From an uncultured Alphaproteobacteria bacterium (GTDB taxonomy: Bacteria > Pseudomonadota > Alphaproteobacteria > RF32 > CAG-239): DNA of 64,000 nt. The position numbers were made by a program, and so were the translations under genes. The stretch covers positions 8,279-72,278 of the forward strand of contig CALXUN010000002.1 in the NCBI GenBank assembly GCA_944391705.1, given 5' to 3'. How positions within the stretch are numbered: the stretch's first letter is position 1; every line of letters starts with the position of its first letter. This document shows, in pieces, positions 1 through 64,000 of the stretch. A model generated the notes under the pieces. It was not told the origin of the DNA, searched no databases, and saw nothing but the letters and a program-made list of their open reading frames with translations.

Positions 1-120
1 ACGACAACAACTAAAACAATGGCAAATTCCATAAAAAATCTCCTTATAAAAAATTTCTTATAAGGAGATTGTGCCAACTTCTGACAATTATGCAACTTTA
101 AAACAAGTTGTTAACATCAT

Positions 121-1056
121 TTAGATTTTTAAGGCTTCCTGCACGGCCTCAGCCATAACCTCAGCGCTGTGTTTTAAAAGTTTTTCTTCTTCATCGCTTA
201 AATCCGGAACAGCTGTATAAACCGCACCGTTTTTTCCGATAACTGCCGGCAATGACAATGGTACGTTTTTAATACCTTCGACCTCATCATGCACAACCGA
301 AACTGTCAGTTCACGCCGTTCATTTTTGATAATAGCCTCGCAAATTTTTACAAGTGAACTGGCTATACCATAATATGTCGCTTTTTTACCGCGGTAAATT
401 TTGAAACCGGCGTCAATGACATCTGCAGACATTTGCTTTTTAAACGCGTCGTCTAACGTTTTTTTGCACTTAAATGCATATTTATCAAGCGCCATACCGC
501 CGATGGAAGCCGTAGACCAGGATACCAGCGACGATGCACCGTGTTCACCCAAAACATAAGCATGAACCGACTGTGGCGAGATGCCGAAATATTCACCCAG
601 CATTGCCCGAAAACGTGCCGTATCCAACACCGTTCCCGAACCGATGACTTTTTCTTTGGCAAAACCGGATAGTTTTAACGAAAGCGCCGTCATAACATCA
701 ACCGGATTGGTCGCCAGTAAAATAATGCTTTCTGACGCATGAGTTGCAATTTGCGGAATAATTTCTTTTAAAATTTTAGTATTGCTTTCCAATAATGCCA
801 TCCGATTATCGGTCAAAGCTTTTTGACTGTCCACCGTAACAATGACAATTCCGGCACCTTTTAAATCAGCATAACTTCCTTTATAAACCTTACAATCTGC
901 ATTTAAAGCCGCAGCATGCAGCACATCTAAAGCTTCTGCTTCGGCCTTGACCTCATTTATATCTACAAACACAATTTCCTGAACCAAACCTTTAACCACC
1001 AAAGTATATGCCGTGGTACTGCCGACAAATCCGGCGCCGATAATTCCGACCTTCAT
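121..1056 (-). CDS. LDH/MDH-family 2-hydroxyacid dehydrogenase, paralog 1
   Basis: N-terminal Rossmann MKVGIIGAGFVG and catalytic GEHG and NPVD motifs. The substrate loop VDSQKALTDNR keeps Gln and Arg but departs from the canonical AGxxQxxGETR. The start is the internal ATG at 1056, preceded by an AAGGAG RBS, rather than the ORF-track start at 1095. Confidence 0.8.
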   Translation of the reverse strand: MKVGIIGAGFVGSTTAYTLVVKGLVQEIVFVDINEVKAEAEALDVLHAAALNADCKVYKGSYADLKGAGIVIVTVDSQKALTDNRMALLESNTKILKEIIPQIATHASESIILLATNPVDVMTALSLKLSGFAKEKVIGSGTVLDTARFRAMLGEYFGISPQSVHAYVLGEHGASSLVSWSTASIGGMALDKYAFKCKKTLDDAFKKQMSADVIDAGFKIYRGKKATYYGIASSLVKICEAIIKNERRELTVSVVHDEVEGIKNVPLSLPAVIGKNGAVYTAVPDLSDEEEKLLKHSAEVMAEAVQEALKI

Positions 1057-1358
1057 TTTAATCAACTCCTTAAAATAAGTTATACTGGTTTCCATTTAAC
1101 CCTGATGGGAGCAATTGGCAAATAACATTGCATAACCGTTTGTTACAATCAGAGTTAAAATTTTTCCCTCCGGAAGGGGTTTTTTTGCCGCTTACTTTAA
1201 ATACGATTTCTGGATTAACATTGGAACATCTATTGCAGGTGGAGCTGACAGACTATATTGCTGCAAAAGCGAAAGTTTGGTTCCTAACGCACAATGTGGT
1301 TTATAATTCTTCATTATTACATCAAAAAACCTCCGATTTTTTATCGGAGGTTTTTCTT

Positions 1359-1958
1359 TTATCGCCGCCGGCGTGACCGTGATTTCTCTTTGCTAAACTT
1401 AAACAAGCCTTCATCAAGCGGTTTATCTTGAATAACATCATACAATGACAATGTTACTTCCACGCTTTGCGGATCAATAATTTTCCATTGTTTCAGCGCA
1501 AACGGATTGTTTGAAAACACCAGCGTAATCGGACCGACGTTTTTATCTTTGGCATATTCCAAAGTAACGGATGTTAAGCCGGCATCTTTGTAAAAATCCG
1601 TCACTTTAAGGTTTTCATCGCCGATTTTTATATCATTGGCCAAAATCATGGTTGCCGGAATATCTTCATAATCAATATTGGTTATTTGGTCGAGCTCTTT
1701 ATCATTAAACACGACATAATCCCCGTTGCCGACAATCAGAATATCAGCCGGTGGCGCATATTCCATGCGAATTTTGCTCGGTTTTTCTATATATAATTTC
1801 CCTTCCGAGGTTGTTCCGTTGCTGGCCATCTGCACGAACGAGGCTTCAAGCGTTTTAATATTGTTCAAATAGTTTTCGATTTTGCTTAAATCAGCTACTG
1901 TCTGGGCATGTGCCGTTCCGGCACAAAAACACAAAAGCCCTGCTATAAATTTTTTCAT
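1359..1958 (-). CDS. lolA: Outer-membrane lipoprotein carrier LolA-like periplasmic protein
   Basis: Signal peptide MKKFIAGLLCFCAGTAHA followed by a LolA-like beta-barrel-type sequence (LEASFVQ...). The start was moved to the ATG at 1958. A bidirectional terminator follows at 1327-1360. Confidence 0.55.
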   Translation of the reverse strand: MKKFIAGLLCFCAGTAHAQTVADLSKIENYLNNIKTLEASFVQMASNGTTSEGKLYIEKPSKIRMEYAPPADILIVGNGDYVVFNDKELDQITNIDYEDIPATMILANDIKIGDENLKVTDFYKDAGLTSVTLEYAKDKNVGPITLVFSNNPFALKQWKIIDPQSVEVTLSLYDVIQDKPLDEGLFKFSKEKSRSRRRR

Positions 1959-2172
1959 TGCCGTATATTCCTGTATGTTTTGTTTTTTATAATATAAGAG
2001 ACAATTTTTCAAAGAACAACTTTATTTATTATTTCTTTCACTAAATCTTTTATTAAATATCCGGCTTTTTATCGGCAGCGATTGTCTTTATCTTCCGGAT
2101 AATACTCTGTTTAAAACATAGTCTTTATTAAAAAAGCCTCCCTTCTTACCGGGAGGCTTGTGATCTTAAGTT

Positions 2173-2394
2173 TTAATCCTTATGGCGGAAGGTGATGCGC
2201 CCTTTGGTTAAATCATACGGGGTCATTTCTATATCAACCTTATCGCCGACCATGACCCGGATTCTGAACTTGCGCATCTTACCTGCCGTGTGTGCTAAAA
2301 TTTCCACCCCGTTTTCCAAGCGGACACGAAACATGGCATTAGGCAGTTTTTCAATCACTTCGCCGGTTAATTCCAGCAATTCTTCTTTACTCAT
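2173..2394 (-). CDS. infA: Translation initiation factor IF-1
   Basis: 72-aa S1-like fold. The sequence [33 protein letters not shown] is near-identical to IF-1 consensus. A terminator follows at 2125-2160. Confidence 0.95.
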
Positions 2395-2452
2395 AAACCA
2401 AACCTCTTTTCATTTTTATATTTTATTTTGCTATTTGTATAAACTTAATTTT

Positions 2453-4120
2453 TTAATTTTGCAATTTATTTCTTCTGGTTTTCGGGAATTTTATCATAAA
2501 TGTCGTCCCTTTGTTAACGGTACTATCGACACTTATCATACCCTGAAACTTTTCCACCAGCGACTTGACAATTGCCAAGCCCAGCCCCGTCCCCTGGTGT
2601 CGGCTGCTGCGCCCGTCCGAATAAAAAGGTTCAAAAATATGGCAAAGCTTTTCCGGCGAAATACCGACACCGGTATCGGAAATTTCAATTAATACATAAT
2701 TTTGATTTTTTGAAGTCCGGATTGAAAGCTCTCCGCCTGAAGGCATGGCTTTTAAAGCATTTTGTGCCAAATTCAAAATAATCATTTTAAAATCAGCTTC
2801 ATTACCGACAATGGTATTTTTTCCGCCGGCATTTTGCTGATGGACGACAACGCCGTTTCTTTTTGCCTCATAATCAAGTAATGACACAATTTCTGCTATA
2901 TTGATATCGGCATCAAAGCTGCCGTGTTCGCCGCCGCTGTTTCTGGCCAGTTTTAATAAGCGCTCCGGCATTTCAACGCTGTTTACAATCTGATTGTAAA
3001 TCATCAGCAAATATTTTTTTTCTTCTTTGTTATCCGGAACATCTTTGTAATAGTTATCCAAAAGGCCTTCCAAAATCATGCGGATTGAACCTAAATTGTT
3101 TTTCATTTCATGAGCAACGGAAGTTGCCAAAAAACCGAGCGAGGCAATTTTCTGCTCATGCGAAAAGCGTATATCATCGCTTAAATCACGGATAGATTCA
3201 ATAATATAAAAACCTTTTTTATCAGATGTATTCTGAATTTTTAACGGCGCGGCATTAATAGACAAAGGCCTTCCGGACATATTCTGAATAATACTGATAC
3301 CCTTTGACATACTGTTTTTAATTTCACGCAACGGACAGGTAAACATACCTTCCGAACAAGGCTTATCAAAGTTATATGCCTGATAGCATTTCCGACATTC
3401 TTCCATTCTTAATGTTTTTAACAGTTTTATATAGGCTTTGTTAGCCAGAACAACATTATAATCATGATCAATAACCCTGATCCCGTCCGGAATGGCATCA
3501 ATCAAAGACTGCAGGAAAATTTCCGTGTTTTTTATTTCGGCAATATTGTTTTCTATATTATCAATCATGGTATTAAAAGTTTTGGCCAAAGTATCAAATT
3601 CATCGAAAAAAATTTGTTTTTTGCCCAGCAAAACCCGGTGTGAAAAATCACCTTTTGCTACAAATTTGCTGGCATTGGTCAACCGGCGTATCGGGACAAT
3701 CACCCATTTATGAAGAAGCCAGCCCAAAACCACCACCAAAACCAAAGACAGCAATGAACTGATACCGATGATTTTAACACCCTCCACAAAAGCAACCGCC
3801 CGTTCATTATAATTTTGTTGCAAATCCTTATTTAATTTTTGCTCTCTGGACAGTTCTTCCTGCTTTTGGCCCAAGTCACCGCTTAAAGCGGTTTTGCTTT
3901 CTTTGGATAATTCTATTTTTGAGTTTGCCAATTCACGGCGCAGGGCAATATTTTCATACAAAAGTTCCATAACATATTGATTGCGCAAAATAATTGAGTT
4001 TTGATCCTCCTGATATTTTTTGCCGTAAATATTTAAAAATATGGTCAAAAACAGTATTGCCATAAAAATTAACAAGACAAAAACCGTATAAAAAATTTTC
4101 TTATTCAGGCTGAAATACAT
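2453..4120 (-). CDS. Membrane sensor histidine kinase with PAS domain; orphan, no adjacent response regulator
   Basis: N-terminal TM helices, coiled-coil or HAMP-like region, H-box SVAHEMKNNLGSI, HATPase G-boxes GTGLGLAIVKSLVE. No receiver-domain gene nearby. Confidence 0.85.
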   Translation of the reverse strand: MYFSLNKKIFYTVFVLLIFMAILFLTIFLNIYGKKYQEDQNSIILRNQYVMELLYENIALRRELANSKIELSKESKTALSGDLGQKQEELSREQKLNKDLQQNYNERAVAFVEGVKIIGISSLLSLVLVVVLGWLLHKWVIVPIRRLTNASKFVAKGDFSHRVLLGKKQIFFDEFDTLAKTFNTMIDNIENNIAEIKNTEIFLQSLIDAIPDGIRVIDHDYNVVLANKAYIKLLKTLRMEECRKCYQAYNFDKPCSEGMFTCPLREIKNSMSKGISIIQNMSGRPLSINAAPLKIQNTSDKKGFYIIESIRDLSDDIRFSHEQKIASLGFLATSVAHEMKNNLGSIRMILEGLLDNYYKDVPDNKEEKKYLLMIYNQIVNSVEMPERLLKLARNSGGEHGSFDADINIAEIVSLLDYEAKRNGVVVHQQNAGGKNTIVGNEADFKMIILNLAQNALKAMPSGGELSIRTSKNQNYVLIEISDTGVGISPEKLCHIFEPFYSDGRSSRHQGTGLGLAIVKSLVEKFQGMISVDSTVNKGTTFMIKFPKTRRNKLQN

Positions 4121-4136
4121 TTATTGCTCCCGAAAC

Positions 4137-4850
4137 TTAAAAAAGCTGTTCAAAAGTTTCTCTATCCTTAATACGCAAATACGGATTGCACTGTTTTTCC
4201 ATTTTCAAACTGACGGGCGCAACCGGTAAGCCTGCTGCCAGGCATTTTCGGGCATGCACGGCATAATCCTGCATGACCACGCTGTTTTCGCGCCTTACGG
4301 CATCTGCCAAACAATGCGCCGTATATTCATGCCCGGGATAAAAAAGAACATCATCCGGCAAAGCTTTTATTTTTTGCAGGCTTTCCCACATTTGTTCCGT
4401 CGTTCCTTCAAAAATTCCGCCAATACACAAATTAAACAAAACATCACCGGTAAATAATAGTTTTTCATCCGGAAAATACCATAAAACATGACCCAGCGTA
4501 TGTCCCGGCGCACTGATAACTTCAGTCTTTGTTTTACCCAGAAACAATGTTTCACCGCCGCCAACGCCTTTATCAATTCCGGGAATCAAATTTTTTTCTT
4601 CTTCCGGTCCGATAATTAAGAGATTATGAAGAGCTTTCAGTTCTTCATTGCCGCCGACATGATCAAAATGATGGTGGGTGGTTAAAATATACTGCGGTTT
4701 TAATCCGAGTTCCCGGCATTTAAGGATAACCGGCTCTGCTTCGGAAGCATCGATAACCGCACTCACGCCGGTTTCTTCATCGGTTATAATATAAGCATAA
4801 TTATCCATCACGCCGGCCCGGCATAATACGGGATTAACTTTCAAACTCAT
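4137..4850 (-). CDS. gloB: Hydroxyacylglutathione hydrolase (glyoxalase II), MBL fold
   Basis: THHHFDHVGG metallo-beta-lactamase motif and GloB-like length. Start moved to the ATG at 4850 (MSLKVNP). Confidence 0.8.
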   Translation of the reverse strand: MSLKVNPVLCRAGVMDNYAYIITDEETGVSAVIDASEAEPVILKCRELGLKPQYILTTHHHFDHVGGNEELKALHNLLIIGPEEEKNLIPGIDKGVGGGETLFLGKTKTEVISAPGHTLGHVLWYFPDEKLLFTGDVLFNLCIGGIFEGTTEQMWESLQKIKALPDDVLFYPGHEYTAHCLADAVRRENSVVMQDYAVHARKCLAAGLPVAPVSLKMEKQCNPYLRIKDRETFEQLF

Positions 4851-5832
4851 ATTCTTCCTCCAGTGTTGCTTCATCCAGGTAGAAAAATTTATAATAAGTC
4901 AGTGTATAATCAAGCAACCCGGCATAATTTTGCAGATTATTGTCCAAAACAAATGTCCAGTCCATGCGTTTGCCGTAGACAACCGAACCGCGCCGGCGGG
5001 ATTCTTTGCGCGAATTCCAAAACTGCTGATATTTTATATGGGAATTTATCCGCAAAATATAAGCTCTGATAGAATCTTCCATTGAAGGATAAATATGGTA
5101 ACGGTAAGAATCATCATCTTCACCTATCGGTTTTAAGCCTTCGTCAGTATACCAGTCGCGCGCTTTATATAAATTATTGCCCTGCACGGCAATCCTTGAA
5201 GTCCCCCAGTTGGTATAAACCGCAGCTGCAGCAATTAAAATCGACGGCGGAACAATATCAACCCGGCGCGTCAGCTCTTTTAAAAGTTTCATATGCCGGC
5301 GGGTGTCTTTAAACGGCGTTGTGACATCATACTTTTCTGCCAAAAGCTCCAGATAGTAAGTTTCAGCCTCGCCAAAATCATGATTTTGTTCAAAGCTGTA
5401 AGCAACGGCATCAAGATATGCCCTTTCTTCCAAAATTTCATTATTGACTTTCAACACCAGCGGCATCAAAATCTGCACGAACAAACGATTGCGCTCCGTC
5501 TGATTTTCAAAAGCGGCAAAATCATAGGGCATATTTTTTACAAAAATCCGCGGATAAACGTTTCCCGGTACTTTGATATACTCATCATATTCCAGATAGT
5601 GGAACATATCAATCAGTTCTGCAGTTGAAAAATCGCTCAAATAAGCCCCGCTGTTGTCAATAGCCATTTTTGCTTTGGATTTTTTAACAACAGGTTTAAC
5701 TTCCGGCGTTATATCTTGTTTGGCAGACATGGACGGTGCCGGCTCAGATATTTTGGTTTCATCCGCAAAACTTATTTCCGGCCAAAAGTTTAATAATGCA
5801 ACTATCAGTAAAAACCCTTTTGTTTTTCTCAT
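4834..5832 (-). CDS. Secreted Bax/FlgJ-like glucosaminidase-domain protein (COG2992-like)
   Basis: Signal peptide. Motifs TNWGTSRIAVQGNNLYKAR and YPSMEDSIRAYILRINS resemble the mannosyl-glycoprotein endo-beta-N-acetylglucosaminidase domain. Confidence 0.5.
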   Translation of the reverse strand: MRKTKGFLLIVALLNFWPEISFADETKISEPAPSMSAKQDITPEVKPVVKKSKAKMAIDNSGAYLSDFSTAELIDMFHYLEYDEYIKVPGNVYPRIFVKNMPYDFAAFENQTERNRLFVQILMPLVLKVNNEILEERAYLDAVAYSFEQNHDFGEAETYYLELLAEKYDVTTPFKDTRRHMKLLKELTRRVDIVPPSILIAAAAVYTNWGTSRIAVQGNNLYKARDWYTDEGLKPIGEDDDSYRYHIYPSMEDSIRAYILRINSHIKYQQFWNSRKESRRRGSVVYGKRMDWTFVLDNNLQNYAGLLDYTLTYYKFFYLDEATLEEEYEFES

Positions 5833-6374
5833 TCTTCACTGCCAACCGGTTTAACTTCATTAATTTCGGGAATATAACTTTTAAGTATTTTTTCAACACC
5901 GTCTTTTAAAGTCCGCATGGCATACGGGCAGCCGGCACATTTGCCGGTCAGTTCCACCCAGAGAATGCCTTTTTCAAAACCTTTTAGTTCAATATCGCCG
6001 CCATCGCGGTTTAAGGCCGGACGAATCCTGGCCGCGACCAGTCCGGAAATTTTTTTCATCAACGCATCTTTATCCTCTTTTGCCGGAGAGGCCAGCACCA
6101 CATCTTCGCCGGTGGCGGCAAAATCAAGAATTTCAGCCATAATCTGCGGGCTTAAATCTTCCCACAATGCCTCCGGCGTTTTGGTTACGGACACCATATC
6201 CGGCGAAATCAAAACGCTTTCAACGCCGCCCAAATCAAAAATAGCTTCAGCCAAAGGCGACTTGCGCAAAGATTTGGCATCGGCAAATTCCGAAACATCG
6301 GATTTTAAAATCCGTTTTTCAGGATAAAAGTTGCGAATATTTTCATCCGGCGTTGTCTGTATATTAATGAGCAT
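5829..6374 (-). CDS. NifU/Nfu-type Fe-S cluster assembly protein (Nfu_N + NifU C-terminal domain)
   Basis: C-terminal CAGCPYAMRTLKDGVE CxxC motif. Start moved to the ATG at 6374 (MLINIQTTPDEN). Overlaps the upstream gene by 11 nt. Confidence 0.75.
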   Translation of the reverse strand: MLINIQTTPDENIRNFYPEKRILKSDVSEFADAKSLRKSPLAEAIFDLGGVESVLISPDMVSVTKTPEALWEDLSPQIMAEILDFAATGEDVVLASPAKEDKDALMKKISGLVAARIRPALNRDGGDIELKGFEKGILWVELTGKCAGCPYAMRTLKDGVEKILKSYIPEINEVKPVGSEE

Positions 6375-7380
6375 TATTTTCTTCCTGTTGTGCCAAAGCA
6401 TTAATGATTTTATTAAGCTGCAATTCGGCTTTAGCCGTATACCAGCCCAAAACCAGCAGGTGATTCGGTGCAAAAGTACCGTCCGGACGGCCGTTGCGTA
6501 TGATAAGAGGATTTAGCATAAATCCGTTTTCCAGCATTTTATTAAGAGATGTCCAGTTCTCATATTGTCCGGCAGCCAATATCTGCGGCTGAAAATCCTC
6601 AGCCAGCGCTTTTAAGATGACATAAAAGCCGTATAAACGTCCCTGATTATAGTAAAATACGTTATCAGCCAAACCATCCGTCCAGTCAGAACTGTATTCC
6701 CGCACCTGTTTTTCAATATCAATGGTTATGCTGCCAAGATTTTTTGCAATATTTTCCAACAGAGCCGGTAAAATTTTATTTTGGGCGATTTTAGGCATTT
6801 GCGGTTTATCATTAAAACGAAGAAGCGCTTTTCGGGCTTTCCGGTACTGAGCACCGGAAGACGGAGCCAGAGCCAAATTCTCGGTTTTTGAAAGCAGCCA
6901 GATATTACCAGGATAACTTAACAGTTCGGCGGCTTTATTTAAATCCGGCGAATCGTAACAGCGTGCCAAAACCTGCACCGTAGATTTTAAAGACCGGATA
7001 ATGCCCAGCTGATACTGCGGCATATTATCCAAAACATAACCCGGGAAAACAAACGGCAGATTCGGCGTCCACATATGATTATCAACTTCACGCGTAATCA
7101 GCCCCGCAGCCGAATCGGCAACGGCCAGTCCTTTTTCCGGCCTGGATACATTATCAATCAGCGACTTATCAATATTATGTGTTGCCCAACTGCCGACGAC
7201 ATAATATAAAACCAGAAAAGTCGGCAGAAGAATCGCTATTGATTTCCATGACTTACGGATAAATTGCAAACTTAAAACAACCCGCTCCCTCGTCAGCGGA
7301 TTTATACGCCGGAGGACTTCCAAAATTTCTTTTATCCGGCGTCTAATTGTTTCCCACTGCGTTTTTTTTGGCATCGGCAC
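6364..7380 (-). CDS. Conserved hypothetical protein with N-terminal membrane anchor
   Basis: One TM helix (IAILLPTFLVLYYVVGSW) and then a roughly 280-aa soluble domain. No motif recognised. Translationally coupled between murJ and nfu. Confidence 0.5.
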   Translation of the reverse strand: MPMPKKTQWETIRRRIKEILEVLRRINPLTRERVVLSLQFIRKSWKSIAILLPTFLVLYYVVGSWATHNIDKSLIDNVSRPEKGLAVADSAAGLITREVDNHMWTPNLPFVFPGYVLDNMPQYQLGIIRSLKSTVQVLARCYDSPDLNKAAELLSYPGNIWLLSKTENLALAPSSGAQYRKARKALLRFNDKPQMPKIAQNKILPALLENIAKNLGSITIDIEKQVREYSSDWTDGLADNVFYYNQGRLYGFYVILKALAEDFQPQILAAGQYENWTSLNKMLENGFMLNPLIIRNGRPDGTFAPNHLLVLGWYTAKAELQLNKIINALAQQEENNAH

Positions 7381-8950
7381 CTCTTTTCTTTTTCATCAGT
7401 CTATATATTTCCGCAATATCCAGAACACAAGTTATTTTAGCCAGAATAAGAAAAGTTGCAAGCCCGAAAATGCCTAATCCGCCCAATATGCATAATTTTA
7501 GGATAATTCCAAGCTCAAGCCAGCTGCCGACGCTTAAATTCAGGCCGTATTCAGCACCATATACCGCAGCTCCCATTACCAGAGAACAAATGATAATTTT
7601 AAGGATTTTATAACCCAAGGCCCCGGATATCTGCCAAAACCCGCGTTTTTTCAAGCCGTGAATATATTGAAACAACGAAACAAAAGCGGCAATCGTGGTT
7701 GCGGCAGCAATGCCGACATGACCGAACGGACGCATTAAAATCAGGTTAAAAATAAAATTAGTCAGAAAAACAACGGCGCTGTATTTAACCGGCGTTACCG
7801 TATCGCCGCGGGCAAAGAAATTCGGCATCAGGGCCTTGACGATAACATAACAGGGCAACCCGACCGAATAAGCGACAACTGCATAAGCCGTCATCTGCGT
7901 ATCTGCAGCGGTAAACCTGCCGTGTTCAAACAAAATATTAATAACCGGATGCGCTAAAACAATCATCAGTACGGCAGCCGGAAAAGAAAGAAGGGCTCCG
8001 TATTCAACCGCCTTATCCTGCGTTTGCCGGCTTTCTTCAAGGGACCCGGCTTTCAGCTGCTTGGAAAGAATCGGCAAAAGCGCAACGCTTATGGCCGCCC
8101 CGACCACGCCCAAAGGCAGCTGCTGTAAACGGTTGGCATAATAAAGCCAGGAAATGGCTCCCGTTCCGACCAAAGATACCAAAATAGTATCTACCACCAT
8201 ATTAATCTGATAAATACCGGCACCGACCACGCCCGGGGCAATCCGTTTAAACAGGGTTTTAATTTCGGGATTGCGCAAAATTTTACCAACTTTAACATAT
8301 GGTTTTATTTTAACATTTTGACGTTTCAGAAAGTATCCGAGCCAAAGAATTTCCAAAAAACCGGCAACCGTAATGCCAAGGGCAAATCCGTGTGCCGGCG
8401 TAGGGCTGAACGGGACAAAAACAAACGCTGAGGCAATCATCACCAGGTTAAGAATTACCGGTGCTGCCGCCGGTGCGGCAAACTTTTCAAAAGAATTTAA
8501 AATACCGGCCTGAAAAGAAACAACCGAAATAAACAGCAAAAACGGAAAAGTAATCCGGCACAATGAGGTTGCCAATTCCATTTTACCGGCATCATGAACA
8601 AAGCCCGGCGCCAAAACGTCGACCACATACGGCATAAACAGTTCAAACAAAACAACAAAAATTAATAAGAAAAACACCAGAATCGAAATAGCCTCAGAAG
8701 CAAAATGCATGGATTTTTTTTTGCCTTCGCTTACCAACTTTTGAGAAAAAATCGGGACAAACGCACTGGTAAACGCCCCTTCGGCAAAAAGACTTCGAAA
8801 CAAATTCGGCAGTTTGAACGATACAAAAAAAGCGTCTGAAACCATGCCGGCACCCAACATGTTAGCCAAAACCATATCCCGCAAAAAACCGGTAATCCGG
8901 CTGACAAAAGTAAAACCGCCAAAAGTAGCAATTGATTTAAATAAAGACAT
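7343..8950 (-). CDS. murJ: Lipid II flippase MurJ (MviN)
   Basis: The N-terminus SLFKSIATFGGFTFVSRITGFLRDMVLANMLGAG is the classic MurJ signature, with about 14 TM helices. Start set at the ATG at 8950. Confidence 0.9.
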   Translation of the reverse strand: MSLFKSIATFGGFTFVSRITGFLRDMVLANMLGAGMVSDAFFVSFKLPNLFRSLFAEGAFTSAFVPIFSQKLVSEGKKKSMHFASEAISILVFFLLIFVVLFELFMPYVVDVLAPGFVHDAGKMELATSLCRITFPFLLFISVVSFQAGILNSFEKFAAPAAAPVILNLVMIASAFVFVPFSPTPAHGFALGITVAGFLEILWLGYFLKRQNVKIKPYVKVGKILRNPEIKTLFKRIAPGVVGAGIYQINMVVDTILVSLVGTGAISWLYYANRLQQLPLGVVGAAISVALLPILSKQLKAGSLEESRQTQDKAVEYGALLSFPAAVLMIVLAHPVINILFEHGRFTAADTQMTAYAVVAYSVGLPCYVIVKALMPNFFARGDTVTPVKYSAVVFLTNFIFNLILMRPFGHVGIAAATTIAAFVSLFQYIHGLKKRGFWQISGALGYKILKIIICSLVMGAAVYGAEYGLNLSVGSWLELGIILKLCILGGLGIFGLATFLILAKITCVLDIAEIYRLMKKKRGADAKKNAVGNN

Positions 8951-9129
8951 TTTAAATACTTCCACAGTCGTTTAAAATAATTGTTGTTAAGTTAGCCGAA
9001 AAAGGTTATCTTTGCATTAATTATTTCATGAATATGATGATTTGTTGCATAACCTGTGCAAAAAAACTCTTGACAAAACTTTGAAAATATGCTTAAGATA
9101 GACAAAACGACCCAAGAAAGGAAAAAGAA

Positions 9130-9285
9130 ATGAGTAAAGCAGTCATACAAGCCAAATTTGGCGGAAAGAAAATCGGAAGCGGCGAAAACCGTGAAATTCC
9201 GACGCCGAAAGCTTTGGAAAAATTTGTACAGAATACCGCTAAATCCAATACGGTTTCTATGCAAAAAGAACAGCCGATTCGTTAA
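9130..9285 (+). CDS. Small basic protein of 51 aa; not in the ORF track
   Basis: ATG at 9130 preceded by AAAGGAAA. Strong promoter upstream: TTGACA at 9071-9076, about 18 nt, then TAAGAT. An intrinsic terminator follows at 9322-9350. Translation: MSKAVIQAKFGGKKIGSGENREIPTPKALEKFVQNTAKSNTVSMQKEQPIR. Confidence 0.35.
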   Translation: MSKAVIQAKFGGKKIGSGENREIPTPKALEKFVQNTAKSNTVSMQKEQPIR

Positions 9286-9373
9286 GTTTTCCCCTACCCT
9301 TAAAAAATATTTCATAATAACAAGAACCGCCGTTAAGGCGGCTTTTTTATGCCTGATACGTCATTCTTCCCTT

Positions 9374-9814
9374 TTATTCCCGATGATAAGGATGACCGTT
9401 CAAAATGGTCTGGATTCGGTAAATTTGTTCGGTTAAAACCACGCGCATCAACATATGCGGCAATGTGAGCTTTCCAAAAGAAAGAACCATATCCGCCCGT
9501 TTGCGCGTCGATTCCAAGTGCCCGTCAGCACCGCCGATTAAAAAACAGATTTCCGAACAACCGGAAAGCATCCAGTTTTCAATTTTTTTAGCAAGCTCAA
9601 CACTTTTTACGTTTTCACCACGTTCATCTAAAACAACCACTTTAGCACCGGAGGGAATATTGCTTAATAAAAATTCAGCTTCTTCGGCCTGAGAAGAGTT
9701 TTCTTTTTCTTTAATAATCATTTCCCAGCCGGAACGTTTGACATATTCCGAAATTAAAGCCCATTCCGGTGAATTACGGCGGCATTTTCCGATAGCAAGG
9801 ATATAAACTTTCAT
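9374..9814 (-). CDS. rlmH: 23S rRNA (pseudouridine1915-N3)-methyltransferase RlmH (SPOUT)
   Basis: About 150-aa SPOUT fold with conserved C-terminal GHPYHRE-like end and the IGGADGH motif. Confidence 0.9.
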   Translation of the reverse strand: MKVYILAIGKCRRNSPEWALISEYVKRSGWEMIIKEKENSSQAEEAEFLLSNIPSGAKVVVLDERGENVKSVELAKKIENWMLSGCSEICFLIGGADGHLESTRKRADMVLSFGKLTLPHMLMRVVLTEQIYRIQTILNGHPYHRE

Positions 9815-10115
9815 GGTATTTACCTTTCGTTTTATTTATGTTTCATATTTATATAAAAGTAAATATCTTTTTAAAAGACATGTATCAGGCTCTTCCACAT
9901 CGTCGTGCCTTTAAAATGCCTCTTACCCCTTCCCTGTCATGCCTACGCAGCCGCATTAGCGTCTGAGTACTAGGCATCCACGAATCAAAAAAACATCATC
10001 TTTACAGCTGGGTGATAAAACTTCAGTCTGCTATGATTGTGTTTCCTGCAATAGCGCCAACTTCAAAAAAATTCCGTCTGGGGATTATGTCGAAATCGGC
10101 GATGATGCAACAGAG

Positions 10116-10316
10116 TTGTGCCGCAAACATAATTTTGCATCCTACGACATATATGAACAACAAATACTTAACTATACTCTTGAAGACAATGAAGGGCGGT
10201 CAGGAAAGTGCTATATCTGGAAGAATTCTGATTGTTCCAGAGCCAGTACCGAAACCGTTGTCGGCTGTAAAAACGGTGAAGAATTTGACTACCGTGATTA
10301 CTGCGGCATCATCTGA
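10116..10316 (+). CDS. Small Cys-rich protein. The frame is open back to 9960 with no canonical start before TTG 10116. Carries a CYxCxxC module like the 636-aa protein at 48913-50823.
   Basis: Ends 5 nt before a strong bidirectional terminator at 10325-10366. The upstream in-frame peptide SVCYDCVSCNSANFKK matches the GCYKCxxxCxxGY module of the large Cys-rich protein. The overlapping 123-aa frame (10012-10383) runs through the terminator and is rejected. Confidence 0.3.
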   Translation: MCRKHNFASYDIYEQQILNYTLEDNEGRSGKCYIWKNSDCSRASTETVVGCKNGEEFDYRDYCGII

Positions 10317-10365
10317 TTTCAACCAGAAAAAAAGCCTTTCTCCAATATTGGAGAAAGGCTTTTTT

Positions 10366-10701
10366 TCATTTAACGGCTTTTAGCGCTTTCAGATGATGCT
10401 TATATATCTGCCACTGCTTGCGCTCGGCTTTTTCCTGCAAGAACGAAACACTTTCATCACAACGGCGCCAGAAATTGTCAACGGTATCTTCAAGCCATTC
10501 CTTCAGACATTTTTGATATGCCCCGGGTTTATTCTTAACCATCCGGCAGAAAATATCAACCCTTGGCTGGTCATCATACAAAACGGCCACCGCTTCCGGT
10601 AAAAGTTCGTCAAGCTCTTGCCATAGTTCTTCACCTTTTTTGAGCCTGACTTTCCGTGAAGCCATGCCGCATAAAATTAAAAAATTTTCAGTCTTCTTCA
10701 T
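10366..10701 (-). CDS. Hypothetical helical protein
   Basis: 111-aa ORF ending exactly at the bidirectional terminator. No recognisable motif. Confidence 0.45.
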   Translation of the reverse strand: MKKTENFLILCGMASRKVRLKKGEELWQELDELLPEAVAVLYDDQPRVDIFCRMVKNKPGAYQKCLKEWLEDTVDNFWRRCDESVSFLQEKAERKQWQIYKHHLKALKAVK

Positions 10702-10752
10702 AATTGTTAAAATTAAAAATTTATTTTGTCAAAAGTGTAACAAAAAAAGTTC

Positions 10753-11742
10753 TTAAAGTAAAGACTTTTGCCTGACTTTCTTCATTAAGGTTGAGAAAGG
10801 ATACGATTCTAAATCCGAAACCTTAACAAAAAATCCGTCGGCAAACGCATCAGCATAAACAAAACAAATCTCTAACCGCATTTTAATATGCGTAAAAACA
10901 TGCGTGACCGTCAAACCGCTTTTCAGGGCATTTTCAAACAAATAACTTTCGCTCCACGGAAACTCATACAAACCGGAAAGCAGGCCTTTTTCAGTGCGTT
11001 TCCGGATTAAAACTTCGCCGTTTTTATTGCGGATAACATAAACAAAGCCGTTAATTTCTTTTTTTATTGCTTTAACCCGCCGGGGAATATCCTCAATATC
11101 ATCTTTTCCGTAAGACAAACACGCTTCCTGCCACGGACAAAGCCGACACTGCGGTTTTTTGGGCGTACAGATTAAAGCGCCCAGATCCATAATGGCCGAG
11201 GCATAATCGGCCGCATTTTCTTTATCGGTCAGCATCTCTGCTTTTTCCCGGATTAAAGGCATAATCTCTTCAACCGGCTGTTTAAGATGATACAAACGAC
11301 AGATAATACGTATAACGTTGCCGTCCACGACCGTTTCCGACTGGTTAAACGCCAACGCCAGGAAACTTGCCACAGTATAAGCACCGAGGCCTTTTAGTTT
11401 TTTGACATTTTCTTTATCGACAGGAAACTTCCCGCCAAAATCACGCACAATCATCTCTGCTGTTGTATGCAAAGAACGCGCCCGGGTATAATAACCCAGC
11501 CCCTGCCAACAAAGATACACTTCTTCCAACGGCGCGGCAGCCAGTGCCTCAACTGTCGGGAAACGGTTCATAAAGCGTTCAAAATACGGCAAAACCGTTT
11601 TAACGGTTGTTTGCTGGAGCATAATTTCCGAAACCAGAACGACATAGGGGGTTGGGTGAGCACCGCCTCTAACCCGCCACGGCAAATCCCGGCCGTAAAG
11701 GTCATACCATTGCAAAAGATTTTTTGTTAAATTAATGCTCAT
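10753..11742 (-). CDS. mutY: A/G-specific adenine DNA glycosylase MutY
   Basis: HhH-GPD domain (VSEIMLQQTTV, GLGYYTRARSL). 4Fe-4S cluster loop CTPKKPQCRLCPWQEAC. C-terminal NUDIX-like domain. Start set at the ATG at 11742. Confidence 0.9.
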   Translation of the reverse strand: MSINLTKNLLQWYDLYGRDLPWRVRGGAHPTPYVVLVSEIMLQQTTVKTVLPYFERFMNRFPTVEALAAAPLEEVYLCWQGLGYYTRARSLHTTAEMIVRDFGGKFPVDKENVKKLKGLGAYTVASFLALAFNQSETVVDGNVIRIICRLYHLKQPVEEIMPLIREKAEMLTDKENAADYASAIMDLGALICTPKKPQCRLCPWQEACLSYGKDDIEDIPRRVKAIKKEINGFVYVIRNKNGEVLIRKRTEKGLLSGLYEFPWSESYLFENALKSGLTVTHVFTHIKMRLEICFVYADAFADGFFVKVSDLESYPFSTLMKKVRQKSLL

Positions 11743-11985
11743 GTGCAAAGCTTTACACCAAAAAAAACAAAAGTACCAAGTGTTTTTAAAATATTTTATC
11801 ATCTGTTTTTTAGATGACGCTTTGAAACACTTAATTCACGGAAGCAAACATACTTGAGGAAGAACAGTAACAAACAGTAGGTTGTAACTTATCCCCTACA
11901 AGACTCTTTAAAATTGCAAAAAAAAAAAACAGTTTAGAATGACGGGCAAATCAGTATTTTTTGCAATTTTTCAGGAGTTCTTTGG

Positions 11986-12720
11986 ATGAAACATAATCTT
12001 TTTTCATTCTTATGCAGAGGGCTGCAGATGCGCCGTAACTTTTTAACGACGTGTACGATATCGGGTACACAAGGAAAAAAGTTACAAGCAGATATTGCTC
12101 TATGCGGAAGAAGCATGGTGGAGATGTTGGGGGTACTGGCAATTATTGGTGTGCTTTCGGTCGGCGCTATCTCGGGTTATTCCAAGGCGATGATGAAATA
12201 CAAACTCAACAAACAAGCCGAGCAATTAAGCTGGCTGTTTAACATTATCTATCAATACAAAGGACAGTTCGTTTTTGATAAGAAAACTTCCATGATACCT
12301 TTATTTACCAAATTAAATTTAATTGACCAAAATATGATACGTGCTGATAAAAAAGAAACAATCTACGATTCTTTCGGCAATGCCATCGCTATAGCCAACA
12401 ACAACGGCCCGAAGTTCAATGAAATTGTCTTGAATATGGGTTTACCGAAAAGCAGTTCTAACCGCTTGGCGATTTGTCAAAATGTTTTTAACGTTGCTAA
12501 AGCCCACAGTCCTTACCTGCTTTACATTCGCACCGACAACAGAGAAAGCCAAAGTGAGCCGGTAACCCCTTCCGATATGTATTACGGCGATAGCCTTTGC
12601 CAAAGTCGGGGAAATGGTGTAAATTGTATACGTTACGCAACTCTTGAAAACATTTATAATGTCTGCCAAAATTGTGATGAAATGCCAATTTGTTATTTTT
12701 CTATCACGTGGCGCATATAA
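11986..12720 (+). CDS. Prepilin-like protein (type IV pilin or pseudopilin N-terminal domain), paralog 1
   Basis: Class-III signal: ...ALCG|RSMVEMLGVLAIIGVLSVGAISGY, with Glu at +5 after the conserved Gly and a hydrophobic alpha1 helix. C-terminal Cys cluster (CQNCDEMPICY). Unusually long 40-aa leader. Terminator at 12748-12781. Confidence 0.65.
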   Translation: MKHNLFSFLCRGLQMRRNFLTTCTISGTQGKKLQADIALCGRSMVEMLGVLAIIGVLSVGAISGYSKAMMKYKLNKQAEQLSWLFNIIYQYKGQFVFDKKTSMIPLFTKLNLIDQNMIRADKKETIYDSFGNAIAIANNNGPKFNEIVLNMGLPKSSSNRLAICQNVFNVAKAHSPYLLYIRTDNRESQSEPVTPSDMYYGDSLCQSRGNGVNCIRYATLENIYNVCQNCDEMPICYFSITWRI

Positions 12721-12790
12721 TAGTATCATAAAACATTTATAGCATAAAAAAAACGCCTGATTAGGCGTTTTTTTTATAAATCTTCAAAGA

Positions 12791-14059
12791 CTACGCTTCA
12801 AACTTTTTTAAGACCAATGACGAGTTTGTACCGCCAAAACCAAAGGAATTGGACATTGCCGCCTTAATGGCCTTTTTCTTAGCCTTTAAAGGCACCAAAT
12901 CCATATCGGCAACCTCATCTTCAACCTCTTCCAGGTTAAGCGTCGGCGGACAAATCTGGTCGCGCAAAGCCAAAACCGTATAAACCGCCTCAACCGCACC
13001 GGCTGCACCCAGCAGATGCCCGATGGCTGATTTGGTGGAAGACATCGAAACATATTTGATATCATCACCAAACAGACGTTTAACCGCCAAAGCCTCACCC
13101 ACATCGCCGGCAGGCGTCGATGTGCCGTGGGCATTGATATAATTGATGTCTTTTAATTCAACACCATGTTCTTTGGCATGATCTGCGGCCATCTTCATGG
13201 CACGGTAAGCCCCGTCGCCGGAAGGCGCGGTAATATGATAGGCATCACCACTCATACCGTAACCGACAACCTCGGCATAAATTTTAGCGCCTCTTTTCTT
13301 AGCATGCTCTAATTCTTCCAACACAACGGCACCGGAACCTTCACCCATAACAAAACCGCTGCGATGTTTATCCCACGGGCGCGAAGCCTTTTCCGGTTCA
13401 TCGTTAAATTCGGAAGTTACCGCACGCATACGGGCAAAACCGGCCAGCCCTAAAACATTAACCGCCGATTCTGCACCACCGGCAACCATAACATCGGCAT
13501 CATTCATGGCAATAATTCGTGCCGCATCGCCAATAGCGTGTGTTCCGGTTGAACAAGCCGTGACACAGGCATGATTCGGACCTTTCAAACCAAACATAAT
13601 TGACAAATTGCCTGAAATCAGGTTTATCAGCGAAGCCGGAATAAAAAATGGCGAAATACGTTTAATACCGGATTCGTTAAACGATAAGGAATTTTCATAA
13701 ATAGTTTCCAAACCGCCAATTCCCGATCCCATCATCACGCCAAAGCGATTCTTTTCTTCTTCCGTTTCGGGAACATAACCGGCATCGCGGATGGCATCAC
13801 TGCCGGCAGCCAGCCCGTAAAGAATAAAACGGTCGTTTTTCTTTTGATCTTTCGGCGGCAAAACGCTGTCCGGGTTAAATTCCCCCTCGCCTTCGCCCCA
13901 TGGCACACGCCCGGCAATTCTGACCGGAATGTCTTTTAAATCAATGTCTTCAATTTTTGTAATGCCGGATTCCCCGTTGAGCAGACGTTTCCAGTTATGT
14001 TCCACGCCCCGTCCCAAAGGAGAAACAACGCCTAAGCCGGTTATCACAACTCTTCTCAT
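12791..14059 (-). CDS. fabF: 3-oxoacyl-ACP synthase II (KAS II)
   Basis: MRRVVITGLGVVSPLG start, active-site Cys region ACSTG, and the HGTSTPAGD and GHLLGAAG motifs. Confidence 0.95.
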   Translation of the reverse strand: MRRVVITGLGVVSPLGRGVEHNWKRLLNGESGITKIEDIDLKDIPVRIAGRVPWGEGEGEFNPDSVLPPKDQKKNDRFILYGLAAGSDAIRDAGYVPETEEEKNRFGVMMGSGIGGLETIYENSLSFNESGIKRISPFFIPASLINLISGNLSIMFGLKGPNHACVTACSTGTHAIGDAARIIAMNDADVMVAGGAESAVNVLGLAGFARMRAVTSEFNDEPEKASRPWDKHRSGFVMGEGSGAVVLEELEHAKKRGAKIYAEVVGYGMSGDAYHITAPSGDGAYRAMKMAADHAKEHGVELKDINYINAHGTSTPAGDVGEALAVKRLFGDDIKYVSMSSTKSAIGHLLGAAGAVEAVYTVLALRDQICPPTLNLEEVEDEVADMDLVPLKAKKKAIKAAMSNSFGFGGTNSSLVLKKFEA

Positions 14060-14077
14060 TTACATACCTCTTCAACC

Positions 14078-14110
14078 TAACACGATACGAAAAAACTCGC
14101 CTGATAGCAG
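14078..14110 (-). terminator. Intergenic hairpin between acpP and fabF (attenuator or terminator)
   Basis: AACTCGC-loop-GCGAGTT followed by a T-run on the minus strand. Confidence 0.5.
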
Positions 14111-14142
14111 CGAGTTCTTACACTTAATCTAAGCCACAAGAC

Positions 14143-14376
14143 TTACGCATTCTTGGAAAGATAGTCAATAGCATCTTTAACGGTAAGAATTTTTTCAGCG
14201 GCTTCATCAGGAATTTCGCAACCGAATTCTTCTTCAAATGCCATAACCAATTCAACGGTATCCAAGCTGTCGGCACCCAAATCATCAATGAAGCTTGCGC
14301 TTTCGGTAACTTTGGATTCTTCAACGCCAAGGTGCTCGGCAACGATCTTTTTAACGCGATTAGCGGTATCAGTCAT
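14143..14376 (-). CDS. acpP: Acyl carrier protein
   Basis: [21 protein letters not shown] phosphopantetheine-attachment motif. Confidence 0.95.
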
Positions 14377-14649
14377 GTATTTAAACCTCTATAAATATTA
14401 AAAACAAATTTTCAGGCCTCTAAGAACCTTGATTAGGTTGTTAGCATAATTTTGCACCTTTTGACAAGCTTTTTTTTCAAAAACCAGCAAAAAAATACCA
14501 CAAACCACATATAACACATTGATTCTAAATAATTTTATGTCTGTAACAAATTGTTATAAATAGTGTATAAAAGCAATTGTTATTTTAAAGTTTATAACTA
14601 TATTTTATATGGAATTCATAAAAAGGTATAATATTGAAGGAATAAATAA

Positions 14650-15576
14650 ATGAAAGTAGGAATTATCGGTGCCGGACAAGTCGGCAGCGCCACCGCATTT
14701 GCGCTTATCCTGCGCGGCGTAGCCCGGGAAGTTGTTTTAATCGACAGCAATGAAAAAAAAGCAGAAGCCGAAGCTTTGGACATTTCACATGCAACAACGT
14801 TTGCTTATGCCAGCAAAGTCCGGGCCGGCTCATATCATGATCTTGATAACGCCGACGTCGTTATCATCACCGCCGGCGCCAACCAGCGCCCGGGTGAAAC
14901 CCGGATTGACTTAATGGAACGCAACGCCGCCATTTTCAAAAGCATCGTCCGTCAGATTGTCGAAAACGCCCCGAATGCCATTATTTTGGTAGCTTCCAAT
15001 CCGGTTGACATTTTAACCGAATATACCCTAAAGCTTTCAGGACTGCCCAAAAACCGTGTTTTCGGCAGCGGTACCATTTTGGACACTTCCCGTTTCCGCA
15101 CTCTTTTGGGTGAACATCTGGGCATTTCTTCAAAGTCGATTCACGCCAACGTTTTGGGCGAACACGGCGACAGTGAAGTTCTCATCTGGTCAAACGGCGA
15201 TGCCGGAACTCTGCCGATTGCCACTTTAGGCGTTGATTTAAACCGCCCGATAACGCCTGAAGTTAAAGCCAGAATTGATGACAATGTTCGCAATGCGGCA
15301 TATAAAATCATTGACGGCAAAGGCGCAACTTTTTATGGCATTGCCGGCGGCCTGACCCGCATCTGCCAGGCCATAGCCACCAATGAAAATGCCATTTTGA
15401 CGGTTTCTTCATTCCATGAAGATGTTGAAGGTATTAAAAACATCTGTCTTTCTTTACCGACAATTATCAATAAAAACGGCATTGAAAAAGTTATTTACCC
15501 GCGTTTATCGGATGAAGAACATGCACTTTTGCGCGCCAGCGCCCAGAAATTGAAAGATTATGTGCAGATGCCATAA
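14650..15576 (+). CDS. ldh: L-lactate dehydrogenase (canonical LDH-type substrate loop)
   Basis: MKVGIIGAGQVGS, ITAGANQRPGETRIDL (Gln at the LDH specificity position), and catalytic GEHGDS. Extended -10 TATAAT at 14626-14631. Terminator at 15597-15636. Confidence 0.9.
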   Translation: MKVGIIGAGQVGSATAFALILRGVAREVVLIDSNEKKAEAEALDISHATTFAYASKVRAGSYHDLDNADVVIITAGANQRPGETRIDLMERNAAIFKSIVRQIVENAPNAIILVASNPVDILTEYTLKLSGLPKNRVFGSGTILDTSRFRTLLGEHLGISSKSIHANVLGEHGDSEVLIWSNGDAGTLPIATLGVDLNRPITPEVKARIDDNVRNAAYKIIDGKGATFYGIAGGLTRICQAIATNENAILTVSSFHEDVEGIKNICLSLPTIINKNGIEKVIYPRLSDEEHALLRASAQKLKDYVQMP

Positions 15577-15715
15577 TCTTCGGCAGAAAAGCCCGAAACA
15601 GCGGTTGCGCTTATAAAACAGCCGCTGTTTTTTTGTGCTGATTTAATATTTTAATTGCATTTTTAAACAACTCCGTCCATAATTGCCTTAACAATCAATC
15701 CTTGAAAGGAAACAG

Positions 15716-16990
15716 ATGATGGAAAACCAAACTGAAGAAAAAACTCTTTCTGCGGCAGAGCCTGTCGTAAAGACAAATTCTGCCGGCCGTAAAACAACAA
15801 CGGCCAAAACAAAAAAACAAACGGAGACGACTGCCAAAAAAACATCAACCGCCAAACGCAGCAGTAAAACGGCTTCCAAAGCTGCCATGAAAAAAACGGC
15901 GGCAACAACTAAAAAAGCAAACCCGGCAGCCAAGAACCGCAATGCCGATATTAGCGCAGACATGGCCGTCAAAGACACTCCGTCAGCAGCCGCAGAACCT
16001 ATGGAAACCGGCATTTGGAAAAACTTTTGGAAATGCTTAAAAAAATACTTCACGTTTTCCGGCCGTGCATCCCGGTATGAATATTTTTCTTTCGGACTGT
16101 GTTTTTTCTCTATCACACTCGTAACGTCGATTCTCGGCGCTTTTTCCCAGTTTTTATCCTGGGTTTCAACCTTGTGTTATCTGCTTTTGATTATCCCGAT
16201 GTTTGCCGTTTTAAGCCGGCGTTTTCATGACATCGGCAAAAACTTATGGAACGGATTTTTTAACTGGATTGTATACGGCCTTATTTCCGCGCTTATCGTC
16301 GGAACCGTTTTTGTTATTTTTTCTGCCGCACCGGTCAAACTGGCTGTCCTCGGTGCCTTGTCATATGCTTTAATAACTTTTGTCTTATTTGGTATTGCCG
16401 TTTCGCTGCGCTGTCTGGTATATGTCTGCCGCCGCGGCCAGACCGAAACCAACCAATACGGCGATGTCCCGGTTCTTAACAACCCGGCAACCGAAAAAAC
16501 GGCATTTTGGATAATCGTCTTTTATTTCAGCTTAAACATCTTCTTTTATGTACTGATGACGGTTTTAACCTATACATACCAAAAAGATTTGCAGGAAAAT
16601 ACCTTAAAAACCGAGGCTCAATTTATTCTTTCGCAAAGAGCTATTGATAAAATATATACCGAAGAACTCTCTTATACCTGGTTAAACAACCAATCTGCGC
16701 TTGACTTGCAGTTACTTCCGCCGGACATGCCGGTTACCGGCGGTACGGGTATTGTTTCTGCCTTAGGGCTGCCGGTAAATTTCTACGGCTTTTTGGAATC
16801 ATACCTGATTGTGATGTGGAACGTTGATACCGACACCTGCCATACAATCCTGAACACGCCGTGGCGTTTACACGGGCTGCAATTAGTACAGATTCGGCAA
16901 AATCAGGCACCGGCCGTTGCCCTGACAAACTCATCGCAATGCTACCCATGCATGGATGGAAATTGTGAAATTGCCTGGCTCATACAGTAA
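15716..16990 (+). CDS. DUF805 (YhaH-like) inner-membrane protein with an N-terminal tail of about 100 aa rich in Lys, Thr and Ala, plus a C-terminal extension
   Basis: DUF805 signature FSGRASRYEYFSF...RRFHDIGKNLW, preceded by the low-complexity tail KTTTAKTKKQTETTAKKTSTAKRSSKTASKAAMKKTAATTKK. Good RBS AAAGGAAACAG. Terminator at 17003-17040. Confidence 0.6.
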   Translation: MMENQTEEKTLSAAEPVVKTNSAGRKTTTAKTKKQTETTAKKTSTAKRSSKTASKAAMKKTAATTKKANPAAKNRNADISADMAVKDTPSAAAEPMETGIWKNFWKCLKKYFTFSGRASRYEYFSFGLCFFSITLVTSILGAFSQFLSWVSTLCYLLLIIPMFAVLSRRFHDIGKNLWNGFFNWIVYGLISALIVGTVFVIFSAAPVKLAVLGALSYALITFVLFGIAVSLRCLVYVCRRGQTETNQYGDVPVLNNPATEKTAFWIIVFYFSLNIFFYVLMTVLTYTYQKDLQENTLKTEAQFILSQRAIDKIYTEELSYTWLNNQSALDLQLLPPDMPVTGGTGIVSALGLPVNFYGFLESYLIVMWNVDTDTCHTILNTPWRLHGLQLVQIRQNQAPAVALTNSSQCYPCMDGNCEIAWLIQ

Positions 16991-17134
16991 TTTATTAACA
17001 TACTGGAAATCCCCCGGAAAAAAACGGGGGACTTTTTTTTACATTTCACGCTAAGACTTTGGCAAAATCTGCCGGAAATAATGGATTTTAAAATTTTTCC
17101 TTGCAATATCCTCACAATTCCTTAATATAAATAC

Positions 17135-17290
17135 TACCGTCGTTTGACGGTGGTGTCCGTAAGACATCTTCATACCAAAAACTCCTTGTTTGGGGAGTGG
17201 AGGAAATAAGGCTTTGCTCGAATAACTCTGACTGTGGTATGACAGTTTTACGGCTCCCCACCTTAAAGTTTTTAAGGTGGTTTTGTTTTA
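17135..17290 (+). ncRNA. Candidate structured small RNA or cis-acting leader, copy A. Has a paralog at 56500-56655 on the minus strand.
   Basis: Promoter TTGCAA (17101-17106), 16 nt, then TAATAT (17123-17128). 5' hairpin CCGTCGTTTGACGG, internal ACUGU...ACAGU hairpin, anti-SD-like ACUCCUUG and GGAGG segments. Ends in an intrinsic terminator, CCACCTTAAAGTTTTTAAGGTGG followed by a T-run. Nearly identical in sequence to the copy at 56 kb. Confidence 0.45.
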
Positions 17291-17318
17291 ATTTATAAAC
17301 AAAGATGGAGTTAATAAA

Positions 17319-17627
17319 ATGATTTATTCTTTTAAACCCGGAAACGATGAATATATTCATCTTGTCAGCGGACTTATCCGCGAAGAACTCGGAAAAACCT
17401 TAACCCGAATTCGCAAAGAAAAAAATTTAACTATCCGTGAAGTCTCGGAAACAAACAGGCTTAATCTACCCATGTTGCATTCTCTGGAACAAAATACCAA
17501 ACGCAACGGGTGGATAAATTTTAAGAAAACCGCTGAAAAATACGGCTATGATTTAATGATACGCCTTAAATTCTCGGTTGATGTGGCAGCCCTTGAAAAG
17601 CCCAAACCCAGAGAGCATAACCGGTAG
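17319..17627 (+). CDS. XRE-family HTH transcriptional regulator (paralog A)
   Basis: HTH_XRE: ELGKTLTRIRKEKNLTIREVSETNRLNLPMLHSLEQN. The C-terminal YGYDLMIRLKFSVD is shared with the 56185-56460 paralog. Lies immediately downstream of RNA element A. Confidence 0.7.
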   Translation: MIYSFKPGNDEYIHLVSGLIREELGKTLTRIRKEKNLTIREVSETNRLNLPMLHSLEQNTKRNGWINFKKTAEKYGYDLMIRLKFSVDVAALEKPKPREHNR

Positions 17628-17744
17628 ATTTGCTATCCTGCCGTACTAATATAACCGGCATCGGTATGGCTATTTGCTCTGTTTATTTAAATAATACGAA
17701 ACTCCACTGGCATTCACCGGTGGAGTTTCGTTTTAAAAACCGGT

Positions 17745-20363
17745 TTACATATTGAAGTTATAATTTCCTTCGTATGCCAGCCAATAAAGCTTTTCGATTT
17801 CCTCAATCAGCGGATAACGCGGGTTGGTACCGGTGCACTGGTCATCAAAGGCCAGTGTCGGCAGCGTTTTCATCGCTTCGGTGAAATCTTCTTTGGAAAT
17901 ACCCCATTCCTTAATGGAAAGCGGAATATTCAGTTCTTTTTTCAACCCTTCAATGGCTTTAATCAGGTTATCGACCTTTTCATCGTCGGTTTTGCCTTTA
18001 AGCCCGATTCCCTCGGCAAAAGCAGCATAAGCGGCTTTGGCGTTCGGATAACGGTACTGCGGGAAAGCACATTGCTTAACCGGGCAATCCGTTGCATTAT
18101 AGCGGATAACCTGCGAAATCAGCAACGCATTGGCAAAGCCGTGCGGAATATGGAAAGCAGCACCCAGTTTGTGCGCCATGGAATGACAAACGCCTAAGAA
18201 AGCATTGGCAAATGCCATACCGGCAATGGTCGCCGCATGATGAACATGCTCACGGGCCTTGGCATCTCCTGTCTTATAAGAAGTCGGCAGATAGTTCAAA
18301 ATCAAACGGCCGGCTTCAACCGAAAGCCCGCGGGTATATTCAGTTGCCATAGATGACACATACGATTCCAAAGCATGCGTCATCACGTCAATACCCGATG
18401 CCGCACACAAACCTTTCGGCATGGTCAAGACCAAATCGGTATCAACAATTGCCATGGAAGGTGTCAAAGCATAATCGGCAATCGCATATTTAATACCGGT
18501 TGAATCATCGGTAATAATCGAAAACGGCGTCACTTCCGAACCGGTACCCGAAGTTGTCGGGATAGCCACCAACTCGGCTTTCTGCCCCAATTGCGGAAAT
18601 TCAAAAATACGTTTGCGGATATCCATAAAGCGCATCGCCAGATCTTCAAATTTTAATTCCGGATGTTCATACATAATCCACAAAATTTTGGCTGCGTCAA
18701 TCGGCGAACCGCCGCCCAAAGCAATCAGCACATCAGGGGCAAAAGAATCAACCATGGCCTTGGCCTTGTTAATCGTTGTCAAATCCGGATCCGGACGCAC
18801 GTCACTGAAAATTTGGCATTGAATGCCTAAAGGTTCCAGAATATCGGTTACTTTGCGGGTATAGCCTAAATCAAACAGCGATTTATCGGTAATGATAAAG
18901 GCGCGTTTTTTGCCTTCCAGCTCTTTTAAGGCAAAGGAAAGGCTTCCCGGCTTGAAATAAACTTTCGGCGGAACTTTGAACCACAACATATTTTCTTCTC
19001 TTTTTGCAACATTTTTAATATTCATCAGATGTTTTACTCCCACATTTTCACTAACCGAGTTTCCGCCCCATGAGCCGCAGCCCAAAGTCAACGACGGTTC
19101 AAGCCTGAAGTTGTAAATATCGCCGATAGCACCCTGCGATGACGGACAGTTAATCATCACGCGGCCGGTATGCAAACGGTGACCGAAAGTTTTAATTCGT
19201 TCATCATTGGCAGGATCGGTATAAAGAACCGAAGTATGTCCGTTGCCGCCGAATGTGACCAGCTCTTTGGCACGCTTGGTTGCCGCTTCAAAGTCATCAA
19301 CTTTGTACATAGCCAGAACCGGCGAAAGTTTTTCGGCCGAAAACGGTTCTTCTTTGCCGACTTTGGAAACTTCCGCAATCAGGACTTTGGTTTCGGGAGC
19401 CACTTTAATATCAGCCATAGCGGCAATTGTTGCGGCTTTCTGGCCGACGATGCCTGAATTTAACTTGCCGTCAATCATAATAACTTTGGCAAGCTTTTCT
19501 TTTTCTTTGGCCGACAAAATATAAGCACCGCGTTTTAAGAATTCAGCCTTAACGGCATCATAAATTTCTTTAACAACCACGACGGATTGTTCGGAAGCGC
19601 AAATCATGCCGTTATCAAAAGTCTTGGACATCAAAATTGAGCTGACAGCCATCTCAATATCTGCCGTCTCATCAATCACAGCCGGTGTATTGCCTGCGCC
19701 CACGCCCAACGCCGGTTTTCCGGAAGAATAAGCGGATTTCACCATTCCCGGACCACCGGTTGCCAAAATAATGTCAACTTTCGGATGCTGCATCAGATAT
19801 TGCGTACGCAAAATCGTCGGCTCGTCAATCCAGCCGATAATATCTTCCGGCGCACCGGCTTTAACAGCTTCTTCAAGCATAATACGCGCTGTTTCAACCG
19901 TGCATTTTTTGGCCCGCGGATGCGGTGAAAAGATGATACCATTGCGGGTTTTCAAAGCAATCAAAGTCTTAAAAATCGCCGTTGAAGTCGGATTGGTTGT
20001 CGGTATAACGCCGGCAATCACACCCAAAGGTTCGGCCATTTTAATCAGACCATTGTCCTTATCTTCTTCAATAATCCCACAGGTTTTAGTATGTTTGAAT
20101 TTATTATAAATATATTCCGAGGCAAAATGGTTTTTAATAACCTTGTCTTCGACAACGCCCATACCGGTTTCTTCTACTGCCATTTTAGCCAGCGGAATTC
20201 TCAAAGAACTCATTTTCAAAGCCACGCGGCGGAAAATATAATCCACCTGTTCTTGAGAATACTCTGCAAATTTCTTTTGCGCCTGGCTGACTTTTTCAAC
20301 CAATTCATCAATATATTTTTTTTCAGCCGTTTCATCAACGGCCTTAACTTCTTTCTGAGCCAT
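17745..20363 (-). CDS. adhE: Bifunctional acetaldehyde-CoA/alcohol dehydrogenase
   Basis: 872 aa. N-terminal ALDH domain and C-terminal Fe-ADH domain with GGGSPIDAAK and the His-rich iron site. Confidence 0.95.
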   Translation of the reverse strand: MAQKEVKAVDETAEKKYIDELVEKVSQAQKKFAEYSQEQVDYIFRRVALKMSSLRIPLAKMAVEETGMGVVEDKVIKNHFASEYIYNKFKHTKTCGIIEEDKDNGLIKMAEPLGVIAGVIPTTNPTSTAIFKTLIALKTRNGIIFSPHPRAKKCTVETARIMLEEAVKAGAPEDIIGWIDEPTILRTQYLMQHPKVDIILATGGPGMVKSAYSSGKPALGVGAGNTPAVIDETADIEMAVSSILMSKTFDNGMICASEQSVVVVKEIYDAVKAEFLKRGAYILSAKEKEKLAKVIMIDGKLNSGIVGQKAATIAAMADIKVAPETKVLIAEVSKVGKEEPFSAEKLSPVLAMYKVDDFEAATKRAKELVTFGGNGHTSVLYTDPANDERIKTFGHRLHTGRVMINCPSSQGAIGDIYNFRLEPSLTLGCGSWGGNSVSENVGVKHLMNIKNVAKREENMLWFKVPPKVYFKPGSLSFALKELEGKKRAFIITDKSLFDLGYTRKVTDILEPLGIQCQIFSDVRPDPDLTTINKAKAMVDSFAPDVLIALGGGSPIDAAKILWIMYEHPELKFEDLAMRFMDIRKRIFEFPQLGQKAELVAIPTTSGTGSEVTPFSIITDDSTGIKYAIADYALTPSMAIVDTDLVLTMPKGLCAASGIDVMTHALESYVSSMATEYTRGLSVEAGRLILNYLPTSYKTGDAKAREHVHHAATIAGMAFANAFLGVCHSMAHKLGAAFHIPHGFANALLISQVIRYNATDCPVKQCAFPQYRYPNAKAAYAAFAEGIGLKGKTDDEKVDNLIKAIEGLKKELNIPLSIKEWGISKEDFTEAMKTLPTLAFDDQCTGTNPRYPLIEEIEKLYWLAYEGNYNFNM

Positions 20364-20716
20364 AATCGCTTTTCTCCATAATTAAATTTTCCTGCGCCAT
20401 ATAATGACAGCACCTTATAAAATACACAACCTAAATTATAGGACAATCCAATCAACAATTATTTCTAAATTGTCGTAAACACAAACGCCATAACACAGAT
20501 TCCTTAAAAAAATGGTATACAGACACCTGATTAAATCAAAACAAAAATCTTCCTGATTTCCCGGAGCAAGACCTGTTTAAAGAGAGCAAAAAAACGTACC
20601 GGAAGTATGCTCTCCTTTGCGCCAAAAGAATCTTTAAAGTTGCAAAAAAAAAAACGGTTTAGAATGACGCGTAAATCTTATTTGTTTTGTAATTTTTGTA
20701 ACTTTGGAGATTTTTT

Positions 20717-21553
20717 ATGAAACCTTGGTTTTCTTTATTCTTACGCAGAATGTTGCAGATGCGCCGTAACTTTCTGACGACGTGTACAACATTAGGTACA
20801 CGAGGAGAAAAGTTGCAAGCAGATGCGACTTTTTCCGGAAGAAACGAACGACCGCAGAACCGGACAGATGCGAAGCCTTGTTTGAGCGACGTGTACAAAA
20901 TGAGTACACGAGCGAAAAGAAGGCAAACAGATGTTCGGTTATCCGGTCGTTCTATGGTGGAGATGTTGGGAGTTTTAGCAATTATTGGAGTTTTAAGTGT
21001 TGGCGTTATCTCGGGCTATTCCAAAGCCATGATGAAGTATAAACTCAACCGACAAACAGAACAAATCGGTAGTATTCTAGATTATGTTCTGATTAATTCT
21101 GATAAGTTTAATCACGATACTTCCATAGCATTTATTTCATTATTATATAAATTGAATGCCATTCCGGTGGAAATGATAAGGGAAGATTGGATCTACGGCT
21201 ATGCTTATGACATATTCGGCAATAAAGTATATCTGAATGACAATAATGATGGAAATAATATTTATTATAGTTTATCCGTTTCCATCAGTAAATACTCGCG
21301 CGAAATTTGTATGAATTTATACCAAATGGCCAAGCTCCGTTCTGCCAATTTATGGCAAACCGTGTTTAATAAAGACACCCAAAGTTCTTCCATGGAACAC
21401 ACCAACAGAGTATGGGGCGATTCTTATTGCAGCAAATCAGTTACTTGCCTCAAAGATTTAAGCTTAACACAAATGGACGAACTTTGTTCAGCATGTGACG
21501 ATTCTCAAACCTATTGTAGATTTTATATTTTATGGGGTCGGATCAAACCTTAA
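20717..21553 (+). CDS. Prepilin-like protein, paralog 2, with a duplicated leader module
   Basis: Identical mature N-terminus G|RSMVEMLGVLAIIGVLSVGVISGYSKAMMKYKLN. The 77-aa leader contains a tandem duplication of the leader module. Divergent C-terminal domain with a Cys cluster (CSACDDSQTYC). Confidence 0.6.
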   Translation: MKPWFSLFLRRMLQMRRNFLTTCTTLGTRGEKLQADATFSGRNERPQNRTDAKPCLSDVYKMSTRAKRRQTDVRLSGRSMVEMLGVLAIIGVLSVGVISGYSKAMMKYKLNRQTEQIGSILDYVLINSDKFNHDTSIAFISLLYKLNAIPVEMIREDWIYGYAYDIFGNKVYLNDNNDGNNIYYSLSVSISKYSREICMNLYQMAKLRSANLWQTVFNKDTQSSSMEHTNRVWGDSYCSKSVTCLKDLSLTQMDELCSACDDSQTYCRFYILWGRIKP

Positions 21554-21661
21554 AATTAAACATGAATATCACACAAGTCCATTTATAAATTTTGCAAAAT
21601 TGCAACCTCGCTTCTTATCAAGTCATTAAAAAAACAAAGACATTCTTACGTGTTATACCAA

Positions 21662-22125
21662 CCACCATCCGGTCAAGCCGCTTAAAAAGTTCGGATAACG
21701 AGTCAGATACGACGAACCCCTTTTTACATAAGAAGCACAAAGAATTAGACAGTTACGAAGAAAGCTTTCTTGTACCGCCAAACCAACGCCTGATTAAGCC
21801 GCTAAAAAAACAACAACCGCCCAAACACAAAGTCCGCCACCATTCCGTCAAGCCGCTTAAAAAGTTCGGATAACGAGTCAGATACGCCCCCTTTTTACAT
21901 AAGAAGTTCAGAGAATTAAACTGATACGAAGAAAGCTTTCTTGCACCGCCAAACTAACGCCTGATTAAGCCGCTAAAAAAAACAACAACCGCCCGGACAC
22001 AAAGTCCGCCACCATTCCGTCAAGCCGCTTAAAAAGTTCGGATAACGAGTCAGATACGACGAACCCCTTTTTACGCAGTGTACCCAAAATAGTACATAAG
22101 TAAAAAGGGGTTCAAGTAGATGACC
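21662..22125. repeat. Tandem direct repeat of about 175 bp, about 2.4 copies, ending in a hairpin
   Basis: Units begin at 21662, 21837 and 22009 (CCACCATYCCGTCAAGCCGCTTAAAAAGTTCGGATAACGAGTCAGATACG...). The last unit carries a 21-nt insertion containing GTGTAC-N8-GTACAT inside the hairpin AACCCCTTTTTAC...GTAAAAAGGGGTT. Confidence 0.85.
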
Positions 22126-22139
22126 GTTAGACGAACTTT

Positions 22140-23150
22140 TTAGAAGTGGTCGTCACATTTTTTAATCAACTCTTCAATATTTTCCGGCGGCCAACCCGGG
22201 GTTTCCATACCAAGATGAATGCCCATCTTAGCCAGAACTTCTTTGATTTCATTCAAAGACTTGCGGCCAAAGTTCGGTGTGCGAAGCATTTCGGCTTCGG
22301 TCTTCTGAACCAAATCGCCGATATAGACGATGTTATCATTTTTAAGGCAGTTTGCTGAACGAACGGAAAGTTCAAGCTCTTCAACCTTCTTCAAAAGATT
22401 ACGATTGAACGGCAGTTCTTCCTTAACATCTTCAACTTCATTTTCCGGTTCATCAAAGTTAATGAACGGTTTGAGCTGATCTTGCAAAATACGAGCCGCA
22501 TAAGCAACTGCATCTTCCGGAGAAACAACACCGTTGGTTTCAACAGTCAATGTCAGTTTATCGTAATCGGTAATCTGTCCGACACGGGTATTGTCTACTT
22601 TGTAAGAAACTTTTTTAACCGGTGAATAAATTGCATCAACCGCAATCAACCCAATCGGAGCATCTGCCGGTTTGTTCTGATAAGCCGGAACATAACCTTT
22701 ACCGGTATCCACGGTTAATTCCATGGAAATTTTTGCACCGGCATCCAGATTGCAGATAACATGATCCGGATTCATGATTTCGACATCATGACCGGTCTCA
22801 ATCATCGCAGCCGTTACCGTGCACGGACCTTCGGCTTTCAAAGTCATCATTTTCTGACCTTCGCTGTGAACGGCAACAGCCAGCCCTTTAACATTCAGGA
22901 CGATATCCGTCACGTCTTCGCGGACACCCGGAATAACTGAAAATTCATGCAGCACGCCGTCAATTTTGATAGCCGTTACCGCGCCACCCTGTAAAGATGA
23001 AAGCAAAACTCTGCGCAGAGCATTGCCCAAAGTCAGACCAAAACCTCTCTCCAGGGGTTCTACCACTATCTTAGCCTTATTTCCGCCTTCGCCGGAAGTA
23101 ACTTCTAAATTAGTTGGTTTAATAAGTTCTTGCCAATTCTTCTGAATCAC
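22140..23150 (-). CDS. rpoA: DNA-directed RNA polymerase alpha subunit
   Basis: 336 aa. NTD and CTD are typical of RpoA. Lies downstream of rpsK in the alpha operon. Confidence 0.95.
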
Positions 23151-23247
23151 CGGTATACCCTCTTTTCTAAGTTATATATGCATATATATTTATAAAAAAA
23201 ACATTGAAGCGGCGGAGATAAAAAACCTCCGCCAGCCAAAACTTATT

Positions 23248-23640
23248 TTAAACGCGACGTCTTTTTCTCAAACGGCAGCCGTTATGTGGAATCGGGGTAA
23301 CATCACGAATTGATGTGATTGTAAACCCGACAACCTGCAATGCTCTGATTGCCGATTCTCTGCCCGAACCCGGACCTTTGACTTCGACTTCCAAAGTTTT
23401 CATACCGTTTTCCTGGGCTTTTCTGCCGGCTTCTTCAGCGGCAACCTGTGCGGCATACGGGGTGGATTTACGAGAACCTTTAAAACCCTGTGCACCGGCT
23501 GTCGACCAGGCAACTGTGTTGCCCTGGGCATCGGTAATTGTTACTCTGGTATTGTTAAACGTAGAATTCACGTGGGCAACGCCGGAAGTGATATTCTTTT
23601 TTTCTTTTTTCTTAACACGTTGTGTTACTGCTTTAGCCAT
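23248..23640 (-). CDS. rpsK: 30S ribosomal protein S11
   Basis: Conserved S11 sequence and operon position. Confidence 0.95.
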
Positions 23641-23651
23641 TGCAACCTCGC

Positions 23652-24020
23652 TTACTTCTTCTTATTCGCAACTGTCTTGCGTTTACCTTTACGGGTACGG
23701 GCATTTTGCTTGGTGCTTTGTCCGCGTACCGGTAAACCTTTACGATGCCTTAAACCTCTGTAACATCCAAGATCCATCAATCTTTTGATGTTAACGCCAA
23801 CTTCGCGACGCAGTTCACCTTCCACCAGATAATCACGATCAATTACTTCGCGGATTTTGGCAACTTCTTCATCATTTAAGTCCTGCACGCGACGGTCAAC
23901 AGAAATTCCCGATTTTGCACAAATGTCTTGAGCAGTTTTTCTTCCGATGCCGAAAATATACGTCAGTGCGATTTCTATTCTCTTGGCCGTCGGAATATTT
24001 ACGCCAGCTATACGAGCCAA
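23652..24020 (-). CDS. rpsM: 30S ribosomal protein S13
   Basis: [10 protein letters not shown] start and conserved S13 sequence. Confidence 0.95.
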
Positions 24021-24181
24021 ATTAACTCTCCATTTTCAATAAAATTAAAACATTTAAAAAGTTGATCACCACTTTTCAAAATTAAGCGGATTATATTCGA
24101 ATAATTCTTAGAGTCAAGAGCGTTTTTAACAAAAAATTCATTTTTTTCAAAAACAACCTCTGACCTGACTTTTCCGGCCGC

Positions 24182-24871
24182 TTATTCGGCAGCCTCATTG
24201 CCTTCCAACCCGAGAACCCGGGCAATTTTATGCGCCGTTGCCTCAATCGTGCCGGTTCCGTCAACACAGCTGAGAAGCCCCTTTTTCTCAAAGTACGGAA
24301 TCGTCGGATATGTCAACGAACGGTAATTAACAAGCCTGTTCTGCACCGTTGTCCGGTTATCATCCGCCCGGCGCGAAAATTCCGTGCCGCCGCAGACATC
24401 GCACACACCATATACTTTGGGCTTTTGAAATTTATCATGATAACCCTGTCCGCATTTCATACAGGTATAACGCCCCAAAATACGTTCCATAATGATTTCA
24501 TCCGGCACCTGAATTTCAACCACACGGTCAAGTTTCAAGCCCTTTTCCTGCAAAATACCTTCCAAAGCCTCTGCCTGCGGCAAGGTCCTTGGAAAACCGT
24601 CCAAAATAAAACCATTTTTGCAGTCACTTTCATCAATACGGTTGGAAACCATCTGAATAATCATTTCATCGGTGGCAAATTCACCGCGGTCAAGAGCCGC
24701 TTTTAAATCCCGCCCCAAAGGCGTATCTTTGGCAGCCTCACCCCGCAGCATTTCACCGGTCGACAAATGGCAGATATGCGCTTTTTCTTTCAAAATCCGC
24801 GCCTGCGTACCTTTACCGCAGCCCGGTGCTCCGGTAAAAACCACATGCAACCCTTGTCTGTTTTTATCCAT
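24182..24871 (-). CDS. adk: Adenylate kinase (long form with zinc-lid Cys4)
   Basis: P-loop GAPGCGKGTQ and lid CMKCGQGYH...CDVCG. Confidence 0.9.
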   Translation of the reverse strand: MDKNRQGLHVVFTGAPGCGKGTQARILKEKAHICHLSTGEMLRGEAAKDTPLGRDLKAALDRGEFATDEMIIQMVSNRIDESDCKNGFILDGFPRTLPQAEALEGILQEKGLKLDRVVEIQVPDEIIMERILGRYTCMKCGQGYHDKFQKPKVYGVCDVCGGTEFSRRADDNRTTVQNRLVNYRSLTYPTIPYFEKKGLLSCVDGTGTIEATAHKIARVLGLEGNEAAE

Positions 24872-24873
24872 GG

Positions 24874-26223
24874 TTATTTTCTTTTCTTATGGACGAGCGC
24901 TGCTTTTTTAATCAGCCCTTCATATTGATAGGCAATCAGATGTGACTGAACCTGCGTCACAAAATCCATCGTCACCTGTACCACGATGAGCAAAGTTGTG
25001 CCGCCCAAAACAAACGGAACGGATAATTTCGAAATCAGAATTTCCGGCAAAATGCACAAAGCCGTCAAATAAGCCGCACCCAGAACCGTTAAACGGGTGA
25101 TGACGTAATCTAAGTATTCGGCCGTATTTTTACCCGGACGGATACCGGCGATAAAACCGCCGTGCTTTTTCAAATTATCTGCCGTTTCTTCAGGATTAAA
25201 CACCACAGCCGTATAGAAAAAGGCAAAAAAGATAATCAAAAATGCATACAAAGCCAGATACAGCGGCTGACCGTGCCCGAGCCACTGGCTCATAGTCTGT
25301 GCCCAAGACGGACCGTTTTGAGCCGATAAATTGGCAATGGTTACCGGTAGCAACAGCAAAGAACTGGCAAAAATCGGCGGGATAACCCCGGTCGGGTTGA
25401 TTTTAAGCGGCAGGTGCGAACTTTCAGCCGCCGTCATCCGCATACCCATTTGGCGCTTCGGATACTGAATGACGATTTTACGCTGGGCGCGTTCAACAAA
25501 GACAATGATGTAAATCAATGCCAGAGCCATCACCAACAACATCAGGATAACCCCGAGCGACATTGAACCGATGCGGCCCAATTCAAACGTCTGCGCCAAA
25601 GCATTCGGGATGTTGGCAATAATACCGACGGTAATAATCAAAGACGAACCGTTGCCTACCCCGCGGGAAGTAATCTGATCACCGAGCCAGACCACAAACA
25701 TTGTACCGCCCACCAAAGAAACGATGGTCGTAAATTTGAACACAAAACTCGGAATAACCACCACCGATGCACCGGCGCCGGCACTCATGCTTTCCAGACC
25801 GACAGCGATACCGTAACCCTGGATAATCGTGATAAAGACCGTTAAAATCTTCGTATAGTGCGTTACCTTGCGGTGCCCGGCTTCACCCTCTTTCTTCAAC
25901 GCTGCCAATGACGGAATAACCGACTGACCGAGTTGAATGATAATGGAAGCAGAAATGTAAGGAAAGATGTTTAAGGCAAAAATCGTCATACGCGACAAAG
26001 CACCGCCGGAAAACATATTAAACATACCCAATATGCCGCCCGAATGCTGGGAAAAAATCTCCGACAAAGCTCTGGCGTCAATTCCCGGCAGCGGGATAAA
26101 CGTGCCCAAGCGGAACACAATCAGCGCCAAAATCGTAAACCATAACCTTCTTTTCAGTTCGTCAGCTTTGCTAAATGCGGACATATCCATATTTGCCGCC
26201 ATTTTTTCTGCCAATGATACCAT
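24874..26223 (-). CDS. secY: Preprotein translocase subunit SecY
   Basis: 10-TM SecY with the conserved N-terminal IPLPGID region. Confidence 0.95.
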   Translation of the reverse strand: MVSLAEKMAANMDMSAFSKADELKRRLWFTILALIVFRLGTFIPLPGIDARALSEIFSQHSGGILGMFNMFSGGALSRMTIFALNIFPYISASIIIQLGQSVIPSLAALKKEGEAGHRKVTHYTKILTVFITIIQGYGIAVGLESMSAGAGASVVVIPSFVFKFTTIVSLVGGTMFVVWLGDQITSRGVGNGSSLIITVGIIANIPNALAQTFELGRIGSMSLGVILMLLVMALALIYIIVFVERAQRKIVIQYPKRQMGMRMTAAESSHLPLKINPTGVIPPIFASSLLLLPVTIANLSAQNGPSWAQTMSQWLGHGQPLYLALYAFLIIFFAFFYTAVVFNPEETADNLKKHGGFIAGIRPGKNTAEYLDYVITRLTVLGAAYLTALCILPEILISKLSVPFVLGGTTLLIVVQVTMDFVTQVQSHLIAYQYEGLIKKAALVHKKRK

Positions 26224-26372
26224 TTCTTCTTCCTTAAATTAATTTTAAAACACACATAAGAAGGGCGTTAAAACCCTTTTTGCATACTCTAATACACAAA
26301 TTAAAAATTTATTGCAACAATTTTCTCTTTATCCTCAGTTTTTTACCGGAAGCTTACCAAGCGCTGTTGAGA

Positions 26373-26891
26373 CTATCCGTTTTCCGCCTGTTTGCCATGT
26401 TCCTCAGCCAAACGGACAAGTTTGGGGTCAGCACCGATAATCCGCCAACGTCTCACACCGGGCATAATCATATAATCCAAGGCGTTGCCTAAAAAAATAA
26501 AATGATACCACCCTTTCGGAATAACAAAATGGCGGCAGCCTTCCAAAAAGAGTTTGCCGACAGTAACCCCGGGGGCAATCTCAAATCCGGAAGCACCACT
26601 TAAATTAACCTCATCATATTTCAAGGCCGGAACCCGGGCATTGCGTGACGAACTTAAAATCAGACTGTTGATTTTGGCCTCCTCATCAATATGAAATTCA
26701 TCAGCCTGGTTAAGAAAAATCCGGCCGTATTTGCCTTTGGGAATATTGGCGCGATAGGTATTGTTTAAAATAAGGACATTGATTTTGACGCCGGGTTCAA
26801 TGTAAAAGCCTTTGGCACGACTTAAATCCACCCTTTCATAAGAGCCTTTTTCAATCGTCACGCCAAAAGTATCCTGCAGACTGAGCTTCAT
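26373..26891 (-). CDS. Hypothetical protein with an internal tandem repeat of about 60 aa, inserted between rplO and secY
   Basis: Repeat ERVDLSRAKGFYIEPGVKINVLILNNTYRANIPKGKYGRIFLNQ versus DEVNLSGASGFEIAPGVTVGKLFLEGCRHFVIPKGWYHFIFLGN. No known domain recognised. Confidence 0.5.
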   Translation of the reverse strand: MKLSLQDTFGVTIEKGSYERVDLSRAKGFYIEPGVKINVLILNNTYRANIPKGKYGRIFLNQADEFHIDEEAKINSLILSSSRNARVPALKYDEVNLSGASGFEIAPGVTVGKLFLEGCRHFVIPKGWYHFIFLGNALDYMIMPGVRRWRIIGADPKLVRLAEEHGKQAENG

Positions 26892-27409
26892 TTCCTTTCT
26901 CCCGCACGTCTGACATTATCAGAATATAAAAAAAACACCTGTTCGTCAATAATTTTATTAATTTTTAATCCGTCTCACCGCAAAGCAAGACGGATTAAAA
27001 GTTTTCCATTTACATACCGGATTTTTTATTTTGGCACAACGGCTTTCGGGGCTTCCGTTTGAGAGGTTGGAGCCGTTTGAAGCTGAGTTTGTTCTTCACT
27101 TTCCTCTTCTGCCTCAAGCTCCCCTTCTTCCGGCTCGTATTGTTTCTCGTCAATTAATTTGACCGAAAACCATTGCCGTCGCCAAAGGTGCCGAGTATAT
27201 CCCCGCAAACCCCGAATTGCTGGAAACGTATTTTGCTTTTTATTTCAATGTATCGTTATGGGGCGGCTTGTTGGCAATCGTACTGGCATTTTTGTATATA
27301 ATAAAACAACACCTTGCCAAAACCAAAACTTCATAAAACTAAGAGTACACTGTTCGCTGACAGTCTTTAGCAACACTTATCCTTAAAAAAAACAAGGATA
27401 TGCAACACA

Positions 27410-27447
27410 AAAAAGCGGAAGTTTTTCTTCCGCCTTTTTTATTGTAT
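27410..27447. terminator. Bidirectional intrinsic terminator immediately downstream of rplO
   Basis: GCGGAAG-TTTTT-CTTCCGC with T-runs on both strands. Confidence 0.7.
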
Positions 27448-27465
27448 CTGCCTGTAAGCTTTCGC

Positions 27466-27921
27466 TTAGGCAATAACGTTAACTTTGCCGCCGGCTTTTT
27501 CAACAGCAGCAACAGCAGCTTTGGAAGCTGAATTAACCGAAATGTTAACACTGCTGGTGATAGCACCGCGGGCAAGCAAACGAACACCGTCCATTTTCTT
27601 GGAAATAACACCGGACTTCAACAAAGCCTCAACATCAATGGCATCGGCAGTCAATTTGCCGGCATCAATGGCTTTTTGAATAGTGTCCAGATTAACAACC
27701 GCAAAATGAAGTGCAAACGGGTTTTTAAAACCACGTTTCGGCAAACGACGGTATATCGGCATCTGTCCGCCTTCAAAACCGTACTTGGCACCGCCGGAAC
27801 GGGATTTCTGACCTTTAACGCCGCGGCCGGCCGTTTTGCCTTTACCGCTGCCGATACCGCGTCCGACACGGATACGGTCTTTGGTCGCTCCCGGATTATT
27901 TTTCAATTCATTAAGTTTCAT
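27466..27921 (-). CDS. rplO: 50S ribosomal protein L15
   Basis: Conserved L15 sequence with the [15 protein letters not shown] region. Confidence 0.95.
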
Positions 27922-28079
27922 TGTTCTTCACCTAACTAATTTTTAATTTTACTATAAAAAGTCTTGTCATAAACAGGTTTCGATAAGCAGGCCTGCTGTT
28001 GTCCAAACTGTAAGCGCCGTATACAAATAGATACACAAGCAATCAAATCAGACAACTTGAAGCCTGCTTTATAAAACCG

Positions 28080-28262
28080 TTATTCCTCGACTTTAACGAG
28101 GTGGCTCACCTTCTTAATCATGCCGCGAACAGCCGGTGTATCTTCCAGCACAGCGGTACGATTCATCTTGTTTAAGCCTAAGCCGATTAAAGTTGCTCTC
28201 TGGTCTTTCGGTTTGCCGATCGGGCTTGCGATCTGAGTAACTTTTAATGTCTTCTTAGCCAT
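28080..28262 (-). CDS. rpmD: 50S ribosomal protein L30
   Basis: 60 aa with conserved L30 sequence. Confidence 0.9.
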
Positions 28263-28265
28263 GGA

Positions 28266-28826
28266 TTAAGCCTCCTCTTTTTCCATTTTTACATTTGAAG
28301 AATTTTCGCGGCGGCTGACGATATCCCCGACTTTTTTACCGCGTTTGGCGGCAATCATGCGCGGAGAATTAATCGACTGCAGGGCATTGAAAGTTGCTTT
28401 AATCATATTGTACGGATTGTTTGAACCCAATGATTTGGCAACCACATCCTGCACGCCCAAAACTTCAAACACGGCACGCATCGGACCGCCGGCAATAACA
28501 CCGGTACCGGCCGGAGCTGTTCTCAAAATAACTTTTCCGGCGCCGAAACGGCCTTCAACATCATGGTGAAGCGTTCTGCCTTCACGCAGCGGAATGCGAA
28601 CCATATTTTTCTTTGCCTCGTTGGTCGCTTTAACAATGGCTTCCGGAACTTCGGCGGCTTTGCCGGAACCAAATCCGACACGCCCCTTCTGGTCGCCGAC
28701 GACAACGACTGCCGCAAAAGACATCGTGCGGCCGCCTTTAACCGTCTTGGCAACACGGTTGACGTGAACCAGTTTTTCGACCAATTCTTCGGTTTTTTCT
28801 TTTTTATTATGACGATCTACTGCCAT
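28266..28826 (-). CDS. rpsE: 30S ribosomal protein S5
   Basis: Conserved S5 sequence. Confidence 0.95.
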
Positions 28827-28836
28827 CTTACTTCTC

Positions 28837-29199
28837 CTAGAATTTCAATCCGGCTGCACGGGCAGCATCGGCCAAAGCTTTTACACGGCCATGATAGATA
28901 TAACCGCCTCTGTCAAAGACAACTTCGCTTACACCTGACTTGACTGCTCTTTCAGCAATTAATTTACCGATGAAGCCGGCGGCTTCAACCGTAGATGACT
29001 TTTTGATGCTGTCACGGACTTCTTTATCCAAAGTGGAAGCAGAAGCAACCGTTGCACCTTTGGCATCGTCAATAATCTGCGCGTAGATGTGCTTGCCGCT
29101 GCGGAAAACGGACAATCTCAGCTTTCCGTTGGCGGCTTTTTTCAAAGCGGTTCTGACGCGCGCCTTTCTTTTTTCAAACAATTTTCTTGGTGTATTCAT
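28837..29199 (-). CDS. rplR: 50S ribosomal protein L18
   Basis: Conserved L18 sequence. Confidence 0.95.
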
Positions 29200-29213
29200 C
29201 TTAAGCCTATCCC

Positions 29214-29750
29214 TTACTTCTTCTTGCCTTCTTTACGACGTACGTATTCGCCTTCATACTTGACACCTTTACCTTTATACGGTTCCGGCTTTCTGTACTT
29301 GCGAATTTCCGCAGCAACCTGTCCGACAAGTTGTTTATCCACACCAAAAACTTTAATCTGAGTCGGTGATTCGCAGGAAATCTTAATACCTTCCGGAGCC
29401 GGAAAGTTAACATCATGCGAAAAGCCTAAAGAAAGAACGAGCTTGTTGCCTTCCGTACGGGCTTTGTAACCGACGCCGACCAATTCCAAATTCTTAGTGA
29501 AGCCTTCGCTGACACCTTTTACCAGAGTATTGATGTTAGCGCGGGTTGTTCCCCACAAAGCGCGAGCCGTCTGGCTGCCTGACAACGGGGAAACGACAAT
29601 CTTATTGTCTTCCAGTTTGGCTGCAACATGACTATCGTCAAAAGTGCAGCTGAGTTCACCTAATTTTCCTTTAATGGTAACAACATTGCCTTCAATGGCT
29701 GCTGTTACGCCAGCCGGGATAATAACCGGATATTTACCTATTCTTGACAT
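29214..29750 (-). CDS. rplF: 50S ribosomal protein L6
   Basis: Conserved L6 sequence. Confidence 0.95.
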
Positions 29751-29762
29751 CCGTTTTCTCCC

Positions 29763-30161
29763 TTAAAATACCTGACACAAAATTTCACCGCCGACATTGG
29801 CCTTGCGGGCATCATTGTCGCTCATCACACCCTGCGGGGTGGAAACAATCGAAATACCCAGACCGTTGTAAACTCTCGGCAGGTCCTTAACGCTTGAATA
29901 AACACGACGACCCGGCGTTGAGACGCGGTAAATTTCAGTTATAACCGAAGCACCTTCATGGTACTTTAATTTAATAACGAGTTCATCAATACCCGGCTTA
30001 ACATTGCGCTTTTCATAGCCTTCAATGTAGCCTTCTTTTTTCAGAACTTCCAAAACATTTTCACGCAGGCGAGAGGCCGGTGATACAACATCACTTTTCT
30101 TCGCTCTTTGTGCGTTTCTAATGCGTGTGAGCATATCGCCCAAAGGATCAGTCATTGACAT
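29763..30161 (-). CDS. rpsH: 30S ribosomal protein S8
   Basis: Conserved S8 sequence. Confidence 0.95.
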
Positions 30162-30173
30162 AATATCTCCTCC

Positions 30174-30479
30174 TTACCAGCTTGATTTTACCAAACCCGG
30201 AATTTCACCGAAACTGGCCATGTTTCTTAATTCCACACGGCTCAAACCGAACTTCCGGTAATAACTACGTGAGCGGCCAGTCAGCTTGCAGCGGTTTCTA
30301 ACTCTGATTTTGGCAGAGTTGCGCGGCAGGGCGGCCAACTTCAAAGTCGCCTGGAATCTTTCTTCCGGAGAAGCATTCTTATCCATAACGACATTCTTTA
30401 ATTTCTGACGGCGATTAGCATACTTCTCGGCCATCTTTACTCTTTTCAAGTTTCTATATACTGAACTTGTTTTCGACAT
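30174..30479 (-). CDS. rpsN: 30S ribosomal protein S14 (long form)
   Basis: 101 aa with conserved S14 sequence. Confidence 0.95.
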   Translation of the reverse strand: MSKTSSVYRNLKRVKMAEKYANRRQKLKNVVMDKNASPEERFQATLKLAALPRNSAKIRVRNRCKLTGRSRSYYRKFGLSRVELRNMASFGEIPGLVKSSW

Positions 30480-30493
30480 CGTAAAATCTCCGC

Positions 30494-31033
30494 TTATTTC
30501 TTGTAAGGCAGGTTAAATGAAGTGAGCAAAAACTTTGCTTCTTCATCTGTTTTGGCCGAGGTGCAAATAACAATGTCCATTCCGCGGACGTCTTCAACTT
30601 TTTCATAGTTGATTTCCGGGAAAATAACCTGTTCTTTAATGCCAAAAGCAAAATTGCCTTTGCCGTCAAAGTTTTTGCCGGATATGCCGTGGAAGTCCCT
30701 GATGCGCGGCAAAGCCATATTAATAAGTCTTTCCAGAAACTCATACATTCTGGTCGAACGCAGTGTAACTTTGCAGCCAATCGGCATACCTTCTCTGAGC
30801 TTAAACGTTGCAATAGATTTGCGGGCCGTTGTCATAACCGGCTTCTGTCCGGCAATCAAAGCCAGCTCTTCCATCGCATTGTTGAGCTTTTTCTTGTCGG
30901 TAACGGCATCGCCGATACCCATGTTCAGTACAATTTTCGTCAGCTTCGGAATCTCATGTGGGTTCTTGTAACCGAATTTTTCCACAAGAGATTTCTTTAT
31001 GACGTCATTGTAAAGTTTTTCAAAATTTGTCAT
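30494..31033 (-). CDS. rplE: 50S ribosomal protein L5
   Basis: Conserved L5 sequence. Confidence 0.95.
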
Positions 31034-31044
31034 AAAATTTTCTC

Positions 31045-31359
31045 CTATTTATCGATTACTTCACCGGATTTACGTGCAACCCGCACTTTAGTCCCTTTGT
31101 CATCCTTGTAACCGATACGGGAAGCCTTGCCTTCCGAGGTTACAATCGCGACGTTTGAAACGTGAATGGCTGCTTCTTTGGTTACAATGCCGCCCGGAGT
31201 GGTCTGGCTGGGCTTGGTGTGTCTTTTAACCAGATTGACACCTTGAACAACCACCTTACTCTCTTTGGGCATTGCTTTCAAAACTTCGCCGGTTTTACCT
31301 TTGTCATCGCCAGACAAGATAATAACTTTATCACCTTTTTTAATTTTCATTTTAGGCAT
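31045..31359 (-). CDS. rplX: 50S ribosomal protein L24
   Basis: KOW motif and conserved L24 sequence. Confidence 0.95.
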
Positions 31360-31727
31360 TACAATACCTCCGGTGCTAATGAAATGATTTTCATAAATTT
31401 CTTTGCGCGCAGTTCTCTTGTGACAGGGCCGAAGATACGGGTACCAATCGGCTCGCCGTCTTTATTAATCAGAACTGCCGCATTGCTGTCAAAACGGATA
31501 ACGCTGCCGTCTTTGCGACGGATATCGCTGGCGGTTCTGACGATGACGGCTTTGCAGACATCACCTTTCTTCACGCGCCCTTTGGGCATCGCTTCTTTAA
31601 TTGAAACAACAATAACATCACCTACGGAAGCATGCATTCTCTTGGACCCGCCAAGAACTTTAATGCACTGCACCTGACGTGCTCCAGAATTATCTGCAAC
31701 ATCTAGGTTGGTTTGCATCTGTATCAT
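31359..31727 (-). CDS. rplN: 50S ribosomal protein L14
   Basis: Conserved L14 sequence. Confidence 0.95.
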
Positions 31728-31745
31728 TTTCTAATTCCTTCTTTT

Positions 31746-31982
31746 CTAGGCGTTATCAACTAATACAGTCCAACTTTTCGTTTTTGAATAAGGTTTGGAT
31801 TCAATAATCGAAACCTTATCGCCGACTTTGAACTGGTTATTTTCGTCGTGAGCAGCATATTTTTTGCTCTTCTTCACGAACTTTTTGTAAACGGGATGCA
31901 TAACCTGACGCTCAACGCTGACCACGACGGTTTTATCCTGTTTATCGCTAACAACAACACCTTGAAGAATTCTTTTAGGCAT
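31746..31982 (-). CDS. rpsQ: 30S ribosomal protein S17
   Basis: Start set at the internal ATG at 31982 ([14 protein letters not shown]), preceded by AGGAGA. The ORF-track start at 32015 would overlap rpmC. Confidence 0.9.
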
Positions 31983-31992
31983 ATCTTTTCTC

Positions 31993-32190
31993 CTAACTAT
32001 TCTTCTTGCGCTCACTTAAGAGCGTGTTGATTTTGGCTATTTCACGGCGGACTTTACGGATTTGTGCCGTATTCGTCAGCTGACCGGTTGACTGCTGAAT
32101 GCGCAAGTTAAACTGTTCCTTTTTATTTTCGGTCAGTTTTGCCTCTAATTCATCAATCGTCATAGCGCGCAAATCTTTTGTTTTAACCAT
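31993..32190 (-). CDS. rpmC: 50S ribosomal protein L29
   Basis: 65 aa with conserved L29 sequence. Confidence 0.9.
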
Positions 32191-32618
32191 TATGCTTCTC
32201 CTTTATCCGAATTCAAGCGCTGAACAAATTTGCTTTTAACCGGCAATTTTGCAGCACCAAGGGCAAATGCACGGCGGGCGGTATCTTCATCAATGCCTTC
32301 CGCTTCAAACATAATGCGACCCGGTTTAACTCTTGCAACCCAGAATTCGACAGCACCTTTACCTTTACCCATACGAACCTCGGCCGGTTTGTCCGACACC
32401 GGAACGTCAGGGAAGATTCTGATCCATAAGCGGCCGGCTCTTTTCATCTCACGGGTAATTGCGCGACGGGCTGCCTCAATCTGGCGGGCCGTAACGCGTT
32501 CCGGAGACAAAGCCTTCAGGCCGTATGTACCGAAACTCAATGTTGATCCGCCTTTGGCCAGGCCGTGAATACGACCCTTATGCTGTTTGCGGAACTTCAT
32601 ACGTTTTGGACTTAACAT
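32190..32618 (-). CDS. rplP: 50S ribosomal protein L16
   Basis: Conserved L16 sequence. Confidence 0.95.
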
Positions 32619-32636
32619 CTTATTCTAACCTCTTTA

Positions 32637-33308
32637 TTATTTCTGTTCAGCCAGCTTCTTGTCCTGAGCCATCGGATCATGAGCCATAATTTCGCCTTTA
32701 TAGATCCAGACTTTAACGCCGCAGGCACCATAAGTGGTATGAGCCGTTGAGGTAGCATAATCAATGTCTGCACGCAGCGTATGCAAAGGAACGCGTCCTT
32801 CGCGGTAAGATTCGGTACGGGCAATTTCGGCACCGCCCAAACGACCGCTGCAGCAAACCTTGATGCCTTCCGCGCCCAAACGAAGCGCAGACTGCATAAC
32901 CCTCTTCATAGCCCGGCGGAAAGCAACACGTCTTTCCAACTGCTGGGCAACCGAATCAGCCACAAGTTTTGCATCCAGTTCAGGTTTTCTGACTTCCAGA
33001 ATGTTCAACTGAACTTCAGAAGATGTCAGTTTCTGAATTTCTTTTCTCAAATTCTCGATATCCTGACCCTTTTTGCCGATAACAACACCGGGTCTGGCCG
33101 AATGAATGGTAACTCTGGCTTTTTTGGCCGGACGCTCAATAACGATGCGGCTGACCCCTGCCTGAGCCAATTTTTCTTTCAAGAATTCTTTAATTTTTAA
33201 ATCTTCGTGGAGATAGTCGGTAAACTTGTCATCATCAGCATACCAACGAGAGTCCCAGGTGCGGTTAACGCCCAAACGAAGACCTGTAGGATTTACTTTC
33301 TGTCCCAT
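32637..33308 (-). CDS. rpsC: 30S ribosomal protein S3
   Basis: KH domain and conserved S3 sequence. Confidence 0.95.
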
Positions 33309-33313
33309 TTAAC

Positions 33314-33688
33314 TTACTCCCCACGCTCGGTGACGACGACAGTCAGGCTGGAAAACGGTTTTAAAACCCGTGCCCCGCGCCCGCGACCGCGTGCGTGCAT
33401 ACGTTTCATAACTAAGCCTTTTCCGACAAACGCTTCGCTGACAACGAGTTTGTCAATATTCAGGCTGTGATTGTTTTCGGCATTGGCAATTGCAGATTGC
33501 AGCAATCCCAACGCAACTTTGGCAATTCTCTTCTTAGAGAAAGAGAGCTCAGCAACAGCTTTTTCGGCCGACAGACCACGGATAGACTGGGCAACCAAGT
33601 TCAGTTTACGCGGGCTGGTGCGGATAGAGCGGCAAACGGCCATCGCCTGATTTTGAGCTACTCTTCTTGCATCTTTAGTTTTTCCCAT
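33314..33688 (-). CDS. rplV: 50S ribosomal protein L22
   Basis: Conserved L22 sequence. Confidence 0.95.
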
Positions 33689-33690
33689 AA

Positions 33691-33969
33691 TTAACCTCTC
33701 TTCGCTGTCTTGTCTGCGGCGTGCCCGTAGAAAGTACGGGTCGGCGCGAATTCACCAAACTTATGGCCGACCATATCCTCGGTAACCAGTACCGGAATAA
33801 ATTTGTGGCCGTTGTGAACGCCGAACGTTAAACCGACGAACTGCGGCAACATTGTCGAACGACGTGACCAGATTTTAATCACTTCATTACGCCCTGAAGC
33901 TCTGGCTGCATCAGCCTTCTTAAGAAGATAACCGTCAACAAAAGGTCCTTTCCATACGGAACGTGTCAT
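33691..33969 (-). CDS. rpsS: 30S ribosomal protein S19
   Basis: Conserved S19 sequence. Confidence 0.95.
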
Positions 33970-33984
33970 TAGTTTTTCTCCTTA

Positions 33985-34818
33985 TTACTTCTTGTTATCA
34001 TGACGGGATCTCATAATAAAGCGATCCGTCTTCTTGTTAGAACGAGTCTTGGCGCCCTTGGTCGGCTTACCCCACGGCGTAACCGGATGACGGCCGCCCG
34101 AGGTTCTGCCTTCACCACCACCGTGCGGGTGGTCAACCGGGTTCATTGCAACACCGCGGACAACCGGTCTGATACCCATCCAGCGGGAACGGCCGGCCTT
34201 GCCGAGCGACTTGTTTTGATTATCCGGATTGGAAACGGCACCAACCGTTGCCAGACATTCCTCACGAACGATTCTTAATTCGCCGGAGCTTAATTTTAAC
34301 TGGGCATAACCGGCATCTTTACCGACAACCTGAGCATAGCAGCCTGCAGAACGGGCCAGCTGGCCGCCCTTGCCTGCCTTCATCTCAACGTTGTGGACAA
34401 TCGTACCGACCGGCATGCTCTTCAAAGGCATAGCATTACCCGGCTTAATGTCAGCTTTTGCCGAAGCAATCACTTTATCGCCGGCTTTCAGTCTTTGCGG
34501 AGCCAGAATATAAGCCAGCGTACCGTCTTCATACTTGATTAAAGCAATAAAAGATGTACGGTTCGGATCATATTCAATCCGTTCAACTGTTGCCTCGCAG
34601 TCGAATTTATTGCGTTTGAAGTCGATAACTCTCAGCTTGCGTTTATGACCGCCGCCGATTCTCCGACTTGTAACATGTCCAAAATTATCACGCCCACCGG
34701 TTTTGGTCAGACCGACCGTCAACGTCTTTTCCGGTGCACCTTTGTACAAATCGCTTCTGTCAACGATAATCAGCTGACGAAGCCCCGGAGATGTGGGCTT
34801 AAATGTTTTCAAAGCCAT
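33985..34818 (-). CDS. rplB: 50S ribosomal protein L2
   Basis: Conserved L2 sequence with the GGGHKRKLR region. Confidence 0.95.
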
Positions 34819-34820
34819 GA

Positions 34821-35141
34821 CTAAATTCCTGTTGTAACATCAATATTTTGACCCTCGGCAAGCGTAACAACGGCTTTTTTGTAATCAGAGCGAACACCCT
34901 GACGGCCGCGGAATACTTTAACCTTGCCGAACTGACGAATGGTATTTACCTTATTGACCTTAACGTTAAAGATGCTTTCAACCGCTGCTTTAACGTCGTC
35001 TTTGGAAGCAGATAAGGGCACCATAAAAGTAACCTTGCCGGCTTCTGACGAAACCATGGACTTTTCGGTAATTACCGGACGAACCAATGTATCATACATT
35101 TTTGCGGTAACATTGTTTGATTTTTTAAGATTTTTTACCAT
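34821..35141 (-). CDS. rplW: 50S ribosomal protein L23
   Basis: Start set at the ATG at 35141 (MVKNLKK), preceded by GAAGGAGAG. Overlaps the end of rplD by 7 nt. Confidence 0.9.
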
Positions 35142-35767
35142 GTCAATCTCTCCTTCAAGCATTCAACCGCATCTTTGGTCAACACCAGTTTGTCCCTTCT
35201 CAAGATGTCATATACATTGGCACCGATTGTCGGCAGAACGTCAACGCCTGCGATATTGCGGCTGGCCAATGCAAAGTTTGCATCTACTTCCTTGCCGTCA
35301 ATGAACAAGCAGTTTTTCAACCCGCAAACATCCAATTTGGCTTTCAAATCTTTTGTTTTCGGAGCCGACAACTTTGCTTCGTCAATGATGACGAGGTTGC
35401 CCTCTTTGGCTTTCGCGGAGAGAGCCGTTTTTAAACCGAGTTTTCTGAATTTTTTGGTCAAATCGTGCGAATGGTCGCGGACAACCGGACCGAACACGAT
35501 ACCGCCCTTGCGGAACTGTGTCCCTTTACGGGAACCCTGACGGGCATTGCCGCTGCCTTTCTGCTTAAACGGCTTAGCCGGTGTCAGAGCAACATCAGAA
35601 CGGCCTTTGGTCTGGTGAGTACCAGCCTGCTGGCGGGCGAGCTGCCAAACAACAACACGGTGTAAAATGTCAGGACGGACTTCAAGCCCGAAAATCGAGT
35701 CGTCAAGTTCAATCGTACCGACATTTTTATTATCTAAATTTAAGATGTCCTGTTTCATAATTTTCAA
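35135..35767 (-). CDS. rplD: 50S ribosomal protein L4
   Basis: Conserved L4 sequence. Confidence 0.95.
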
Positions 35768-35778
35768 TCCTTACAATC

Positions 35779-36507
35779 TTATGCATTTTCAGCCGGAGCA
35801 GCTTCTTCGGCTTTAACTGCAACAGGTTCATCAACTTTCTTTAATCCGGCAGGCATCGGCAGCTGGACGGAAGCTGTTTTCTTAACGGCATCGGTTACCC
35901 GAACCCAGGCGTTTTCACTGCCCGGAACGGCACCTTTAACCATAATCAGCCCCTTGGCTGCATCAACGGCAACAACCTTAAGATTCTGAACGGTAACCCG
36001 TTTGGCACCCATGTGGCCGGCCATCTTTTTGCCTTTAAACACTTTACCCGGATCCTGTCTTTGACCGGTAGAACCGTGTGAACGGTGTGAAACCGAAACG
36101 CCGTGCGTGGCTTCCAGACCGGCAAAGTTGTGGCGCTTCATAACGCCGGCAAAACCTTTACCGATTGAAGTAGCACAAACATCAACATACTGTCCCGGCA
36201 CAAAATGTTCGGCCGACAGTTCGTTTCCAACCGAAAGCAGGCAGTCTTCAGAAACTCTGAATTCACCCAGCTTCTTTTTCGGTTCAACATTAGCTTTTGC
36301 GAAATGTCCTTTCATAGGTTTGGATACATTCTTGGCCTTAACAGCGCCCGTTCCCAGTTGAACGGCTGTATATCCATTCTTCTCCGCAGTTTTGACAGCA
36401 ATAACTTTCAGCCCGTCTACGCTTAAAACCGTAACCGGAACATGAACGCCGTTCGCTTCAAAAATGCGGGACATTCCTAATTTTTTTGCGATCAGACCTG
36501 TACGCAT
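35779..36507 (-). CDS. rplC: 50S ribosomal protein L3
   Basis: Conserved L3 sequence. Confidence 0.95.
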
Positions 36508-36574
36508 TATTATTTTTTCCTTTTCTAATTGGTTGACGCCTCATATTTCAAAACGCCAACATTAAAATCATTAA

Positions 36575-36886
36575 TTACAATTTAATTTCGACATTAACAC
36601 CGGCGGCCAAATCAAGCTTCATCAAAGCATCAACCGTTTGCGGCGTCGGGTCGACAATATCCAGAAGTCTTTTGTGGGTACGGATTTCAAACTGCTCGCG
36701 GGATTTTTTATTAACGTGCGGCGAACGGTTTACCGTAAACTTTTCGATTCTGGTCGGCAGAGGAATGGGTCCTCTTACGTTTGCCCCTGTTCTTTTGGCC
36801 GTATGCACAATTTCTTTGGTAGAAAGATCGAGCAGACGATGGTCAAAAGCCTTGAGGCGAATTCTGATATTTTGGGTTTCCATCAT
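36575..36886 (-). CDS. rpsJ: 30S ribosomal protein S10
   Basis: Conserved S10 sequence. First gene of the cluster. Confidence 0.95.
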
Positions 36887-37225
36887 TTTTTTATTTTTCC
36901 CTATAACTAAACGGCAAAAGCCACCTTAACGGAACCCTGCCATTTAACTTGTTAAAACTCAAACAAAACGTTCTATAGCAACGCCTTGCCTTATATTTTA
37001 TATTTAACATCACCGGAACTTGTTAAAGGCTCCGAACAAACGTTGTGAGGGGCTTATAACATAGCAAAACAAACATTGCAAGTAAAAAATGCACAAAAAA
37101 TCAAAAAAAAGTTAACGCCGCCAACCCTTGTCCAGACTCTGTTTGAGTCATTTCCCCGATTCGCGGCATTAACCATTTTGAGTCTAAATTGCCTATTTTG
37201 AGTCCAGCGGCATGCCTGTTTCATT

Positions 37226-37582
37226 TTACCTGGAATAACTCATATCCTTTTTAGTACTGCGCTGATTTTCTTTTTCGATATACACTCCCAGTTTTCCTTG
37301 AGCTTTTTTAAGAATTTCCGCACCCATTTGCTGTTTCGGATTTTGACCTTCCGCTGAAATATTCAGACTTTTAAGATTCTGGGCAAAATTCTCCCCTTCC
37401 TTCCACGGAGCCTGACAGGCCAAAACCTTTTCTCCCTTTTCGTTATAAAGTTCGGCATGAACAGAGGAAACCATATTTTCAGAAGTTAGCGAGCCATGCG
37501 GACCAAATGAATTATGGCGTTTGAAAACCGTCCCTTCTGATTCTTTATAAAACTTAGCCGTTACCGCCCCTGTCTGCTCCAC
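37226..37582 (-). CDS. Hypothetical protein upstream of the S10 operon; start uncertain
   Basis: The ORF-track start at 37684 is a TTG inside an AT-rich promoter-like tract. The complex part of the sequence begins near GIAVEQTGAV, so a downstream GTG or ATT start is possible. No domain recognised. Confidence 0.3.
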   Translation of the reverse strand: MEQTGAVTAKFYKESEGTVFKRHNSFGPHGSLTSENMVSSVHAELYNEKGEKVLACQAPWKEGENFAQNLKSLNISAEGQNPKQQMGAEILKKAQGKLGVYIEKENQRSTKKDMSYSR

Positions 37583-37706
37583 AGCAATACCGAAAATTCT
37601 CTTTATGCGAAATGTTAAAAAAAATAAATTAATGGTTGCAAAATTATACTTTCTATTATAAGTATATATGTAGATATTAATCAACTGTTTATAGAGGGAG
37701 AGTCAA

Positions 37707-38000
37707 ATGACCAAATTAGCTAATCGCGTTATTTCTATCTTTGACCGCAAAACCAGCATGCGCCTGGCCATGCCGGAATGGACTGCCGTTGATGATATTT
37801 GCCGGCGGGAAAACATCAAACGTAAACACCTCTTTGAAATCATTGAAAGCAATAAAGACCCCAAACTCGGTTTTACCTGCTCGGTACGGCTTTTTGCCAT
37901 TACATACATGCATAATCATATGCCTAATTATATTCCGAAACAAAAAAACGGCAAAAATGATTATAAAGGAATTTTTGATACCATAAAAACCATGTCATAA
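37707..38000 (+). CDS. Ribbon-helix-helix (RHH_4, COG4321-like) DNA-binding protein
   Basis: RKTSMRLAMPEWTAVDDICRRENIKRKHLFEII matches the alphaproteobacterial RHH family. RBS GAGGGAGAG. Confidence 0.55.
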   Translation: MTKLANRVISIFDRKTSMRLAMPEWTAVDDICRRENIKRKHLFEIIESNKDPKLGFTCSVRLFAITYMHNHMPNYIPKQKNGKNDYKGIFDTIKTMS

Positions 38001-38071
38001 AGACCTCTTGTAAATCAAAAATCTCTGCTTATCTATGAAAATACAGTCAAACGATAACATGGAAAGTACAG

Positions 38072-38533
38072 ATGAAAAAAATAATTGTTTTGTTACTGCT
38101 CTCTGTTTACCCGGCATCGGCGCAAACCCCCACCGTTGTTTACGGCGCTGCTGAAACAGCGGTCGGAAATGAAAATCAGTTTATGGTTATCCAGCCTGAA
38201 AACGCCCCCAACCCTTTGGGTAACCCGATTGTCACGATCCCGGACACCCAAACTTCCATGCCGGCCGCCACACCGCAGGAAATTCCACAGCCACAAAGCA
38301 CCGTCAGCACTCAAAACAAAAAACAACCGGCCGAAAATGTTATTAATCAAACCGCAGAACAAAACCCCGAACCTTTTTCGGAAACACCCCGACAGGAACA
38401 AAATCAAATCCAAAACACATTATACCAGGGCGGAAACCGCATATATGATGTTCAGTCTTTTCCAATAAATGATATTAAAACCATCACCGAACCGAACATT
38501 CAGCCGACAATTACCACTTACCCGGAATATTAA
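38072..38533 (+). CDS. Secreted low-complexity protein rich in Pro, Gln and Thr
   Basis: Signal peptide MKKIIVLLLLSVYPASA. The mature part is rich in P, Q, T and N. No domain recognised. Confidence 0.55.
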   Translation: MKKIIVLLLLSVYPASAQTPTVVYGAAETAVGNENQFMVIQPENAPNPLGNPIVTIPDTQTSMPAATPQEIPQPQSTVSTQNKKQPAENVINQTAEQNPEPFSETPRQEQNQIQNTLYQGGNRIYDVQSFPINDIKTITEPNIQPTITTYPEY

Positions 38534-39276
38534 ACCCGTTCATATTCAAAAAAGACTGGTTTTCGACCCTCCCGGAGAGCCTTCCGCTGATATTTTGTTT
38601 CCACCCAGTCTGCCGGCGGACAGCGCCAGTCGGCCGAAGTTTTTGCCGTCCATCTAAAGTCCGGGGAACCATGCATCATCCGCATTGTCCAGGCCTTATA
38701 AATTTTATGATCGGTTGCAATCTGTAAAATACCGCCGTGCCGGATAATACGAGCCAGTTCTTTTAAATTTTCCGGATTAACAAACCGGCGTGCCGCATGT
38801 CTTTTTTTGGGCCACGGATCCGGAAACAACAAAAAAACTTTATCAACAAAACCATCCGGAATTTTAGAAAACAACAACCGGGCATCATCATCATAAACCC
38901 GGACATTATCCGTTCTTTCCGGTCGTAAATTAATATTTTCCGGGACATTGTTTCCATCCGCCACACCGGTCAAAAGTTTCAGCAGATTAGCCACACCGTT
39001 TTGAAAAACTTCAATTCCGATAAAACCGATATCCGGATTTTTTAAAGACATACCTGCCAAATGTTCCCCGTCACCGAAACCGATTTCCAGATAAATTTTT
39101 TGAACCGGAAAACCAAACATTTTTTCTTTATCAAAAACCGTATTTTCCCCTATCTTGATTTTCGGTAAAAACCGTGCCAATAAAGTACTTTTTGCTTTAT
39201 GGATAACCCGGCCTTTCCGTCGACCGAAAAACTTTGGCAACATTGTTGTCCCGGTTGAATTTTGTTTCTGCTGCAT
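38530..39276 (-). CDS. trmB: tRNA (guanine46-N7)-methyltransferase
   Basis: SAM-binding EIGFGDGEHL and conserved TrmB C-terminal region (FPDPWPKKRH). Confidence 0.85.
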   Translation of the reverse strand: MQQKQNSTGTTMLPKFFGRRKGRVIHKAKSTLLARFLPKIKIGENTVFDKEKMFGFPVQKIYLEIGFGDGEHLAGMSLKNPDIGFIGIEVFQNGVANLLKLLTGVADGNNVPENINLRPERTDNVRVYDDDARLLFSKIPDGFVDKVFLLFPDPWPKKRHAARRFVNPENLKELARIIRHGGILQIATDHKIYKAWTMRMMHGSPDFRWTAKTSADWRCPPADWVETKYQRKALREGRKPVFFEYERV

Positions 39277-39343
39277 AAAATAAAGTTCCCGTTATTACTT
39301 ATACGGGAACTTCTTTATCTTAAAAAAAGCAAATAATCAAGAA

Positions 39344-39835
39344 TTATTCATCTGCCATAGTTGAATTTGATTTTGACATACTGACGATTAAATCAAATAA
39401 ATGCTTGGCAATCTTACGGTTTGAAATCCGGTAATATGCACGAACCAACTCCAGGGTTTCTTCCCTTTTCATCGGATCCAAATCCATATCATCAGCTTCT
39501 TCAGCCAGCATACCGGCCTCTTCATTATCCGGCATAGTCAGCATCATCGGACTTTGGCTTTCGACTGATTTATCCATATCTTCAAAGAAAAAATCCATCG
39601 GTACTTTTAAGACCTTACTGATATCCCACAACCGGCTTGCACCAACACGGTTACACCCCTTTTCATATTTTTGTACCTGCTGAAACGTTAATCCGAGTTT
39701 ACGCGCCATAAACTGCTGGCTGTAACCTAAAATAGTCCGGCGCAGGCGAATACGGTTTCCGACATGAACATCAACCGGGTTAGGCACACCGTCAGCCACT
39801 CTTCCCCGAACAGATTTTTCTTTTTTAAATTCCAT
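39344..39835 (-). CDS. XRE-family HTH regulator with acidic C-terminal tail (the conserved HTH gene next to lnt)
   Basis: HTH: GNRIRLRRTILGYSQQFMARKLGLTFQQVQKYEKG. Start set at the ATG at 39835 (MEFKKEK). Confidence 0.7.
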   Translation of the reverse strand: MEFKKEKSVRGRVADGVPNPVDVHVGNRIRLRRTILGYSQQFMARKLGLTFQQVQKYEKGCNRVGASRLWDISKVLKVPMDFFFEDMDKSVESQSPMMLTMPDNEEAGMLAEEADDMDLDPMKREETLELVRAYYRISNRKIAKHLFDLIVSMSKSNSTMADE

Positions 39836-39894
39836 AGTTCCATAGTCCCCCATAAAATGTGATATTATTATAAATAAACGATTATACAAAAAAG

Positions 39895-41418
39895 TCAACT
39901 ATTTTTTGCACAATATTGTTTTATCAACCTTTCATATATACACAAAACACACAAAATCAATACAATAAAAGATATAACATATATGTTTTTATTTTTTCCA
40001 TAAGATGTCTGCAATTCTAAATTGCGAGGAAGCGAAACATCAAGAAAACCTTTTGCATTCAAAGGCAAACTACCGACAATCCGTCCCAACGGATCTATAA
40101 CGGCGCTGATGCCTGAATTGGCACTGCGTACAATCGTCAAACCTTCTTCAACCGCACGCATCTGCGCCGCCGCCAAGTGCTGATACGGACCGGCACTATT
40201 ACCGTACCAGCCGTCGTTTGTCAACACGACCAGCCATGACGGGCGATTTGTTCGTCCCGTGACCTCACCCGGAAATATAATTTCATAACAAATCAAAGCA
40301 CCGAATGCCGGATAAGCAGCAACTTCAATATTCTTATATTTTTTACCGGCACCGAAATCCGACACATTTGCGGCTACCGGCTTAATCCATTCCGGCAGAT
40401 AATTTCTTAACGGTATATACTCTCCAAACGGCACCAGATGGCTCTTATCATAGACTCCTTCTACGCCGCCGTCCGGATTAAAAACATATAATGAATTATA
40501 TGCTTTTTTACCATCAAAACGCACCATGCCGGTAATCAGATACCCTTGAGGCGGAACAGCTTCCATGATTTTATTCAGATGATGCCAGTCCCTGTCCAAA
40601 TCAAACGGCACGGCCGTCTCGCCCCAAACGATAAAATCAATCTCATCTGCCGGCTGCATCCGGCTCATGCGGATATAGGTTTCAAAGTTATCTTCCAGCA
40701 CCTGCCTGTCCCATTTCATTTGCTGGGGAATAGAGGGCTGTACCAACCGGACTTTAATATCCCCCGGGCGTGCATCAAAGTTTGTTATTCTCCAAAAACC
40801 GAACCCGGCCATAAAAAGCATTATACAAAAGAAAACAACCATACCTGATTTGTGTCCGCGCAAAAACATATAAACTCCGCCGGACAAAAAAGCAGCCAGA
40901 AAACTCAGGCCGTAAACACCCCACAGGCTTGCTGTCTGCATGAACATCGGCTCAAAAACAAAAACCGAACCGAGAGGATTCCAGGGAAACCCGGTTAAAA
41001 TAAAACTCCTTATCCACTCCAAAAGCACCCAGGAACAGGCAAAACCCGATACTTTTTGCCATAAACCGGAAAAGTAGTGCCATACCATAAACGGTATAAC
41101 CGTAAACAGACCAAAAAAAGCTCCCGTACCCAATAAAACAATCGGATAAAGCCAGCCGAAAGTTTCGGCATCAACCAGCAACGCATTGCCTATCCAGTAA
41201 AAACCGGCGGCAAACATCCCGAAACCATACCAATACCCTATGGCAGCCGCCTGCCGGAAGTTTTGTGCGGCATCGGTTAAAAAAAACACGGCAGCCAATG
41301 TACCAACTGTTGCCCAGACGGCATAAACCGGCGCAAATCCTGCCGCTGATATCAAACCCAAAAGCAGCGCCGTCCATTTATAATGTTTATAAAAAAATTC
41401 CGTTGTTTTTTTTATCAC
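39895..41418 (-). CDS. lnt: Apolipoprotein N-acyltransferase
   Basis: N-terminal multi-TM region and C-terminal CN-hydrolase domain, 507 aa. Confidence 0.9.
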   Translation of the reverse strand: MIKKTTEFFYKHYKWTALLLGLISAAGFAPVYAVWATVGTLAAVFFLTDAAQNFRQAAAIGYWYGFGMFAAGFYWIGNALLVDAETFGWLYPIVLLGTGAFFGLFTVIPFMVWHYFSGLWQKVSGFACSWVLLEWIRSFILTGFPWNPLGSVFVFEPMFMQTASLWGVYGLSFLAAFLSGGVYMFLRGHKSGMVVFFCIMLFMAGFGFWRITNFDARPGDIKVRLVQPSIPQQMKWDRQVLEDNFETYIRMSRMQPADEIDFIVWGETAVPFDLDRDWHHLNKIMEAVPPQGYLITGMVRFDGKKAYNSLYVFNPDGGVEGVYDKSHLVPFGEYIPLRNYLPEWIKPVAANVSDFGAGKKYKNIEVAAYPAFGALICYEIIFPGEVTGRTNRPSWLVVLTNDGWYGNSAGPYQHLAAAQMRAVEEGLTIVRSANSGISAVIDPLGRIVGSLPLNAKGFLDVSLPRNLELQTSYGKNKNIYVISFIVLILCVLCIYERLIKQYCAKNS

Positions 41419-41421
41419 GCT

Positions 41422-41934
41422 TTACTCCCGGTATGGATTATCAATGCCAAGCCCGGCTAAAACTTCTGTTTCACGTTGTTCCATTTCTGCAGCATCTTCC
41501 GGCTCAATATGATCGTAACCTAAAATATGCAACAGCCCGTGCGCCCATAAATGACAAAAGTGGTCATGCAAAGATATCCCCTGTTCCCGGGCTTCGCGCT
41601 GCATAGTTTCAAAAGCGACGATAACATCACCGAGTTCCACCAGGTCTTCACATTCCAAAACTTCTTCAAAATCAGGATCGTCAATATTGGCAAACGATAA
41701 GACATTCGTCGGCTTGTCTATGCCGCGGAATTCAAAATTCAATTTATGAACAGCCTCATCATTGCTTAAGCAAAGGTTGACGCTAAACAGCCGGGGCGGC
41801 ACCCAAAAATCAATTTCACCTGCCACCCGGCCGATAACGGCCTCTTTGACCTGTTCAACAACGGCAGCGATGTTCTCCACCGCCGCCGTCCATTTTGCCT
41901 CTTCAATATCAACAAATACTTTAATCTCTGTCAT
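41422..41934 (-). CDS. ybeY: rRNA maturation endoribonuclease YbeY
   Basis: HGLLHILGYDH zinc-binding motif. Start set at the ATG at 41934 (MTEIKVF). Confidence 0.85.
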   Translation of the reverse strand: MTEIKVFVDIEEAKWTAAVENIAAVVEQVKEAVIGRVAGEIDFWVPPRLFSVNLCLSNDEAVHKLNFEFRGIDKPTNVLSFANIDDPDFEEVLECEDLVELGDVIVAFETMQREAREQGISLHDHFCHLWAHGLLHILGYDHIEPEDAAEMEQRETEVLAGLGIDNPYRE

Positions 41935-42892
41935 TTTCCTGCAGCTTTTTATTTTTTTCCTCATAAGCTTTCACGATTTTGGCAACCAGCCCGTGGCGGA
42001 CAACATCAGCTGCGCTGAACGAAACGGCACTGACATTGCTGATATTTTTTAACGTATCCAGCGCATCGCGTAAGCCTGAAACCGTGCCGCGCGGCAAATC
42101 GACCTGGCTTAAGTCGCCATTGACCACCATACGCGAATTTTCACCCAGACGGGTCAAAAACATTTTCATCTGCATCGGCGTGGTATTTTGCGCCTCATCC
42201 AAAATGACAAAGGCGTTTGAAAGTGTCCGGCCGCGCATAAACGCCAGCGGCGCAATTTCAATTTCACCCAGAGCAAGCTTTTTATCAACCTGTTCGGCCG
42301 GCAGCATTTCATACAATGCATCATATAAAGGCCTTAAATACGGATCGACTTTTTCTTTTAAATCACCCGGCAGAAAACCAAGATTTTCTCCGGCTTCCAC
42401 TGCCGGACGCGATAAAATAATCTTGTCAACCGCACCTTCCAGCATCATGGAAACCGCCAGCGCCACCGCCAGATAAGTTTTACCCGTACCGGCTGGGCCA
42501 AGACCGAACACCAGTTCGTTTTTCATCATTTCCTGAATATATTTGGCCTGCGTTGCCGAACGCGGATAAATATATCTTTTTTTGGTTTTCAAAACAATCT
42601 CATTTAAATTTTGTACTTCTTCGTCATCATGACAGTCGCTGCAAATCCGTACCGCAGCTTTTACTTCCTGCTCACTGACTTCAATGCCCTTGCTGACTTT
42701 GTCATACAAAACATTGATTGCGGCTTTTGCCTCTTCAGCCTCTTTAGGATTACCTTTAATCGTAATCTGATTGCCGAAACTCAGGATTTCCACATTCAGC
42801 ATTTTTTCAATCAGCCTCAGATTGGCATCCGAAACGCCGACCAGTTTTTGCACCAGTTGATTATTAAAAAGTTCCAGTTCAATTTCAGCCAT
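41921..42892 (-). CDS. ybeZ: PhoH-like ATPase (YbeZ)
   Basis: Walker A GPAGTGKTYLAVA. Conserved ybeZ-ybeY-lnt neighbourhood. Confidence 0.9.
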   Translation of the reverse strand: MAEIELELFNNQLVQKLVGVSDANLRLIEKMLNVEILSFGNQITIKGNPKEAEEAKAAINVLYDKVSKGIEVSEQEVKAAVRICSDCHDDEEVQNLNEIVLKTKKRYIYPRSATQAKYIQEMMKNELVFGLGPAGTGKTYLAVALAVSMMLEGAVDKIILSRPAVEAGENLGFLPGDLKEKVDPYLRPLYDALYEMLPAEQVDKKLALGEIEIAPLAFMRGRTLSNAFVILDEAQNTTPMQMKMFLTRLGENSRMVVNGDLSQVDLPRGTVSGLRDALDTLKNISNVSAVSFSAADVVRHGLVAKIVKAYEEKNKKLQENDRD

Positions 42893-42893
42893 A

Positions 42894-44225
42894 TTATATT
42901 ACCTCTCCGCTTAAAGAATTTGTGGTTGCGTCCGTTACCCGGACTTTAACGATATTATTTAACATATTTTTATCAGCCTTCGCATGCAGGTTTTGCATAT
43001 ACGGTGTCCGGCCGATAAGCTGTCCTTTGTGCCGCCCTTTTTGTTCAAACAGCACCTCAAAAACTTTTCCGATGCATGATTCATTAAATTTCGTCTGATA
43101 ATCAAATAAAAGATTTTGCAAAATATCCAGACGCTCCTTTTTAACCTTTTCTTCCACCTGCCCGGGCATTACGGCAGCAGGCGTTCCCGGCCGACGGCTG
43201 TATTTGAAAGAAAAGGCCTGAATATATTCAACTTCTCTGACCAGGCTCAAAGTTTTATTAAAATCCTCATCGCTTTCACCCGGAAAACCGACGATAAAAT
43301 CCGAAGAAAAGCGAAGTTTGTCATTTGCTTTTTTCAGTTTTTCAATAACCTCCAGATACAGCTTGCGGTCATGACGCCGGTTCATTGCTTTAAGAATTTT
43401 ATCCGCCCCCGACTGCACCGGCAAATGCAAATAAGGCATCAGCTGTCCCAAATCCCGGTGGCAGGCAATTAAATCATCATCGACATCAGCCGGATAAGAT
43501 GTTGTATAACGCAAACGTTTCAAACCGTCCAACTCGGCCAGACGCCGCAAGAGATAAGCCAGATTGCGTTCTTTACCGGATTCATCCTCCCCGTGGTATG
43601 AATTGACATTCTGACCCAGAAGATTAATTTCAAGCGTTCCGGTTTCAAGCAAATGCTTAGCTTCATCAACAACCTCAGCCACCGGACGCGAATATTCCGC
43701 CCCGCGGGTATACGGCACCACGCAATAGGTACAAAAATTATTACATCCTTCCTGCACTGCTAAAAATGAACAGCCGCCCTCCGAGCGGTTTTCAGGCAGA
43801 AAATCAAACTTTGCCTCCGCCGGAAAATCCGTATCAATAATTGTTTCCCCGCGTTTGCGGCCGATTTTAGTTAAAATTTCCGGCAAGCGATGATACGTCA
43901 AAGGCCCCAGGGCAAAATCGACATACGGCGCCCGTTTGGCAATCTCTTCATCTTCGGCCTGCACCACACAGCCGGTTACCCCGATAACGGTATTTTGCCC
44001 CTTTTCGGCTCGTTCCTGTTTGATTAAATACGCCCGTCCCAGATCTGAGAAAACTTTCTCGGCGGCTTTTTCCCGGATATGACAGGTATTAAACAGCACC
44101 AAATCCGCATCAGCCTGATTTGCTGCCGGCTCATATCCGAAATTTTCCAAGATAACTGCCATCCGATGTGAATCATATACATTCATCTGACAGCCGAAAG
44201 TTTTAATAAAATATTTTTTTGACAT
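42894..44225 (-). CDS. miaB: tRNA-i6A37 methylthiotransferase
   Basis: UPF0004 domain, radical-SAM CxxxCxxC (CNNFCTYC), and TRAM domain. Confidence 0.9.
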   Translation of the reverse strand: MSKKYFIKTFGCQMNVYDSHRMAVILENFGYEPAANQADADLVLFNTCHIREKAAEKVFSDLGRAYLIKQERAEKGQNTVIGVTGCVVQAEDEEIAKRAPYVDFALGPLTYHRLPEILTKIGRKRGETIIDTDFPAEAKFDFLPENRSEGGCSFLAVQEGCNNFCTYCVVPYTRGAEYSRPVAEVVDEAKHLLETGTLEINLLGQNVNSYHGEDESGKERNLAYLLRRLAELDGLKRLRYTTSYPADVDDDLIACHRDLGQLMPYLHLPVQSGADKILKAMNRRHDRKLYLEVIEKLKKANDKLRFSSDFIVGFPGESDEDFNKTLSLVREVEYIQAFSFKYSRRPGTPAAVMPGQVEEKVKKERLDILQNLLFDYQTKFNESCIGKVFEVLFEQKGRHKGQLIGRTPYMQNLHAKADKNMLNNIVKVRVTDATTNSLSGEVI

Positions 44226-44393
44226 TCTTCTTTCTGTTTTTTATAAATTGGTTTGCTATTATGCTATGCCAATCCTTAACAATTTTCAAACATTTTTTTA
44301 GTTTTGCATAAATAACAAAATCTGTCTTTTTATGTTGAAAAAATCAGAAATCCGGTTATGATGTAATTAAACAATCAGGAGGTGCTGATAATT

Positions 44394-44834
44394 ATGACTT
44401 ATACTGAAACCCTCGAAGCCAACGGTTATATTTTAAAACTAACCGAAGAACAGAAAATTATTTTCTTAAAAGCTCTGGCTTATATGGCAAAAATCGACGG
44501 CCATCTTGACGAAGAAGAAATCAAATACATTAAAGATGTTGCAACAAATTACCACATTACCCAGCCGGGCCGGATTTTTGAATTTAAAAACGAAGAAGAA
44601 ATTTTAAATGAAATCAAAAAGTTGGGTAACCGCCGGATTTATCTGGAACTGATTAAAGAACTGTGCCTTCTTGGACATTCCGACAGCGATTTGAGCAATG
44701 ATGAAGTTGCCTTTATCGGCAATGTCGGCAAAGCCACCGGCATTGAACTTGAAAAAGTTGAACAAATCAGCAATTGGGTCATTGACAAACTTATGTGGCT
44801 TGAACAGGGAAAAATCATTTTTGAAGACGCCTGA
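44394..44834 (+). CDS. TerB-like / DjlA-N-like domain protein
   Basis: Two helical repeats with conserved D-G/E patterns (LKALAYMAKIDGHLDEEE; LIKELCLLGHSDSDLSNDE). Start set at the ATG at 44394 after AGGAGG. Confidence 0.45.
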   Translation: MTYTETLEANGYILKLTEEQKIIFLKALAYMAKIDGHLDEEEIKYIKDVATNYHITQPGRIFEFKNEEEILNEIKKLGNRRIYLELIKELCLLGHSDSDLSNDEVAFIGNVGKATGIELEKVEQISNWVIDKLMWLEQGKIIFEDA

Positions 44835-44850
44835 ACACGGGAGATAAAAC

Positions 44851-45843
44851 ATGGATAAATATGATGTACAACACACCGAAGAAGCCATAAAAAAAGAAAA
44901 AGAAACCGAGATTATCAAACGTGCCTTGCTTGCGACATACAATAACCTTAACGAAAGAGCGCTTCGTCAGGCAACGCGGGAAACGATTTTTGCCCCGTCA
45001 AACCGACCGGTTAAGATTGGCGGCCGGAAAGTTTTGGCTTCGGATTTACGTTATGAAGTGGCTAATACAATTGAAAATTTAAGCAGCGGCAAGAGTGTTG
45101 AACACGCACAGGATTTACAATCCATGATTGCTCAAAGCATAGAAAACATCAATAGCGAAACATCTTCATCACAGGAATATTTCCGCTGGCTTGATGAAAC
45201 GACCGACATTTTAAAAAACATGAATGACGGTTTCGTGACCGATGACGATCTTGCCAAAAGAAATGAATTTCTGGATTTCAGCCACCAGCGGGAAGCAGAA
45301 CTTTTGGTTTGTTTAGGTTTGTATCAAAGCAGCAAAAACCCGGAAGCTCAGGAAAAAGCAAAGATGATCCGCTACAAGCTGATCAAATTGCGCGAGATGC
45401 GCTCAGCCATTGAAAACCGCACCCGTAACAAAGCAGATGTGGAAATTTCCCGGGCCGAATATGAAGCGGCAATCCCATACTATAAATTGTACCGCGGACT
45501 TGCCAAACTTCCTTTTGGTTACGACATTGCCCGCCAGCAGAAAATCAATTTGAACATAAATCATGATGACGATGATGATTTGGATGAAGATTTTAACTAC
45601 TATGACAATCTTTTAAATGTCGTTCTTGACCAGATGGAAGAAGAAGACCGGGGAATAGTTGCCCGGGAATACCAGCTGGCGCATGATATGGCCCGCGAAC
45701 CGGATACTTTTACCCCCTTTGAGACACCGAACAGACAAGAAATTGCTGATAAACTGCAAGAATTATCTGGACGTAAAAATACATTTCGTGTAAAATACGA
45801 CATCGTGAATGCGAAATTGAATGAAAACGTGAACGAATATTAA
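44851..45843 (+). CDS. Hypothetical acidic helical protein, co-transcribed with the TerB-like gene
   Basis: 330 aa, helical, with a DDDDDLDEDF acidic patch. No known domain recognised. Confidence 0.5.
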   Translation: MDKYDVQHTEEAIKKEKETEIIKRALLATYNNLNERALRQATRETIFAPSNRPVKIGGRKVLASDLRYEVANTIENLSSGKSVEHAQDLQSMIAQSIENINSETSSSQEYFRWLDETTDILKNMNDGFVTDDDLAKRNEFLDFSHQREAELLVCLGLYQSSKNPEAQEKAKMIRYKLIKLREMRSAIENRTRNKADVEISRAEYEAAIPYYKLYRGLAKLPFGYDIARQQKINLNINHDDDDDLDEDFNYYDNLLNVVLDQMEEEDRGIVAREYQLAHDMAREPDTFTPFETPNRQEIADKLQELSGRKNTFRVKYDIVNAKLNENVNEY

Positions 45844-45862
45844 TTTATAAAGGAGAAAAATA

Positions 45863-46162
45863 ATGGGAATGCTGTTAATCCCTTTCTTTGATACACTGGC
45901 TTTGGTTGTTGATATTTATTTTAAAATTGTTGTGGTGGAAATTGTTTTATTCTGGCTGCTGCACTTTAAGATTATCAGCATTACCAACAAATATGCCCAG
46001 AAATTTATGGACATCTTAAAAATGGCAACCGAACCGGTTTATAAAAAAATCCGTGAAAAAGTTCCGCCATTTGCCGACTTTGACGCATCGCCGTTTATTT
46101 TGCTGCTGGCATTGTTTTTTGTTGCCCGCCTGATTTATGTGTTAAAAGAAATGGTTTTATAA
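45863..46162 (+). CDS. yggT: YggT-family membrane protein
   Basis: Two TM helices around a TEPVYKKIREKVPPFADFDASPFILLL core typical of YggT/Ycf19. Confidence 0.6.
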   Translation: MGMLLIPFFDTLALVVDIYFKIVVVEIVLFWLLHFKIISITNKYAQKFMDILKMATEPVYKKIREKVPPFADFDASPFILLLALFFVARLIYVLKEMVL

Positions 46163-46180
46163 GCCGGATATTTTTTTATC

Positions 46181-46486
46181 GTGTTTTTCGAGAAAAAAGA
46201 CAATCAGTACCTGTTAAGAGTTAGGTTAACGCCTAACTCTTCTTCTTGCCGGATAAACGGCATATTTTTTGATGAAAACAATCAGGCCTATTTAAAAATA
46301 AATGTCGTTTCCATCCCTGAAAAAGGTAAAGCCAACAAAGAACTTATTGACTTTCTTTCCAAAACGCTTAAGATGCCGAAATCATCCATTACGATTGTCA
46401 CCGGATTGCAGGACAGACTAAAAAAGGTATGCATTGCCGGTGCTGATGAAAAAACAATCTTAAAACTGACGGAGGGAGAGGAATGA
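46181..46486 (+). CDS. yggU: DUF167 (YggU/UPF0235) protein
   Basis: The ...EKGKANKELIDFLSKTL...ITIVTGLQDRLKKV pattern and the yggT-yggU adjacency. Confidence 0.6.
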   Translation: MFFEKKDNQYLLRVRLTPNSSSCRINGIFFDENNQAYLKINVVSIPEKGKANKELIDFLSKTLKMPKSSITIVTGLQDRLKKVCIAGADEKTILKLTEGEE

Positions 46487-47328
46487 ACGCTCAAATCATT
46501 GACGGCCGGAAAATTGCGGCAGACATTCAAAACACCCTCAAAGAAAAAATAAAAAAGCAAACCGGCATACCGGGGCTGGCCATTATTCAGGCCGGTGACG
46601 ATGAAGCCAGCACCATCTACGTCCGCAACAAGCTCCGGGCTGCGGCCGACGTCGGCATTAAGGCCGTTTTGTACAAATTTCCGGAAAGCGTGACTGAACA
46701 AGAGCTTTCGGCATTAATTTCTTCCTTAAACAAGGATAAAAACATTAACGGCATGATTATCCAGCTGCCTTTACCCGCTCACTTAGATGAAGAAGCCCTC
46801 ATTGACAGTATTGACCCTGAAAAAGATGTCGACGGCTTTCATCCGTTAAATATCGGAAGATTACAGAACAATTCGCCGCAAGCACTCATTGCCGCAACGC
46901 CGAAAGGAATTTTATACCTGTTAGAAAACACACACATCAGCTTAGCCGGTAAAAACGCTCTTGTCATCGGCTGTTCCAAAATTGTCGGCCGGCCTGCAGC
47001 CATGATGCTAATCCAAAAAGGCTGCACGGTAACCATGGCCCATATTCAAACCAAAAATCTGCCCGAACTTGTAAAAATGGCAGATATCGTCATTTCAGCC
47101 TGCGGCTGTCCGGAAATGGTCAAAGGCGAATGGATAAAAGAAGGTGCCGTTTTAATTGATGTCGGCATTAACCGTTTAAACGGCAAACTCTGCGGCGATA
47201 TTGAATTTGCCTCAGCCATAAACAAAGCCTCATATATCACCCCCGTCCCCGGCGGCGTAGGGCCGATGACGGTTGCCATGCTTTTGCAAAACACTTATGA
47301 AGCTTATTTAAAACAAAATCAGAATTAA
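46483..47328 (+). CDS. folD: Bifunctional methylene-THF dehydrogenase/methenyl-THF cyclohydrolase
   Basis: Conserved FolD sequence: YVRNKLRAA, GxSxIVGRP and PGGVGPMTVAML. Confidence 0.9.
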   Translation: MNAQIIDGRKIAADIQNTLKEKIKKQTGIPGLAIIQAGDDEASTIYVRNKLRAAADVGIKAVLYKFPESVTEQELSALISSLNKDKNINGMIIQLPLPAHLDEEALIDSIDPEKDVDGFHPLNIGRLQNNSPQALIAATPKGILYLLENTHISLAGKNALVIGCSKIVGRPAAMMLIQKGCTVTMAHIQTKNLPELVKMADIVISACGCPEMVKGEWIKEGAVLIDVGINRLNGKLCGDIEFASAINKASYITPVPGGVGPMTVAMLLQNTYEAYLKQNQN

Positions 47329-47396
47329 CCTACAAAAAATCAAAAAAAGAAATATATCAGTCCCCGAAAACGGCAAAGCAACCTTTTGGAGATAAA

Positions 47397-47771
47397 ATGA
47401 CTGATTTCGGCAAAGTGCTTATTTTTGAAAACCGGCCGGAACTATTAAAACCCTTCCGGGAAGATTTGGAAGCTCAGGGTTTCTTTGTGTTCGGATTTAA
47501 CAATCTCTACCAGTTTTTGCAATATGCCAGGGAAATCAACCCCGATATTGTCATTATGAATTTTGATGATAACTTCAGCCCTGATGCCAAAACCTGGGAA
47601 ACTGTTGAAAAAAGTTTATGCAAGAAAAATTGTCCGGAAATATATCTTAATGCCGCCGCCAAATTCCAAAACCGAACCAATTTCCACTATGTTGAATTTA
47701 ATTCGGACATATTAAAAAAAGACCAGATTTTAAGCATCATTAAAAAAAATCCGAAAAACTATCTGCATTAA
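47397..47771 (+). CDS. Pseudo-receiver (CheY-like fold lacking the phospho-acceptor Asp)
   Basis: KVLIFENRPE...PDIVIMNFDDNF. The acidic pocket and the Asp57-equivalent position are replaced. Confidence 0.35.
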   Translation: MTDFGKVLIFENRPELLKPFREDLEAQGFFVFGFNNLYQFLQYAREINPDIVIMNFDDNFSPDAKTWETVEKSLCKKNCPEIYLNAAAKFQNRTNFHYVEFNSDILKKDQILSIIKKNPKNYLH

Positions 47772-47846
47772 AACAAATAAGCTGTTGTCAAAACAAAAAA
47801 TATACGGCATAAATTGGAAGTATTTCAATTTTAACCGGGGAAAGAT

Positions 47847-48443
47847 ATGCAACGGATACATCAGCTTTTACATCAAATGTATGACTTAATGTTAAGACTT
47901 TCGGCACACAACAAAGCCATGTTCTTTTTATTTTTGGTATCTTTTGCCGAAAGTTCGTTTTTCCCGATTCCCCCGGATGTCATGATTATCCCGATGGTTT
48001 TAGCCACACCAAATAAAGCTTGGCGGATTGCAGGTTTGGCTACGGTTGCCAGCGTTTTAGGCGGATATTTCGGCTATATCATCGGCGCCGGATTTTTTGA
48101 TTTGATTGCCAAACCGATTTTGGAAATGTATAACGCACTCGAACAATTCAAAGAATTTGAAGACTACTACCACAAATTCGGCGCGTGGATTGTTTTTGCT
48201 GCCGGCTTAACCCCGTTTCCCTATAAAATCATCACTATTGCCAGCGGTGTTGTTCATTTGGATTTGTTTGTCTTTACCGTTGCCTCAATTTTGGCGCGCG
48301 GCATGCGGTTTTTCTTTGTTGCCTGGCTCTTGAAAAAATACGGCGAACCGATGAAAATCTTTATTGAAAAGAATTTGGGCTGGCTTTCGGTTTTGTTTTT
48401 AATTCTCTTAATCGGTAGTTTTATGCTGATTAAATGGTTGTAA
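47847..48443 (+). CDS. YqaA/DedA-family (SNARE-associated domain) membrane protein
   Basis: FFPIPPDVMIIPMVLA motif and 4-5 TM helices. Confidence 0.7.
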   Translation: MQRIHQLLHQMYDLMLRLSAHNKAMFFLFLVSFAESSFFPIPPDVMIIPMVLATPNKAWRIAGLATVASVLGGYFGYIIGAGFFDLIAKPILEMYNALEQFKEFEDYYHKFGAWIVFAAGLTPFPYKIITIASGVVHLDLFVFTVASILARGMRFFFVAWLLKKYGEPMKIFIEKNLGWLSVLFLILLIGSFMLIKWL

Positions 48444-48876
48444 GAAAACTCAGCCTATAAAAATCATATAAATATCGCCAGGTAGCCCAGGATTCTGTGC
48501 AGCCACGGACCTACAGTTTGACTTTTGCTCTTAGGGCATGACGAACTGAGAGGCCGTCGCACATGTTGTCACCCCTATGAGGACGCATAGCGTCCGAATA
48601 CCAGGGGTCCACAAAAACTAAAGCAATAACATTTGATTTGTGGATGCCTGATACTCACTCGCTTACGCTTGTTCTTAAGCCATGACAGAAAGGGAGAAGA
48701 GATACTCGTAGCATAAAGCGGTGTTGCAATAGATATCCCCCAGTAAACTGGGGGTTCTATAACAGCTACAAACCTTACGGTTTGACCAAGCTCGTTGGCG
48801 TGGAGCGGTGTTGTTCCAACACCTTGGCATTCAGCCCCGAGTAAACTCGGGGTTTTCTGTAAGGCAACTAAATAAA

Positions 48877-48915
48877 CCAACCCCCGCATTGGGATGCGGG
48901 GGTTGGTTTGATTTA
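48877..48915. terminator. Strong bidirectional terminator
   Basis: AACCAACCCCCGCATTGGGATGCGGGGGTTGGTTT. Confidence 0.8.
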
Positions 48916-50823
48916 TTGTTTTTTAGTTGGTGCTTTGGTTACGTAGTTGTGATTACTGTTATAATCATAACATAGCTCAAAGCATCCATCTGTAACCATA
49001 ACATATGGAACAGAATTGGGATTTGGATTTTTCTTACCGGGTGTCCAGTGGTTATCCTCAGGCTTGGTGAAACATTCATATTCAGCGGTATGGTATTGTC
49101 CATCCGGGCACAATTGACATTTGTAACAAGTGTCATTACCTGCATATCCAACTGTACTTTCATAACCATAATATGGTGAATTATAGCATTCCGAACGGTT
49201 TGTCGTAATACCAGGTCCGGTCGGACAGGTTTTGGCTTTACATTTGTAACAACTTACATCACCTGAGCCGTTTTCATTAGCTTCAATAATGCTTGTATCC
49301 AATTCCCATCCGCCACTTTGGCCGCATTCTGAAACATCTTTAACAAAGCCGTCTATGCAAATACATTTATAACACTGTCTATCACCCCGATAAGAATCAC
49401 CCAATGTTGAACTCATATTCACGCCACAGAACCTTAGCACTGAATTCATACCAAATTCGTCTGTTGCGCATGACTTAGTTTCACATTGATAACACCCTGC
49501 CTCATCGGTATCCGTACCAAGCTTCCAGCCCTTTGTTCCGGTTTTCCCGCAATCAGCTGCCGTTTTTGCATAACCATCCGTACATTGAAGCGTTACGCAT
49601 TTATAACAACCCTTAACTGTAGCGTGTTCTTGAAGCGTTTGTCCGACAAAACAGGCTTGGAGCCGATTTGCAGAATAACCGGCAGGACAATCTTTAACAC
49701 ATCGATAACATCCTGTATCGCCGGCATAAGCCGTCGAATGATATTCCGCCTTATAATCACTACGGCAAATACCTAAATCTCCGGCAGTATATCCTGTAGG
49801 ACAGGATTTGGCTGCACAAGCACCGCAAACAATTACTTTATTGCCGCTGACAACCTTTTTAGTGTATATATTCCATCCGGCGCTCCCTGAATCACCGCAA
49901 TCTTCAACTTTTTGATACTTGGAAGAAGAACCAGCCGGACACACATCATCGTCGGTTTCTTCTTGACCTGGACAATACATATAACTTGAATCAAACGGGC
50001 ATTTAACCCCGGTTGTTCCGTCATCACATTTTGTTGCCTTGACATAACCAAGGGTTGCACAATCCGTAACCGTTGTTTGCGTCACATTGCACCAATATGC
50101 TTCCAGATTAATCTGTCCTTCTTCGCTGCAGGTTTCTGCACTGCAAAGATAGCAATTATCATGACCGTTATAAACCTGTTCGACCAGCGTTGTACAACCA
50201 TCTGTCCGGGAGCTGCATTCTTCGGTCGAATAGCTGTCATCGCAAATACAATAAGGATACCAGCGGCTGCCGTCCGGTTCCTCGCAATAATCCGTACCGC
50301 TTGGTTCTTTTAAACCTCTCTCATCGCAGCTATACGGATAAACAGTTCGGGAACAAGCACATTCCTCATATCTGATAGATCCATCAGCAGGGCTCCTACA
50401 GGAATCTCCGCTGCCGGATGCATTAGTATAGTCAGCACAACTTTCATACGGATAACGAGCCGGATTGCAAATGGTTTCAGAACCGGCACAGCCGCACACC
50501 GAATTAAAAGTTCCGGTACAAATATATTTACCATTTTCCAAATCCAAAACATTATCGCTGTTACAGCTGCAACGATAATATGTTTTGTCATTATAAATAC
50601 AAGTTTGCTCCTGATAACCTTCCGGACATGGCGTTGTCCGATCATATCCCTGACATCCCGTACCAAGCCAGCTGCTGTTGTCAATACAACCGTCACCATT
50701 TAAAACGCCGGGCAAAAAGCAGACTTTGGCTTCTGCATCTGCTGCCGCGATTAGTATAACCAACAGTAAAAATTTCGCCAATGTCCGCATACTCTTAAGC
50801 CCTTCAGATAACTTGCCGTTCAT
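48913..50823 (-). CDS. Secreted, extremely Cys-rich repeat protein, 636 aa
   Basis: Signal peptide MRTLAKFLLLVILIAAADAEA. About 7 tandem modules of 35-45 aa of the form C-[PT]-x-G-[YF]...G..GCY[KRQ]C... (GCYRCVKDCPAGY, GCYKCVTLQCTDGY, GCYQCETKSCATDEF, QCYKCICIDGF, SCYKCKAKTCPTGPG, TCYKCQLCPDGQY). Own promoter and an AGGAAAG RBS. Confidence 0.7.
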   Translation of the reverse strand: MNGKLSEGLKSMRTLAKFLLLVILIAAADAEAKVCFLPGVLNGDGCIDNSSWLGTGCQGYDRTTPCPEGYQEQTCIYNDKTYYRCSCNSDNVLDLENGKYICTGTFNSVCGCAGSETICNPARYPYESCADYTNASGSGDSCRSPADGSIRYEECACSRTVYPYSCDERGLKEPSGTDYCEEPDGSRWYPYCICDDSYSTEECSSRTDGCTTLVEQVYNGHDNCYLCSAETCSEEGQINLEAYWCNVTQTTVTDCATLGYVKATKCDDGTTGVKCPFDSSYMYCPGQEETDDDVCPAGSSSKYQKVEDCGDSGSAGWNIYTKKVVSGNKVIVCGACAAKSCPTGYTAGDLGICRSDYKAEYHSTAYAGDTGCYRCVKDCPAGYSANRLQACFVGQTLQEHATVKGCYKCVTLQCTDGYAKTAADCGKTGTKGWKLGTDTDEAGCYQCETKSCATDEFGMNSVLRFCGVNMSSTLGDSYRGDRQCYKCICIDGFVKDVSECGQSGGWELDTSIIEANENGSGDVSCYKCKAKTCPTGPGITTNRSECYNSPYYGYESTVGYAGNDTCYKCQLCPDGQYHTAEYECFTKPEDNHWTPGKKNPNPNSVPYVMVTDGCFELCYDYNSNHNYVTKAPTKKQ

Positions 50824-50912
50824 ACTTTCCTATATTTTAAAGAGTATAACATAAAAGCTCAACCGTCAAGATTTTTCAAAAAAAAACAGCCATGATAATT
50901 TATCCGACCAAA

Positions 50913-51440
50913 CTAACCGTACTTTGCCTTCAACTGATAAATATATTCAATCACATCATCGCTGTCCCACTTGGCGCTGCCGCGGATACGCCCGATTTCT
51001 TCACCGTTTTTGTTAATCAGAACCGTATGCGGACTGGTAAAAATTCCCAAATCGGAAGCCACGGCCCCGTTTTCATCAACATAAAAATCGACATCCGGCG
51101 CTCCGTAACGTTTCAAAAAACGTTTTTGTTCGGCTACCGTTGCCCACTCTTCATTAGGGGAAATCAAAAGCAATTTGATGCCGTTTCCTTTTACGGCCTT
51201 ATAAAAGCCGTTAAGACTTTTAAGTTCTGCCAGGCACGGACCACAGTCGCGCGACCAGAAAACCGCCACCACAAAATCGCCTTTAAAATCCGAAAGACGG
51301 TAGTTTTTGCCGCTTTCATGAATAATTTTATGCGCCGGCGCCGGCCGCGGCTTGTCATAAATATTAACGCTGTCCTTGGCATAGGCCGGAGCCGCCAGTA
51401 AAAACAGAATAAAAGCCGCTTTCAAAACAAGTTTCAACAT
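50913..51440 (-). CDS. TlpA/ResA-like periplasmic thiol-disulfide oxidoreductase (thioredoxin fold)
   Basis: Signal anchor MLKLVLKAAFILFLLAAPAYA. WSRDCGPC CxxC active site. Start set at the ATG at 51440. Confidence 0.75.
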   Translation of the reverse strand: MLKLVLKAAFILFLLAAPAYAKDSVNIYDKPRPAPAHKIIHESGKNYRLSDFKGDFVVAVFWSRDCGPCLAELKSLNGFYKAVKGNGIKLLLISPNEEWATVAEQKRFLKRYGAPDVDFYVDENGAVASDLGIFTSPHTVLINKNGEEIGRIRGSAKWDSDDVIEYIYQLKAKYG

Positions 51441-51529
51441 CCCTGTTAAAATCCTTAATTTTACTTTGTATTTTACAATCGTTTTGAATATAATTATCAT
51501 CAATGTAAATACAACAAAAAGGTTAAAAA

Positions 51530-51664
51530 ATGAGATATGTTTTTAAATTTTTTTCAATTCTGCTGCTTGCCACGGCAATTCTCGGCACAACCGCCTGCGG
51601 CAAGGTTTCCGCTCCCGTTCCGCTTGAAGACAGCGGCTATCCGCACAGTTACCCGCGGCGTTAA
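51530..51664 (+). CDS. Tiny putative lipoprotein of 44 aa; not in the ORF track
   Basis: MRYVFKFFSILLLATAILGTTACGKVSAPVPLEDSGYPHSYPRR. Hydrophobic signal plus a Cys with a loose lipobox. Sits immediately upstream of the vWA gene. Confidence 0.3.
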   Translation: MRYVFKFFSILLLATAILGTTACGKVSAPVPLEDSGYPHSYPRR

Positions 51665-51681
51665 ATAAAGGATATCAGACC

Positions 51682-52368
51682 ATGAATGAACAAAAAAAAC
51701 CAACTGATGATACCATTCCTTATGTCGAATTTGCCGACAATGCCAATGAACGTACCCCCTGTGTGCTGGTTTTGGATTGCTCCGGCTCCATGCGCGGTGA
51801 ACCCATAAAACAGTTAAACGCCGGCTTAAGCGCTCTGGAAAAAGAACTGAAAGAAGACATTGATGCCAGCTCACGCGTTCAGCTTTTAATCATTAAAGCC
51901 TGCGGCAAAGACGAAGCCGTCATCAGCTCGGACTGGGTTGATGCCATGAACTTTACCGCGCCGGTTATGGAAGCCGGCGGTTTAACGCCGCTTGGCAAAG
52001 CCATGGAACTGGCTTTACAGAAAATCGAGGAACAAAAATGCCTTTACGACAGCTGCGGCGTTACCTCCAAACGTCCCTGGATATTTTTAATCAGCGACGG
52101 GGAACCCACCGACTACGGCTGGGAGCAGGCTGCCGAAAAATGCCGTTATGCCCAGCAGAATAAAAAAGTTATTATCCATGCCGTCGGCACTCAGGGGGCC
52201 AATTTGGAAAAGCTGGCAAAATTTTCCCTGATGTCGCCCAAACGCTTAACCGGGCTGAAATTTACCGAATTTTTCTTATGGCTGAGCCGCAGCGTTTCCT
52301 GTATTTCCAAAGCCGCCCCGAACGCGGATGATTTGCTTGAGGACATTAACGACTGGAATGATGAATAG
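51682..52368 (+). CDS. vWA-domain protein (TerY-like)
   Basis: MIDAS VLVLDCSGSMRGEP, ...T..., ISDGEPTD. RBS AAAGGA. Confidence 0.75.
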   Translation: MNEQKKPTDDTIPYVEFADNANERTPCVLVLDCSGSMRGEPIKQLNAGLSALEKELKEDIDASSRVQLLIIKACGKDEAVISSDWVDAMNFTAPVMEAGGLTPLGKAMELALQKIEEQKCLYDSCGVTSKRPWIFLISDGEPTDYGWEQAAEKCRYAQQNKKVIIHAVGTQGANLEKLAKFSLMSPKRLTGLKFTEFFLWLSRSVSCISKAAPNADDLLEDINDWNDE

Positions 52369-53107
52369 AAAACAGAACATACATATTGTTGCCGCCAGCG
52401 TAACCGGAACATATCACCGTGCCAAAAATCTTCCCTGTCAGGATTTTCATGCTCATGCCTGCCGGGGGAACAAGCTGGTTGCGGTTGTTTCCGACGGCGC
52501 GGGTTCGGCAAAATATGGTAAAATCGGTGCCAAAACCGTTTGCAGCACTTTATGCGATATTCTGATTTCCTGCCCGCTGGACGATATCCGCCAAAAAATT
52601 ATCGACGCTTTGGAAATTGCCCGCCAAAAGCTGATATATCACCGTTTTAACAAAACCAAAAGTGAAAACGGACTGGTTGATTTTGCCGCCACGGTTGTCG
52701 GTGCCGTCTATACCGGCAGCCGCGGCATATTTTTTCATATCGGTGACGGGGCCGCCATAGCTCTGGGAGATACAGCACAAAGCACCGTGGTTTCGCGCCC
52801 GGAAAACGGTTTGTTTTCCTGTGAAACTTATTTTTTTACCATGGACGACTGGAAAGACAGCCTGCGCTTCACCCCGTTTGAAAAAGCGCAAAGCCTGATG
52901 TTAATGACCGATGGTGTGACCGGTTTTGCTTTCACCAAAGATTACGACTGCCTGGAAAACAGGTTTATAGAACCGATTAACCGCTTTTTACGGGCTGAAC
53001 CCAACCGCCGCAAAGCCGTCCGTGCTTTAAACAACACATTGGGCACGCCGCGCGCCTGCCAATTAAATCCCGATGACAAAACGCTTTTATGGGTCGGTCT
53101 GAAATGA
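52358..53107 (+). CDS. PP2C-family Ser/Thr phosphatase
   Basis: VAVVSDGAGSAKYG and FHIGDGAAIAL metal-binding Asp motifs. Start overlaps the end of the vWA gene. Confidence 0.7.
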   Translation: MMNRKQNIHIVAASVTGTYHRAKNLPCQDFHAHACRGNKLVAVVSDGAGSAKYGKIGAKTVCSTLCDILISCPLDDIRQKIIDALEIARQKLIYHRFNKTKSENGLVDFAATVVGAVYTGSRGIFFHIGDGAAIALGDTAQSTVVSRPENGLFSCETYFFTMDDWKDSLRFTPFEKAQSLMLMTDGVTGFAFTKDYDCLENRFIEPINRFLRAEPNRRKAVRALNNTLGTPRACQLNPDDKTLLWVGLK

Positions 53108-54579
53108 ATCAAAACATAACTTCACAGGAAGCGGAATTTTTGTATTTTAACGCCATTTACGGCGACGGGCATTTTGAGCGTGAAAAGCTGGGCGAACTCT
53201 TAAACAAAGGTGGTGCTGCCGGCAAAATATATCGTGATGTCATTCACCCCGGGTTGGTAGCCAAAATCTTTCATGACCGCAGCAAAAGCCACACCAACCG
53301 CCAGAAGCTGGAAGCCATGCTGCACAACCGCCCGAACATTCCGCCGATTGTATATGACGGAAAAACTTATGTACAGATTGCCTGGCCGGAAGCGGTTTTG
53401 GAAGATGACGACGGCTTTTGCGTCGGCTATCTGATGCCGCTGATTAATATGAACGAGGCCGTTTCCTTAGACCACCTGATGCAAAAGGCCGTCCGTAAAA
53501 AACTGGGGCTTTCCGAAAGTTACAGCAACCGGCTGTATGCCGCTTATAATGTGGCCTCTATGGTTGCGGCATTGCACAAATGCGGCCATTACATTGTTGA
53601 CTTGAAACCGGCCAATGTTTCCGTTTACAAAGAAAACATGATTGTTGCCATGTTTGACTGCGACGGTTTTTCCATTAAGGGCGAAAAAGGGCGTTATCCG
53701 GCAGAATTTGTCAGTGAAGAATATATTTATCCGGAAGGAATGCAGCAAAATTGTGAGGAAATGGGCGAAGAACAGGATAAATTCGCTTTAGCCGTCATCA
53801 TATTCAAACTTTTAAACAACGGCATTCACCCCTTTTCCGGCACGCCGCGCAAATCTGGCAGCGAAATGCTGACCATTCAGACGCGGATTGAACAGTATCA
53901 TTACGCTTACGGCCTGTGGCCGGATTCTTATCAGGCGCCTAATCCTTACAGCATACACAATTATTTTGATAAAAAAACTTTGGAATTGTTTGACCGTGCC
54001 TTTTTAAAAGGCCAGAAACGTCCGTCTGCCAAAGAATGGCAGGAACACATGGAATATCTTTTCCGCAATTTAAAAACCTGCAAACAAAACCCGGATCATG
54101 TGTATTTTACATCCAGAGGCTGCGGTTTATGCGCCATTGAGGAAAAATTTAAGCAGAACATGGCCGCCGTCAAAGAAGAAAAAGCCATGCCGGTCAAAAT
54201 CCGCGGACTGGAAATATCCGAGCTTTCAACCGAAAAAACCGAACGTTTAAAACAAGAAAAACGCTTGAAGTTCATTAAACTGAACAAACTGACCTTAGCC
54301 GGCATCGTGCTATATCTTTTATTTTTCGGCAGCCTGTCGTTTATCCTAAAACCGGCGAAAGAGTTTCTGACATCGGGCGGTTATGCGCTGCAGCTGATTA
54401 TGATGGCCCTGCTTGTTAAAGTATTGTATACGGCAGGAAATCGCTTACAAGCCACTCTTCCGCTTTTAAAAAACCAGTCTTTGCTTAACATGCTTAAAAT
54501 TTATGCCCTGATTAACATCATTGTCGCATTTATTATCATAAACAATCTCGGTTTTGAAATTTTCCGGCCGGCCGGTTAA
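53104..54579 (+). CDS. Hanks-type Ser/Thr protein kinase with C-terminal coiled-coil and 2 TM helices
   Basis: Gly loop GGAAGKIY, VAKIF Lys, catalytic loop YIVDLKPANV, FDCDGF (DFG-like), YPE. ATGA start-stop overlap with the PP2C gene. Confidence 0.75.
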   Translation: MNQNITSQEAEFLYFNAIYGDGHFEREKLGELLNKGGAAGKIYRDVIHPGLVAKIFHDRSKSHTNRQKLEAMLHNRPNIPPIVYDGKTYVQIAWPEAVLEDDDGFCVGYLMPLINMNEAVSLDHLMQKAVRKKLGLSESYSNRLYAAYNVASMVAALHKCGHYIVDLKPANVSVYKENMIVAMFDCDGFSIKGEKGRYPAEFVSEEYIYPEGMQQNCEEMGEEQDKFALAVIIFKLLNNGIHPFSGTPRKSGSEMLTIQTRIEQYHYAYGLWPDSYQAPNPYSIHNYFDKKTLELFDRAFLKGQKRPSAKEWQEHMEYLFRNLKTCKQNPDHVYFTSRGCGLCAIEEKFKQNMAAVKEEKAMPVKIRGLEISELSTEKTERLKQEKRLKFIKLNKLTLAGIVLYLLFFGSLSFILKPAKEFLTSGGYALQLIMMALLVKVLYTAGNRLQATLPLLKNQSLLNMLKIYALINIIVAFIIINNLGFEIFRPAG

Positions 54580-54732
54580 AATATTTTTCACACCAATCCT
54601 TGCCTAAAACCCGCAGAATAGCTATTTAGTTTCTTTAAGGAAACTATAGGTATCTAAAGTGCCTACTTTTCTTTTTGCAAAAAAACGCATAAATAAATTC
54701 TAACAGAATTTTTTAGTTTTAAGGAAAAAACA

Positions 54733-56121
54733 TTGAAAAAATTAAATCCCATTATTTTATCAGGCAAAGAAGTCCTGCCCTTAATTGAAGGCGGCAAAGG
54801 CATTAACGGCAGCAACGGATACAGCTCCGGCGCCTGGGCAAGAGAAAACTGCGTCGGCACGTTTTCGGCTGTCAGCCCGGATACACTTGACAATAACGGC
54901 AACGTTATCATCGAAACATTTAAGAAGAAAATCCGTGCCGAACGCCATGAAGAAATGGTGCAATATGCCATTCAGGGCGGCATAGACCAGGCAAAAGTGG
55001 CACATGAAGTTTCCGGCGGCAACGGCCGCATCCACATGAATATGCTTTGGGAAATGGCCGATTCCGAACGGATTATTGCCGCCATCTTGGAAGGAAGCAA
55101 AGGCCTGATCCACGGTGTCACCTGCGGTGCCGGGCTGCCTTATCATTTAGGTGAGCTGGCCTCAAAATTCAAAGTTTATTATTACCCGATTATCTCCTCG
55201 GCCCGGGCCTTTCAGGTATTGTGGAAACGTGCCTATTCCAAATGCTCGGAATATTTGGGCGGCGTTGTTTATGAAGATCCGTGGCTGGCAGGCGGACACA
55301 ACGGTTTATCCAATGCCGAAAACCCCTTAGAACCGCAGTCGCCATACAACCGGCTGGTTGAATTACGTAAGCTCCTGCGTGAACTGGGGCTTGAAAAAAC
55401 ACCGATTATCATTGCCGGCGGAGTTTGGAAATTAAGTGAATGGGAAGATTATATTGACAACCCGGAAATCGGTGACGTTGCCTTCCAGTTCGGTACACGC
55501 CCGATGATTACCAAGGAAAGCCCGATAAGTGCAGCCTGGCAAAATGTTATGATGCACGTCAAAAAAGGCGATGTCATTTTACAAAGATTCAGCCCGACGG
55601 GGTTTTTCTCCTCGGCCATTAAAAACACTTTCTTAGAAAAACTGATTGAACGTAAAAAAGGCGAAATCGCTTTCAAAAACGAACCGGACAACGAATATTC
55701 TCATGCTTTGCCCATGAATGCCAACCGTACGGTTTACATCAAACCGGAAGACGCCGAAAAAGCCGACAACCAAATCAATGCCGGATTAAGCGTTATTCAG
55801 GAAACCCCTGATCAAACGGTTGTCTTTATGAGCCAGGAAGACTACAAAAAAATGAAGCAAGACCGTGCCGAATGCGTCGGCTGTTTGTCGCAGTGCCAGT
55901 TTTCAACCTGGTCGCGCGCTAACGGTACCACCGGCAAACTGCCGGATCCGCGCACATACTGCATTCATAAAACGCTTTATGAAGTCGGCCACGGCGGCAG
56001 CGTTAAAGACCATTTGCTGTTTGCCGGCCACCAGGTTTACCGCTTTGCAACCGATCCGCTGTATCGCAACGGTATTCCGACAGTAAAAGAACTGATTGAA
56101 AAAATCAAAGTCGGCGAATAA
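54733..56121 (+). CDS. FMN-dependent NMO (2-nitropropane dioxygenase/enoyl reductase-like) family oxidoreductase with C-terminal extension
   Basis: TIM-barrel motifs GVTCGAGLPY and IIAGGVW. TTG start with an AAGGAAAAAA RBS. Confidence 0.55.
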   Translation: MKKLNPIILSGKEVLPLIEGGKGINGSNGYSSGAWARENCVGTFSAVSPDTLDNNGNVIIETFKKKIRAERHEEMVQYAIQGGIDQAKVAHEVSGGNGRIHMNMLWEMADSERIIAAILEGSKGLIHGVTCGAGLPYHLGELASKFKVYYYPIISSARAFQVLWKRAYSKCSEYLGGVVYEDPWLAGGHNGLSNAENPLEPQSPYNRLVELRKLLRELGLEKTPIIIAGGVWKLSEWEDYIDNPEIGDVAFQFGTRPMITKESPISAAWQNVMMHVKKGDVILQRFSPTGFFSSAIKNTFLEKLIERKKGEIAFKNEPDNEYSHALPMNANRTVYIKPEDAEKADNQINAGLSVIQETPDQTVVFMSQEDYKKMKQDRAECVGCLSQCQFSTWSRANGTTGKLPDPRTYCIHKTLYEVGHGGSVKDHLLFAGHQVYRFATDPLYRNGIPTVKELIEKIKVGE

Positions 56122-56184
56122 CAATAACCTGTTTTGACTGATAAATTTTAACCCCACTCTTTTAAGAGCGGGGTTTTTGTTTTA

Positions 56185-56460
56185 TTATTCTTTATCCTTA
56201 TTTTTATCCTTGGCCGGAGAATAATCAACGAGTTCGATTTTAACCCGCTTGTCATAAAACGCTGCCAGCTGCGCCAGATAGCCGCCGTTAATCTGGCCGC
56301 GGCCGCATATCAGATAATCCAATTGCCATTCCGGTATGCGAGAAAGCACTGATAAATCTTTTAACGGCATATCGTGTCTTTGGCGTAATTCCCATAACAG
56401 CTTTCGGGTTTCACGCCGGGTTAATCTTAAGGCCGCGCGCTTTTGTTGTTTATTAAGCAT
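56185..56460 (-). CDS. XRE-like small regulator, paralog B of 17319-17627
   Basis: Start set at the ATG at 56460 (MLNKQQKRAALRL...), preceded by AAAGGAG. The C-terminal FYDKRVKIELVD aligns with YGYDLMIRLKFSVD of paralog A. Confidence 0.55.
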   Translation of the reverse strand: MLNKQQKRAALRLTRRETRKLLWELRQRHDMPLKDLSVLSRIPEWQLDYLICGRGQINGGYLAQLAAFYDKRVKIELVDYSPAKDKNKDKE

Positions 56461-56499
56461 TTTTATAAGCTCCTTTCTTTTGTTCATACTAAAATTAAA

Positions 56500-56655
56500 A
56501 ACAAAACCGCTTTAGAAAATTCCAAAGCGGGGAGCCAAAAAACTGTCACAATGCAGTCAGAGTTATTCGTGCCAAAGGCCTTATTTCCTCTACTCCCCCA
56601 AAGAAGGAGTTTTATTGTGAAGATGTTTTTTGGACACCACCGTCAAACGACGGCA
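56500..56655 (-). ncRNA. Candidate structured small RNA or leader, copy B (paralog of 17135-17290)
   Basis: Promoter TTGCAA (56684-56689), 16 nt, then TAATAT (complement of 56662-56667). Terminator CCGCTTTGGAATTTTCTAAAGCGG followed by a T-run on the minus strand. Sequence is near-identical to copy A, with compensatory substitutions in the stems. Confidence 0.45.
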
Positions 56656-56747
56656 GTGCTTATATTAAAGAAATTCCCCATTTTTGCAAGTGTTTTTTAA
56701 AAGCTCCCTCAAACGGGAGCTTTTGTTAATTACTCTCATTTGTTGAC

Positions 56748-56776
56748 AATTTATATTGCAGGTATTATATTTTTTA
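56748..56776 (+). promoter_or_regulatory. Sigma70-like promoter TTGACA-N17-TATATT, with a second one (TTGACT-N17-TATATT) about 150 nt downstream
   Basis: Near-consensus hexamers. Together they precede a short non-coding stretch that ends at the terminator at 57030-57062. Confidence 0.4.
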
Positions 56777-57062
56777 TAAGGGCAATGAAGAGTGGAAAGG
56801 TTTGCCGCCGCCATGTGTGTTTATTAAAGCACCTTGAAGAGATGTATGATAGAGATGACCGCCTATCCATTGTCCTTATTTTTTAAATCCTGTTTTCACA
56901 AAAATATTATCCCCACTTGACTTTTTTATTTTACAATGTTATATTTAATTAACCAACCGGTGGGAATGAAAGATGGTAATCGCCTGCTGTGTATCCTTAA
57001 AAGGGGAGCTGCTCTTTTAAGAGACTTGGTAGAAAAGCCCGAATTTTTCGGGCTTTTTTGTT

Positions 57063-57749
57063 TTATCTTTCTATTTTATACATTGAAGATATTGTCCTTC
57101 CATTTTCAGTTGGCGAAACAACAATTCTATATCTGCCGTCAGGTCTTGATACCTCATAAACAGATTGACCTCTTGGCGATATTTCAACAGGTTGTTCTTT
57201 GATATATCGAGGTATTTGTGTTGTTTCATTTCTAGGAACATCATGTTTATAGATAGCTTTATTTAAGCCATAATTTCTTTTGGTTCCATATTCTCGCAAC
57301 AAAGGTTTTCCTGCCGCAATAATTTCTCCGTTTTCCCCTCGTATAGCCTCGCCACGTTGGAGAATAACCGGTTCACCATTATGGTTCTTCATCCTTGTAA
57401 TAACATCTTTACCGCTACCTTGAAACGGGTTTTGTTTCAACCTGTCATAAGCCCGCCCGATTTGCCAACTGTTATAATAGGGACGCATGATGTTTACGCC
57501 GGTACTACCCAGACCATACATACCTAACCCCATACCGCCGAATTGTGTCATATTTCCCAAATTCTGGGCAAGATTACCGGTACCTTCCTCATCTTTAAGA
57601 CTTAAATAATCATTCATGCGGGTATCAATCCCGTACTTCTCACCCAGATAATCCAGTCCGCCGCCGCTCAGGCCGTTTATGGTTCGACCGGCGCCGTATA
57701 CCATGTCGGCGACATTTTCCGCCAGATAATCCGTAAACATATTCGGCAT
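57063..57749 (-). CDS. Hypothetical Gly-rich protein
   Basis: 228 aa with G-rich segments (GGGLDYLG, FGGMGLGMYGLGSTG). No known domain recognised. Terminator immediately downstream. Confidence 0.45.
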   Translation of the reverse strand: MPNMFTDYLAENVADMVYGAGRTINGLSGGGLDYLGEKYGIDTRMNDYLSLKDEEGTGNLAQNLGNMTQFGGMGLGMYGLGSTGVNIMRPYYNSWQIGRAYDRLKQNPFQGSGKDVITRMKNHNGEPVILQRGEAIRGENGEIIAAGKPLLREYGTKRNYGLNKAIYKHDVPRNETTQIPRYIKEQPVEISPRGQSVYEVSRPDGRYRIVVSPTENGRTISSMYKIER

Positions 57750-57761
57750 TTGAGGTCTTAT

Positions 57762-58127
57762 TTATCTTGCCAATGCTTCCTCCTCTTCCTTTTGCCTTTC
57801 TGTCATCGGCTGCAATGATGTTGAATATTGCTCCTGATATGGCGCTTCTTCTTTTTCCCATTCATCTTCATCCTCATATTCAAACCCGTACCATTGCCGA
57901 AACTTTGCACCGTTTTCTTTGACATATGCTTCAAGCTGCTCTTCAACTTCTTTCATGTCTTTGGCCTCCCTGATAATATCGGCCATATCCCTTATTTCTC
58001 TTTCACTTAATTTATAGGCTTCCGGGTATTTGTATTTGATATATCCGTATTTATCTCCAAAACGCCGCGACAGCTCCTCGTCATGCTCGTTTTCATAGAT
58101 TTTACCGTTTATACTTTGATAGGGCAT
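57762..58127 (-). CDS. Hypothetical acidic protein, upstream partner of 57063-57749
   Basis: 121 aa, rich in Glu, Asp and Tyr, 12 nt upstream of the Gly-rich gene. Confidence 0.45.
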   Translation of the reverse strand: MPYQSINGKIYENEHDEELSRRFGDKYGYIKYKYPEAYKLSEREIRDMADIIREAKDMKEVEEQLEAYVKENGAKFRQWYGFEYEDEDEWEKEEAPYQEQYSTSLQPMTERQKEEEEALAR

Positions 58128-58369
58128 GTTGTCTCCTTTCTTTGTTGGTTAAAAGTTAATCTTCAAAGAAAGGTTATCATCTTTGATATGCTTTTGTCTT
58201 GTATCGCGTTGTATCTTTTTGCCCACTCTTGCACTCTTTTGCACAAACTTGCTTAAAGTTGCTCAATCTTGTATCGCTTGGCGCAAAGCGGGCATACTCG
58301 CCCGAAATTTTCCAGTATACAAAAAAGCACTGCTGACAAGCAACAGTGCTTTGACCGACTTTGGCAAAA

Positions 58370-59428
58370 TTATTTCAAAAGTGAGTTACCGTTAAAATAA
58401 TTAATCCCCATGGCGGTTTTAACCTCCTGCAGCGTCTGTTCGGCAACAGCCCGCGCTTTATGGCTTCCCTTTTCAAGCATGGCAAAAACGCCGCCCAGAT
58501 CTTTGGCAAATTCCTCGCGTTTTTCACGGATAGGCTTTAATTCATTTTGCAAAATCTCATTTAAAAACTTTTTAACGGTTCCGTCGCCCAAACCGCCGCG
58601 TTGATAATGCGCCTTCATCTCGTCCAGGTTCTGATATGCCGGCAAAAACGCAGCAAAATGTTCATCTTTGCAAAATGCATCAAGATAAATAAAGACCGGA
58701 TTGTTTTCCGTATGTCCCGGATCCTCAATCCGTAAATGTGTAGGATCGGTAAACATACTCTGCACTTTTTTCTTTATTTCGTTTGCCGTATCGGAAAGAT
58801 AAATGCAATTGCCCAAAGACTTGCTCATTTTCGCCGCACCGTCAAGCCCCGGCAGACGCGAACAGCGGCTGTTTTCCGGCAGCACGGCTTCCGGCTCGAC
58901 CAAAACTTCCTTATACTGCTGATTAAATGAACGCACAATCTCACGGGTTTGCTCAATCATCGGCAATTGGTCATCACCGACCGGCACCAGATTAGCCTTA
59001 AACGCGGTTATATCTGCGGCCTGGCTGATCGGATAAGTAAAAAAGCCGACCGGAATGCTTTGTTTAAATCCCCGCATCTGAATTTCATTTTTAACCGTAG
59101 GGTTTCTCTGCAAACGGGAAACCGTCACCAGATTCATATAATAAAACGATAACTCGCACAACTCCGGAATTTGTGACTGAATAAAGATTGTCGACTTTTC
59201 GGGATCCAGCCCGCAAGCCAGATAATCCAGCGCCACTTCGGAAATATTGTCGCGTACTTTGGTAATATTTCCGGCATTATCGGTTAAAGCCTGAGCATCG
59301 GCAATCATAATATAAATTGTATCGTATTTTCCGCTGTTTTGCATTTCCACCCGGCGCTTCAGGGAACCGACATAATGTCCCAGATGAAGCCTGCCGGTCG
59401 GGCGGTCGCCTGTCAAAATCACATCCAT
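58370..59428 (-). CDS. trpS: Tryptophanyl-tRNA synthetase
   Basis: HIGH-type motif [12 protein letters not shown] and KMSKS. Start set at the ATG at 59428 ([12 protein letters not shown]) after GGAAGGA. The track start at 59461 is GTG. Confidence 0.9.
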
Positions 59429-59496
59429 TTTCTTATCCTTCCAGTTTTTTTGAAATAACACAGCCCCGGACGCTTGTCAAGCACCGCTGAATTTCC

Positions 59497-59545
59497 CTTG
59501 TATAAAAGCCCCGCCGGGGTTTCTCCCGAACGGGGCTTTTTTTCA
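59497..59545. terminator. Bidirectional terminator between the acrB-like gene and trpS
   Basis: GCCCCG...CGGGGC hairpin with T-runs on both strands. Confidence 0.6.
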
Positions 59546-59554
59546 TGAGCCTGC

Positions 59555-62500
59555 TTATTTGCTCTTGGTTTTAGGGGTTTCTGTCTGCACTTTTTTGCTA
59601 AGGTGTTCCATCACTGTCTCTATCAAAACATACAACAACGGAATAACAATCAATCCCCCGGCCGTACCAATCAGCATGCCGTAAAACACCGGAACACCAA
59701 TGGCAACACGGCTGCCGGCACCGGCACCGCTGGCAATAATCAACGGAAACACACCCAAAATGAAAGTAAAAGCTGTCATCAGCACGGCACGGAATCTTTC
59801 ACGCGTTCCGGCAACCGCTGCTTTCTGGATGCTCATGCCTTTCTCACGTTCATCTTTGGCAAATTCCACAATCAAAATGGCGTTTTTACTTGCCAAACCC
59901 ACCAGCAGCACCAGACCCAGCTGAGCATAAATACTCAAAGGCATACCGGTAATGAGCAAACCTAAGAAAGCTCCCAAAACCGCCACCGTAACCGAGGTCA
60001 AAACCGATACCGGCAGCATCCAGCTCTCATACTGGGCAACCAGGAACAAATAACCAAACACAACAGCCAACGCTATCAGCATACCGACCTGACCGCTGTT
60101 TTGACGCTCCTGCAAGCTCATGCCCGACCATTCATAACTGTATCCTTCCGGCAAAGCTTCATCAGCAAGTTCTTCCAGAGCCGCCATAGCCTGACCGCTA
60201 CTCACGGAAGGGCTGGCCATAGCCGTAATGGTAGCACTCGGATATTGGTTATAACGCTCAATGCTTCGCGGCGCCTGAATAACTTTAACCGATATCAGGC
60301 TGCCCAAAGGCACCATATTGCCGGTAGAACTCTGGACATAAAGTTTGCCGATACTGTCAATATCCTTACGATACGGCCAGTCAGCCTGTATCATAACCTT
60401 ATTGACCTGCGTACCGATATTGATATCGTTGACATAACTTGAACCCAGGTAACTTTGTAAAACCGAATAAATGCTGCTTATCGGCACATTCATAACTTCG
60501 GCTTTTTCTTTGTTGATTTCAATGTAAGCATGAGGCGTTTCTGCCGTATACGTTGAAAAAGCATATGAAATTTCCGGCAATTGTTGTGCTTTACTTAAAA
60601 AGCTGCGCAAGACCGATTCCAAATGTTTCGGATCCGTATCATCCAAAGCCTGTAAACGGAAATCCATACCGCCGGTTGTCCCCAGCCCCGGAATAGCCGG
60701 AAATTCAAACAGGTTGATTTCCGCATCCGGAATTTGCGAAAACTTGGCACTTAAACGATTGAGAATATTGGTCGAATATTCAGAATCTTCCTTACGGTCA
60801 CCCCAGGTTTTCAGACTGATAACCGACATGGCAACGTTTTCGCCCTGACCGGACAACATACTAAATCCCATAATCGTCATAACAGACTGAACGCTTTTTT
60901 CTTCTTTGATAATCGGCAGAATTTCATCCATAACCTTTTCAACACGCGGCTGGGTAGCGCCTTCCGGCAGCTGAATATTTGCCAGAATAACACCTTGGTC
61001 TTCTGCCGGAATAAACGTCGTATTGCTGATTTTTAAGAAGATGCCGTTAAATAACAGCAACAATCCCAAAAACAACGCAATAACACTGACCTTTCGGGCA
61101 AAATAAGCCACAATTGCCAAATATTTATTACGGGTTTTGGACAGCATTTTGTTAAACCATGCCAGCGGTCCGTGCTTAACCGGCGTTAACGGACGAAGCA
61201 AAGTCGCACATAAAGCCGGCGACAAAGTCAGAGCATTAATACCTGAGAATAAAACCGCAAATGAAATGGAAATAGCAAATTGCTGATAAATTTTACCGGT
61301 AATACCGCCCAAAAAAGCAATTGGCACGAAAATCGCCATCAACACCAGAGTTGTTGCGATAACCGCGCTTGAAACCTGTTCCATGGCTTTAATGGCGGCT
61401 TCTTTTGGCGCCAGATGTTCTTCTTCCATCAGCGTCAAAACACGTTCGACCACCACGATGGCATCATCAACCACCAAACCGATAGCCAAAACCAGACCGA
61501 ACAAAGTCAAGATGTTCAAGCTGAAACCAAGAGCCAGCATAACGGCAAAAGTAGCCAACAATGACACCGGAATGGCAATTGACGGGATAAGGGTTGAACG
61601 CCAGTCTTGCAAAAAGACATAACACACACCGATAACCAAAGCAAAGGTCAACACAAGCGTCAAAACCACTTCTTCAATGGAAGCAACGATATACTCCGTC
61701 GCATCATAAAAGATGGAAACTTCAAAATCATCCGGATAAAAATGAGACAATCTTTCCAATTCTGCTTTCAACGCCGTCATGGCCTGAATGGCATTTGCAC
61801 CGGACAGCGTATTTAAAGAAATGGCCACGGAAGGCGCACCGTCGCGCTCGGATTTAACCATGTAAGTTTCAGTTCCGATTTCAACCTTGGCAATATCTTT
61901 TAAACGCACCAAACCACCGTCTTGCTCGGTGCGGACAATAATATTCTCAAAATCTTTTGCCTCGTTTAAACGTCCCTGTGTTTGCAAAGAATACATCATC
62001 TGCTGACCGCCGTCGCCCGGCATCGCACCGACCGAACCCAAAGACGGCTGATAGTTTTGGCTTTCAATCGCTGCCTGAACGGTACTGATTGGAATATTCA
62101 AAGCCGTAATTTTATCGGCATCCAGCCATACGCGCATACTCAAAGGCGCAGCGTGAACGCTGACATCACCCACACCATATACGCGGCTTAAGTTGTTTTT
62201 AATATTGTTTTCAACATAGTTGCTTAAAAACTGCGTATCATGTGTGCCTTTCGGCGAACGTATATTTAAGAACCCCAAAATATCCGATGAACGACGGCGC
62301 ACGCTGATACCATATTGCTGCACCTCGGCCGGAAGTTTATTTACCGCCTGTTGTACGCGGTTTTGCACTTTAACTTGTGCCATATCAGGATCAGTACCAA
62401 CTTCAAAGCTGACCGTCAAACTATAATCACCGGAGTTGGAAGAGGTAGATTCCATATAAAGCATATCTTCCACCCCGTTGACTTCCTGTTCAATTGGGAT

Positions 62501-62689
62501 ACCGATGGTACTGGCCACCACATCCGCACTGGCGCCTGTATAGTTTGCCGAAACATAAACCTGCGGCGGCGTAATCTGCGGATACAAGGAAATTGGCAGT
62601 GAGAAAAGAGAGATAACGCCGGCAATCGTCATCACGATGGCAATAACCATCGCAAAACGCGGACGCTCAATAAAAATCTTTGAAAACAT
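59555..62689 (-). CDS. RND multidrug efflux transporter (AcrB/HAE1 family)
   Basis: 1044 aa, 12 TM helices with two large periplasmic loops. Conserved AcrB sequence throughout. Confidence 0.9.
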
Positions 62690-62707
62690 TGTCTTGCTTT
62701 CTCCTTT

Positions 62708-63862
62708 TTACTCGGCCGGCTGAATAACGGCTGAGCGGACTTTTGTACCATCCTGGACTTTCTGTAAGCCTTGAATAATCACCTTATCACCGGCTTTTAA
62801 GCCTTCTTTAACAATCTGGTTGGAACCGATAACATCACCCAAAACCAGGCGGCGTTCTTCGGCAACTTCATCATCATTAACGATAAAAGTATAAAAACCA
62901 TGCTCATCCTGGGCAAGGGAGGCTTGCGGAATAACCACGTTGGTATCCGGCTCACCTTTAAACAAAGCTATCTGGACATAGTTGCCCGGCAGCAGTTTTT
63001 CATCAATATTGGCAAAATCTGTATAAATCGAAACCGTTGCCGTATCGGTGCTGACTTCATTATCGGCAAAACGCGAACTGAAGTCTTCTATCATATCTTT
63101 GCCGTCCGGCAATGTGATTCTTGCTTTCATATCGACATCAGAATCGGCCTCATACTGTTCTTTAAGATTTAAAAATTCACGGTCGGTAAGTGAAAAGGTC
63201 ACACGAACCGGGCTGACCTGAACAATCCTTGCCAAAACCTGTGAAGAAGTTGTCACATAGTTGCCTTTGGTAACCAGAGCCTTGCCGATATAACCGCTGA
63301 TCGGAGCCTTAACTTCGGTATAGCCCAAATCGATTTTAGCCAGTTCCAAATTGGCCTCAGCCTGTTTCACGGCTGCCTGCCCTTGCAAATAAGCACTTTC
63401 CGCCGCATCAAAAGTTGCTTTGGAGGCAATGTTTTGCTTGCTTAATTTAAGCTGGCGGTTATAGTTGCGTTCGGCTTCAATAAGATTTGCTTTGGCACTG
63501 GCCAGCTCCGCTTCTCTTAAATTAAACGTCGCCTGATAACGGTCGCGGTCAATAACAAACAACACATCGCCGGCTTTAACAAAGCTGCCTTCTTTAAACA
63601 AAACATCATCAACCGTACCGGTTACCTGCGGCTGCAGATTGACGCTGTTAATTGCTTCGACATGGGCAATATGCTCTTTAGCCTGCATTGTATTCTGGGC
63701 CTGAATTTCCTGAACCAGAACATAAGGCTCCTGCTGGCCGCCCATATTTGCGCCGTAATCCGGGCTTAAACGCCCTTTTAAGTACCAGCCGATACCGACA
63801 CAAATCAAAAAATACGCCAAATTTTTTAAAATAACACTTTTCTTCGGTTTACTTACTCGCAT
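62708..63862 (-). CDS. RND efflux periplasmic adaptor (membrane fusion protein, AcrA-like)
   Basis: Signal anchor, coiled-coil hairpin, and the lipoyl, beta-barrel and MP domains typical of the HlyD/AcrA family. Confidence 0.85.
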   Translation of the reverse strand: MRVSKPKKSVILKNLAYFLICVGIGWYLKGRLSPDYGANMGGQQEPYVLVQEIQAQNTMQAKEHIAHVEAINSVNLQPQVTGTVDDVLFKEGSFVKAGDVLFVIDRDRYQATFNLREAELASAKANLIEAERNYNRQLKLSKQNIASKATFDAAESAYLQGQAAVKQAEANLELAKIDLGYTEVKAPISGYIGKALVTKGNYVTTSSQVLARIVQVSPVRVTFSLTDREFLNLKEQYEADSDVDMKARITLPDGKDMIEDFSSRFADNEVSTDTATVSIYTDFANIDEKLLPGNYVQIALFKGEPDTNVVIPQASLAQDEHGFYTFIVNDDEVAEERRLVLGDVIGSNQIVKEGLKAGDKVIIQGLQKVQDGTKVRSAVIQPAE

Positions 63863-64000
63863 CTTCAGTCCTTTCCTTTTTAAGACCGTTAAATATTAAA
63901 TTAAAACTTTCTTCAATCATAACCTTTAAATCTACCGTGCAGCGTTTGCTCATATAAGCATTCAAAATCCCCGTCCACATATTCATAATAATGGACACCA
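63849..64000 (-). CDS. 3' end of a gene cut off by the window edge, upstream of acrA; possibly a cognate regulator
   Basis: Frame open from the window edge to the TAA at 63849-63851, overlapping the acrA start. Helical C-terminal peptide ...MSKRCTVDLKVMIEESFNLIFNGLKKERTEDASK. Confidence 0.25.
   Translation of the reverse strand, partial: VSIIMNMWTGILNAYMSKRCTVDLKVMIEESFNLIFNGLKKERTEDASK

What the first reader, a model, noticed from the sequence alone, without database searches (positions are those of the whole stretch)
9960..10316. Small ORF carrying one CYxCxxC module of the big Cys-rich protein, with no canonical start codon
The frame ending at 10316, 5 nt before a strong bidirectional terminator, is open back to 9960. 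Upstream of the first canonical start (TTG at 10116) it encodes SVCYDCVSCNSANFKK. That peptide matches the GCYKCVTLQCTDGY-type module of the 636-aa protein. Downstream it encodes further Cys-spaced segments (GKCYIWKNSDC, VVGCKNGEEFDYRDYCG). It is therefore either a degenerate single-module paralog (pseudogene or fragment), or a small gene that uses a non-canonical start.
Basis: seen in the sequence. Interest (0 to 1): 0.5.

Follow-up and report, generated by a model that had tools for sequence, protein, structure and literature searches.

The report
Truncated relic of a Cys-rich secreted-protein gene
The start-less open frame is the decaying tail end of a gene for a cysteine-rich secreted protein whose front two-thirds are missing, so it is an ordinary pseudogene and not a small gene with an unusual start codon.

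Summary
The frame 9960-10316 (+) is open as described, and its only canonical in-frame start is TTG at 10116. It is not a chance ORF. An exhaustive search of 1.84 billion proteins found one intact relative, P0042. P0042 is 323 aa, has a signal peptide and is Cys-rich. Its residues 219-311 align with frame residues 10-105 at 35% identity (library E 1.2e-6; z about 20 against shuffles). P0042 belongs to the family of the window's 636-aa protein.

The frame lacks the roughly 218 N-terminal residues of the parent, including the signal peptide. It has no start codon with a ribosome-binding site. Homology begins exactly where a 65-nt hairpin repeat element ends (9924-9989). That element varies from 1 to 5 copies between strains and changes the upstream reading frame.

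Six strain haplotypes carry 7 nonsynonymous, 2 independent nonsense and 2 synonymous changes in 330 nt. In rlmH plus murJ the counts are 7 nonsynonymous and 38 synonymous (Fisher p = 6e-5).

Verdict: a 5'-truncated pseudogene under no detectable constraint. Interest is low.

The parts
9987..10316 (+). Gene relic (pseudogene). It is the 3'-terminal ~110 codons of a P0042-like Cys-rich secreted-protein gene: last CYxC-type module, C-terminal tail and native stop TGA.
   Evidence: tblastn aligns P0042 residues 219-311 to window 9987-10274 at 35% identity. phmmer E is 1.2e-6 against 1.84 billion proteins. BLASTP E is 2e-15. Smith-Waterman score is 160 against shuffles of 37 +/- 6, with 0 of 2000 shuffles as good, and only this frame of six scores. 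Polymorphism is 7 nonsynonymous, 2 nonsense and 2 synonymous. Codon-usage score is 0.163, the best of six frames and similar to the 636-aa gene at 0.147.
9924..9989 (+). Hairpin (palindromic) repeat element that abuts the relic. It supplies the first ~9 codons of the open frame, the in-frame ATG at 9939 and the TAG at 9957-9959 that bounds the frame.
   Evidence: nhmmer with a profile of the units gives E = 3e-18. The fold is -15.9 kcal/mol, z = -2.5. Six of 13 pairs keep pairing through changes on both sides across copies. Copy number at this site is 1 to 5 in different strains.
10116..10316 (+). The mechanical 66-aa ORF from the only canonical in-frame start (TTG). It is not a gene.
   Evidence: Listed. 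There is no AGGA/GGAG/GAGG upstream; the sequence is ...gcaacagagTTG. Six nonsynonymous and 2 nonsense polymorphisms and 0 synonymous fall within it.
10012..10383 (+). Shadow ORF of 123 aa in the other frame. It runs through the terminator into the convergent gene, and a gene caller called this frame in one strain.
   Evidence: Listed. The 116-aa call in L006/L059 ends 18 nt inside the 111-aa gene, as this frame does. It shows no similarity to P0042, with a Smith-Waterman score of 28.
10326..10367 (.). Bidirectional intrinsic terminator shared by the relic and the convergent 111-aa gene (10366-10701, minus strand).
   Evidence: The inverted repeat has 21-nt arms that are 100% complementary and include an A7 and a T7 run. 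The stem is unchanged in every strain read in full; one strain (L002) has one T fewer in the T-run.
48913..50823 (-). Intact 636-aa Cys-rich secreted protein. It belongs to the same family as the relic's parent and carries seven CYxC motifs.
   Evidence: Translation shows a signal-peptide-like N-terminus. Forty homologs were found. P0042 aligns with it at E = 2e-11, and the alignment runs through the module that corresponds to the relic's CYDCVSC.
48632..48698 (-). Second copy of the hairpin repeat element, just 3' of the 636-aa gene, inside a mosaic of other hairpins (about 48440-48900).
   Evidence: nhmmer E = 4.6e-15, with a weak partial copy at 48560-48614. The sequence was read.

Best explanation
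Window 9987-10316 is a non-functional, 5'-truncated relic of a gene for a cysteine-rich, signal-peptide-bearing, modular protein. The family is uncharacterised and occurs in uncultured gut Alphaproteobacteria. It includes the window's own 636-aa protein; the relic's closest intact relative is P0042.

Shown: the relic keeps the last CYxC-type module, the C-terminal tail, the native stop codon and the terminator. The terminator lies between the relic and the convergent 111-aa gene.

Shown: everything upstream is gone, about 218 codons covering the signal peptide, the conserved N-terminal domain and the GW-containing modules. A small hairpin repeat element now sits at the break. It varies in tandem copy number between strains. 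This is why the open frame runs a few codons past the homology and why it has no start codon.

Shown: the relic accumulates nonsynonymous and nonsense substitutions at about the neutral ratio.

Inferred: the order of events (deletion or rearrangement, then or together with element insertion), and the absence of expression.

The site lies divergent from rlmH. In related species the same position holds entirely different secreted or pilin-like genes, which fits gene turnover at a variable locus.
For: 1. Homology to part of an intact gene. P0042 (323 aa) is the only non-trivial hit in 1.84 billion representatives, with E = 1.2e-6, aligning query residues 2-98 of the 110-aa query (frame residues 10-106) to P0042 219-312. 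BLASTP gives 35% identity over 97 aa, E = 2e-15, and GRSGKCY[IA]WKN is conserved. The empirical z is about 20, with 0 of 2000 shuffles as good, in this frame only.

2. P0042 is a member of the 636-aa family. It matches P0037 at 5e-30, P0036 at 2e-25, the L010 356-aa protein at 1e-11 and P0002 (the 636-aa protein) at 9e-10. The alignments place P0042's CQDCVTC on CYxC modules.

3. Missing parts. There is no ATG or GTG in frame. No Shine-Dalgarno motif precedes TTG 10116 or any near-cognate codon. The translation has no hydrophobic N-terminus. tblastn finds no trace of P0042 residues 1-218 at this locus.

4. The break coincides with a repeat element at 9924-9989. Its copy number (1, 2, 3 or 5) and the upstream frame differ between strains. 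One strain gets a fortuitous 158-aa ATG fusion, P0001.

5. Relaxed constraint. Across 6 haplotypes the relic has 7 nonsynonymous, 2 independent nonsense (R85*, E99*) and 2 synonymous changes in 330 nt. One of the synonymous changes shares a codon with a nonsynonymous one. rlmH has 1 nonsynonymous and 5 synonymous; murJ has 6 and 33. Fisher p = 6e-5, and the neutral expectation is 80% nonsynonymous.

6. Gene callers skipped this frame in all but one of the distinct strain contigs examined, the P0001 strain.

7. Related species carry other genes at this position next to rlmH: a pilin-like gene in L009 and L014, a 356-aa Cys-rich gene in L010, and a 481-aa gene in L011-L013 and L015.
Against: No expression data exist, so transcription or translation cannot be excluded. 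The frame is still intact in 4 of 6 haplotypes and keeps gene-like codon usage, so the decay is recent. In strains L002 and L006 the abutting hairpin unit provides an in-frame ATG (MPSKRKAFWIRHPRIKK...), so an ORF with a canonical start does exist in some strains. Only one intact relative of the C-terminal region is known, so the pattern of conserved cysteines cannot be judged. The polymorphism sample is small (11 sites).
Confidence: 0.86

Rival explanations
1. It is a functional small cytoplasmic or secreted protein. Translation would start at TTG 10116 (66 aa), at a non-canonical codon further upstream, or at the ATG that the hairpin element provides in some strains.
For: The open frame is 118 codons long, its codon usage is the best of six frames, and a terminator follows the stop. 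Strains L002 and L006 have an in-frame ATG in the last hairpin unit, and P0001 was called as a 158-aa protein.
Against: Two independent nonsense alleles occur in 6 haplotypes. Inside the TTG ORF there are 8 nonsynonymous or nonsense changes and 0 synonymous. No Shine-Dalgarno motif precedes any candidate start. The N-terminus differs by strain because it lies in a copy-number-variable repeat. A Cys-rich extracytoplasmic domain has no export signal. No homolog of such a short form exists in 1.84 billion representatives.
Confidence: 0.05
2. It is a silent donor cassette. On this reading a promoterless, 5'-truncated copy is kept as a template for segmental gene conversion into an expressed Cys-rich surface-protein gene, as with Anaplasma msp2 pseudogenes or Neisseria pilS (comparison from my own knowledge).
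For: It is a truncated, promoterless copy of a member of a diversifying modular family whose C-terminal module arrays vary between homologs. It sits at a variable locus flanked by repeat elements that also occur next to the intact 636-aa gene.
Against: blastn finds no DNA-level similarity between the relic and any other part of the window, including the 636-aa gene. No protein with a similar C-terminal region is known from this species, although it is sampled in more than 20 metagenome contigs; the only close hit is P0001. Nonsense alleles and a neutral substitution pattern are seen. Only one copy was found.
Confidence: 0.03
3. The region works as RNA rather than as protein, for example as an sRNA or a long structured 3' or 5' region that ends at the terminator. 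The open frame would then be incidental.
For: A strong terminator lies at the end, and there is no translation start.
Against: No Rfam family matches above noise; all hits are the terminator hairpin. Substitution density is the highest of the loci compared: 11 of 330 sites, against 6 of 441 in rlmH and 0 of 336 in the 111-aa gene. Protein-level homology to P0042 in one frame only explains the open frame.
Confidence: 0.03
4. It is a chance open frame in intergenic DNA, and its Cys spacing mimics the big protein by coincidence.
For: Direct similarity to the 636-aa protein is at chance level. A second long frame is open on the same strand.
Against: The similarity to P0042 has z about 20, is frame-specific and has a library-wide E of 1.2e-6.
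Confidence: 0.01

Closest known systems
P0042, a 323-aa Cys-rich protein with a signal peptide, from metagenome contigs of another gut bacterium (L049-L052)
   Same: Residues 219-311 align with the relic at 35% identity. The shared features are LG[DN]...C.DCV.CN, IG.D, the C..H spacing and GRSGKCY.WKN. Both end 12-18 residues after the aligned block.
   Different: P0042 is intact. It has a start codon, a signal peptide, an N-terminal domain (C..LGYS....C.HYLYCPFD.SYK.CV) and two GW-containing modules. It lies in a different genomic context (secE-nusG ... radC).
The window's 636-aa Cys-rich protein (48913-50823, minus strand) and its 40 homologs P0002-P0041; no Pfam or NCBIfam model covers them
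   Same: It belongs to the same family as P0042, as shown by the N-terminal domain and the modules. The relic's SVCYDCVSC sits where the family's Y.G[DN]..CYKC module start sits.
   Different: No direct similarity to the relic is significant. The relic's tail after the module (GRSGKCYIWKN...) has no counterpart in the 636-aa protein.
Bacterial pseudogenes formed by 5' truncation (general class; from established knowledge)
   Same: The relic is homologous to part of an intact gene, has lost its start and N-terminus, shows a neutral substitution pattern and has nonsense alleles segregating between strains.
   Different: Nothing essential differs. The parent family is undescribed, and the break is occupied by a copy-number-variable hairpin repeat.
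REP/BIME-type or MITE-type palindromic intergenic repeats (for the element at 9924-9989; comparison from my own knowledge)
   Same: It is a short imperfect palindrome with conserved outer arms and a variable, compensated inner stem. It is intergenic, dispersed and clustered in mosaics with other hairpins, and its copy number varies between strains.
   Different: The sequence is unrelated to described REPs. No RAYT or transposase was looked for or found. Here the units repeat in direct tandem.

Membership tests
Cys-rich secreted modular protein family (636-aa protein, P0002-P0042) | Significant sequence similarity to at least one family member | tested here: met
   The match to P0042 has a library-wide E of 1.2e-6, z about 20 and BLASTP E of 2e-15. 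P0042 is tied to the family at 1e-9 to 5e-30.
Cys-rich secreted modular protein family (636-aa protein, P0002-P0042) | N-terminal signal peptide | tested here: not met
   The 118-codon frame contains no hydrophobic segment. The upstream DNA is a repeat element followed by the rlmH promoter region.
Cys-rich secreted modular protein family (636-aa protein, P0002-P0042) | Conserved N-terminal domain (C..LGY....C.HYL.CPFD.SY..C) | tested here: not met
   tblastn with P0042 finds only residues 219-311 at this locus.
Cys-rich secreted modular protein family (636-aa protein, P0002-P0042) | CYxC-type module recognisable by a module profile | tested here: inconclusive
   The module HMM gives 4.3 and 7.2 bits with shuffle p of 0.02 and 0.005, ranking fourth of 787 open frames, third behind the 636-aa gene itself. 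hhalign gives P = 0.001 over 10 columns at the correct position. Support comes only transitively through P0042.
Pseudogene (5'-truncated gene relic) | Homologous to only part of an intact gene, with start and N-terminal part missing | tested here: met
Pseudogene (5'-truncated gene relic) | Relaxed selective constraint (nonsynonymous to synonymous ratio near neutral, disabling alleles) | tested here: met
   The relic has 9 nonsynonymous or nonsense changes to 2 synonymous, against 7 to 38 in rlmH plus murJ (Fisher p = 6e-5). Two independent stops occur.
Pseudogene (5'-truncated gene relic) | No functional product expressed | not testable with these tools
   This needs metatranscriptome, Ribo-seq or proteome data.
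Small protein gene with non-canonical start | ORF and N-terminus conserved among strains, under purifying selection, with a ribosome-binding site | tested here: not met
   The upstream frame changes with repeat copy number. Stops and a neutral pattern are seen. No Shine-Dalgarno motif is present.
Silent donor cassettes for antigenic variation (Anaplasma msp2 pseudogenes, Neisseria pilS) | Expressed paralog sharing nucleotide-level conserved blocks with the cassette | tested here: not met
   No blastn match occurs elsewhere in the 64-kb window. No close protein is found in the databases. The rest of the genome was not available.
REP/BIME/MITE-like palindromic repeats (element 9924-9989) | Imperfect palindrome, multi-copy, intergenic, dispersed | tested here: met
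   It is found at two sites in the window, several in the strain contigs and one in L034. The stem shows compensatory changes.
REP/BIME/MITE-like palindromic repeats (element 9924-9989) | Cognate transposase (RAYT or IS) or target-site duplications | not tested
   I did not search for these.

The most novel reading that the evidence does not exclude
The relic may not be dead DNA. It could be a reservoir segment, a promoterless 3' cassette of a diversifying surface-protein family flanked by hairpin repeat elements that also flank the intact 636-aa gene. Such a cassette could be recombined into expressed paralogs, or be re-activated when a hairpin unit that carries an in-frame ATG lands next to it, as in strains L002 and L006.
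Probability: 0.04. Interest if true: 0.55.

Novelty: new member of a known kind. Interest (0 to 1): 0.15.

Why it matters
The practical value is for annotation. The frame should be marked as a pseudogene. The database entry P0001 (158 aa) and the alternative-frame call in L006/L059 are artefacts. The case also shows that a motif-level resemblance between Cys-rich sequences can sit at chance level while the family assignment is still correct, and that one intermediate sequence was needed to show it. The surroundings are somewhat more interesting than the relic: an undescribed Cys-rich secreted protein family, and a hairpin repeat element that varies between strains of an uncultured gut alphaproteobacterium.

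Tried and rejected
**Curated libraries**
- Pfam and NCBIfam scans of the frame, P0042, the 636-aa protein and the L010 356-aa protein gave nothing above threshold. DUF7243 and DUF7808 scored about 15 bits against a cut-off of 27.
- Rfam with permissive thresholds on the window locus and on the longest strain variant returned only junk hits on the terminator hairpin.

**Comparisons with other proteins**
- BLASTP of the frame against the pilin-like 244-aa neighbour and against the L010 356-aa protein, which occupies the same position in the closest species, showed no similarity.
- The word-indexed homolog search with the frame and with the frame plus P0042 C-terminus alignment returned only P0001, the same locus in another strain.
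- P0043-P0045 from the exhaustive search are long repeat proteins that match short low-complexity stretches. P0045, the one inspected, aligns its repeated 'VKDPSHLTKGEKEQV...' unit with no cysteine conservation. I rejected them as relatives.

**Collection scans**
- The genome-contig scan with the 111-aa neighbour found no relative.
- The metagenome-contig scan for the terminator sequence gave 0 matches.

**Other checks**
- A literature search for the lineage found nothing relevant to these proteins.
- A fixed-gap pattern search for the hairpin failed because I miscounted the spacer. The variable-gap search and the nhmmer search replaced it.

Full report
**Observation**

The frame from 9960 to 10316 on the plus strand is open. 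The only canonical in-frame start is TTG at 10116, which gives a 66-aa ORF. A perfect inverted repeat with 21-nt arms, including an A7 and a T7 run, lies at 10326-10367. It begins about 10 nt after the stop and is shared with a convergent 111-aa gene at 10366-10701. The flanking genes are rlmH (9374-9814, minus strand; Pfam SPOUT_MTase at 6e-43) and, beyond the 111-aa gene, mutY. The 636-aa Cys-rich protein is real but lies on the minus strand of 48913-50823.

**Is the module similarity above chance?**

Tested directly, it is not.
- BLASTP of the frame against the 636-aa protein gives a best E of 0.13.
- The Smith-Waterman score is 46, against 41 +/- 6 for composition-preserving shuffles; 454 of 2000 shuffles do as well.
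- I built an HMM from 56 CYxC modules taken from the 636-aa protein and its homologs. It scores the frame at 4.3 bits overall and 7.2 bits for the best domain. That ranks fourth of 787 open frames of at least 40 codons in the window, third behind the 636-aa gene itself. 110 and 26 of 5000 shuffles reach those scores.
- Profile-profile comparison places SVCYDCV-SCN on the module start, but over only 10 columns (P = 0.001, probability 20%).
- The bare motif CYxC occurs in five other open frames of the window.

**What the frame is**

The word-indexed search found only P0001, a 158-aa entry from another strain of the same species. The exhaustive HMMER search of 1.84 billion representatives found one further real relative, P0042 (E = 1.2e-6). 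P0042 has 323 residues. It starts with a signal peptide (MNKIFPLVLCGLVPAFSAFALTC) and is Cys-rich. Its residues 219-311 align with frame residues 10-105 at 35% identity (BLASTP E = 2e-15). Conserved blocks include C.DCV.CN and GRSGKCY[IA]WKN. The Smith-Waterman score is 160 against 37 +/- 6 for shuffles, with 0 of 2000 as good, and only this one of the six frames scores. The conserved W shows that CYIW is not a decayed CYxC.

P0042 is a clear member of the 636-aa family.
- Its N-terminal 200-250 residues match P0035-P0038 at 1e-21 to 5e-30.
- It matches the 356-aa Cys-rich protein of L010 at 1e-11 and the 636-aa protein at 9e-10.
- In these alignments P0042's 'YLGNTLATCQDCVTC' falls on CYxC modules.

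No Pfam or NCBIfam model covers this family.

**What is missing**

The relic corresponds only to the last third of the parent. tblastn with P0042 finds nothing of residues 1-218 at the locus. The translated frame has no hydrophobic segment. None of the candidate starts (TTG 10116, CTG 10008, ATC 9984, ATG 9939) is preceded by AGGA, GGAG or GAGG. Half of 50 training genes have such a motif. Codon usage in the frame scores 0.163 per codon, the best of six frames and close to the 636-aa gene at 0.147. This fits a recently inactivated coding sequence.

**The 5' boundary**

Contigs of the same species from other metagenomes show that the spacer between the 111-aa gene and rlmH, which contains the relic, ranges from 549 to 905 nt. 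Most of the difference comes from the copy number of a hairpin element of about 65 nt. The rest is a 118-nt composite insert carried once in L002 and twice in L006. The element consists of a pyrimidine-rich leader, GTCATGCCT, a variable inner hairpin, AGTAyyAGGCAT and CCACGAATCAAA.
- Copy numbers: the window, L003 and L007 have 1 copy. L004, L005 and L057 have 2. L001 and L060-L062 have 3. L002 and L006 have 5.
- Window copy: it lies at 9924-9989 (nhmmer E = 3e-18) and folds as a hairpin. Across copies, 6 of 13 pairs keep pairing through changes on both sides.
- Junction: homology to P0042 begins at 9987, exactly at the right end of the element, and this junction is identical in all strains.
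- Effect on the frame: the first 9 or so codons of the open frame, the in-frame ATG at 9939 and the TAG at 9957 all belong to the element. The upstream reading frame therefore depends on which unit abuts the relic.
- L057: the arrangement fuses an upstream ATG in frame, which produced the database 'protein' P0001.
- L002 and L006: the last unit gives MPSKRKAFWIRHPRIKK....
- L001, L004 and L005: the last unit introduces a stop.

**Selection**

Across 6 haplotypes, the 330 nt of the relic carry 7 nonsynonymous changes, 2 synonymous changes and 2 independent nonsense changes. One of the synonymous changes shares a codon with a nonsynonymous change. The nonsense changes are AGA to TGA at codon 85 in L060 and L061, and GAA to TAA at codon 99 in L002.

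In the same contigs, rlmH has 1 nonsynonymous and 5 synonymous changes. murJ has 6 and 33. The 111-aa gene has none. The contrast of 9:2 against 7:38 gives Fisher p = 6e-5. The neutral expectation for this sequence is 80% nonsynonymous. Eight of the nine damaging changes lie inside the TTG-started 66-aa ORF.

Gene callers skipped the frame in all contigs but one. In L006/L059 they called the shadow frame that corresponds to 10012-10383 instead.

**Context across species**

The best GTDB representatives are uncultured gut Alphaproteobacteria, with RlmH identity of 70-84%; one is Candidatus Scatocola. None has the relic or the 111-aa gene next to rlmH. The position divergent from rlmH holds other genes:
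- a pilin-like gene in L009 and L014;
- a 356-aa Cys-rich secreted-protein gene in L010;
- a 481-aa gene in L011-L013 and L015.

This is a locus of rapid turnover of secreted or surface proteins. P0042 itself sits in an unrelated context, secE-nusG ... radC.

**Rivals**

- A functional small protein is disfavoured by the nonsense alleles, the neutral substitution pattern, the strain-dependent N-terminus, and the missing ribosome-binding site and export signal.
- A silent donor cassette is disfavoured. blastn finds no nucleotide-level paralogy in the window. No similar C-terminal region exists in any called protein of this well-sampled species.
- An RNA function has no support: Rfam gives only terminator noise, and the region has the highest substitution density of the loci compared.
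- A chance ORF is refuted by the P0042 match.

**Verdict**

This is a 5'-truncated pseudogene of an undescribed Cys-rich secreted protein family, with the break marked by a hairpin repeat element. It is a real feature but an ordinary one. Interest is low. The parent family and the hairpin element are the more noteworthy by-products.

Noticed in passing
window 9924-9989 (+) and 48440-48900 (copy at 48632-48698, minus strand); L001-L008 and L053-L063 upstream of rlmH; L002 1375-1437; L034 4572-4621: A dispersed hairpin repeat element of about 65 nt. It has conserved outer arms (GTCATGCCT / AGGCAT), an inner stem that varies with compensatory changes, and a CCACGAATCAAA tail. It is tandemly amplified 1 to 5 times at the rlmH site in different strains and sits in mosaics with other hairpins. 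In the window both copies lie next to Cys-rich genes: 5' of the relic and 3' of the 636-aa gene. It has no Rfam match.
   Followed up: partly
L009 3030-3830, L010 2594-3664, L011 2444-3889, L014 3193-3825 (all divergent from rlmH at 4001): In related species the position divergent from rlmH holds unrelated secreted or surface genes: pilin-like, 356-aa Cys-rich, or a 481-aa protein. It appears to be a hotspot of gene turnover.
   Followed up: partly
window 48913-50823 (-); P0002-P0042: The 636-aa protein belongs to an undescribed family, with no Pfam or NCBIfam hit. The N-terminal 40-45% of the 636-aa protein is the part most homologs share. The C-terminal arrays of roughly 35-40-aa CYxC modules (Y.G[DN]..CYKC..C..GY) are highly variable, and the number of CYxC motifs ranges from 0 to 10 between homologs.
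   Followed up: partly
window 11986-12720 (+) and 20717-21553 (+): These are pilin-like proteins with a prepilin-type N-terminus (GRSMVEMLGVLAIIGVLS) that scores below the Pfam and TIGRFAM cut-offs, and a Cys-containing C-terminal part. The 244-aa gene is present in the window and L003 but absent between fabF and mutY in L001 and L005. In L002 a different gene lies upstream of mutY. The contig that carries P0042 has a similar gene.
   Followed up: partly
window 10366-10701 (-): The 111-aa gene has no Pfam or NCBIfam hit and no relative in 185,579 GTDB representative genomes. It shows zero polymorphism in 17 strain copies, although the adjacent relic is the most polymorphic segment.
   Followed up: partly
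L006 3605-5209 compared with window 7343-8965: MurJ of strain L006 is only 75% identical in protein sequence to the window's MurJ, while rlmH, mutY and the 111-aa gene are identical. This suggests a recombination import from a different lineage.
   Followed up: no
P0001 (L057 2770-3246; L063 4001-4477); L006 1834-2184: Two database gene calls at this locus are artefacts. P0001 is an upstream ATG fused in frame through the repeat element to the relic. The 116-aa call in L006/L059 is the shadow frame that runs through the terminator.
   Followed up: yes

Follow-up and report, generated by a model that had tools for sequence, protein, structure and literature searches.

The antigenic variation of Neisseria pilE/pilS and the R64 PilV shufflon both join one constant pilin N-terminus to a choice of many C-terminal parts, and in Mycoplasma hyorhinis the vlp genes are phase-variable through a promoter spacer that contains a poly(A) tract. 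The hallmarks of type IVb pilins are a length of ~200 aa and a long leader, with Gly14 and Gly19 present, Pro22 absent, and residue 1 variable (PMC10710030). Those that have been characterised lie in one operon with the genes for their own peptidase, ATPase, platform, and secretin and for a single minor pilin (PMC10710030). In-frame insertion into ORFs is known from the Rickettsia palindromic elements (RPEs) and from other MITEs (PMC10969869). The 64,000-nucleotide stretch of alphaproteobacterial DNA analysed here (the window) carries two prepilin-like genes with likenesses to each of these systems. We consider it probable that both loci are independent transcription units of a greatly expanded type IVb-like pilin family of uncultured gut Alphaproteobacteria, whose members together form a repertoire.

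The 5′ regions of the two genes are built from the same parts. A promoter-like block, an RBS with its ATG, a leader, and the mature N-terminus G/RSMVEMLGVLAIIGVLSVG.ISGYSKAMMKYKLN (the slash marks the predicted cleavage site) are common to 11906-12225 and 20632-21064. The near-identical stretches reported by the first-pass annotation reappear both in a MAFFT alignment of 11860-12260 with 20590-21080 (mean column identity 77%) and as repeat pairs in a repeat search of the window (11908-11971/20633-20696, 11981-12112/20712-20843, and 12065-12225/20904-21064). In copy 1, the promoter block CTTTAAAATTGC-A12-CAGTTTAGAATGACG (11906-11944) contains a promoter-like core on the + strand (11914..11940), in which the −35 element TTGCAA (11914-11919), A12 (11918-11929), CAGTT, and the −10 element TAGAAT (11935-11940) give a spacer of 15 nt. 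The corresponding block of copy 2, CTTTAAAGTTGC-A11-CGGTTTAGAATGACG (20632..20669, + strand), contains TTGCAA (20640-20645), A11 (20644-20654), CGGTT, and TAGAAT (20660-20665), likewise on the + strand; its spacer is 14 nt, and its core differs from that of copy 1 by one A fewer in the tract and two substitutions. Immediately upstream of the copy 1 promoter, the conserved block AACTTATCCCC-n-AGACTC (11886..11906, + strand) is found again 5′ of family genes across many MAGs, where it takes two clade-specific forms; in copy 2 it is degenerate. It may be a regulator site. Direct reading of the sequence places the RBS AGGAG (11973-11977) and ATG (11986-11988) of gene 1 at 11973..11988 and the RBS GGAG (20706-20709) and ATG (20717-20719) of gene 2 at 20706..20719, both on the + strand, and family-wide this arrangement lies ~27-44 nt 3′ of the −10 element. 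The expression part (promoter and RBS) and the targeting part (class III-type signal and α1 helix) are thus common to both genes, as the first-pass annotation held. Beyond the 3′ end of gene 1, direct reading also finds a hairpin, AACGCCT-GATT-AGGCGTT, between an A-run and a T-run (12746..12775, no strand assigned). This hairpin is likely to be a bidirectional terminator between gene 1 and the convergent fabF, a function that we only infer because the terminator scanner did not list it.

The mature proteins are homologous over their full lengths. Mature pilin 1 (12109..12720, + strand) comprises 203 aa plus the stop, with an α1 helix at ~12109-12225 and a variable, Cys-containing head, while mature pilin 2 (20948..21553, + strand) comprises 201 aa plus the stop. 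An end-to-end BLASTP alignment of the two has 39% identity (E 2e-53) and keeps the Cys positions, so the C-terminal domains do not diverge completely, contrary to what had first been stated. The T4b hallmarks are all present in the window sequences (203/201 aa; leaders of 41/77 aa), leader length being mixed in the family as a whole. Both genes carry G/RSMVEMLGVLAIIGVLSVGAI, with Gly-1, Glu5, and then a hydrophobic helix of ~20 residues, and the invariant mature N-terminus of the family reads RSMVEMLGVLAIIGVLSVGAI.GYSKAM.KYKLNKQAEQ (Glu5, Gly14, Gly19, no Pro22). Across 92 aligned members R1 to L10 never vary and Gly-1 hardly does; residue 22 is A or S, and R1, G14, and G19 are kept in the family. 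In 93 genomic copies, selected with a pattern that fixed Gly-1 and Ser2 to Gly8 and left Arg+1 and residues 9-39 free, Arg occupies +1 in 93/93, with all six Arg codons in use, and residues 9-35 are essentially invariant, each being encoded by 2-6 synonymous codons. The mature +1 Arg pointed out earlier in the window genes is therefore a conserved feature; we know of no characterised pilin with Arg at this position. The first ~36 mature residues are held by protein-level selection, not by gene conversion.

The AlphaFold model (pLDDT 88, pTM 0.81), built from alignment A3, which includes gene 2 as a row, consists of a helix spanning residues 5-53 followed by an α/β head with a 4-stranded sheet, which is the ‘lollipop’ fold of a ~50-residue helix on an α/β head. 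Its top structural matches are all pilins, it resembles solved T4b pilins, and over its full length the fold matches CofA and TcpA. The head is diversified and TcpA/CofA-like, with ~165 aa and conserved cysteines. By this fold search the window proteins are predicted to be type IVb-like pilins, which supports the original description of pilin-like proteins with variable heads. Sequence profiles stay below threshold. PF07963 (N_methyl) scores 12.8 and 12.1 bits on the window proteins against a cut-off of 21.2 and matches 70/92 members, all below threshold (best E 0.0099); TIGR02532 scores 10.1 against a cut-off of 16.3, and a PDB profile search gave nothing significant. The C-terminal Cys domain of the DUF805 protein (15716-16990) was considered as a relative of the pilin head and rejected (hhalign probability 2%).

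The family is anything but small, contrary to what had been supposed: it comprises >7,743 matches counted as 90%-identity clusters, none of them named or with a Pfam domain, and 5,590 clusters at 50% identity with E ≤ 1e-3 (3,964 with E ≤ 1e-10). Current annotation is blind to it. No Pfam or NCBIfam model covers the family, window protein 2 has no exact match on record, and literature searches on the N-terminal motif and on gut alphaproteobacterial pilins brought up no relevant paper. Of 558 confirmed stretches in species-representative genomes, the best 80 all lie in MAGs of gut Alphaproteobacteria; among these best 80, a single MAG has at least 9-14 copies, which are dispersed. Contigs end ≤450 nt upstream of the mature N-terminus in 37/80 cases, as expected if the repeated 5′ cassette breaks assemblies, and copy numbers in MAGs would then be underestimated. 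Both window genes and ~80 related loci stand isolated among housekeeping genes (mutY/fabF, adhE/rpoA, pyrH/plsY-dprA), outside any operon of the kind in which characterised T4b pilins are found. A search for the class III signal pattern over 907 kb (the window and related loci, ~80 neighbourhoods) returned no other pilin-like (minor pilin) genes beyond the family.

Pilus machinery is similarly missing from these surroundings. Neither Pfam scans of 38 non-ribosomal ORFs nor tblastn using E. coli HofB, HofC, GspD, GspE, GspF, and GspO detected any such gene in the window, in agreement with the earlier statement that it contains no prepilin peptidase, secretin, or assembly ATPase. Over the 907 kb, searches for Walker A and A24 motifs and tblastn with the same six proteins detected no prepilin peptidase, T2SSE-type pilus ATPase, platform protein, or secretin. 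The only superfamily match is a VirB11-like type IV secretion ATPase in a VirB11/VirB10 locus adjoining one pilin gene, an adjacency that we judge to be coincidental.

The leader of gene 1 consists of 41 codons (11986..12108, + strand; Gly-1 at 12106-12108) and that of gene 2 of 77 codons (20717..20947, + strand; Gly-1 at 20945-20947) in an ORF that is continuous from the ATG. Long leaders are therefore real in both genes; of the first-pass lengths of 40 and 77 aa, the latter stands and the former becomes 41 when Gly-1 is counted. In the alignment, the 36 additional codons of copy 2 are a single 108-nt insertion relative to copy 1. The G-R-S codons are GGA AGA AGC in copy 1 and GGT CGT TCT in copy 2, and since all three differ synonymously they provide coding evidence at the cleavage site. 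Leaders in the family range from 5 to ~165 aa, with many copies having just 4-7 aa. The basic leader is one of 4-7 residues, e.g. MRENG/RS; long leaders, those of the window (41 and 77 aa) among them, arise where palindromic modules specific to the family are inserted, or duplicated in inverted form, after the first codons and ahead of the Gly-Arg-Ser junction.

These modules are palindromes of ~50-110 nt that lie in frame and stop-free within the coding sequence. Gene 1 contains module A1, GTAACTTTTT..GTGTAC-N8-GTACAC..AAAAAAGTTAC (12035..12085, + strand), which forms a hairpin in the centroid structure, and the RNA fold of its leader region (11950-12125) has a z of −2.9. Gene 2 contains a module A1 with the apex CGTGTAC-N8-GTACACG (20766..20816, + strand) and a module A2 (20846..20952, + strand), a long hairpin GAACGACCG...CGGTCGTTC present in both the MFE and centroid structures. 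Module A2 corresponds to the alignment gap, that is, to the 108-nt insertion, and its 3′ arm encodes Gly-1, Arg+1, and Ser+2. The gene 2 leader folds with a z of −6.5 (−9.3 in an independent shuffle), and the mean z is −4.3 in 36 long leaders compared with +0.3 in mature-region controls. The GTGTAC..GTACAC arms occur in more than one reading frame (TCTxxGT, DVYKxGT, TCTNKVH), and hairpin arms of the second clade show compensatory changes, e.g. ATATTCGGG/CCCGAATAT, ATTATCGGG/CCCGATAAT, and CACTCCGA/TCGGAGTG. A blastn search over the 907 kb gave 62 module matches within pilin leaders and one weak 18-nt match elsewhere; a regex scan of the same DNA agrees, placing modules solely 5′ of pilin N-termini. 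Module content is variable: the syntenic orthologue L001 carries different modules, and the alleles P0023 and P0024, with mature parts that are 100% identical, differ by one 34-aa module (102 nt) of the A2 type, present in one and absent from the other. Rfam returned no relevant family in the leaders or elsewhere. A distant look-alike of the leader module occurs at 22061-22113. The mosaic of in-frame palindromic modules in the long leaders had been missed in the first pass.

Across the family the TTGCAA and TAnnAT hexamers are conserved in both clades, and every copy has a homopolymer of 7-13 A between them. The spacer is 15 nt in 47/61 copies (77%), in both clades, despite differing A-tract and linker lengths, and over the 61 copies it varies between 12 and 17 nt. 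For sigma-70, 15 nt is a suboptimal spacer length, and the consensus promoter scanner, which demands 16-18 nt, makes no call for the A-tract promoter. The cassette precedes a pilin gene in 64/70 cases, and 5 of the other 6 are interrupted by contig ends. Two other promoter types were rejected. A sigma-54 promoter, typical of many pilin genes, misfits by inspection in its GG/GC spacing in either clade, and for a CtrA box (TTAA-N7-TTAA, as at Caulobacter pilA) just a half-site-like TTAA is present.

Several other readings of the cassette have to be weighed. The near-identical stretches in promoter and leader could stem from recent duplication or gene conversion (concerted evolution), or could belong to a dispersed non-coding repeat unrelated to the ORFs. 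Both origins are highly improbable, since the helix-coding DNA of the window copies is only ~73% identical where the protein is identical at 38/40 positions, since 2-6 codons are used per invariant residue family-wide, and since a pilin ORF accompanies every instance of the repeat. Recent gene conversion was rejected as the source of the cassette on this codon evidence. The likeness reflects selection without recent copying, with the promoter conserved as nucleotides and the helix as protein; the duplicated cassette of the first-pass annotation thus gives way to a shared region that was not recently copied and whose coding part is kept by protein-level selection, with saturated synonymous sites. 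It is also very unlikely that the leader is an untranslated 5′ region with RNA hairpins and that translation begins near the Gly-Arg-Ser codons. The region is highly structured and conserved as nucleotides, but the RBS and ATG lie 5′ of the modules, as far from the −10 element as they do in short-leader copies, and no RBS or start codon is found 3′ of the modules. In long leaders the RBS-proximal start is in frame with G/RS with 0 stops in essentially all, whereas the other two frames contain 0-9 stops, usually ≥2, and the indels (108 nt, 102 nt) are multiples of three. A less remote possibility, which we nonetheless regard as doubtful, is that the modules are functional cis-elements and not tolerated passengers, either as mRNA hairpins just past the start codon that determine how fast the message is translated or how stable it is, or that RNase III recognises, or as DNA cruciforms that trigger recombination between copies. 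The very strong structure (z down to −9), the confinement to pilin-family leaders, the compensatory arm changes of the second clade, and the overlap of the module A2 3′ arm with the Gly-Arg-Ser codons would all fit such a role. In contrast, many copies do with a 4-7 aa leader and no module, the differences among orthologues and alleles suggest little constraint on which module is present, Rfam offers no match, and no recombinase or partner was identified.

Turning to expression, slipped-strand mispairing in the A-tract might alter the −35/−10 spacing and switch individual pilin genes on or off, so that a cell shows a changing subset of the repertoire, like Mycoplasma hyorhinis vlp. Such phase variation would supplement the repertoire model without replacing it, and we hold it to be possible but not the likelier case. 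The homopolymer sits exactly between TTGCAA and TAnnAT in every copy, and spacers spread over 12-17 nt. Tract length is 12 or 13 among four near-identical assemblies, in which it is the sole indel (0-6 substitutions over 2-6 kb), and the P0095 orthologues show four tract versions plus one A20 variant; these lengths are assembly consensus, however, and homopolymer assembly errors could explain the differences. Moreover, the two clades reach the modal 15-nt spacing (77% of copies) by different A-tract and linker lengths, which points to stabilising selection on length and against free switching. Less probable still is that the proteins are not pilus subunits but bitopic proteins of the inner membrane or surface that the helix anchors and that either stay uncleaved or pass through an unrelated machine, with their T4b pilin resemblance due to ancestry only. 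The lack of linked pilus machinery in the window and ~80 neighbourhoods and the atypical Arg+1 speak for this, as does the location of characterised T4b pilins in machinery operons (PMC10710030). On the other hand, strong purifying selection keeps Gly-1, Glu5, Gly14, Gly19, and the first ~36 residues invariant in thousands of paralogues, as expected if all copies fit one peptidase, platform, and filament core, and beyond what a membrane anchor needs; the full-length fold also matches the assembled pilins CofA and TcpA. The most elaborate reading, which we consider unlikely, is that the A-tract promoter and palindromic leader modules constitute a new switching device, with one or a few of dozens of dispersed complete pilin genes expressed at a time, mRNA or DNA hairpins overlapping the cleavage-site codons, an invariant Arg+1 helix, and an unlinked, possibly non-classical-T4b machine. 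If true, it would be a form of antigenic or adhesive variation distinct from pilE/pilS conversion, shufflons, and invertible promoters.

Under the favoured repertoire model, each copy runs from a promoter, in which an A10-12 tract makes up most of the spacer between TTGCAA and the TAnnAT −10 element, through a short 5′UTR with RBS and ATG and a Gly-ending leader to the invariant helix and the diversified head. Precursors would be cut at G/R, and a single machine serving all copies would insert or assemble them by way of the common helix, while A-tract slippage may tune or switch single copies. The palindromic modules would be tolerated as parts of a cytoplasmic leader that prepilin peptidase removes, with only reading-frame continuity under selection. 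The outcome would be interchangeable surface subunits for adhesion or for immune or phage evasion. If this is correct, widespread uncultured gut Alphaproteobacteria of humans, horses, deer, and other hosts spend dozens of the genes in a small genome on pilus subunits that are interchangeable, and the family points to a likely determinant of colonisation or of immune or phage evasion in the gut. It would also provide natural experiments in the tolerance of class III signal peptides (Arg+1; leaders of 5 to ~165 residues) and in harmless palindromic DNA expansion inside coding sequence.

Compared with known systems, the window pilins most resemble TcpA of Vibrio cholerae and CofA/LngA of enterotoxigenic E. 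coli, with which they share a mature length of ~200 aa, a long leader, a non-Phe residue 1, Glu5, Gly14, Gly19, no Pro22, and a cysteine-bridged head. The gut family nevertheless has no detectable sequence homology to these pilins, has Arg in place of their Met at +1, and has leaders of 5 to ~165 aa with palindromic modules. Whereas TcpA and CofA/LngA are each encoded by one gene in a machinery operon, the gut family consists of dispersed monocistronic paralogues, dozens per genome (at least 9-14 counted per MAG). Like Neisseria pilE/pilS and R64 PilV, it joins a constant N-terminus to alternative C-termini, but each copy is a whole gene that carries a promoter, RBS, and start of its own; silent cassettes are absent, and neither recombinase sites nor an invertase turned up. 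With vlp it has in common a multigene surface-protein family, a conserved 5′ region, an A tract between −35 and −10, and a tract length that differs between near-identical strains; in contrast to vlp, the tract is strongly modal (15-nt spacer in 77%), switching is putative, and the organism and protein type are unrelated. Finally, the leader modules resemble RPEs and MITEs as palindromes of ~50-110 nt that lie in frame and stop-free in coding sequence of an alphaproteobacterial lineage and that, in the second clade, occur in both orientations. Unlike RPEs, which are spread over unrelated genes and intergenic DNA, the modules are confined to the leader of one gene family, and their origin may be inverted duplication on the spot, not transposition.

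The 5′ regions of the two prepilin-like genes (11860–12260 and 20590–21080) align with a mean column identity of 77% (MAFFT), the sole large gap being 108 nt, or 36 codons, present in copy 2 only, and a separate repeat search paired their promoter, leader and N-terminal coding segments, bearing out the near-identical stretches described in the first-pass annotation. The promoter blocks, CTTTAAAATTGC-A12-CAGTTTAGAATGACG at 11906–11944 and CTTTAAAGTTGC-A11-CGGTTTAGAATGACG at 20632–20669, are followed ~35–45 nt 3′ by a ribosome-binding site (RBS) and ATG (11973–11988 and 20706–20719) and by ORFs of 244 aa (11986–12720) and 278 aa (20717–21553). If the Gly that precedes the presumed cleavage site is included, the leaders comprise 41 aa, rather than the 40 initially assigned, and 77 aa, as assigned. 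The C-terminal domains, said to diverge completely, are in fact homologous: at 39% identity (E 2e-53) the proteins match over their whole extent, and their cysteines align. The Gly-Arg-Ser codons at the junction are GGA AGA AGC in copy 1 versus GGT CGT TCT in copy 2, and because all three differ synonymously this segment is read as protein. A hairpin between an A-run and a T-run (12746–12775), absent from the terminator scanner's list, lies between pilin gene 1 and fabF, which are convergent, and looks like a bidirectional intrinsic terminator.

Concerted evolution is an alternative but unlikely account of the shared 5′ region. The non-coding promoter part is conserved as nucleotides, across species. 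For the coding part, gene conversion or recent duplication is ruled out, since mature residues 9–35, essentially invariant in 93 copies, each use 2–6 different codons; the window copies are ~73% identical as DNA across the helix-coding segment. Judged by these codons, protein-level selection demonstrably fixes the first ~36 mature residues. The promoter reads ...ACTTATCCCCACnAGACTCTTTAAAATTGC-A(8-12)-CGGTTTAGAAT in clade 1 and ...ACAACTTATnCACAGCnnGGACTCGTAAATATTGC-A(7-12)-CGCGAGCTAAAAT in clade 2, with TTGCAA and a TAnnAT hexamer kept in both, spaced by 15 nt in 47 of 61 copies. That this spacing is reached by different combinations of A-tract and linker (A12+5 in one clade, A10+7 in the other) is good comparative evidence that the hexamers function as a pair and shows their spacing to be under selection. 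A consensus promoter scanner, which requires a 16–18 nt spacer, makes no call on these promoters. Every copy is shown to stand alone as a unit, carrying a conserved promoter, an RBS and a start of its own. Among 70 cassettes examined, the only complete non-pilin use is at a related locus (L032 851–1982), where the A-tract cassette precedes the gene of a Cys-rich protein of 353 aa that carries a Sec-type signal peptide.

Short classical leaders are common in the family (MRENG/RS, MNTQSG/RS, MKFYQSG/RS; slash, presumed cleavage). In long-leader copies the distance from RBS/ATG to the −10 is unchanged, and additional DNA separates the first codons from Gly-Arg-Ser. It consists in the window of palindromic module A1 (12035–12085 in gene 1, 20766–20816 in gene 2; apex GTGTAC-N8-GTACAC) and, in gene 2, module A2 (20846–20952), a single long hairpin GAACGACCG...CGGTCGTTC whose 3′ arm codes Gly-1, Arg+1 and Ser+2. 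RNA-fold z-scores are −2.9 and −6.5 for leaders 1 and 2, and average −4.3 over 36 long leaders versus +0.3 for equal-length mature-region controls from the same genes. The modules could alternatively be regulatory hairpins, and the constraint on them acts, by comparison of their arms, at the nucleotide level, because identical arms are read in differing frames (TCTxxGT, DVYKxGT, TCTNKVH) and because hairpins of the second clade, found in both orientations, carry compensatory arm changes. The further alternative of an untranslated leader would have to accommodate an RBS-proximal start in frame with Gly-Arg-Ser, a frame free of stops in essentially all long leaders (other frames hold 0–9, usually at least 2), and indels in multiples of three (108 nt between the window copies, 102 nt between family proteins P0023 and P0024). 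These reading-frame features show the long leaders to be translated. The leaders are also shown to be made of fast-evolving, family-specific palindromes. Within 907 kb of the window and related loci, 62 module matches fall inside family leaders and one, weak, outside. Comparison of close relatives indicates that the modules turn over quickly: a syntenic orthologue (L001) retains 85% nucleotide identity over ~7 kb, yet its modules differ, and P0023 and P0024 are 100% identical in their mature parts, with a 34-aa module difference. Between pilin gene 2 and the rpoA 3′ end lies a 172-nt unit in 2.4 tandem repeats (21662–22074; 91% matches) not found in other related loci; its end palindrome (22061–22113; 14-bp stem, GAACCCCTTTTTAC..GTGTAC-N8-GTACAT..GTAAAAAGGGGTTC, then CAAGTAGATG) is a distant look-alike of module A outside any leader.

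Far from the small family first proposed, an exhaustive HMMER search returned 5,590 clusters at 50% identity (E ≤ 1e-3; 3,964 at E ≤ 1e-10), and a word-indexed search, at 90% identity, more than 7,743 clusters, all of them unnamed and lacking a Pfam domain; a literature search found no mention of the N-terminal motif. At least 558 copies were confirmed in one-genome-per-species contigs; the best 80 all come from MAGs of uncultured gut Alphaproteobacteria (human, horse-type 'BRZ' samples, roe deer). There are at least 9–14 copies per MAG, scattered, mostly as single genes amid housekeeping genes (mutY/fabF and adhE/rpoA in the window; pyrH/plsY-dprA-topA elsewhere). The contigs of 37 of the best 80 break off no more than 450 nt 5′ of the mature N-terminus, as expected of short-read assemblies where a 5′ cassette is repeated. 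One of these bins, labelled 'Lachnospiraceae bacterium H07603-L1_cleanbin_000017', holds at least eight copies (L008, L012, L021, L031, L036, L047, L063, L066), and their promoter cassette is that of the Alphaproteobacteria MAGs; the label is probably wrong.

Pfam N_methyl scores ~12 bits, below its 21.2-bit cut-off, GspH-type and prepilin-type NCBIfam models score far under threshold, and a profile search of PDB sequences gave no significant match. A confident AlphaFold model built from a 92-sequence alignment (pLDDT 88, pTM 0.81) places a 50-residue N-terminal helix upon an alpha/beta head, with TcpA as the top Foldseek match (E 8e-6). All the hallmarks of type IVb (T4b) pilins named in PMC10710030 are found here: a length of ~200 residues, an extended leader, variability at residue 1, absence of Pro22, and Gly14 with Gly19. 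Arg at +1, as first noted, is present in 93 of 93 genomic copies, with all six Arg codons in use. This very large family is shown to comprise proteins that have the T4b fold and an N-terminus of class III type. A less likely alternative is that they are non-pilus membrane proteins. The pilin interpretation is weakest where the machinery is concerned: Pfam scans of 38 ORFs and tblastn found no A24 peptidase, pilus ATPase, platform protein or secretin in the window, in agreement with the first-pass annotation, and none occurs in ~80 related neighbourhoods. The sole related match is a VirB11/VirB10 locus (L059 721–6008; also L067, L070), where a family member is followed immediately by genes for a VirB11-like ATPase (323 aa) and for a protein of 1,434 aa whose C-terminus resembles VirB10/TrbI; identified by a weak tblastn match to GspE and by reading of the sequences, these are putatively type IV secretion, not type IV pilus, genes.

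Also in the window is a 424-aa protein (15716–16990) whose N-terminus is rich in Lys, Thr and Ala and which contains a DUF805 membrane domain and a ~170-aa C-terminal domain without family match, ending in a Cys cluster; as a relative of the pilin head this domain was rejected (hhalign probability 2%, not significant). A ~190-nt element (17100–17305, plus strand; 56492–56672, minus strand; L001 5271–5474, L007 4769–4929, L008 3615–3776) opens with a promoter-like stretch (TTGCAA..TAATATAA); its body is conserved, and its stem, which resembles a terminator, shows compensatory changes between copies. The first copy immediately precedes a small HTH gene (17319–17627). The element has no match in Rfam and may represent a cis-regulatory leader or small RNA that has escaped annotation. 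Genes for a VWA-domain protein, a PP2C phosphatase and a Ser/Thr protein kinase are clustered at 51682–54579 and adjoin several ORFs without family match, among them 48913–50823 (636 aa) and 54733–56121 (462 aa).

The gene-1 locus is represented by four independent assemblies that are 0–6 substitutions apart over 2–6 kb, with A12 versus A13 as the only indel, and P0095, an identical protein in ten assemblies, is preceded by TTGCC-A11, TTG-A13, TTG-A14, TTGC-A12 or an A20 variant. These comparisons make the A-tract the most mutable part of the locus, which would fit slipped-strand switching of promoter strength, although tract length is strongly modal and the sequences are consensus only.

We propose that a prepilin peptidase would cut between Gly and Arg, that a shared machine and filament core would explain the invariant helix, and that the variable heads may supply an adhesive or antigenic repertoire. 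The modules would be retained since the leader is thrown away and only frame continuity counts, and A-tract slippage might modulate individual promoters. The proteins resemble T4b major pilins in predicted fold and would work like them, but they score under the curated HMM thresholds and lack the operon organisation of that class. The promoter is like homopolymer-spacer phase-variable promoters, switching here being a candidate property. The leader modules, like Rickettsia palindromic elements (PMC10969869), are in-frame palindromes, but differ in being confined to one site of one family.

Follow-up and report, generated by a model that had tools for sequence, protein, structure and literature searches.

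What is the element that occurs twice, on opposite strands, in the 64,000-nt stretch of DNA analysed here (the window), each time between a promoter-like sequence and an intrinsic terminator, and each time directly 5' of a small gene? Is it a conserved RNA, and if so, is it there for the gene that follows it, for a task of its own, or for both? An earlier note, made from the letters of the window alone, had read it as a structured RNA that either forms a leader controlling an XRE-type regulator or is a small RNA gene paired with that regulator. We find this interpretation partly supported.

Two cassettes in the window

Both of the paralogous copies claimed in the earlier note were recovered. 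Copy A occupies 17130-17289 (+), a length of 160 nt, and copy B 56660-56498 (-), with covariance-model scores of 167.6 and 181.4 bits, respectively. Neither pattern searches nor a covariance-model search with its filters off returned a third copy in the 64 kb. The promoter of copy A, as read from the sequence, lies at 17101-17128 (+) and consists of a -35 hexamer TTGCAA (17101-17106), a 16-nt spacer and a -10 hexamer TAATAT (17123-17128), which places the predicted transcription start within a few nucleotides around 17131-17136 (+). Copy B has the same arrangement at 56689-56662 (-), with TTGCAA at 56689-56684 and TAATAT at 56667-56662, again 16 nt apart. The hexamers of copy A count 8/12 matches and were left unflagged by a generic promoter scanner; both hexamers are invariant in all main-clade copies, and the spacer between them is variable. 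The proposed promoter TTGCAA-N16-TAATAT is shared by both copies.

At the other end of copy A, the intrinsic terminator (17258-17290, +) is made up of a 10-bp stem, CCACCUUAAA/UUUAAGGUGG at 17258-17280, and the T-run UUUUGUUUU (TTTTGTTTT). In copy B, the stem is found at 56530-56507 (-), with a T-run extending to about 56497. The two stems differ by compensatory changes, just as had been pointed out before, and this stem (helix 7) covaries among the copies at large. Behind the terminator of copy A, a 28-nt spacer (17291-17318, +) with a Shine-Dalgarno (SD) sequence GGAG at 17307-17310 leads to an A-type gene of 102 aa at 17319-17627 (+), for which this GGAG is the ribosome-binding site. The B-type gene behind copy B, of 91 aa, runs from an ATG at 56460, preceded by AAGGAG, to 56185 (-). 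A small gene with its own ribosome-binding site thus follows each copy directly, as described earlier. In the sole promoter-like match within the spacer of copy A, the -10 hexamer coincides with the start codon, which makes it unusable, and no usable promoter-like site was found between terminator and SD in either copy A or copy B. Over the RNA, the copies are about 80% identical (p-distance 0.21, model alignment), and in a pairwise MAFFT alignment near-continuous identity reaches from the -35 hexamer to the T-run, to collapse just past the terminator.

That no plausible ORF covers the element, as had also been claimed, is true only in part. Mechanical ORFs do cross copy A, one of 33 aa (17197-17298, +) and one of 82 aa (17112-17360, -), and in several copies such ORFs are present on both strands, some of them annotated by gene callers. 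Together with the exchange of ORFs behind the element at an orthologous locus (see below), this could be taken to mean that we are not dealing with an RNA, but with a stretch that is coding on one strand, or with a palindromic DNA repeat or recombination site. However, loop indels of 1-3 nt and compensatory changes in the stems break every frame between copies, and therefore the element is not coding; candidate frames on either strand were rejected for this reason, and no conserved leader peptide follows the GGAGG. Furthermore, G-U pairs are frequent in the helices and would be A-C mismatches on the opposite strand, which indicates that the strand that folds is the one carrying promoter and terminator, with which both of these signals agree. 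BLAST against plasmid and phage collections gave no match to the element, nor was it matched in viral contigs. Coding or DNA-level explanations are, in our view, highly improbable and effectively excluded.

Fold, covariation and distribution of the RNA

When folded singly, copies A and B show the same architecture, with MFE z-scores of -5.3 and -5.5, and for either copy 0/200 shuffles fold equally well. A 5' hairpin, P1, is followed by an extended P2-P3 stem that is interrupted by a conserved internal loop, and by a three-way junction that bears P4 and a P5-P6 arm. In copy A (+), the helices are P1 (17131-41/17146-56), P2 (17157-65/17245-53), P3 (17170-76/17236-42), P4 (17183-86/17192-95), P5 (17196-202/17226-33) and P6 (17211-12/17216-17), with coordinates mapped from the alignment columns. 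Their counterparts in copy B (-), mapped likewise, are P1 (56659-49/56644-34), P2 (56633-25/56543-35), P3 (56620-14/56552-46), P4 (56607-04/56598-95), P5 (56594-88/56562-55) and P6 (56579-78/56572-71). The P5-P6 arm contains an invariant purine-rich internal loop, composed of GAAAUAAG (17203-10 in copy A, +) and CGAAUAA (17219-25); the other invariant segments of copy A are GGGGAGU (17192-98) and CUCCCC (17254-59), the latter forming a linker that is partly unpaired.

Compared over all sequences, the (near-)invariant positions comprise GGUGU where P1 meets P2, ACAUC and CAGU(U)U around the internal loop between P2 and P3, CUCC...GGGGAGU in P4, (G/A)CUCC(C/U)C between P2 and the terminator, and GA(A/U)AUAAG and CGAAUAA, which oppose each other across the P5/P6 internal loop. 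The earlier note had called the structure conserved from the two window copies, which by themselves are insufficient for such a claim; with 21 distinct sequences, the covariation is solid. Already in a plain MAFFT alignment of 19 sequences, RNAalifold found 30/50 pairs kept through two-sided changes. In a model-based alignment of the 21 distinct sequences, which was fitted by the covariance model and is thereby biased towards the structure, two-sided changes occur at 29/50 pairs and in 186 cells. Here, 96.5% of the pair cells are standard-paired; sliding the 3' partners by 1-3 columns lowers this to 38-45%, and 0/500 shuffles match any of the observed pairing measures. Per helix, two-sided changes are seen at 3/11 pairs of P1, 7/9 of P2, 7/7 of P3, 4/7 of P5, 2/2 of P6 and 6/10 of the terminator stem; in P4 (CUCC/GGGG), changes are one-sided and register-dependent only. 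Moreover, paired positions diverge two to three times faster than unpaired ones in most sequence pairs, for example 0.29 versus 0.09 between window copy A and L024a.

These alignments also correct two details of the earlier note. What had been taken for an internal ACUGU/ACAGU hairpin does not hold, as the GGUAUG of its supposed loop makes up the 3' strand of P3, a helix with covariation at all seven pairs. Likewise, the GGAGG that had been read as SD-like, and with it the idea of an SD facing an anti-SD, has to be given up: it is the 5' strand of P5 and changes freely with its partner (GGAG/CUCU, CCCG/UGGG, UCCU/AGGA, UCUG/CAGA, GGGC/GCCU, AAGU/ACUU). Taken as a whole, the sequence comparison makes it a well-supported conclusion that the element is a conserved structured non-coding RNA with promoter and terminator sequences of its own.

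Does this RNA belong to a family already described? The earlier note had recognised none, and cmscan against Rfam 15 agrees, giving 0 matches for the whole window at gathering thresholds. In E-value mode at both loci, all matches fell well short of their gathering scores, the best reaching 23 bits against a threshold of 44-60, and they overlap only the terminators or the AT-rich flanks. An integron attC site, a retron, a type III toxin-antitoxin system and a hammerhead-like core were considered and dropped, given the lack of partner genes, the dispersed housekeeping contexts and the absence of an Rfam match. Judged by its sequence, we regard the RNA as a new structured family that is absent from Rfam and has a narrow host range. 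Genes of the HTH-XRE type have been described as frequent neighbours of candidate RNAs in human microbiomes (Fremin & Bhatt 2021, PMC8040213); the motif strings of the element were not found in the part of that paper's supplements covered by our search, and a prior listing there is possible.

Some 24 further copies were found in related MAG and metagenome contigs of uncultured gut and rumen Alphaproteobacteria. A first search, using a pattern built from the two most conserved loops, covered 185,579 species-representative genomes and retrieved true relatives in only two of them, both labelled uncultured Alphaproteobacteria MAGs and one stemming from roe deer rumen. Two other matches of this genome scan (L001 and L005) were chance matches of the loop pattern, and in the JGI metagenome and IMG/VR scans the same pattern yielded chance matches only (L006-L008). 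For a second search, an alignment of four divergent ORFs found behind the RNA served as protein query. It returned 67 proteins, each close to one of the four ORF groups, whose contigs in ENA, NCBI and Logan metagenome assemblies make up loci L009-L033. With nhmmer and covariance model R1, the RNA was found directly 5' of the ORF at every locus for which upstream DNA was available. A hunt for orphan RNAs, with the translations of antisense ORFs as protein queries, gave two proteins only, both of which span tandem pairs.

The downstream genes and their linkage to the RNA

The genes behind the RNA fall into four groups with a mutual identity below 30%, and BLASTP of protein A against protein B gives no alignment. 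Within the groups, dN/dS is 0.03-0.33 overall (0.07-0.16 in the A group and 0.12-0.33 in the B-type group), and therefore these ORFs can be considered real genes. The roughly 40 close homologues of the B-type protein all begin with MLNKQQ or MLSKQQ. The XRE HTH identity assigned to both genes in the earlier note does not follow from Pfam when the window proteins are searched singly, as B has no match and A stays below the gathering score. It is upheld at the level of the family: among the 27 members, Pfam assigns 13 to HTH_3 and 6 to HTH_19 (best E = 1e-7), HTH_31 is also among the Pfam matches, and the family profile finds DdrO, C.BclI, SinR and ClgR in the PDB with E = 2.8e-6 to 1e-3. An AlphaFold model of protein A (pLDDT 79.8) is matched by Foldseek to C.BclI, ClgR and DdrO at an rmsd of 1.6-1.7 A over 55-58 residues, the top matches all being XRE HTH proteins. 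On the basis of family profile and fold search, the downstream ORFs are thus predicted to encode XRE / Cro-C1 HTH proteins.

The co-occurrence of RNA and HTH gene in relatives, which the earlier note had suggested looking for, is strict in one direction. When all ORFs of the approximately 330 kb examined were searched with a profile, every member of the ORF family proved to lie directly behind an RNA copy, and none was found away from it; it should be noted that most loci were retrieved via the protein, so that the direction from ORF to RNA is well sampled and that from RNA to ORF is not. Across loci, the ORF starts 15-45 nt past the T-run, and the linkage is common to the four HTH groups and to at least seven genomic contexts (DUF805-adhE, CarD-FBP aldolase, one with RecR on its far side, response regulator-Rho, ADP-PFK-RlmN, GidA-TrmE and NMO-like). 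When cassettes with unrelated ORFs are compared, the homology spans promoter, terminator, spacer and SD, and ends at the start codon.

The RNA also occurs in other arrangements. Tandem pairs are found in four contexts (L002, L016/17/32, L021 and L029), where each copy has its own -35 and -10 hexamers and its own terminator, and all helices are kept via compensatory changes. Two orphans have no ORF behind them: the RNA at L024:15775-15613 is intact, and a relative, L019, still has the ORF at that locus, while the orphan of L004 is degenerate, with a weak terminator, mismatches in P5 and a P4 that reads CCCC. Intact copies without a directly adjacent ORF therefore number five, namely the four upstream tandem copies and L024:15775-15613. 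In L027, the promoter and the first two thirds of the RNA have been lost to an insertion, which left the 3' third and the ORF. The tandem promoters and terminators, as well as the intact orphan, fit a stand-alone RNA better than a pure leader, and the survival of the L027 ORF next to a truncated RNA likewise counts against a leader.

At the orthologous DUF805-adhE locus, whose flanks share 85-88% of their DNA sequence, a single RNA precedes an A-type ORF in the window and an ORF of an unrelated type in L003; in L029, two RNAs precede an ORF of the L003 type. Divergence of RNA and ORF is furthermore discordant: between L003 and L021b, the ORF dS is 0.18 at an RNA distance of 0.20, and between window copy B and L014, the ORF dS is 0.50 at an RNA distance of 0.07. 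Such discordant histories imply that ORFs have been exchanged behind a conserved RNA head. The promoter spacers track the locus and not the HTH type, those of the window (A-type) and L003 (L003-type) at the adhE locus being similar. There is thus no sign of an operator for the cognate HTH protein in the promoter spacer, and this candidate was dropped.

Function of the cassette and comparison with known systems

So what would the RNA be doing in front of these genes? In our best reading, to which we assign a probability of roughly 0.45, it is a terminator-gated leader of the XRE regulator that doubles as a stable small RNA. Each cassette would then be a single transcription unit with two products, in which the conserved sigma-70-type promoter drives the RNA of about 160 nt, most transcripts probably end at the intrinsic terminator to give the stable small RNA, and a minority that reads through would serve as the mRNA of the XRE protein. 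Since the XRE ORF lacks a promoter of its own and follows the terminator within 15-45 nt, its expression would have to depend on read-through, the level of which the conserved fold would set. We infer partial termination and a read-through governed by the fold, as well as whatever signal may act on it. The strict linkage of RNA and ORF and the absent ORF promoter favour such transcriptional coupling, as far as sequence can tell, and a function of the RNA itself is favoured by the intact orphan and by tandem copies in which each has a separate promoter.

How could the fold affect the terminator? The only candidate switch is offered by three segments that are invariant or nearly so in the 21 sequences, CUCC, GGGGAGU and CUCC(C/U)C, whereas the other helices covary. 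GGGGAGU, the 3' strand of P4, pairs with CUCCUU in the 5' strand of P4, and could instead pair with the CUCCCC linker, into which the terminator stem extends with its first two base pairs. Whatever frees GGGGAG would weaken the terminator. When the pairing of GGGGAG with CUCCCC is forced, every sequence tested can adopt the fold, with a shorter terminator stem and at a cost of 5-12 kcal/mol above the MFE. This pairing crosses P2 and P3, both of which have to be opened, and P4 should form before it during transcription. Because only invariant bases are involved, it is also beyond the reach of covariation, and we consider the switch the weakest step of our reading.

Much of the same evidence could be arranged around an RNA that acts purely in trans, as one of a family of small RNA genes whose product works on other mRNAs or on a protein, possibly through the exposed CUCCCC linker as an anti-Shine-Dalgarno-like seed or through the invariant purine-rich loop. 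As a candidate SD of target mRNAs, GGGGAG turned up at a single gene of the window, rpsC, which says little either way. Under this reading, the XRE gene would be a linked partner, for instance a regulator of the RNA promoter, that is expressed from incidental read-through. A separate, conserved promoter and a terminator that ends in a long U tail are what one would expect of such an RNA, and so are the tandem pairs with one promoter per copy and compensated helices, the persistence of an intact orphan at a locus where a relative retains the ORF, and the discordant divergence of RNA and ORF. CUCCCC is moreover unchanged in the L002/L012 clade, although its last C is left out of the terminator pairing there. 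However, linkage to a single protein family, at a fixed short distance and with no promoter for the ORF, is stricter than expected for an sRNA with a passenger gene, seed-type sRNAs seldom have so elaborate a fold, with two internal loops that are invariant, and the promoter spacers carry no sign of a cognate operator. We therefore regard a purely trans-acting RNA as possible, with the odds against it.

Two further readings place the emphasis on sensing. A leader of a new class, riboswitch-like or dependent on a factor, could impose a common signal on the XRE paralogues, with its head acting as a homology anchor for ORF swaps between loci; we hold this to be doubtful. The head in this case comprises promoter, RNA, terminator and SD, and the XRE paralogues behind it are fast-diverging. 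Less likely still is a metabolite or ion riboswitch proper, in which the junction and internal loops would form the pocket and the terminator the expression platform that sets XRE levels. Covarying stems around invariant loops and a junction are an aptamer-like pattern, the position in a 5' UTR, ahead of a terminator and of one and the same gene family, would be fitting, and riboswitches can occur in tandem. Against this, none of the covarying parts of the terminator has a complementary antiterminator: pairing of the 3' strand of P2, or of P6, with the 5' strand of the terminator was rejected for want of consistent complementarity, and any type of P2 may go with any type of terminator. Tandem copies are each preceded by a promoter, no metabolic clue comes from the downstream genes, which encode small regulators, and the distribution is very narrow, as the two species representatives matched indicate.

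If the two-product unit that we prefer is correct, a well-supported structured RNA family is added from poorly studied, uncultured gut and rumen Alphaproteobacteria, with the unusual layout of a conserved RNA and a regulator gene behind it that is variable and exchangeable. It would also offer a testable case of a terminator-gated unit yielding both a small RNA and a regulator mRNA, where read-through could be probed by mutating the three invariant segments. For the annotation of these genomes, the covariance model could be of use, also in clearing away spurious antisense ORFs called over the element. The narrow distribution limits the wider importance for now, and function is inferred only.

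Among the closest known systems are terminator-type attenuators and riboswitches. There too, a folded 5' leader is transcribed from a promoter of its own and ends in an intrinsic terminator, the ORF behind it is promoterless, and covarying stems surround invariant loops. The three mutually complementary invariant segments, one of them overlapping the terminator stem, recall classical attenuators with their alternative 1:2, 2:3 and 3:4 pairings. Unlike these systems, the RNA has no leader peptide, known ligand or Rfam match, its candidate antiterminator crosses two long helices, and it occurs in tandem with separate promoters and as orphans.

Regulators such as C.BclI and other R-M controllers, ClgR, the N-domain of DdrO, SinR and HipB share the HTH fold with the proteins encoded here, at profile E-values of 2.8e-6 to 1e-4. 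Identity to the latter is only 23-30%, and in contrast to those regulators, the ORFs have no partner gene, be it a toxin, an R-M system or a SinI-like protein, and their products have a conserved C-terminal strand-like motif, (I/V)x(I/V)xL(V/I)D. To our knowledge, none of these regulators has such an RNA leader. Small structured RNAs 5' of regulatory genes on the same transcript are found in c4 RNA of phages P1/P7 and CI RNA of P4, which confer RNA-based immunity via loops complementary to downstream sites. A c4-like antisense action on the translation start of the RNA's own ORF was rejected here, as cognate duplexes (mean -28.8 kcal/mol) are not preferred over non-cognate ones (-27.7 kcal/mol); the element also lacks an Rfam C4 match and a phage context.

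Among alphaproteobacterial RNAs, AbcR1/2, NfeR1 (alpha-r14) and the CcsR 'cuckoo' RNAs are anti-SD sRNAs that exist in multiple copies, often in tandem; NfeR1 reportedly carries the motif CCUCCUCCC. With these, the element shares its copy number and arrangement, a conserved promoter of its own with a Rho-independent terminator, and C-rich motifs of the CUCC type exposed between hairpins. It differs from them in sequence and structure, their Rfam families were not matched, its fold is larger, an XRE ORF lies strictly 3' of it, and the host lineage is another one. Leader-derived small RNAs with two roles are known from SreA/SreB of Listeria and from EutX/Rli55. They differ from the element in having a known aptamer class and ligand. 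The layout that we predict for the present cassettes is nevertheless theirs, in that a terminated 5' leader would accumulate as a small RNA and the read-through transcript would be the mRNA.

Tandem RNA copies, antisense ORFs and the P4 heptamer

Where two copies of the structured RNA stand in tandem, each with its own promoter and terminator, the junction that runs from the terminator through CGGAGTTATATWAAAGAAA to the promoter is conserved across three different genomic contexts in related loci (L016:492-547; L021:9751-9809; L029:10102-10044, minus strand). This junction resembles the Shine-Dalgarno region of the A-type XRE ORF (GGAGTTAATAAAATG), and the tandem pairs may be the remnant of two RNA-XRE cassettes after loss of the intervening ORF.

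Spurious antisense ORFs span the RNA, both in the window (56443-56700, plus strand; 17112-17360, minus strand) and in related loci (L024:15570-15839; L016:375-584), and some such ORFs have been annotated as genes in public assemblies (P0068, P0069). These gene calls are annotation artefacts, which the covariance model of the RNA could flag.

Among window genes, only that for ribosomal protein S3 (32637-33322, minus strand) has GGGGAGT as its Shine-Dalgarno sequence, the same heptamer as the invariant 3' strand of P4 in the RNA. This identity, being a single case, is probably a coincidence.

Insertion and pilin-like genes at or near cassettes

At L027:8740-9890, an insertion has removed the promoter of a B-type cassette, together with two thirds of its RNA from the 5' end. 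A tRNA-like gene (~9090-9170, minus strand) is part of the insert, as is a promoter-like site, TTGACA...TAATAT, with a foldable, GC-rich stretch behind it (~9640-9840). A few kb downstream are genes for resolvase and integrase.

In several relatives, a pilin-like gene is found 1-3 kb or less from an RNA-XRE cassette. Within the window, two plus-strand genes (11986-12720 and 20717-21553) have similar upstream and 5' regions (11886-12225 versus 20628-21064), and their counterparts in related loci match the Bundlin/PilS pilin families.

Palindrome-rich intergenic DNA

A 470-nt intergenic region of the window (48440-48913) is dense in GC-rich palindromes, such as CCCCCAGTAAACTGGGGG and GCCCCGAGTAAACTCGGGG. 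Parts of it recur in the intergenic DNA of L009 and L016 at 73-84% identity; together with these recurring pieces, the region looks like a REP-like repeat family.

Follow-up and report, generated by a model that had tools for sequence, protein, structure and literature searches.

Palindromic repeats of 105-146 bp are known from Rickettsia, where they are fused in frame into genes and also occur between genes, and a 107-bp form of the Correia element is likewise found fused inside genes (PMC2229807, PMC10969869). Elements of the Correia/NEMIS, ERIC and RUP types commonly end in TA and are co-transcribed with neighbouring genes (PMC2229807), and a further repeat, SPRITE, resembles a Rho-independent terminator (PMC10969869). 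The element that we describe here, from a 64-kb stretch of DNA of an uncultured Alphaproteobacteria bacterium (the window), resembles the Rickettsia palindromic elements (RPEs) in its alphaproteobacterial host, in its long predicted stem-loop (102-112 nt here, 105-146 bp in RPEs) and in having both intergenic copies and in-frame copies, the latter presumably translated as they are in Rickettsia. It differs from them in where the coding copies lie: many genes with no relation to one another host RPEs, which lie in regions exposed on the protein surface, whereas the coding copies of this element all belong to one gene family and occupy one position, within a segment that is predicted to be removed from the mature protein. 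NCBIfam contains models of RPE domains, and at this level of peptide models, at which the comparison was made, the module and leader peptides differ from RPEs in having no match; the full proteins had none at E<=1, and the module peptides, taken in all open frames of both strands, had none at E<=10.

The window holds two genes for type IVb-pilin-like proteins on the plus strand. Gene 1 (11986-12720) starts with a leader of 41 amino acids (11986-12108) and a predicted cleavage site at G|RSMVEML, and gene 2 (20717-21553) has a leader of 77 amino acids (20717-20947), 108 nt longer than that of gene 1. The host genes show the hallmarks of pilins, namely glycine at -1, glutamate at +5, a hydrophobic N-terminal helix and the pilin fold. 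Each is preceded on the same strand by a putative promoter, read from the sequence as TTGC, A12, CAGTT, TAGAAT for gene 1 (11914-11940) and as TTGC, A11, CGGTT, TAGAAT for gene 2 (20640-20665). The mature regions of the two genes are only 73% identical, and no evidence of gene conversion was obtained there.

An exact search of the window for GTGTAC-N7/8-GTACAC returned three matches (12051-12070, 20782-20801 and 20891-20909), all on the plus strand and all within the leaders of these two genes. They are the positions that the first-pass annotation had given, and the same search found nothing in 100 dinucleotide-preserving shuffles of the window. The relaxed form TGTAC-N6-9-GTACA matched four times against 0.05 expected, the additional match lying at 22079-22096. 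As that annotation also described, the spacer differs between the two copies in gene 2, with 8 nt in the first, as in gene 1, and 7 nt in the second, and the left half of the motif is translated in different frames in these copies (TTCT versus SDVY); past the loop, the frame is shared again (GTR and STR). The outcome that the annotation had named as refuting, chance frequency without positional bias, was not what was seen: across 718 kb around family members, 21 of 25 relaxed matches lie no more than 500 nt upstream of a pilin N-terminus, mostly at a distance of 50-100 nt.

The 20-nt palindrome does not stand alone as a site; it tops a hairpin of about 106 nt. It forms the conserved apical stem-loop of this longer structure, which measures about 102-112 nt, with a median of 106-107 nt (106 nt for 55 non-leader copies and 107 nt for 22 leader copies). 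The apex combines a 7-bp stem with an A-rich loop and an internal loop rich in purines (GAGCGA or GAGCGAG), and complementarity runs for about 45 nt on each side of the palindrome through flanking sequence that is not conserved but covaries. In gene 1, the module belongs to a subfamily that we call A and spans 12007-12112 on the plus strand around the core at 12051-12070 (covariance-model match 12023-12100, 78.8 bits); its fold has an extended stem, GTAACTTTTT.../...AAAAAGTTAC, and an outer pairing, TTCTTATGCAGAG / CTCTATGCGGAAGAA, that was read from the sequence. Gene 2 had been described as containing a duplicated segment of about 50 nt; it actually carries two complete plus-strand modules of about 107 nt from different subfamilies. 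The first, of subfamily A, is a 106-nt hairpin at 20738-20843 (core 20782-20801; match 20754-20831, 88.6 bits) that is 78% identical to the module of gene 1, with a T-A to C-G change in the stem that is compensated. The second, of subfamily B, lies at 20846-20953 (core 20891-20909; match 20863-20939, 79.9 bits) and gives a 107-nt hairpin with the ends GAACGACCG...CGGTCGTTC. The outer stems of these two modules differ in sequence, yet they are complementary within each copy.

Across genomes, conservation is highest at the apex, and the arms and ends are variable. Among 71 distinct copies, 93.1% of the cells were paired, compared with 75.1% in shuffles and 29-56% in slid controls, and double changes were present in 16 of 21 pairs (262 cells). 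In an alignment of 21 copies, compensatory changes were seen in 10 of 21 pairs, and the flank CAGAT[G/A]CG covaried with CAAG[C/T]AG, the pair being GC in 11 copies and AU in 8. The hairpin and its covariation are therefore plain from the alignments themselves, and folding z-scores of the modules were -2.9 and -5.4. Whether in RNA or in single-stranded DNA, the predicted shape of the element is a single, long, rod-like hairpin. A generic inverted-repeat finder did not report the elements because internal loops interrupt the ungapped arms. Rfam gave no match at gathering thresholds over the whole window; at E<=10 over 20650-22150 it gave only two weak ones, to a eukaryotic miRNA precursor and a snoRNA, which we take as chance. 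The suggestion that selection acts on the nucleic acid and not on the peptide is borne out, given that the core is read in two frames on each side, that the stems covary and that the core is also present in non-coding DNA.

In related gut Alphaproteobacteria MAGs, no gene of the family departs from one layout, in which the same promoter-like box, Shine-Dalgarno sequence and ATG come ahead of G|RSMVEML. The candidate promoter, with the consensus TTGC, A8-15, a short spacer and TA(G/A)AAT, stands at a fixed distance from the ATG in every member. Leaders are either 5-7 amino acids long (39 genes) or long with one to four palindromic modules (39 genes), and the distance from box to ATG is the same in both sets. 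From the Shine-Dalgarno sequence and ATG onwards, not one of the 39 long leaders leaves the frame or meets a stop codon, so they are probably translated, and single-module inserts measure exactly 36 codons (108 nt). Gene 2 illustrates this architecture: its B module is an insert of exactly 108 nt (36 codons) between the old GR(N) codon triplet and MVEML, its working G-R-S codons come from the right end of that module, and the homologue P0015 has the same 36-amino-acid insert. A consensus scan for promoters and terminators gave matches no more often than in shuffles, and the conserved box was not among them. We also considered the ATG in the loop of the second copy in gene 2 (AAAATGA) as a sequestered start codon, and rejected it: loops of the same subfamily read AAAAGCG or AAAAACG without an ATG, and an upstream Shine-Dalgarno sequence and ATG are in frame in all cases.

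The covariance model found 37 matches in 718 kb from about a dozen MAGs, with about 24 in leaders, and all 37 are oriented like the pilin gene. Stop codons do not force this orientation on leader copies, as the reverse strand has at least one open frame in 25 of 25 unique leader modules. Moreover, other palindromic module families are almost confined to leaders (57 of 59 copies for type D and 4 of 4 for type C), which hints that hairpins at this position may be wanted and not merely tolerated. Many MAG contigs end inside these leaders.

A fourth occurrence of the motif had been pointed out outside the pilin genes, and it proves to be a full member of the element family. This element spans 22030-22142 on the plus strand (core 22078-22097; covariance-model match 22049-22128, 74.2 bits), and its termini are TAAAAAGTTCGG...CCGAACTTTTTA, with the right end read as CGAACTTTTTA. 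Its last three bases, TTA, are the stop codon of rpoA, whose ORF lies on the minus strand (22140-23150) and has the C-terminal end CDDHF. Directly upstream, a plus-strand tandem array of partial copies, each with left arm and tail and no apex, occupies 21629-22029 with a period of about 172 nt (repeat families D1 and D4). Left-arm arrays ahead of a full copy also occur at L165, L171, L023, L107 and L192. At the orthologous locus L063, an element stands at the same place as the 3' copy of the window, with a stem that is wholly different but self-complementary.

The same element occurs in unrelated contexts. Pilin leaders account for only 16 of the 124 exact matches to the core that metagenome contigs contain, and the same apex tops otherwise unrelated hairpins of about 105 nt in pilin-free contigs with a GC content of 32-63%. 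Non-leader hairpins usually adjoin the stop codon of a housekeeping gene, for example rpoA, groEL or recR. Among non-leader matches with long complementary arms, in 35 the only abutting stop codon belongs to an opposite-strand gene, compared with 5 in which the only abutting gene is on the same strand. With regard to replication, GC3 skew suggests a tendency for the strand with GAC...GAG across the core to serve as the lagging strand (in 32 of 48 and in 58 of 73 loci); in our window, GC3 skew is negative for genes of both strands and bulk GC skew is negative in every 8-kb interval. The orientation of the element appears tied more strongly to the adjacent gene (35 versus 5) than to the replication strand. 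Ancient retention at one housekeeping gene was considered and discarded, as a shared position, such as that after recR, is seen only among close relatives (at least 90% amino-acid identity). As for their ends, 12 of 55 non-leader copies have TA within 2 nt of both hairpin ends and 24 of 55 have it at one end, and several AT-rich members show clear TA-AAAAG...CTTTT-TA ends. A U tract directly 3' of the stem is present in the 3' copy of the window (CGAACTTTTTA) and in about 20 AT-rich non-leader copies, and absent from GC-rich copies and from every leader copy. An exact core scan of IMG/VR viral contigs gave no match, and the element is therefore not phage-borne; BLAST of three element variants against 72,556 plasmids gave only short chance matches.

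The element also behaves as a dispersed repeat. The covariance model finds four copies in the window, one subfamily is present on at least eight contigs of equal coverage from one assembly, and the copy in L023 is chimeric, with arms from different subfamilies. Modules turn over between orthologous loci: gene 1 has module A where L001 has C+B, despite a 94% identical mature protein, and gene 2 has A+B where L063 has C+A. No transposase, target-site duplication or empty site was found in the window or at other loci with flanks of up to 14 kb, and the only gene family recurring near the elements is the pilin family itself, with no transposase-like or RAYT-like gene.

Other known repeats share some of these features. 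Like Correia/NEMIS, ERIC and RUP elements, which are about 100-200 bp long, the element pairs its 5' and 3' ends into a long stem-loop (PMC2229807); those elements have conserved terminal inverted repeats and a documented TA target duplication, whereas here the apex is conserved and the ends vary. It has the size and the single long stem-loop of the MITE-like class (PMC2229807), and it is present in many dispersed copies per genome. REP and REPIN sequences are similarly hairpin-forming extragenic palindromes of about 100 nt that follow genes and reach many copies per genome, but these are mobilised by RAYT transposases, and no RAYT-like gene lies near any copy here in the flanks examined. The enzyme of the REP system is single-copy and recognises a conserved structural motif. 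AT-rich members of the element, with A4-5 and T4-5 around the stem right after stop codons, look like bidirectional intrinsic terminators, whereas no T tract is present in GC-rich members or in any leader copy; the leader copies cannot be terminators because the gene runs on past the hairpin.

The attC sites of integrons, imperfect palindromes of about 60-140 nt, conserve structure over sequence, keep a fixed orientation after the stop codon of a gene and carry the core sites R'' (RYYYAAC) and R' (GTTRRRY). The element is likewise a structure-conserved palindrome placed right after a gene's stop codon, but the R' core GTT is not conserved (the tails are GTTAGA, ATTAGA, GCTAGA and ATTATA), the conserved part is the apex and not the base of the hairpin, and the window holds no recombinase, integrase or cassette array. 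Finally, antigenic variation of pilE in Neisseria involves an upstream G4 structure, a 3' Sma/Cla repeat and a multi-copy pilin family. By analogy, the pilin-like genes studied here may be seen as having an element that forms non-B DNA at their 5' side and a conserved repeat at their 3' side; this is a hairpin and not a G-quadruplex, and all gene copies have their own promoter-like box. A full-text literature search for the core sequence returned only primer-like chance matches, and in the literature on pilin leaders with palindromic elements, or on RF32 with pilins, nothing on this system was found.

The best reading of these data is that the palindrome is part of a "selfish-DNA-like" sequence within a coding region and not a pilin-specific control site. 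Specifically, we put at roughly 55% the probability that it belongs to a MITE- or RPE-like palindromic repeat that is tolerated or exploited in the cleavable leader of a pilin-like family. Such palindromic elements occur dispersed through many uncultured bacteria, typically directly against a gene's stop codon, and in this gut Alphaproteobacteria lineage copies would have entered the leader segment of a much expanded type IVb-pilin-like family, at the exact point where the G-R-S codons of the cleavage site meet the mature N-terminus. Inserted copies add a multiple of three bases, keep the frame open and restore G-R-S with their right end, so that they would be translated as extra leader sequence and presumably removed by prepilin peptidase. 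The leader would be a permissive insertion place because it is discarded. On this reading, the element would be mobile and the long leaders would be cleaved. The near-identical promoter and 5'UTR, together with the conserved mature N-terminus, would allow recombination between paralogues, through which modules probably spread and were reshuffled.

Several observations count against this repeat-element reading, among them that neither a transposase nor a target-site duplication nor an empty site was found in the stretches covered, and that module types C and D are nearly confined to leaders. The hairpin is intact although the two A copies of the window are only 78% identical, which fits structural selection at least as well as neutral tolerance. 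Leader copies (about 24 of 37) are far commoner than chance would give for a 20-nt target, and their orientation is uniform though the reverse strand is also open. A classical MITE, moreover, conserves its ends, whereas this element does the opposite, with a conserved apex and variable ends.

Two of the three functions first proposed for the palindrome, an RNA hairpin and a recombination site, still deserve to be weighed, while a dimeric-regulator site for pilin genes does not fit the presence of the same tip on unrelated hairpins without a pilin gene. The hairpin modules could be kept for a role in the mRNA, where a stem of at least 100 nt separating the start codon from the pilin body would slow ribosomes, or would be cut by a double-strand-specific RNase such as RNase III, and would so set or silence the expression of individual paralogues. 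We regard this as unlikely, though it is the alternative that we would take most seriously. Compensatory changes keep the structure across diverged copies, including the two A copies of the window; all leader copies share the orientation of the gene without stop codons imposing it; and the same leader position is occupied by three unrelated hairpin families. Moreover, co-transcribed Correia hairpins are documented as being cleaved by RNase III (PMC10969869). Mismatches compatible with G-U pairing are also modestly more frequent on the strand that is sense for the associated gene (63 versus 41 in leader copies, 64 versus 40 in copies abutting a minus-strand gene and 11 versus 3 in those abutting a plus-strand gene), but this asymmetry is weak, and transcription-coupled C-to-T mutation could yield the same. 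About half of the paralogues lack a module, orthologues carry different modules, so that no module is tied to a particular gene, and there is no match to an Rfam family. In addition, elements at gene 3' ends are mostly opposite to the adjacent gene, and a single sense-strand RNA function therefore cannot cover all copies.

The element could also act at the DNA level, as a recombination site or a recombination-prone hairpin or cruciform that would promote exchange of leaders or pilin cassettes and thereby pilin variation, which we consider doubtful. The apex, with 7-bp inverted arms around an asymmetric spacer of 7-8 bp, has the layout of a recombinase core site, and it is conserved while the arms vary; however, the window contains no recombinase gene and none recurs near the elements, and the integron attC core GTTRRRY is not conserved (tails ATTAGA, GCTAGA and ATTATA). 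Wholesale module replacement at orthologous loci, the chimeric L023 copy and the left-arm arrays would all suit such exchange, although no single point of the apex marks the junctions of partial copies. Elements lie just downstream of pilin genes at about five independent loci and nowhere else in about 600 kb of flanks, but these 3' copies, as is the rule for the element, abut a convergent gene at its stop codon, and the link to pilins may be indirect. Similarly, the many contigs that end inside leaders speak for recombination, but any repeat would cause such breaks.

One could further speculate that across very different bacteria a conserved protein, acting on DNA or RNA in its folded form, recognises this hairpin (about 106 nt) with its invariant apex, and that the hairpin was recruited 5', and sometimes 3', of dozens of type IVb-pilin-like genes to exchange leader modules or cassettes or to switch paralogues. 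We hold this to be improbable; if true, the system would be a hairpin-based parallel to pilin antigenic or phase variation. Hardly credible, finally, is an operator role, in which a dimeric transcription factor would regulate pilin genes through the palindrome: it is a perfect 6+6 inverted repeat downstream of the conserved promoter-like box in both pilin genes, but it lies 100-240 nt downstream of that box within presumably translated sequence, its half-sites are spaced by either 7 or 8 nt, covarying complementarity in non-conserved sequence reaches about 45 nt further to either side, the palindrome is missing from half of the family, and unrelated genes of unrelated genomes have the same core at their 3' ends.

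On the reading that we prefer, that of a palindromic repeat in a removable leader, this locus has consequences beyond the two genes. In-frame palindromic repeats inside genes have so far been best known from Rickettsia, and this is a second, independent case, with the twist that the inserts are confined to a peptide that would be discarded. Known type IV pilin leaders are about 5-30 amino acids long, and the predicted prepilin leaders reach about 100 amino acids here. For annotation, gene callers give these leaders as unexplained N-terminal extensions of 40-130 amino acids, and assemblies break there. The hairpin family itself is uncatalogued, with constant length, a conserved apex and no Rfam match, and in metagenomic bacteria of diverse kinds its copies lie against the stop codons of housekeeping genes. 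About half of the more than 7,700 homologues detected may carry 0-4 modules, and this pilin-like family, in which the promoter-like box and the start codon are identical and the number of modules varies, offers a natural experiment on tolerated junk versus regulatory parts.

The palindrome GTGTAC-N7/8-GTACAC, reported by the first-pass annotation at 12051-12070, 20782-20801 and 20891-20909, was confirmed by a pattern search of the window and had no match in 100 dinucleotide-preserving shuffles. Relaxing the pattern to TGTAC-N6-9-GTACA added a match at 22079-22096, giving four against 0.05 expected. The three copies of the stringent pattern fall in the 5' portions of a pair of paralogous, type IVb-pilin-like ORFs on the plus strand, gene 1 (11986-12720) and gene 2 (20717-21553), where they belong to palindromic modules that we call A (12007-12112 in gene 1; 20738-20843 in gene 2) and B (20846-20953 in gene 2). 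The fourth copy of the element runs from 22030 to 22142 and ends in TTA, which on the minus strand reads as the TAA stop codon of rpoA. The translations proposed earlier for the core copies agree with the ORF translations, and the two gene 2 copies do use different frames for the left half of the palindrome, returning to a common frame after the loop. Taken together, 25 unique leader modules use two reading frames for the core on each side of the loop, and therefore the peptide is not what is conserved.

Folding of the leader regions showed that complementarity reaches far past the 6+6 core. When the copies from the window and from 80 related loci of gut Alphaproteobacteria MAGs (L001-L080) were lined up, the apex was conserved, as were the flanks (CAGAT(G/A)CG on the left, CAAG(C/T)AGATG on the right), and at least seven different sequences formed the middle stem, each of them pairing with a complementary partner of its own (for example GCCTT/AAGGC, GTAACTTTTT/AAAAAGTTAC, GGGATTTT/AAAATCCC, GAACCCCTTTTTAC/GTAAAAAGGGGTTC and GCAAGCCCTGTCAC/GTGACAGGGCTTGC). 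The G/A of the left and the C/T of the right flank covary, with 11 copies forming GC and 8 forming AU, and RNAalifold on 21 copies found compensatory changes in 10 of 21 pairs. A covariance model built from those 21 copies gave 37 strong matches in 718 kb, all on the pilin-gene strand, and 80 matches in metagenome loci (585 kb). In the 71 distinct sequences among these metagenome matches, 93.1% of cells were paired, compared with 75.1% in shuffles, and double changes occurred in 16 of the 21 pairs (262 cells); pairing fell to 29-56% when the partner columns were slid as a control. The full hairpin is mostly 102-112 nt long, with a median of 106 nt in non-leader and 107 nt in leader copies.

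A class III (prepilin-type) signal, G|RSMVEMLGVLAIIGVLS, is present in both ORFs. Sequence models match the ORFs only below cut-off, yet the alignment falls exactly on this site, and G(-1), E(+5) and the hydrophobic helix never vary among 25 aligned homologues. The family comprises more than 7,700 proteins at E<=0.001, of 200 to 358 aa, and its reference-genome hosts are uncultured gut Alphaproteobacteria MAGs with many paralogues each, many of them at contig ends. All members with enough upstream sequence share one layout: a promoter-like box conserved across the family (TTGC, A8-15, a short spacer and TA(G/A)AAT), then, 57-77 nt from where this box begins, a Shine-Dalgarno sequence with its ATG, the leader, and G|RSMVEML. 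A canonical short leader (MRENG, MYTQSG, MKSENG or MKFNEFG) is found in 39 of the 78 genes analysed, while the remaining 39 leaders, of 40-100 aa, are built from a short leader extended by one to four palindromic modules; counted from the conserved ATG, every one of them keeps the frame and lacks stop codons. Two seeming exceptions among the short leaders were explained by a mis-picked ATG. A single module adds exactly 108 nt, seen as a 36-aa insert in L072 and L007 (MKFNELGRS-[36 aa]-MVEML) and in the homologue P0015 (MRENDRS-[36 aa]-MVEML); the gene 2 leader exceeds that of gene 1 by the same 108 nt. In module B, the working G-R-S is encoded by the right end, GGTCGTTCT, which pairs with the left end, GAACGACC. 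Because the module ends are GAACGACCG...CGGTCGTTC, E-R-P is encoded at the start and G-R-S at the end in both orientations, which suggests that the terminal arms derive from the host gene's cleavage-site codons by copying or were selected to resemble them.

The modules differ between orthologous loci. Gene 1 of the window carries A and its counterpart in L001, whose mature protein is 94% identical, carries C+B; similarly, gene 2 carries A+B and its counterpart in L063 carries C+A. Between the window and L063, the 3' elements sit in otherwise near-identical flanks and differ entirely in their stems, each of which is self-complementary. Scars in L002, L040 and L056 have lost the hairpin and kept the right flank. 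Type C modules have the core GCGTAC-N7-GTACGTG, encode ...SSVHKTYVNF... and occur in L001 (130-250), L008, L056 and L063. Type D modules, present in L009, L012, L015, L016, L019, L022 and others, are three-hairpin units of about 100 nt, with CTTGA and TCAAG loops flanking CCAGGT...ACCTGG. Both types share the in-frame leader position in related MAGs, with 4/4 type C and 57/59 type D modules of the 80 loci located in leaders.

Other features of these loci deserve mention. The A tract of the promoter-like box lies between TTGC and the TA(G/A)AAT hexamer at 11918-11929 and 20644-20654, and at the same position in L003-L079; its length varies among paralogues (8-13 counted, up to 15 seen), the most frequent length being 10 in one clade and 12 in the second. 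Homopolymers of variable length in promoter spacers are a classical basis of phase variation. A distinct GC-rich repeat (for example CCACCCCGCCTTCGGCACCCCTCCATAGAGGGGAATTTTAAA, with GGGGTGGCGGCGGAACGCCGACAGGGTG as the other arm) recurs 100-250 nt upstream of the box before many family members of one MAG clade (L014, L023, L025, L061, L068, L077). Many MAG contigs start or end within the box, leader or modules (L001, L002, L010, L013, L015, L018, L020-L023, L026, L033, L034, L046, L050, L076 and others); therefore, assemblies break systematically at the conserved 5' regions of the family, and each genome probably has more paralogues than are counted. The pilin-like genes are encoded on the minority strand: long ORFs of the window number 35 on the minus and 12 on the plus strand, and of the non-pilin genes of L001-L080, 262 lie opposite to the pilin genes and 152 on the same strand as them. 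The window has negative bulk GC skew over its whole length, and in 58 of 73 loci the genes of both strands have negative GC3 skew. From these sequence features, the family is probably encoded preferentially on the lagging strand.

Outside pilin genes, an exact contig scan found GACGTGTAC-N7/8-GTACACGAG at no fewer than 120 metagenome loci. Most of the listed matches that are not followed by a pilin N-terminus sit on hairpins of the same length with arms unrelated in sequence, in host loci of 32% to 63% GC; some lack extended arms and resemble chance matches or partial copies. Their placement is notably regular. With orientation defined by the strand reading GAC...GAG across the core, 35 of the listed non-leader copies with extended arms adjoin only the stop codon of an opposite-strand gene, 5 adjoin a same-strand gene only, 5 have genes on both sides and 27 have neither. 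The fourth window copy, beside rpoA, obeys the opposite-strand rule exactly. Orientation also correlates with local majority gene direction and GC3 skew, the link to the adjacent gene being stronger. The neighbours are ordinary housekeeping genes (groEL, recR, valS-like and ABC-F genes, for example), and a given position is common to close relatives only. AT-rich members end TAAAAA.../...TTTTTA, with TA at both termini and the look of a bidirectional intrinsic terminator; GC-rich members do not. Downstream of gene 2 (21629-22029), a unit of about 172 nt that holds the left arm and tail of the element without the apex is repeated in tandem about 2.5 times ahead of one complete element. Arrays of such partial copies before a full copy also occur in the unrelated metagenome loci L165, L171, L023, L107 and L192, the last copy in L023 joining arms of two different subfamilies. 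No relatives of the element were found in plasmids and viral contigs, and Rfam gave no match. Two further inverted repeats of the window, at 10326-10367 and 48865-48918, are probably ordinary terminators unrelated to the element; one is a perfect, overlapping 25-nt palindrome (GAAAAAAAGCCTTTCTCCAATATTG...), and the other has 25-nt arms that are 84% complementary and a 4-nt loop.

We favour, with a probability of roughly 0.55, the reading that the motif is the hairpin tip in a family of MITE/RPE-like palindromic repeats. No transposase or recombinase was found in the window or recurring near elements, and neither target duplication nor empty site was seen at element loci. Several observations go beyond tolerated junk: the A copies of the window are only 78% identical and both fold, with a T-A to C-G change compensated; all leader copies are in gene orientation, though open frames exist in reverse too; types C and D, two other palindromic families, are essentially leader-only in related MAGs; and leader copies far outnumber what chance would place in roughly 20 nt of target sequence per gene. 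It is tempting to speculate that the hairpin has a structure-dependent role in the mRNA, a possibility to which we give modest weight. The sense strand of the associated gene has a modest excess of G-U-compatible mismatches (63 vs 41 in leaders, 64 vs 40 next to a minus-strand gene, 11 vs 3 next to a plus-strand gene), and copies without an adjacent gene are unbiased (50 vs 55), a pattern that transcription-coupled mutation could also produce. Somewhat less probable is a DNA hairpin that promotes recombination and whose apex is laid out like a recombinase core site. A pilin-specific operator is highly improbable; a pilin N-terminus follows only 16 of the 124 core matches among those listed.

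No similarity to the element-encoded sequence was found among NCBIfam models, a set that presumably includes RPE domain models, and our literature search found no description of this pilin-leader hairpin system. By analogy, the closest described phenomena are the Rickettsia palindromic elements, long stem-loops of 105-146 bp that form in-frame fusions in genes, and the 107-bp Correia form, which occurs inside genes (PMC2229807, PMC10969869). For the favoured palindromic repeat family, the cleavable type IVb-like prepilin leader would offer a permissive in-frame site, and the conserved sequence flanking the leader on both sides would allow exchange between paralogues.
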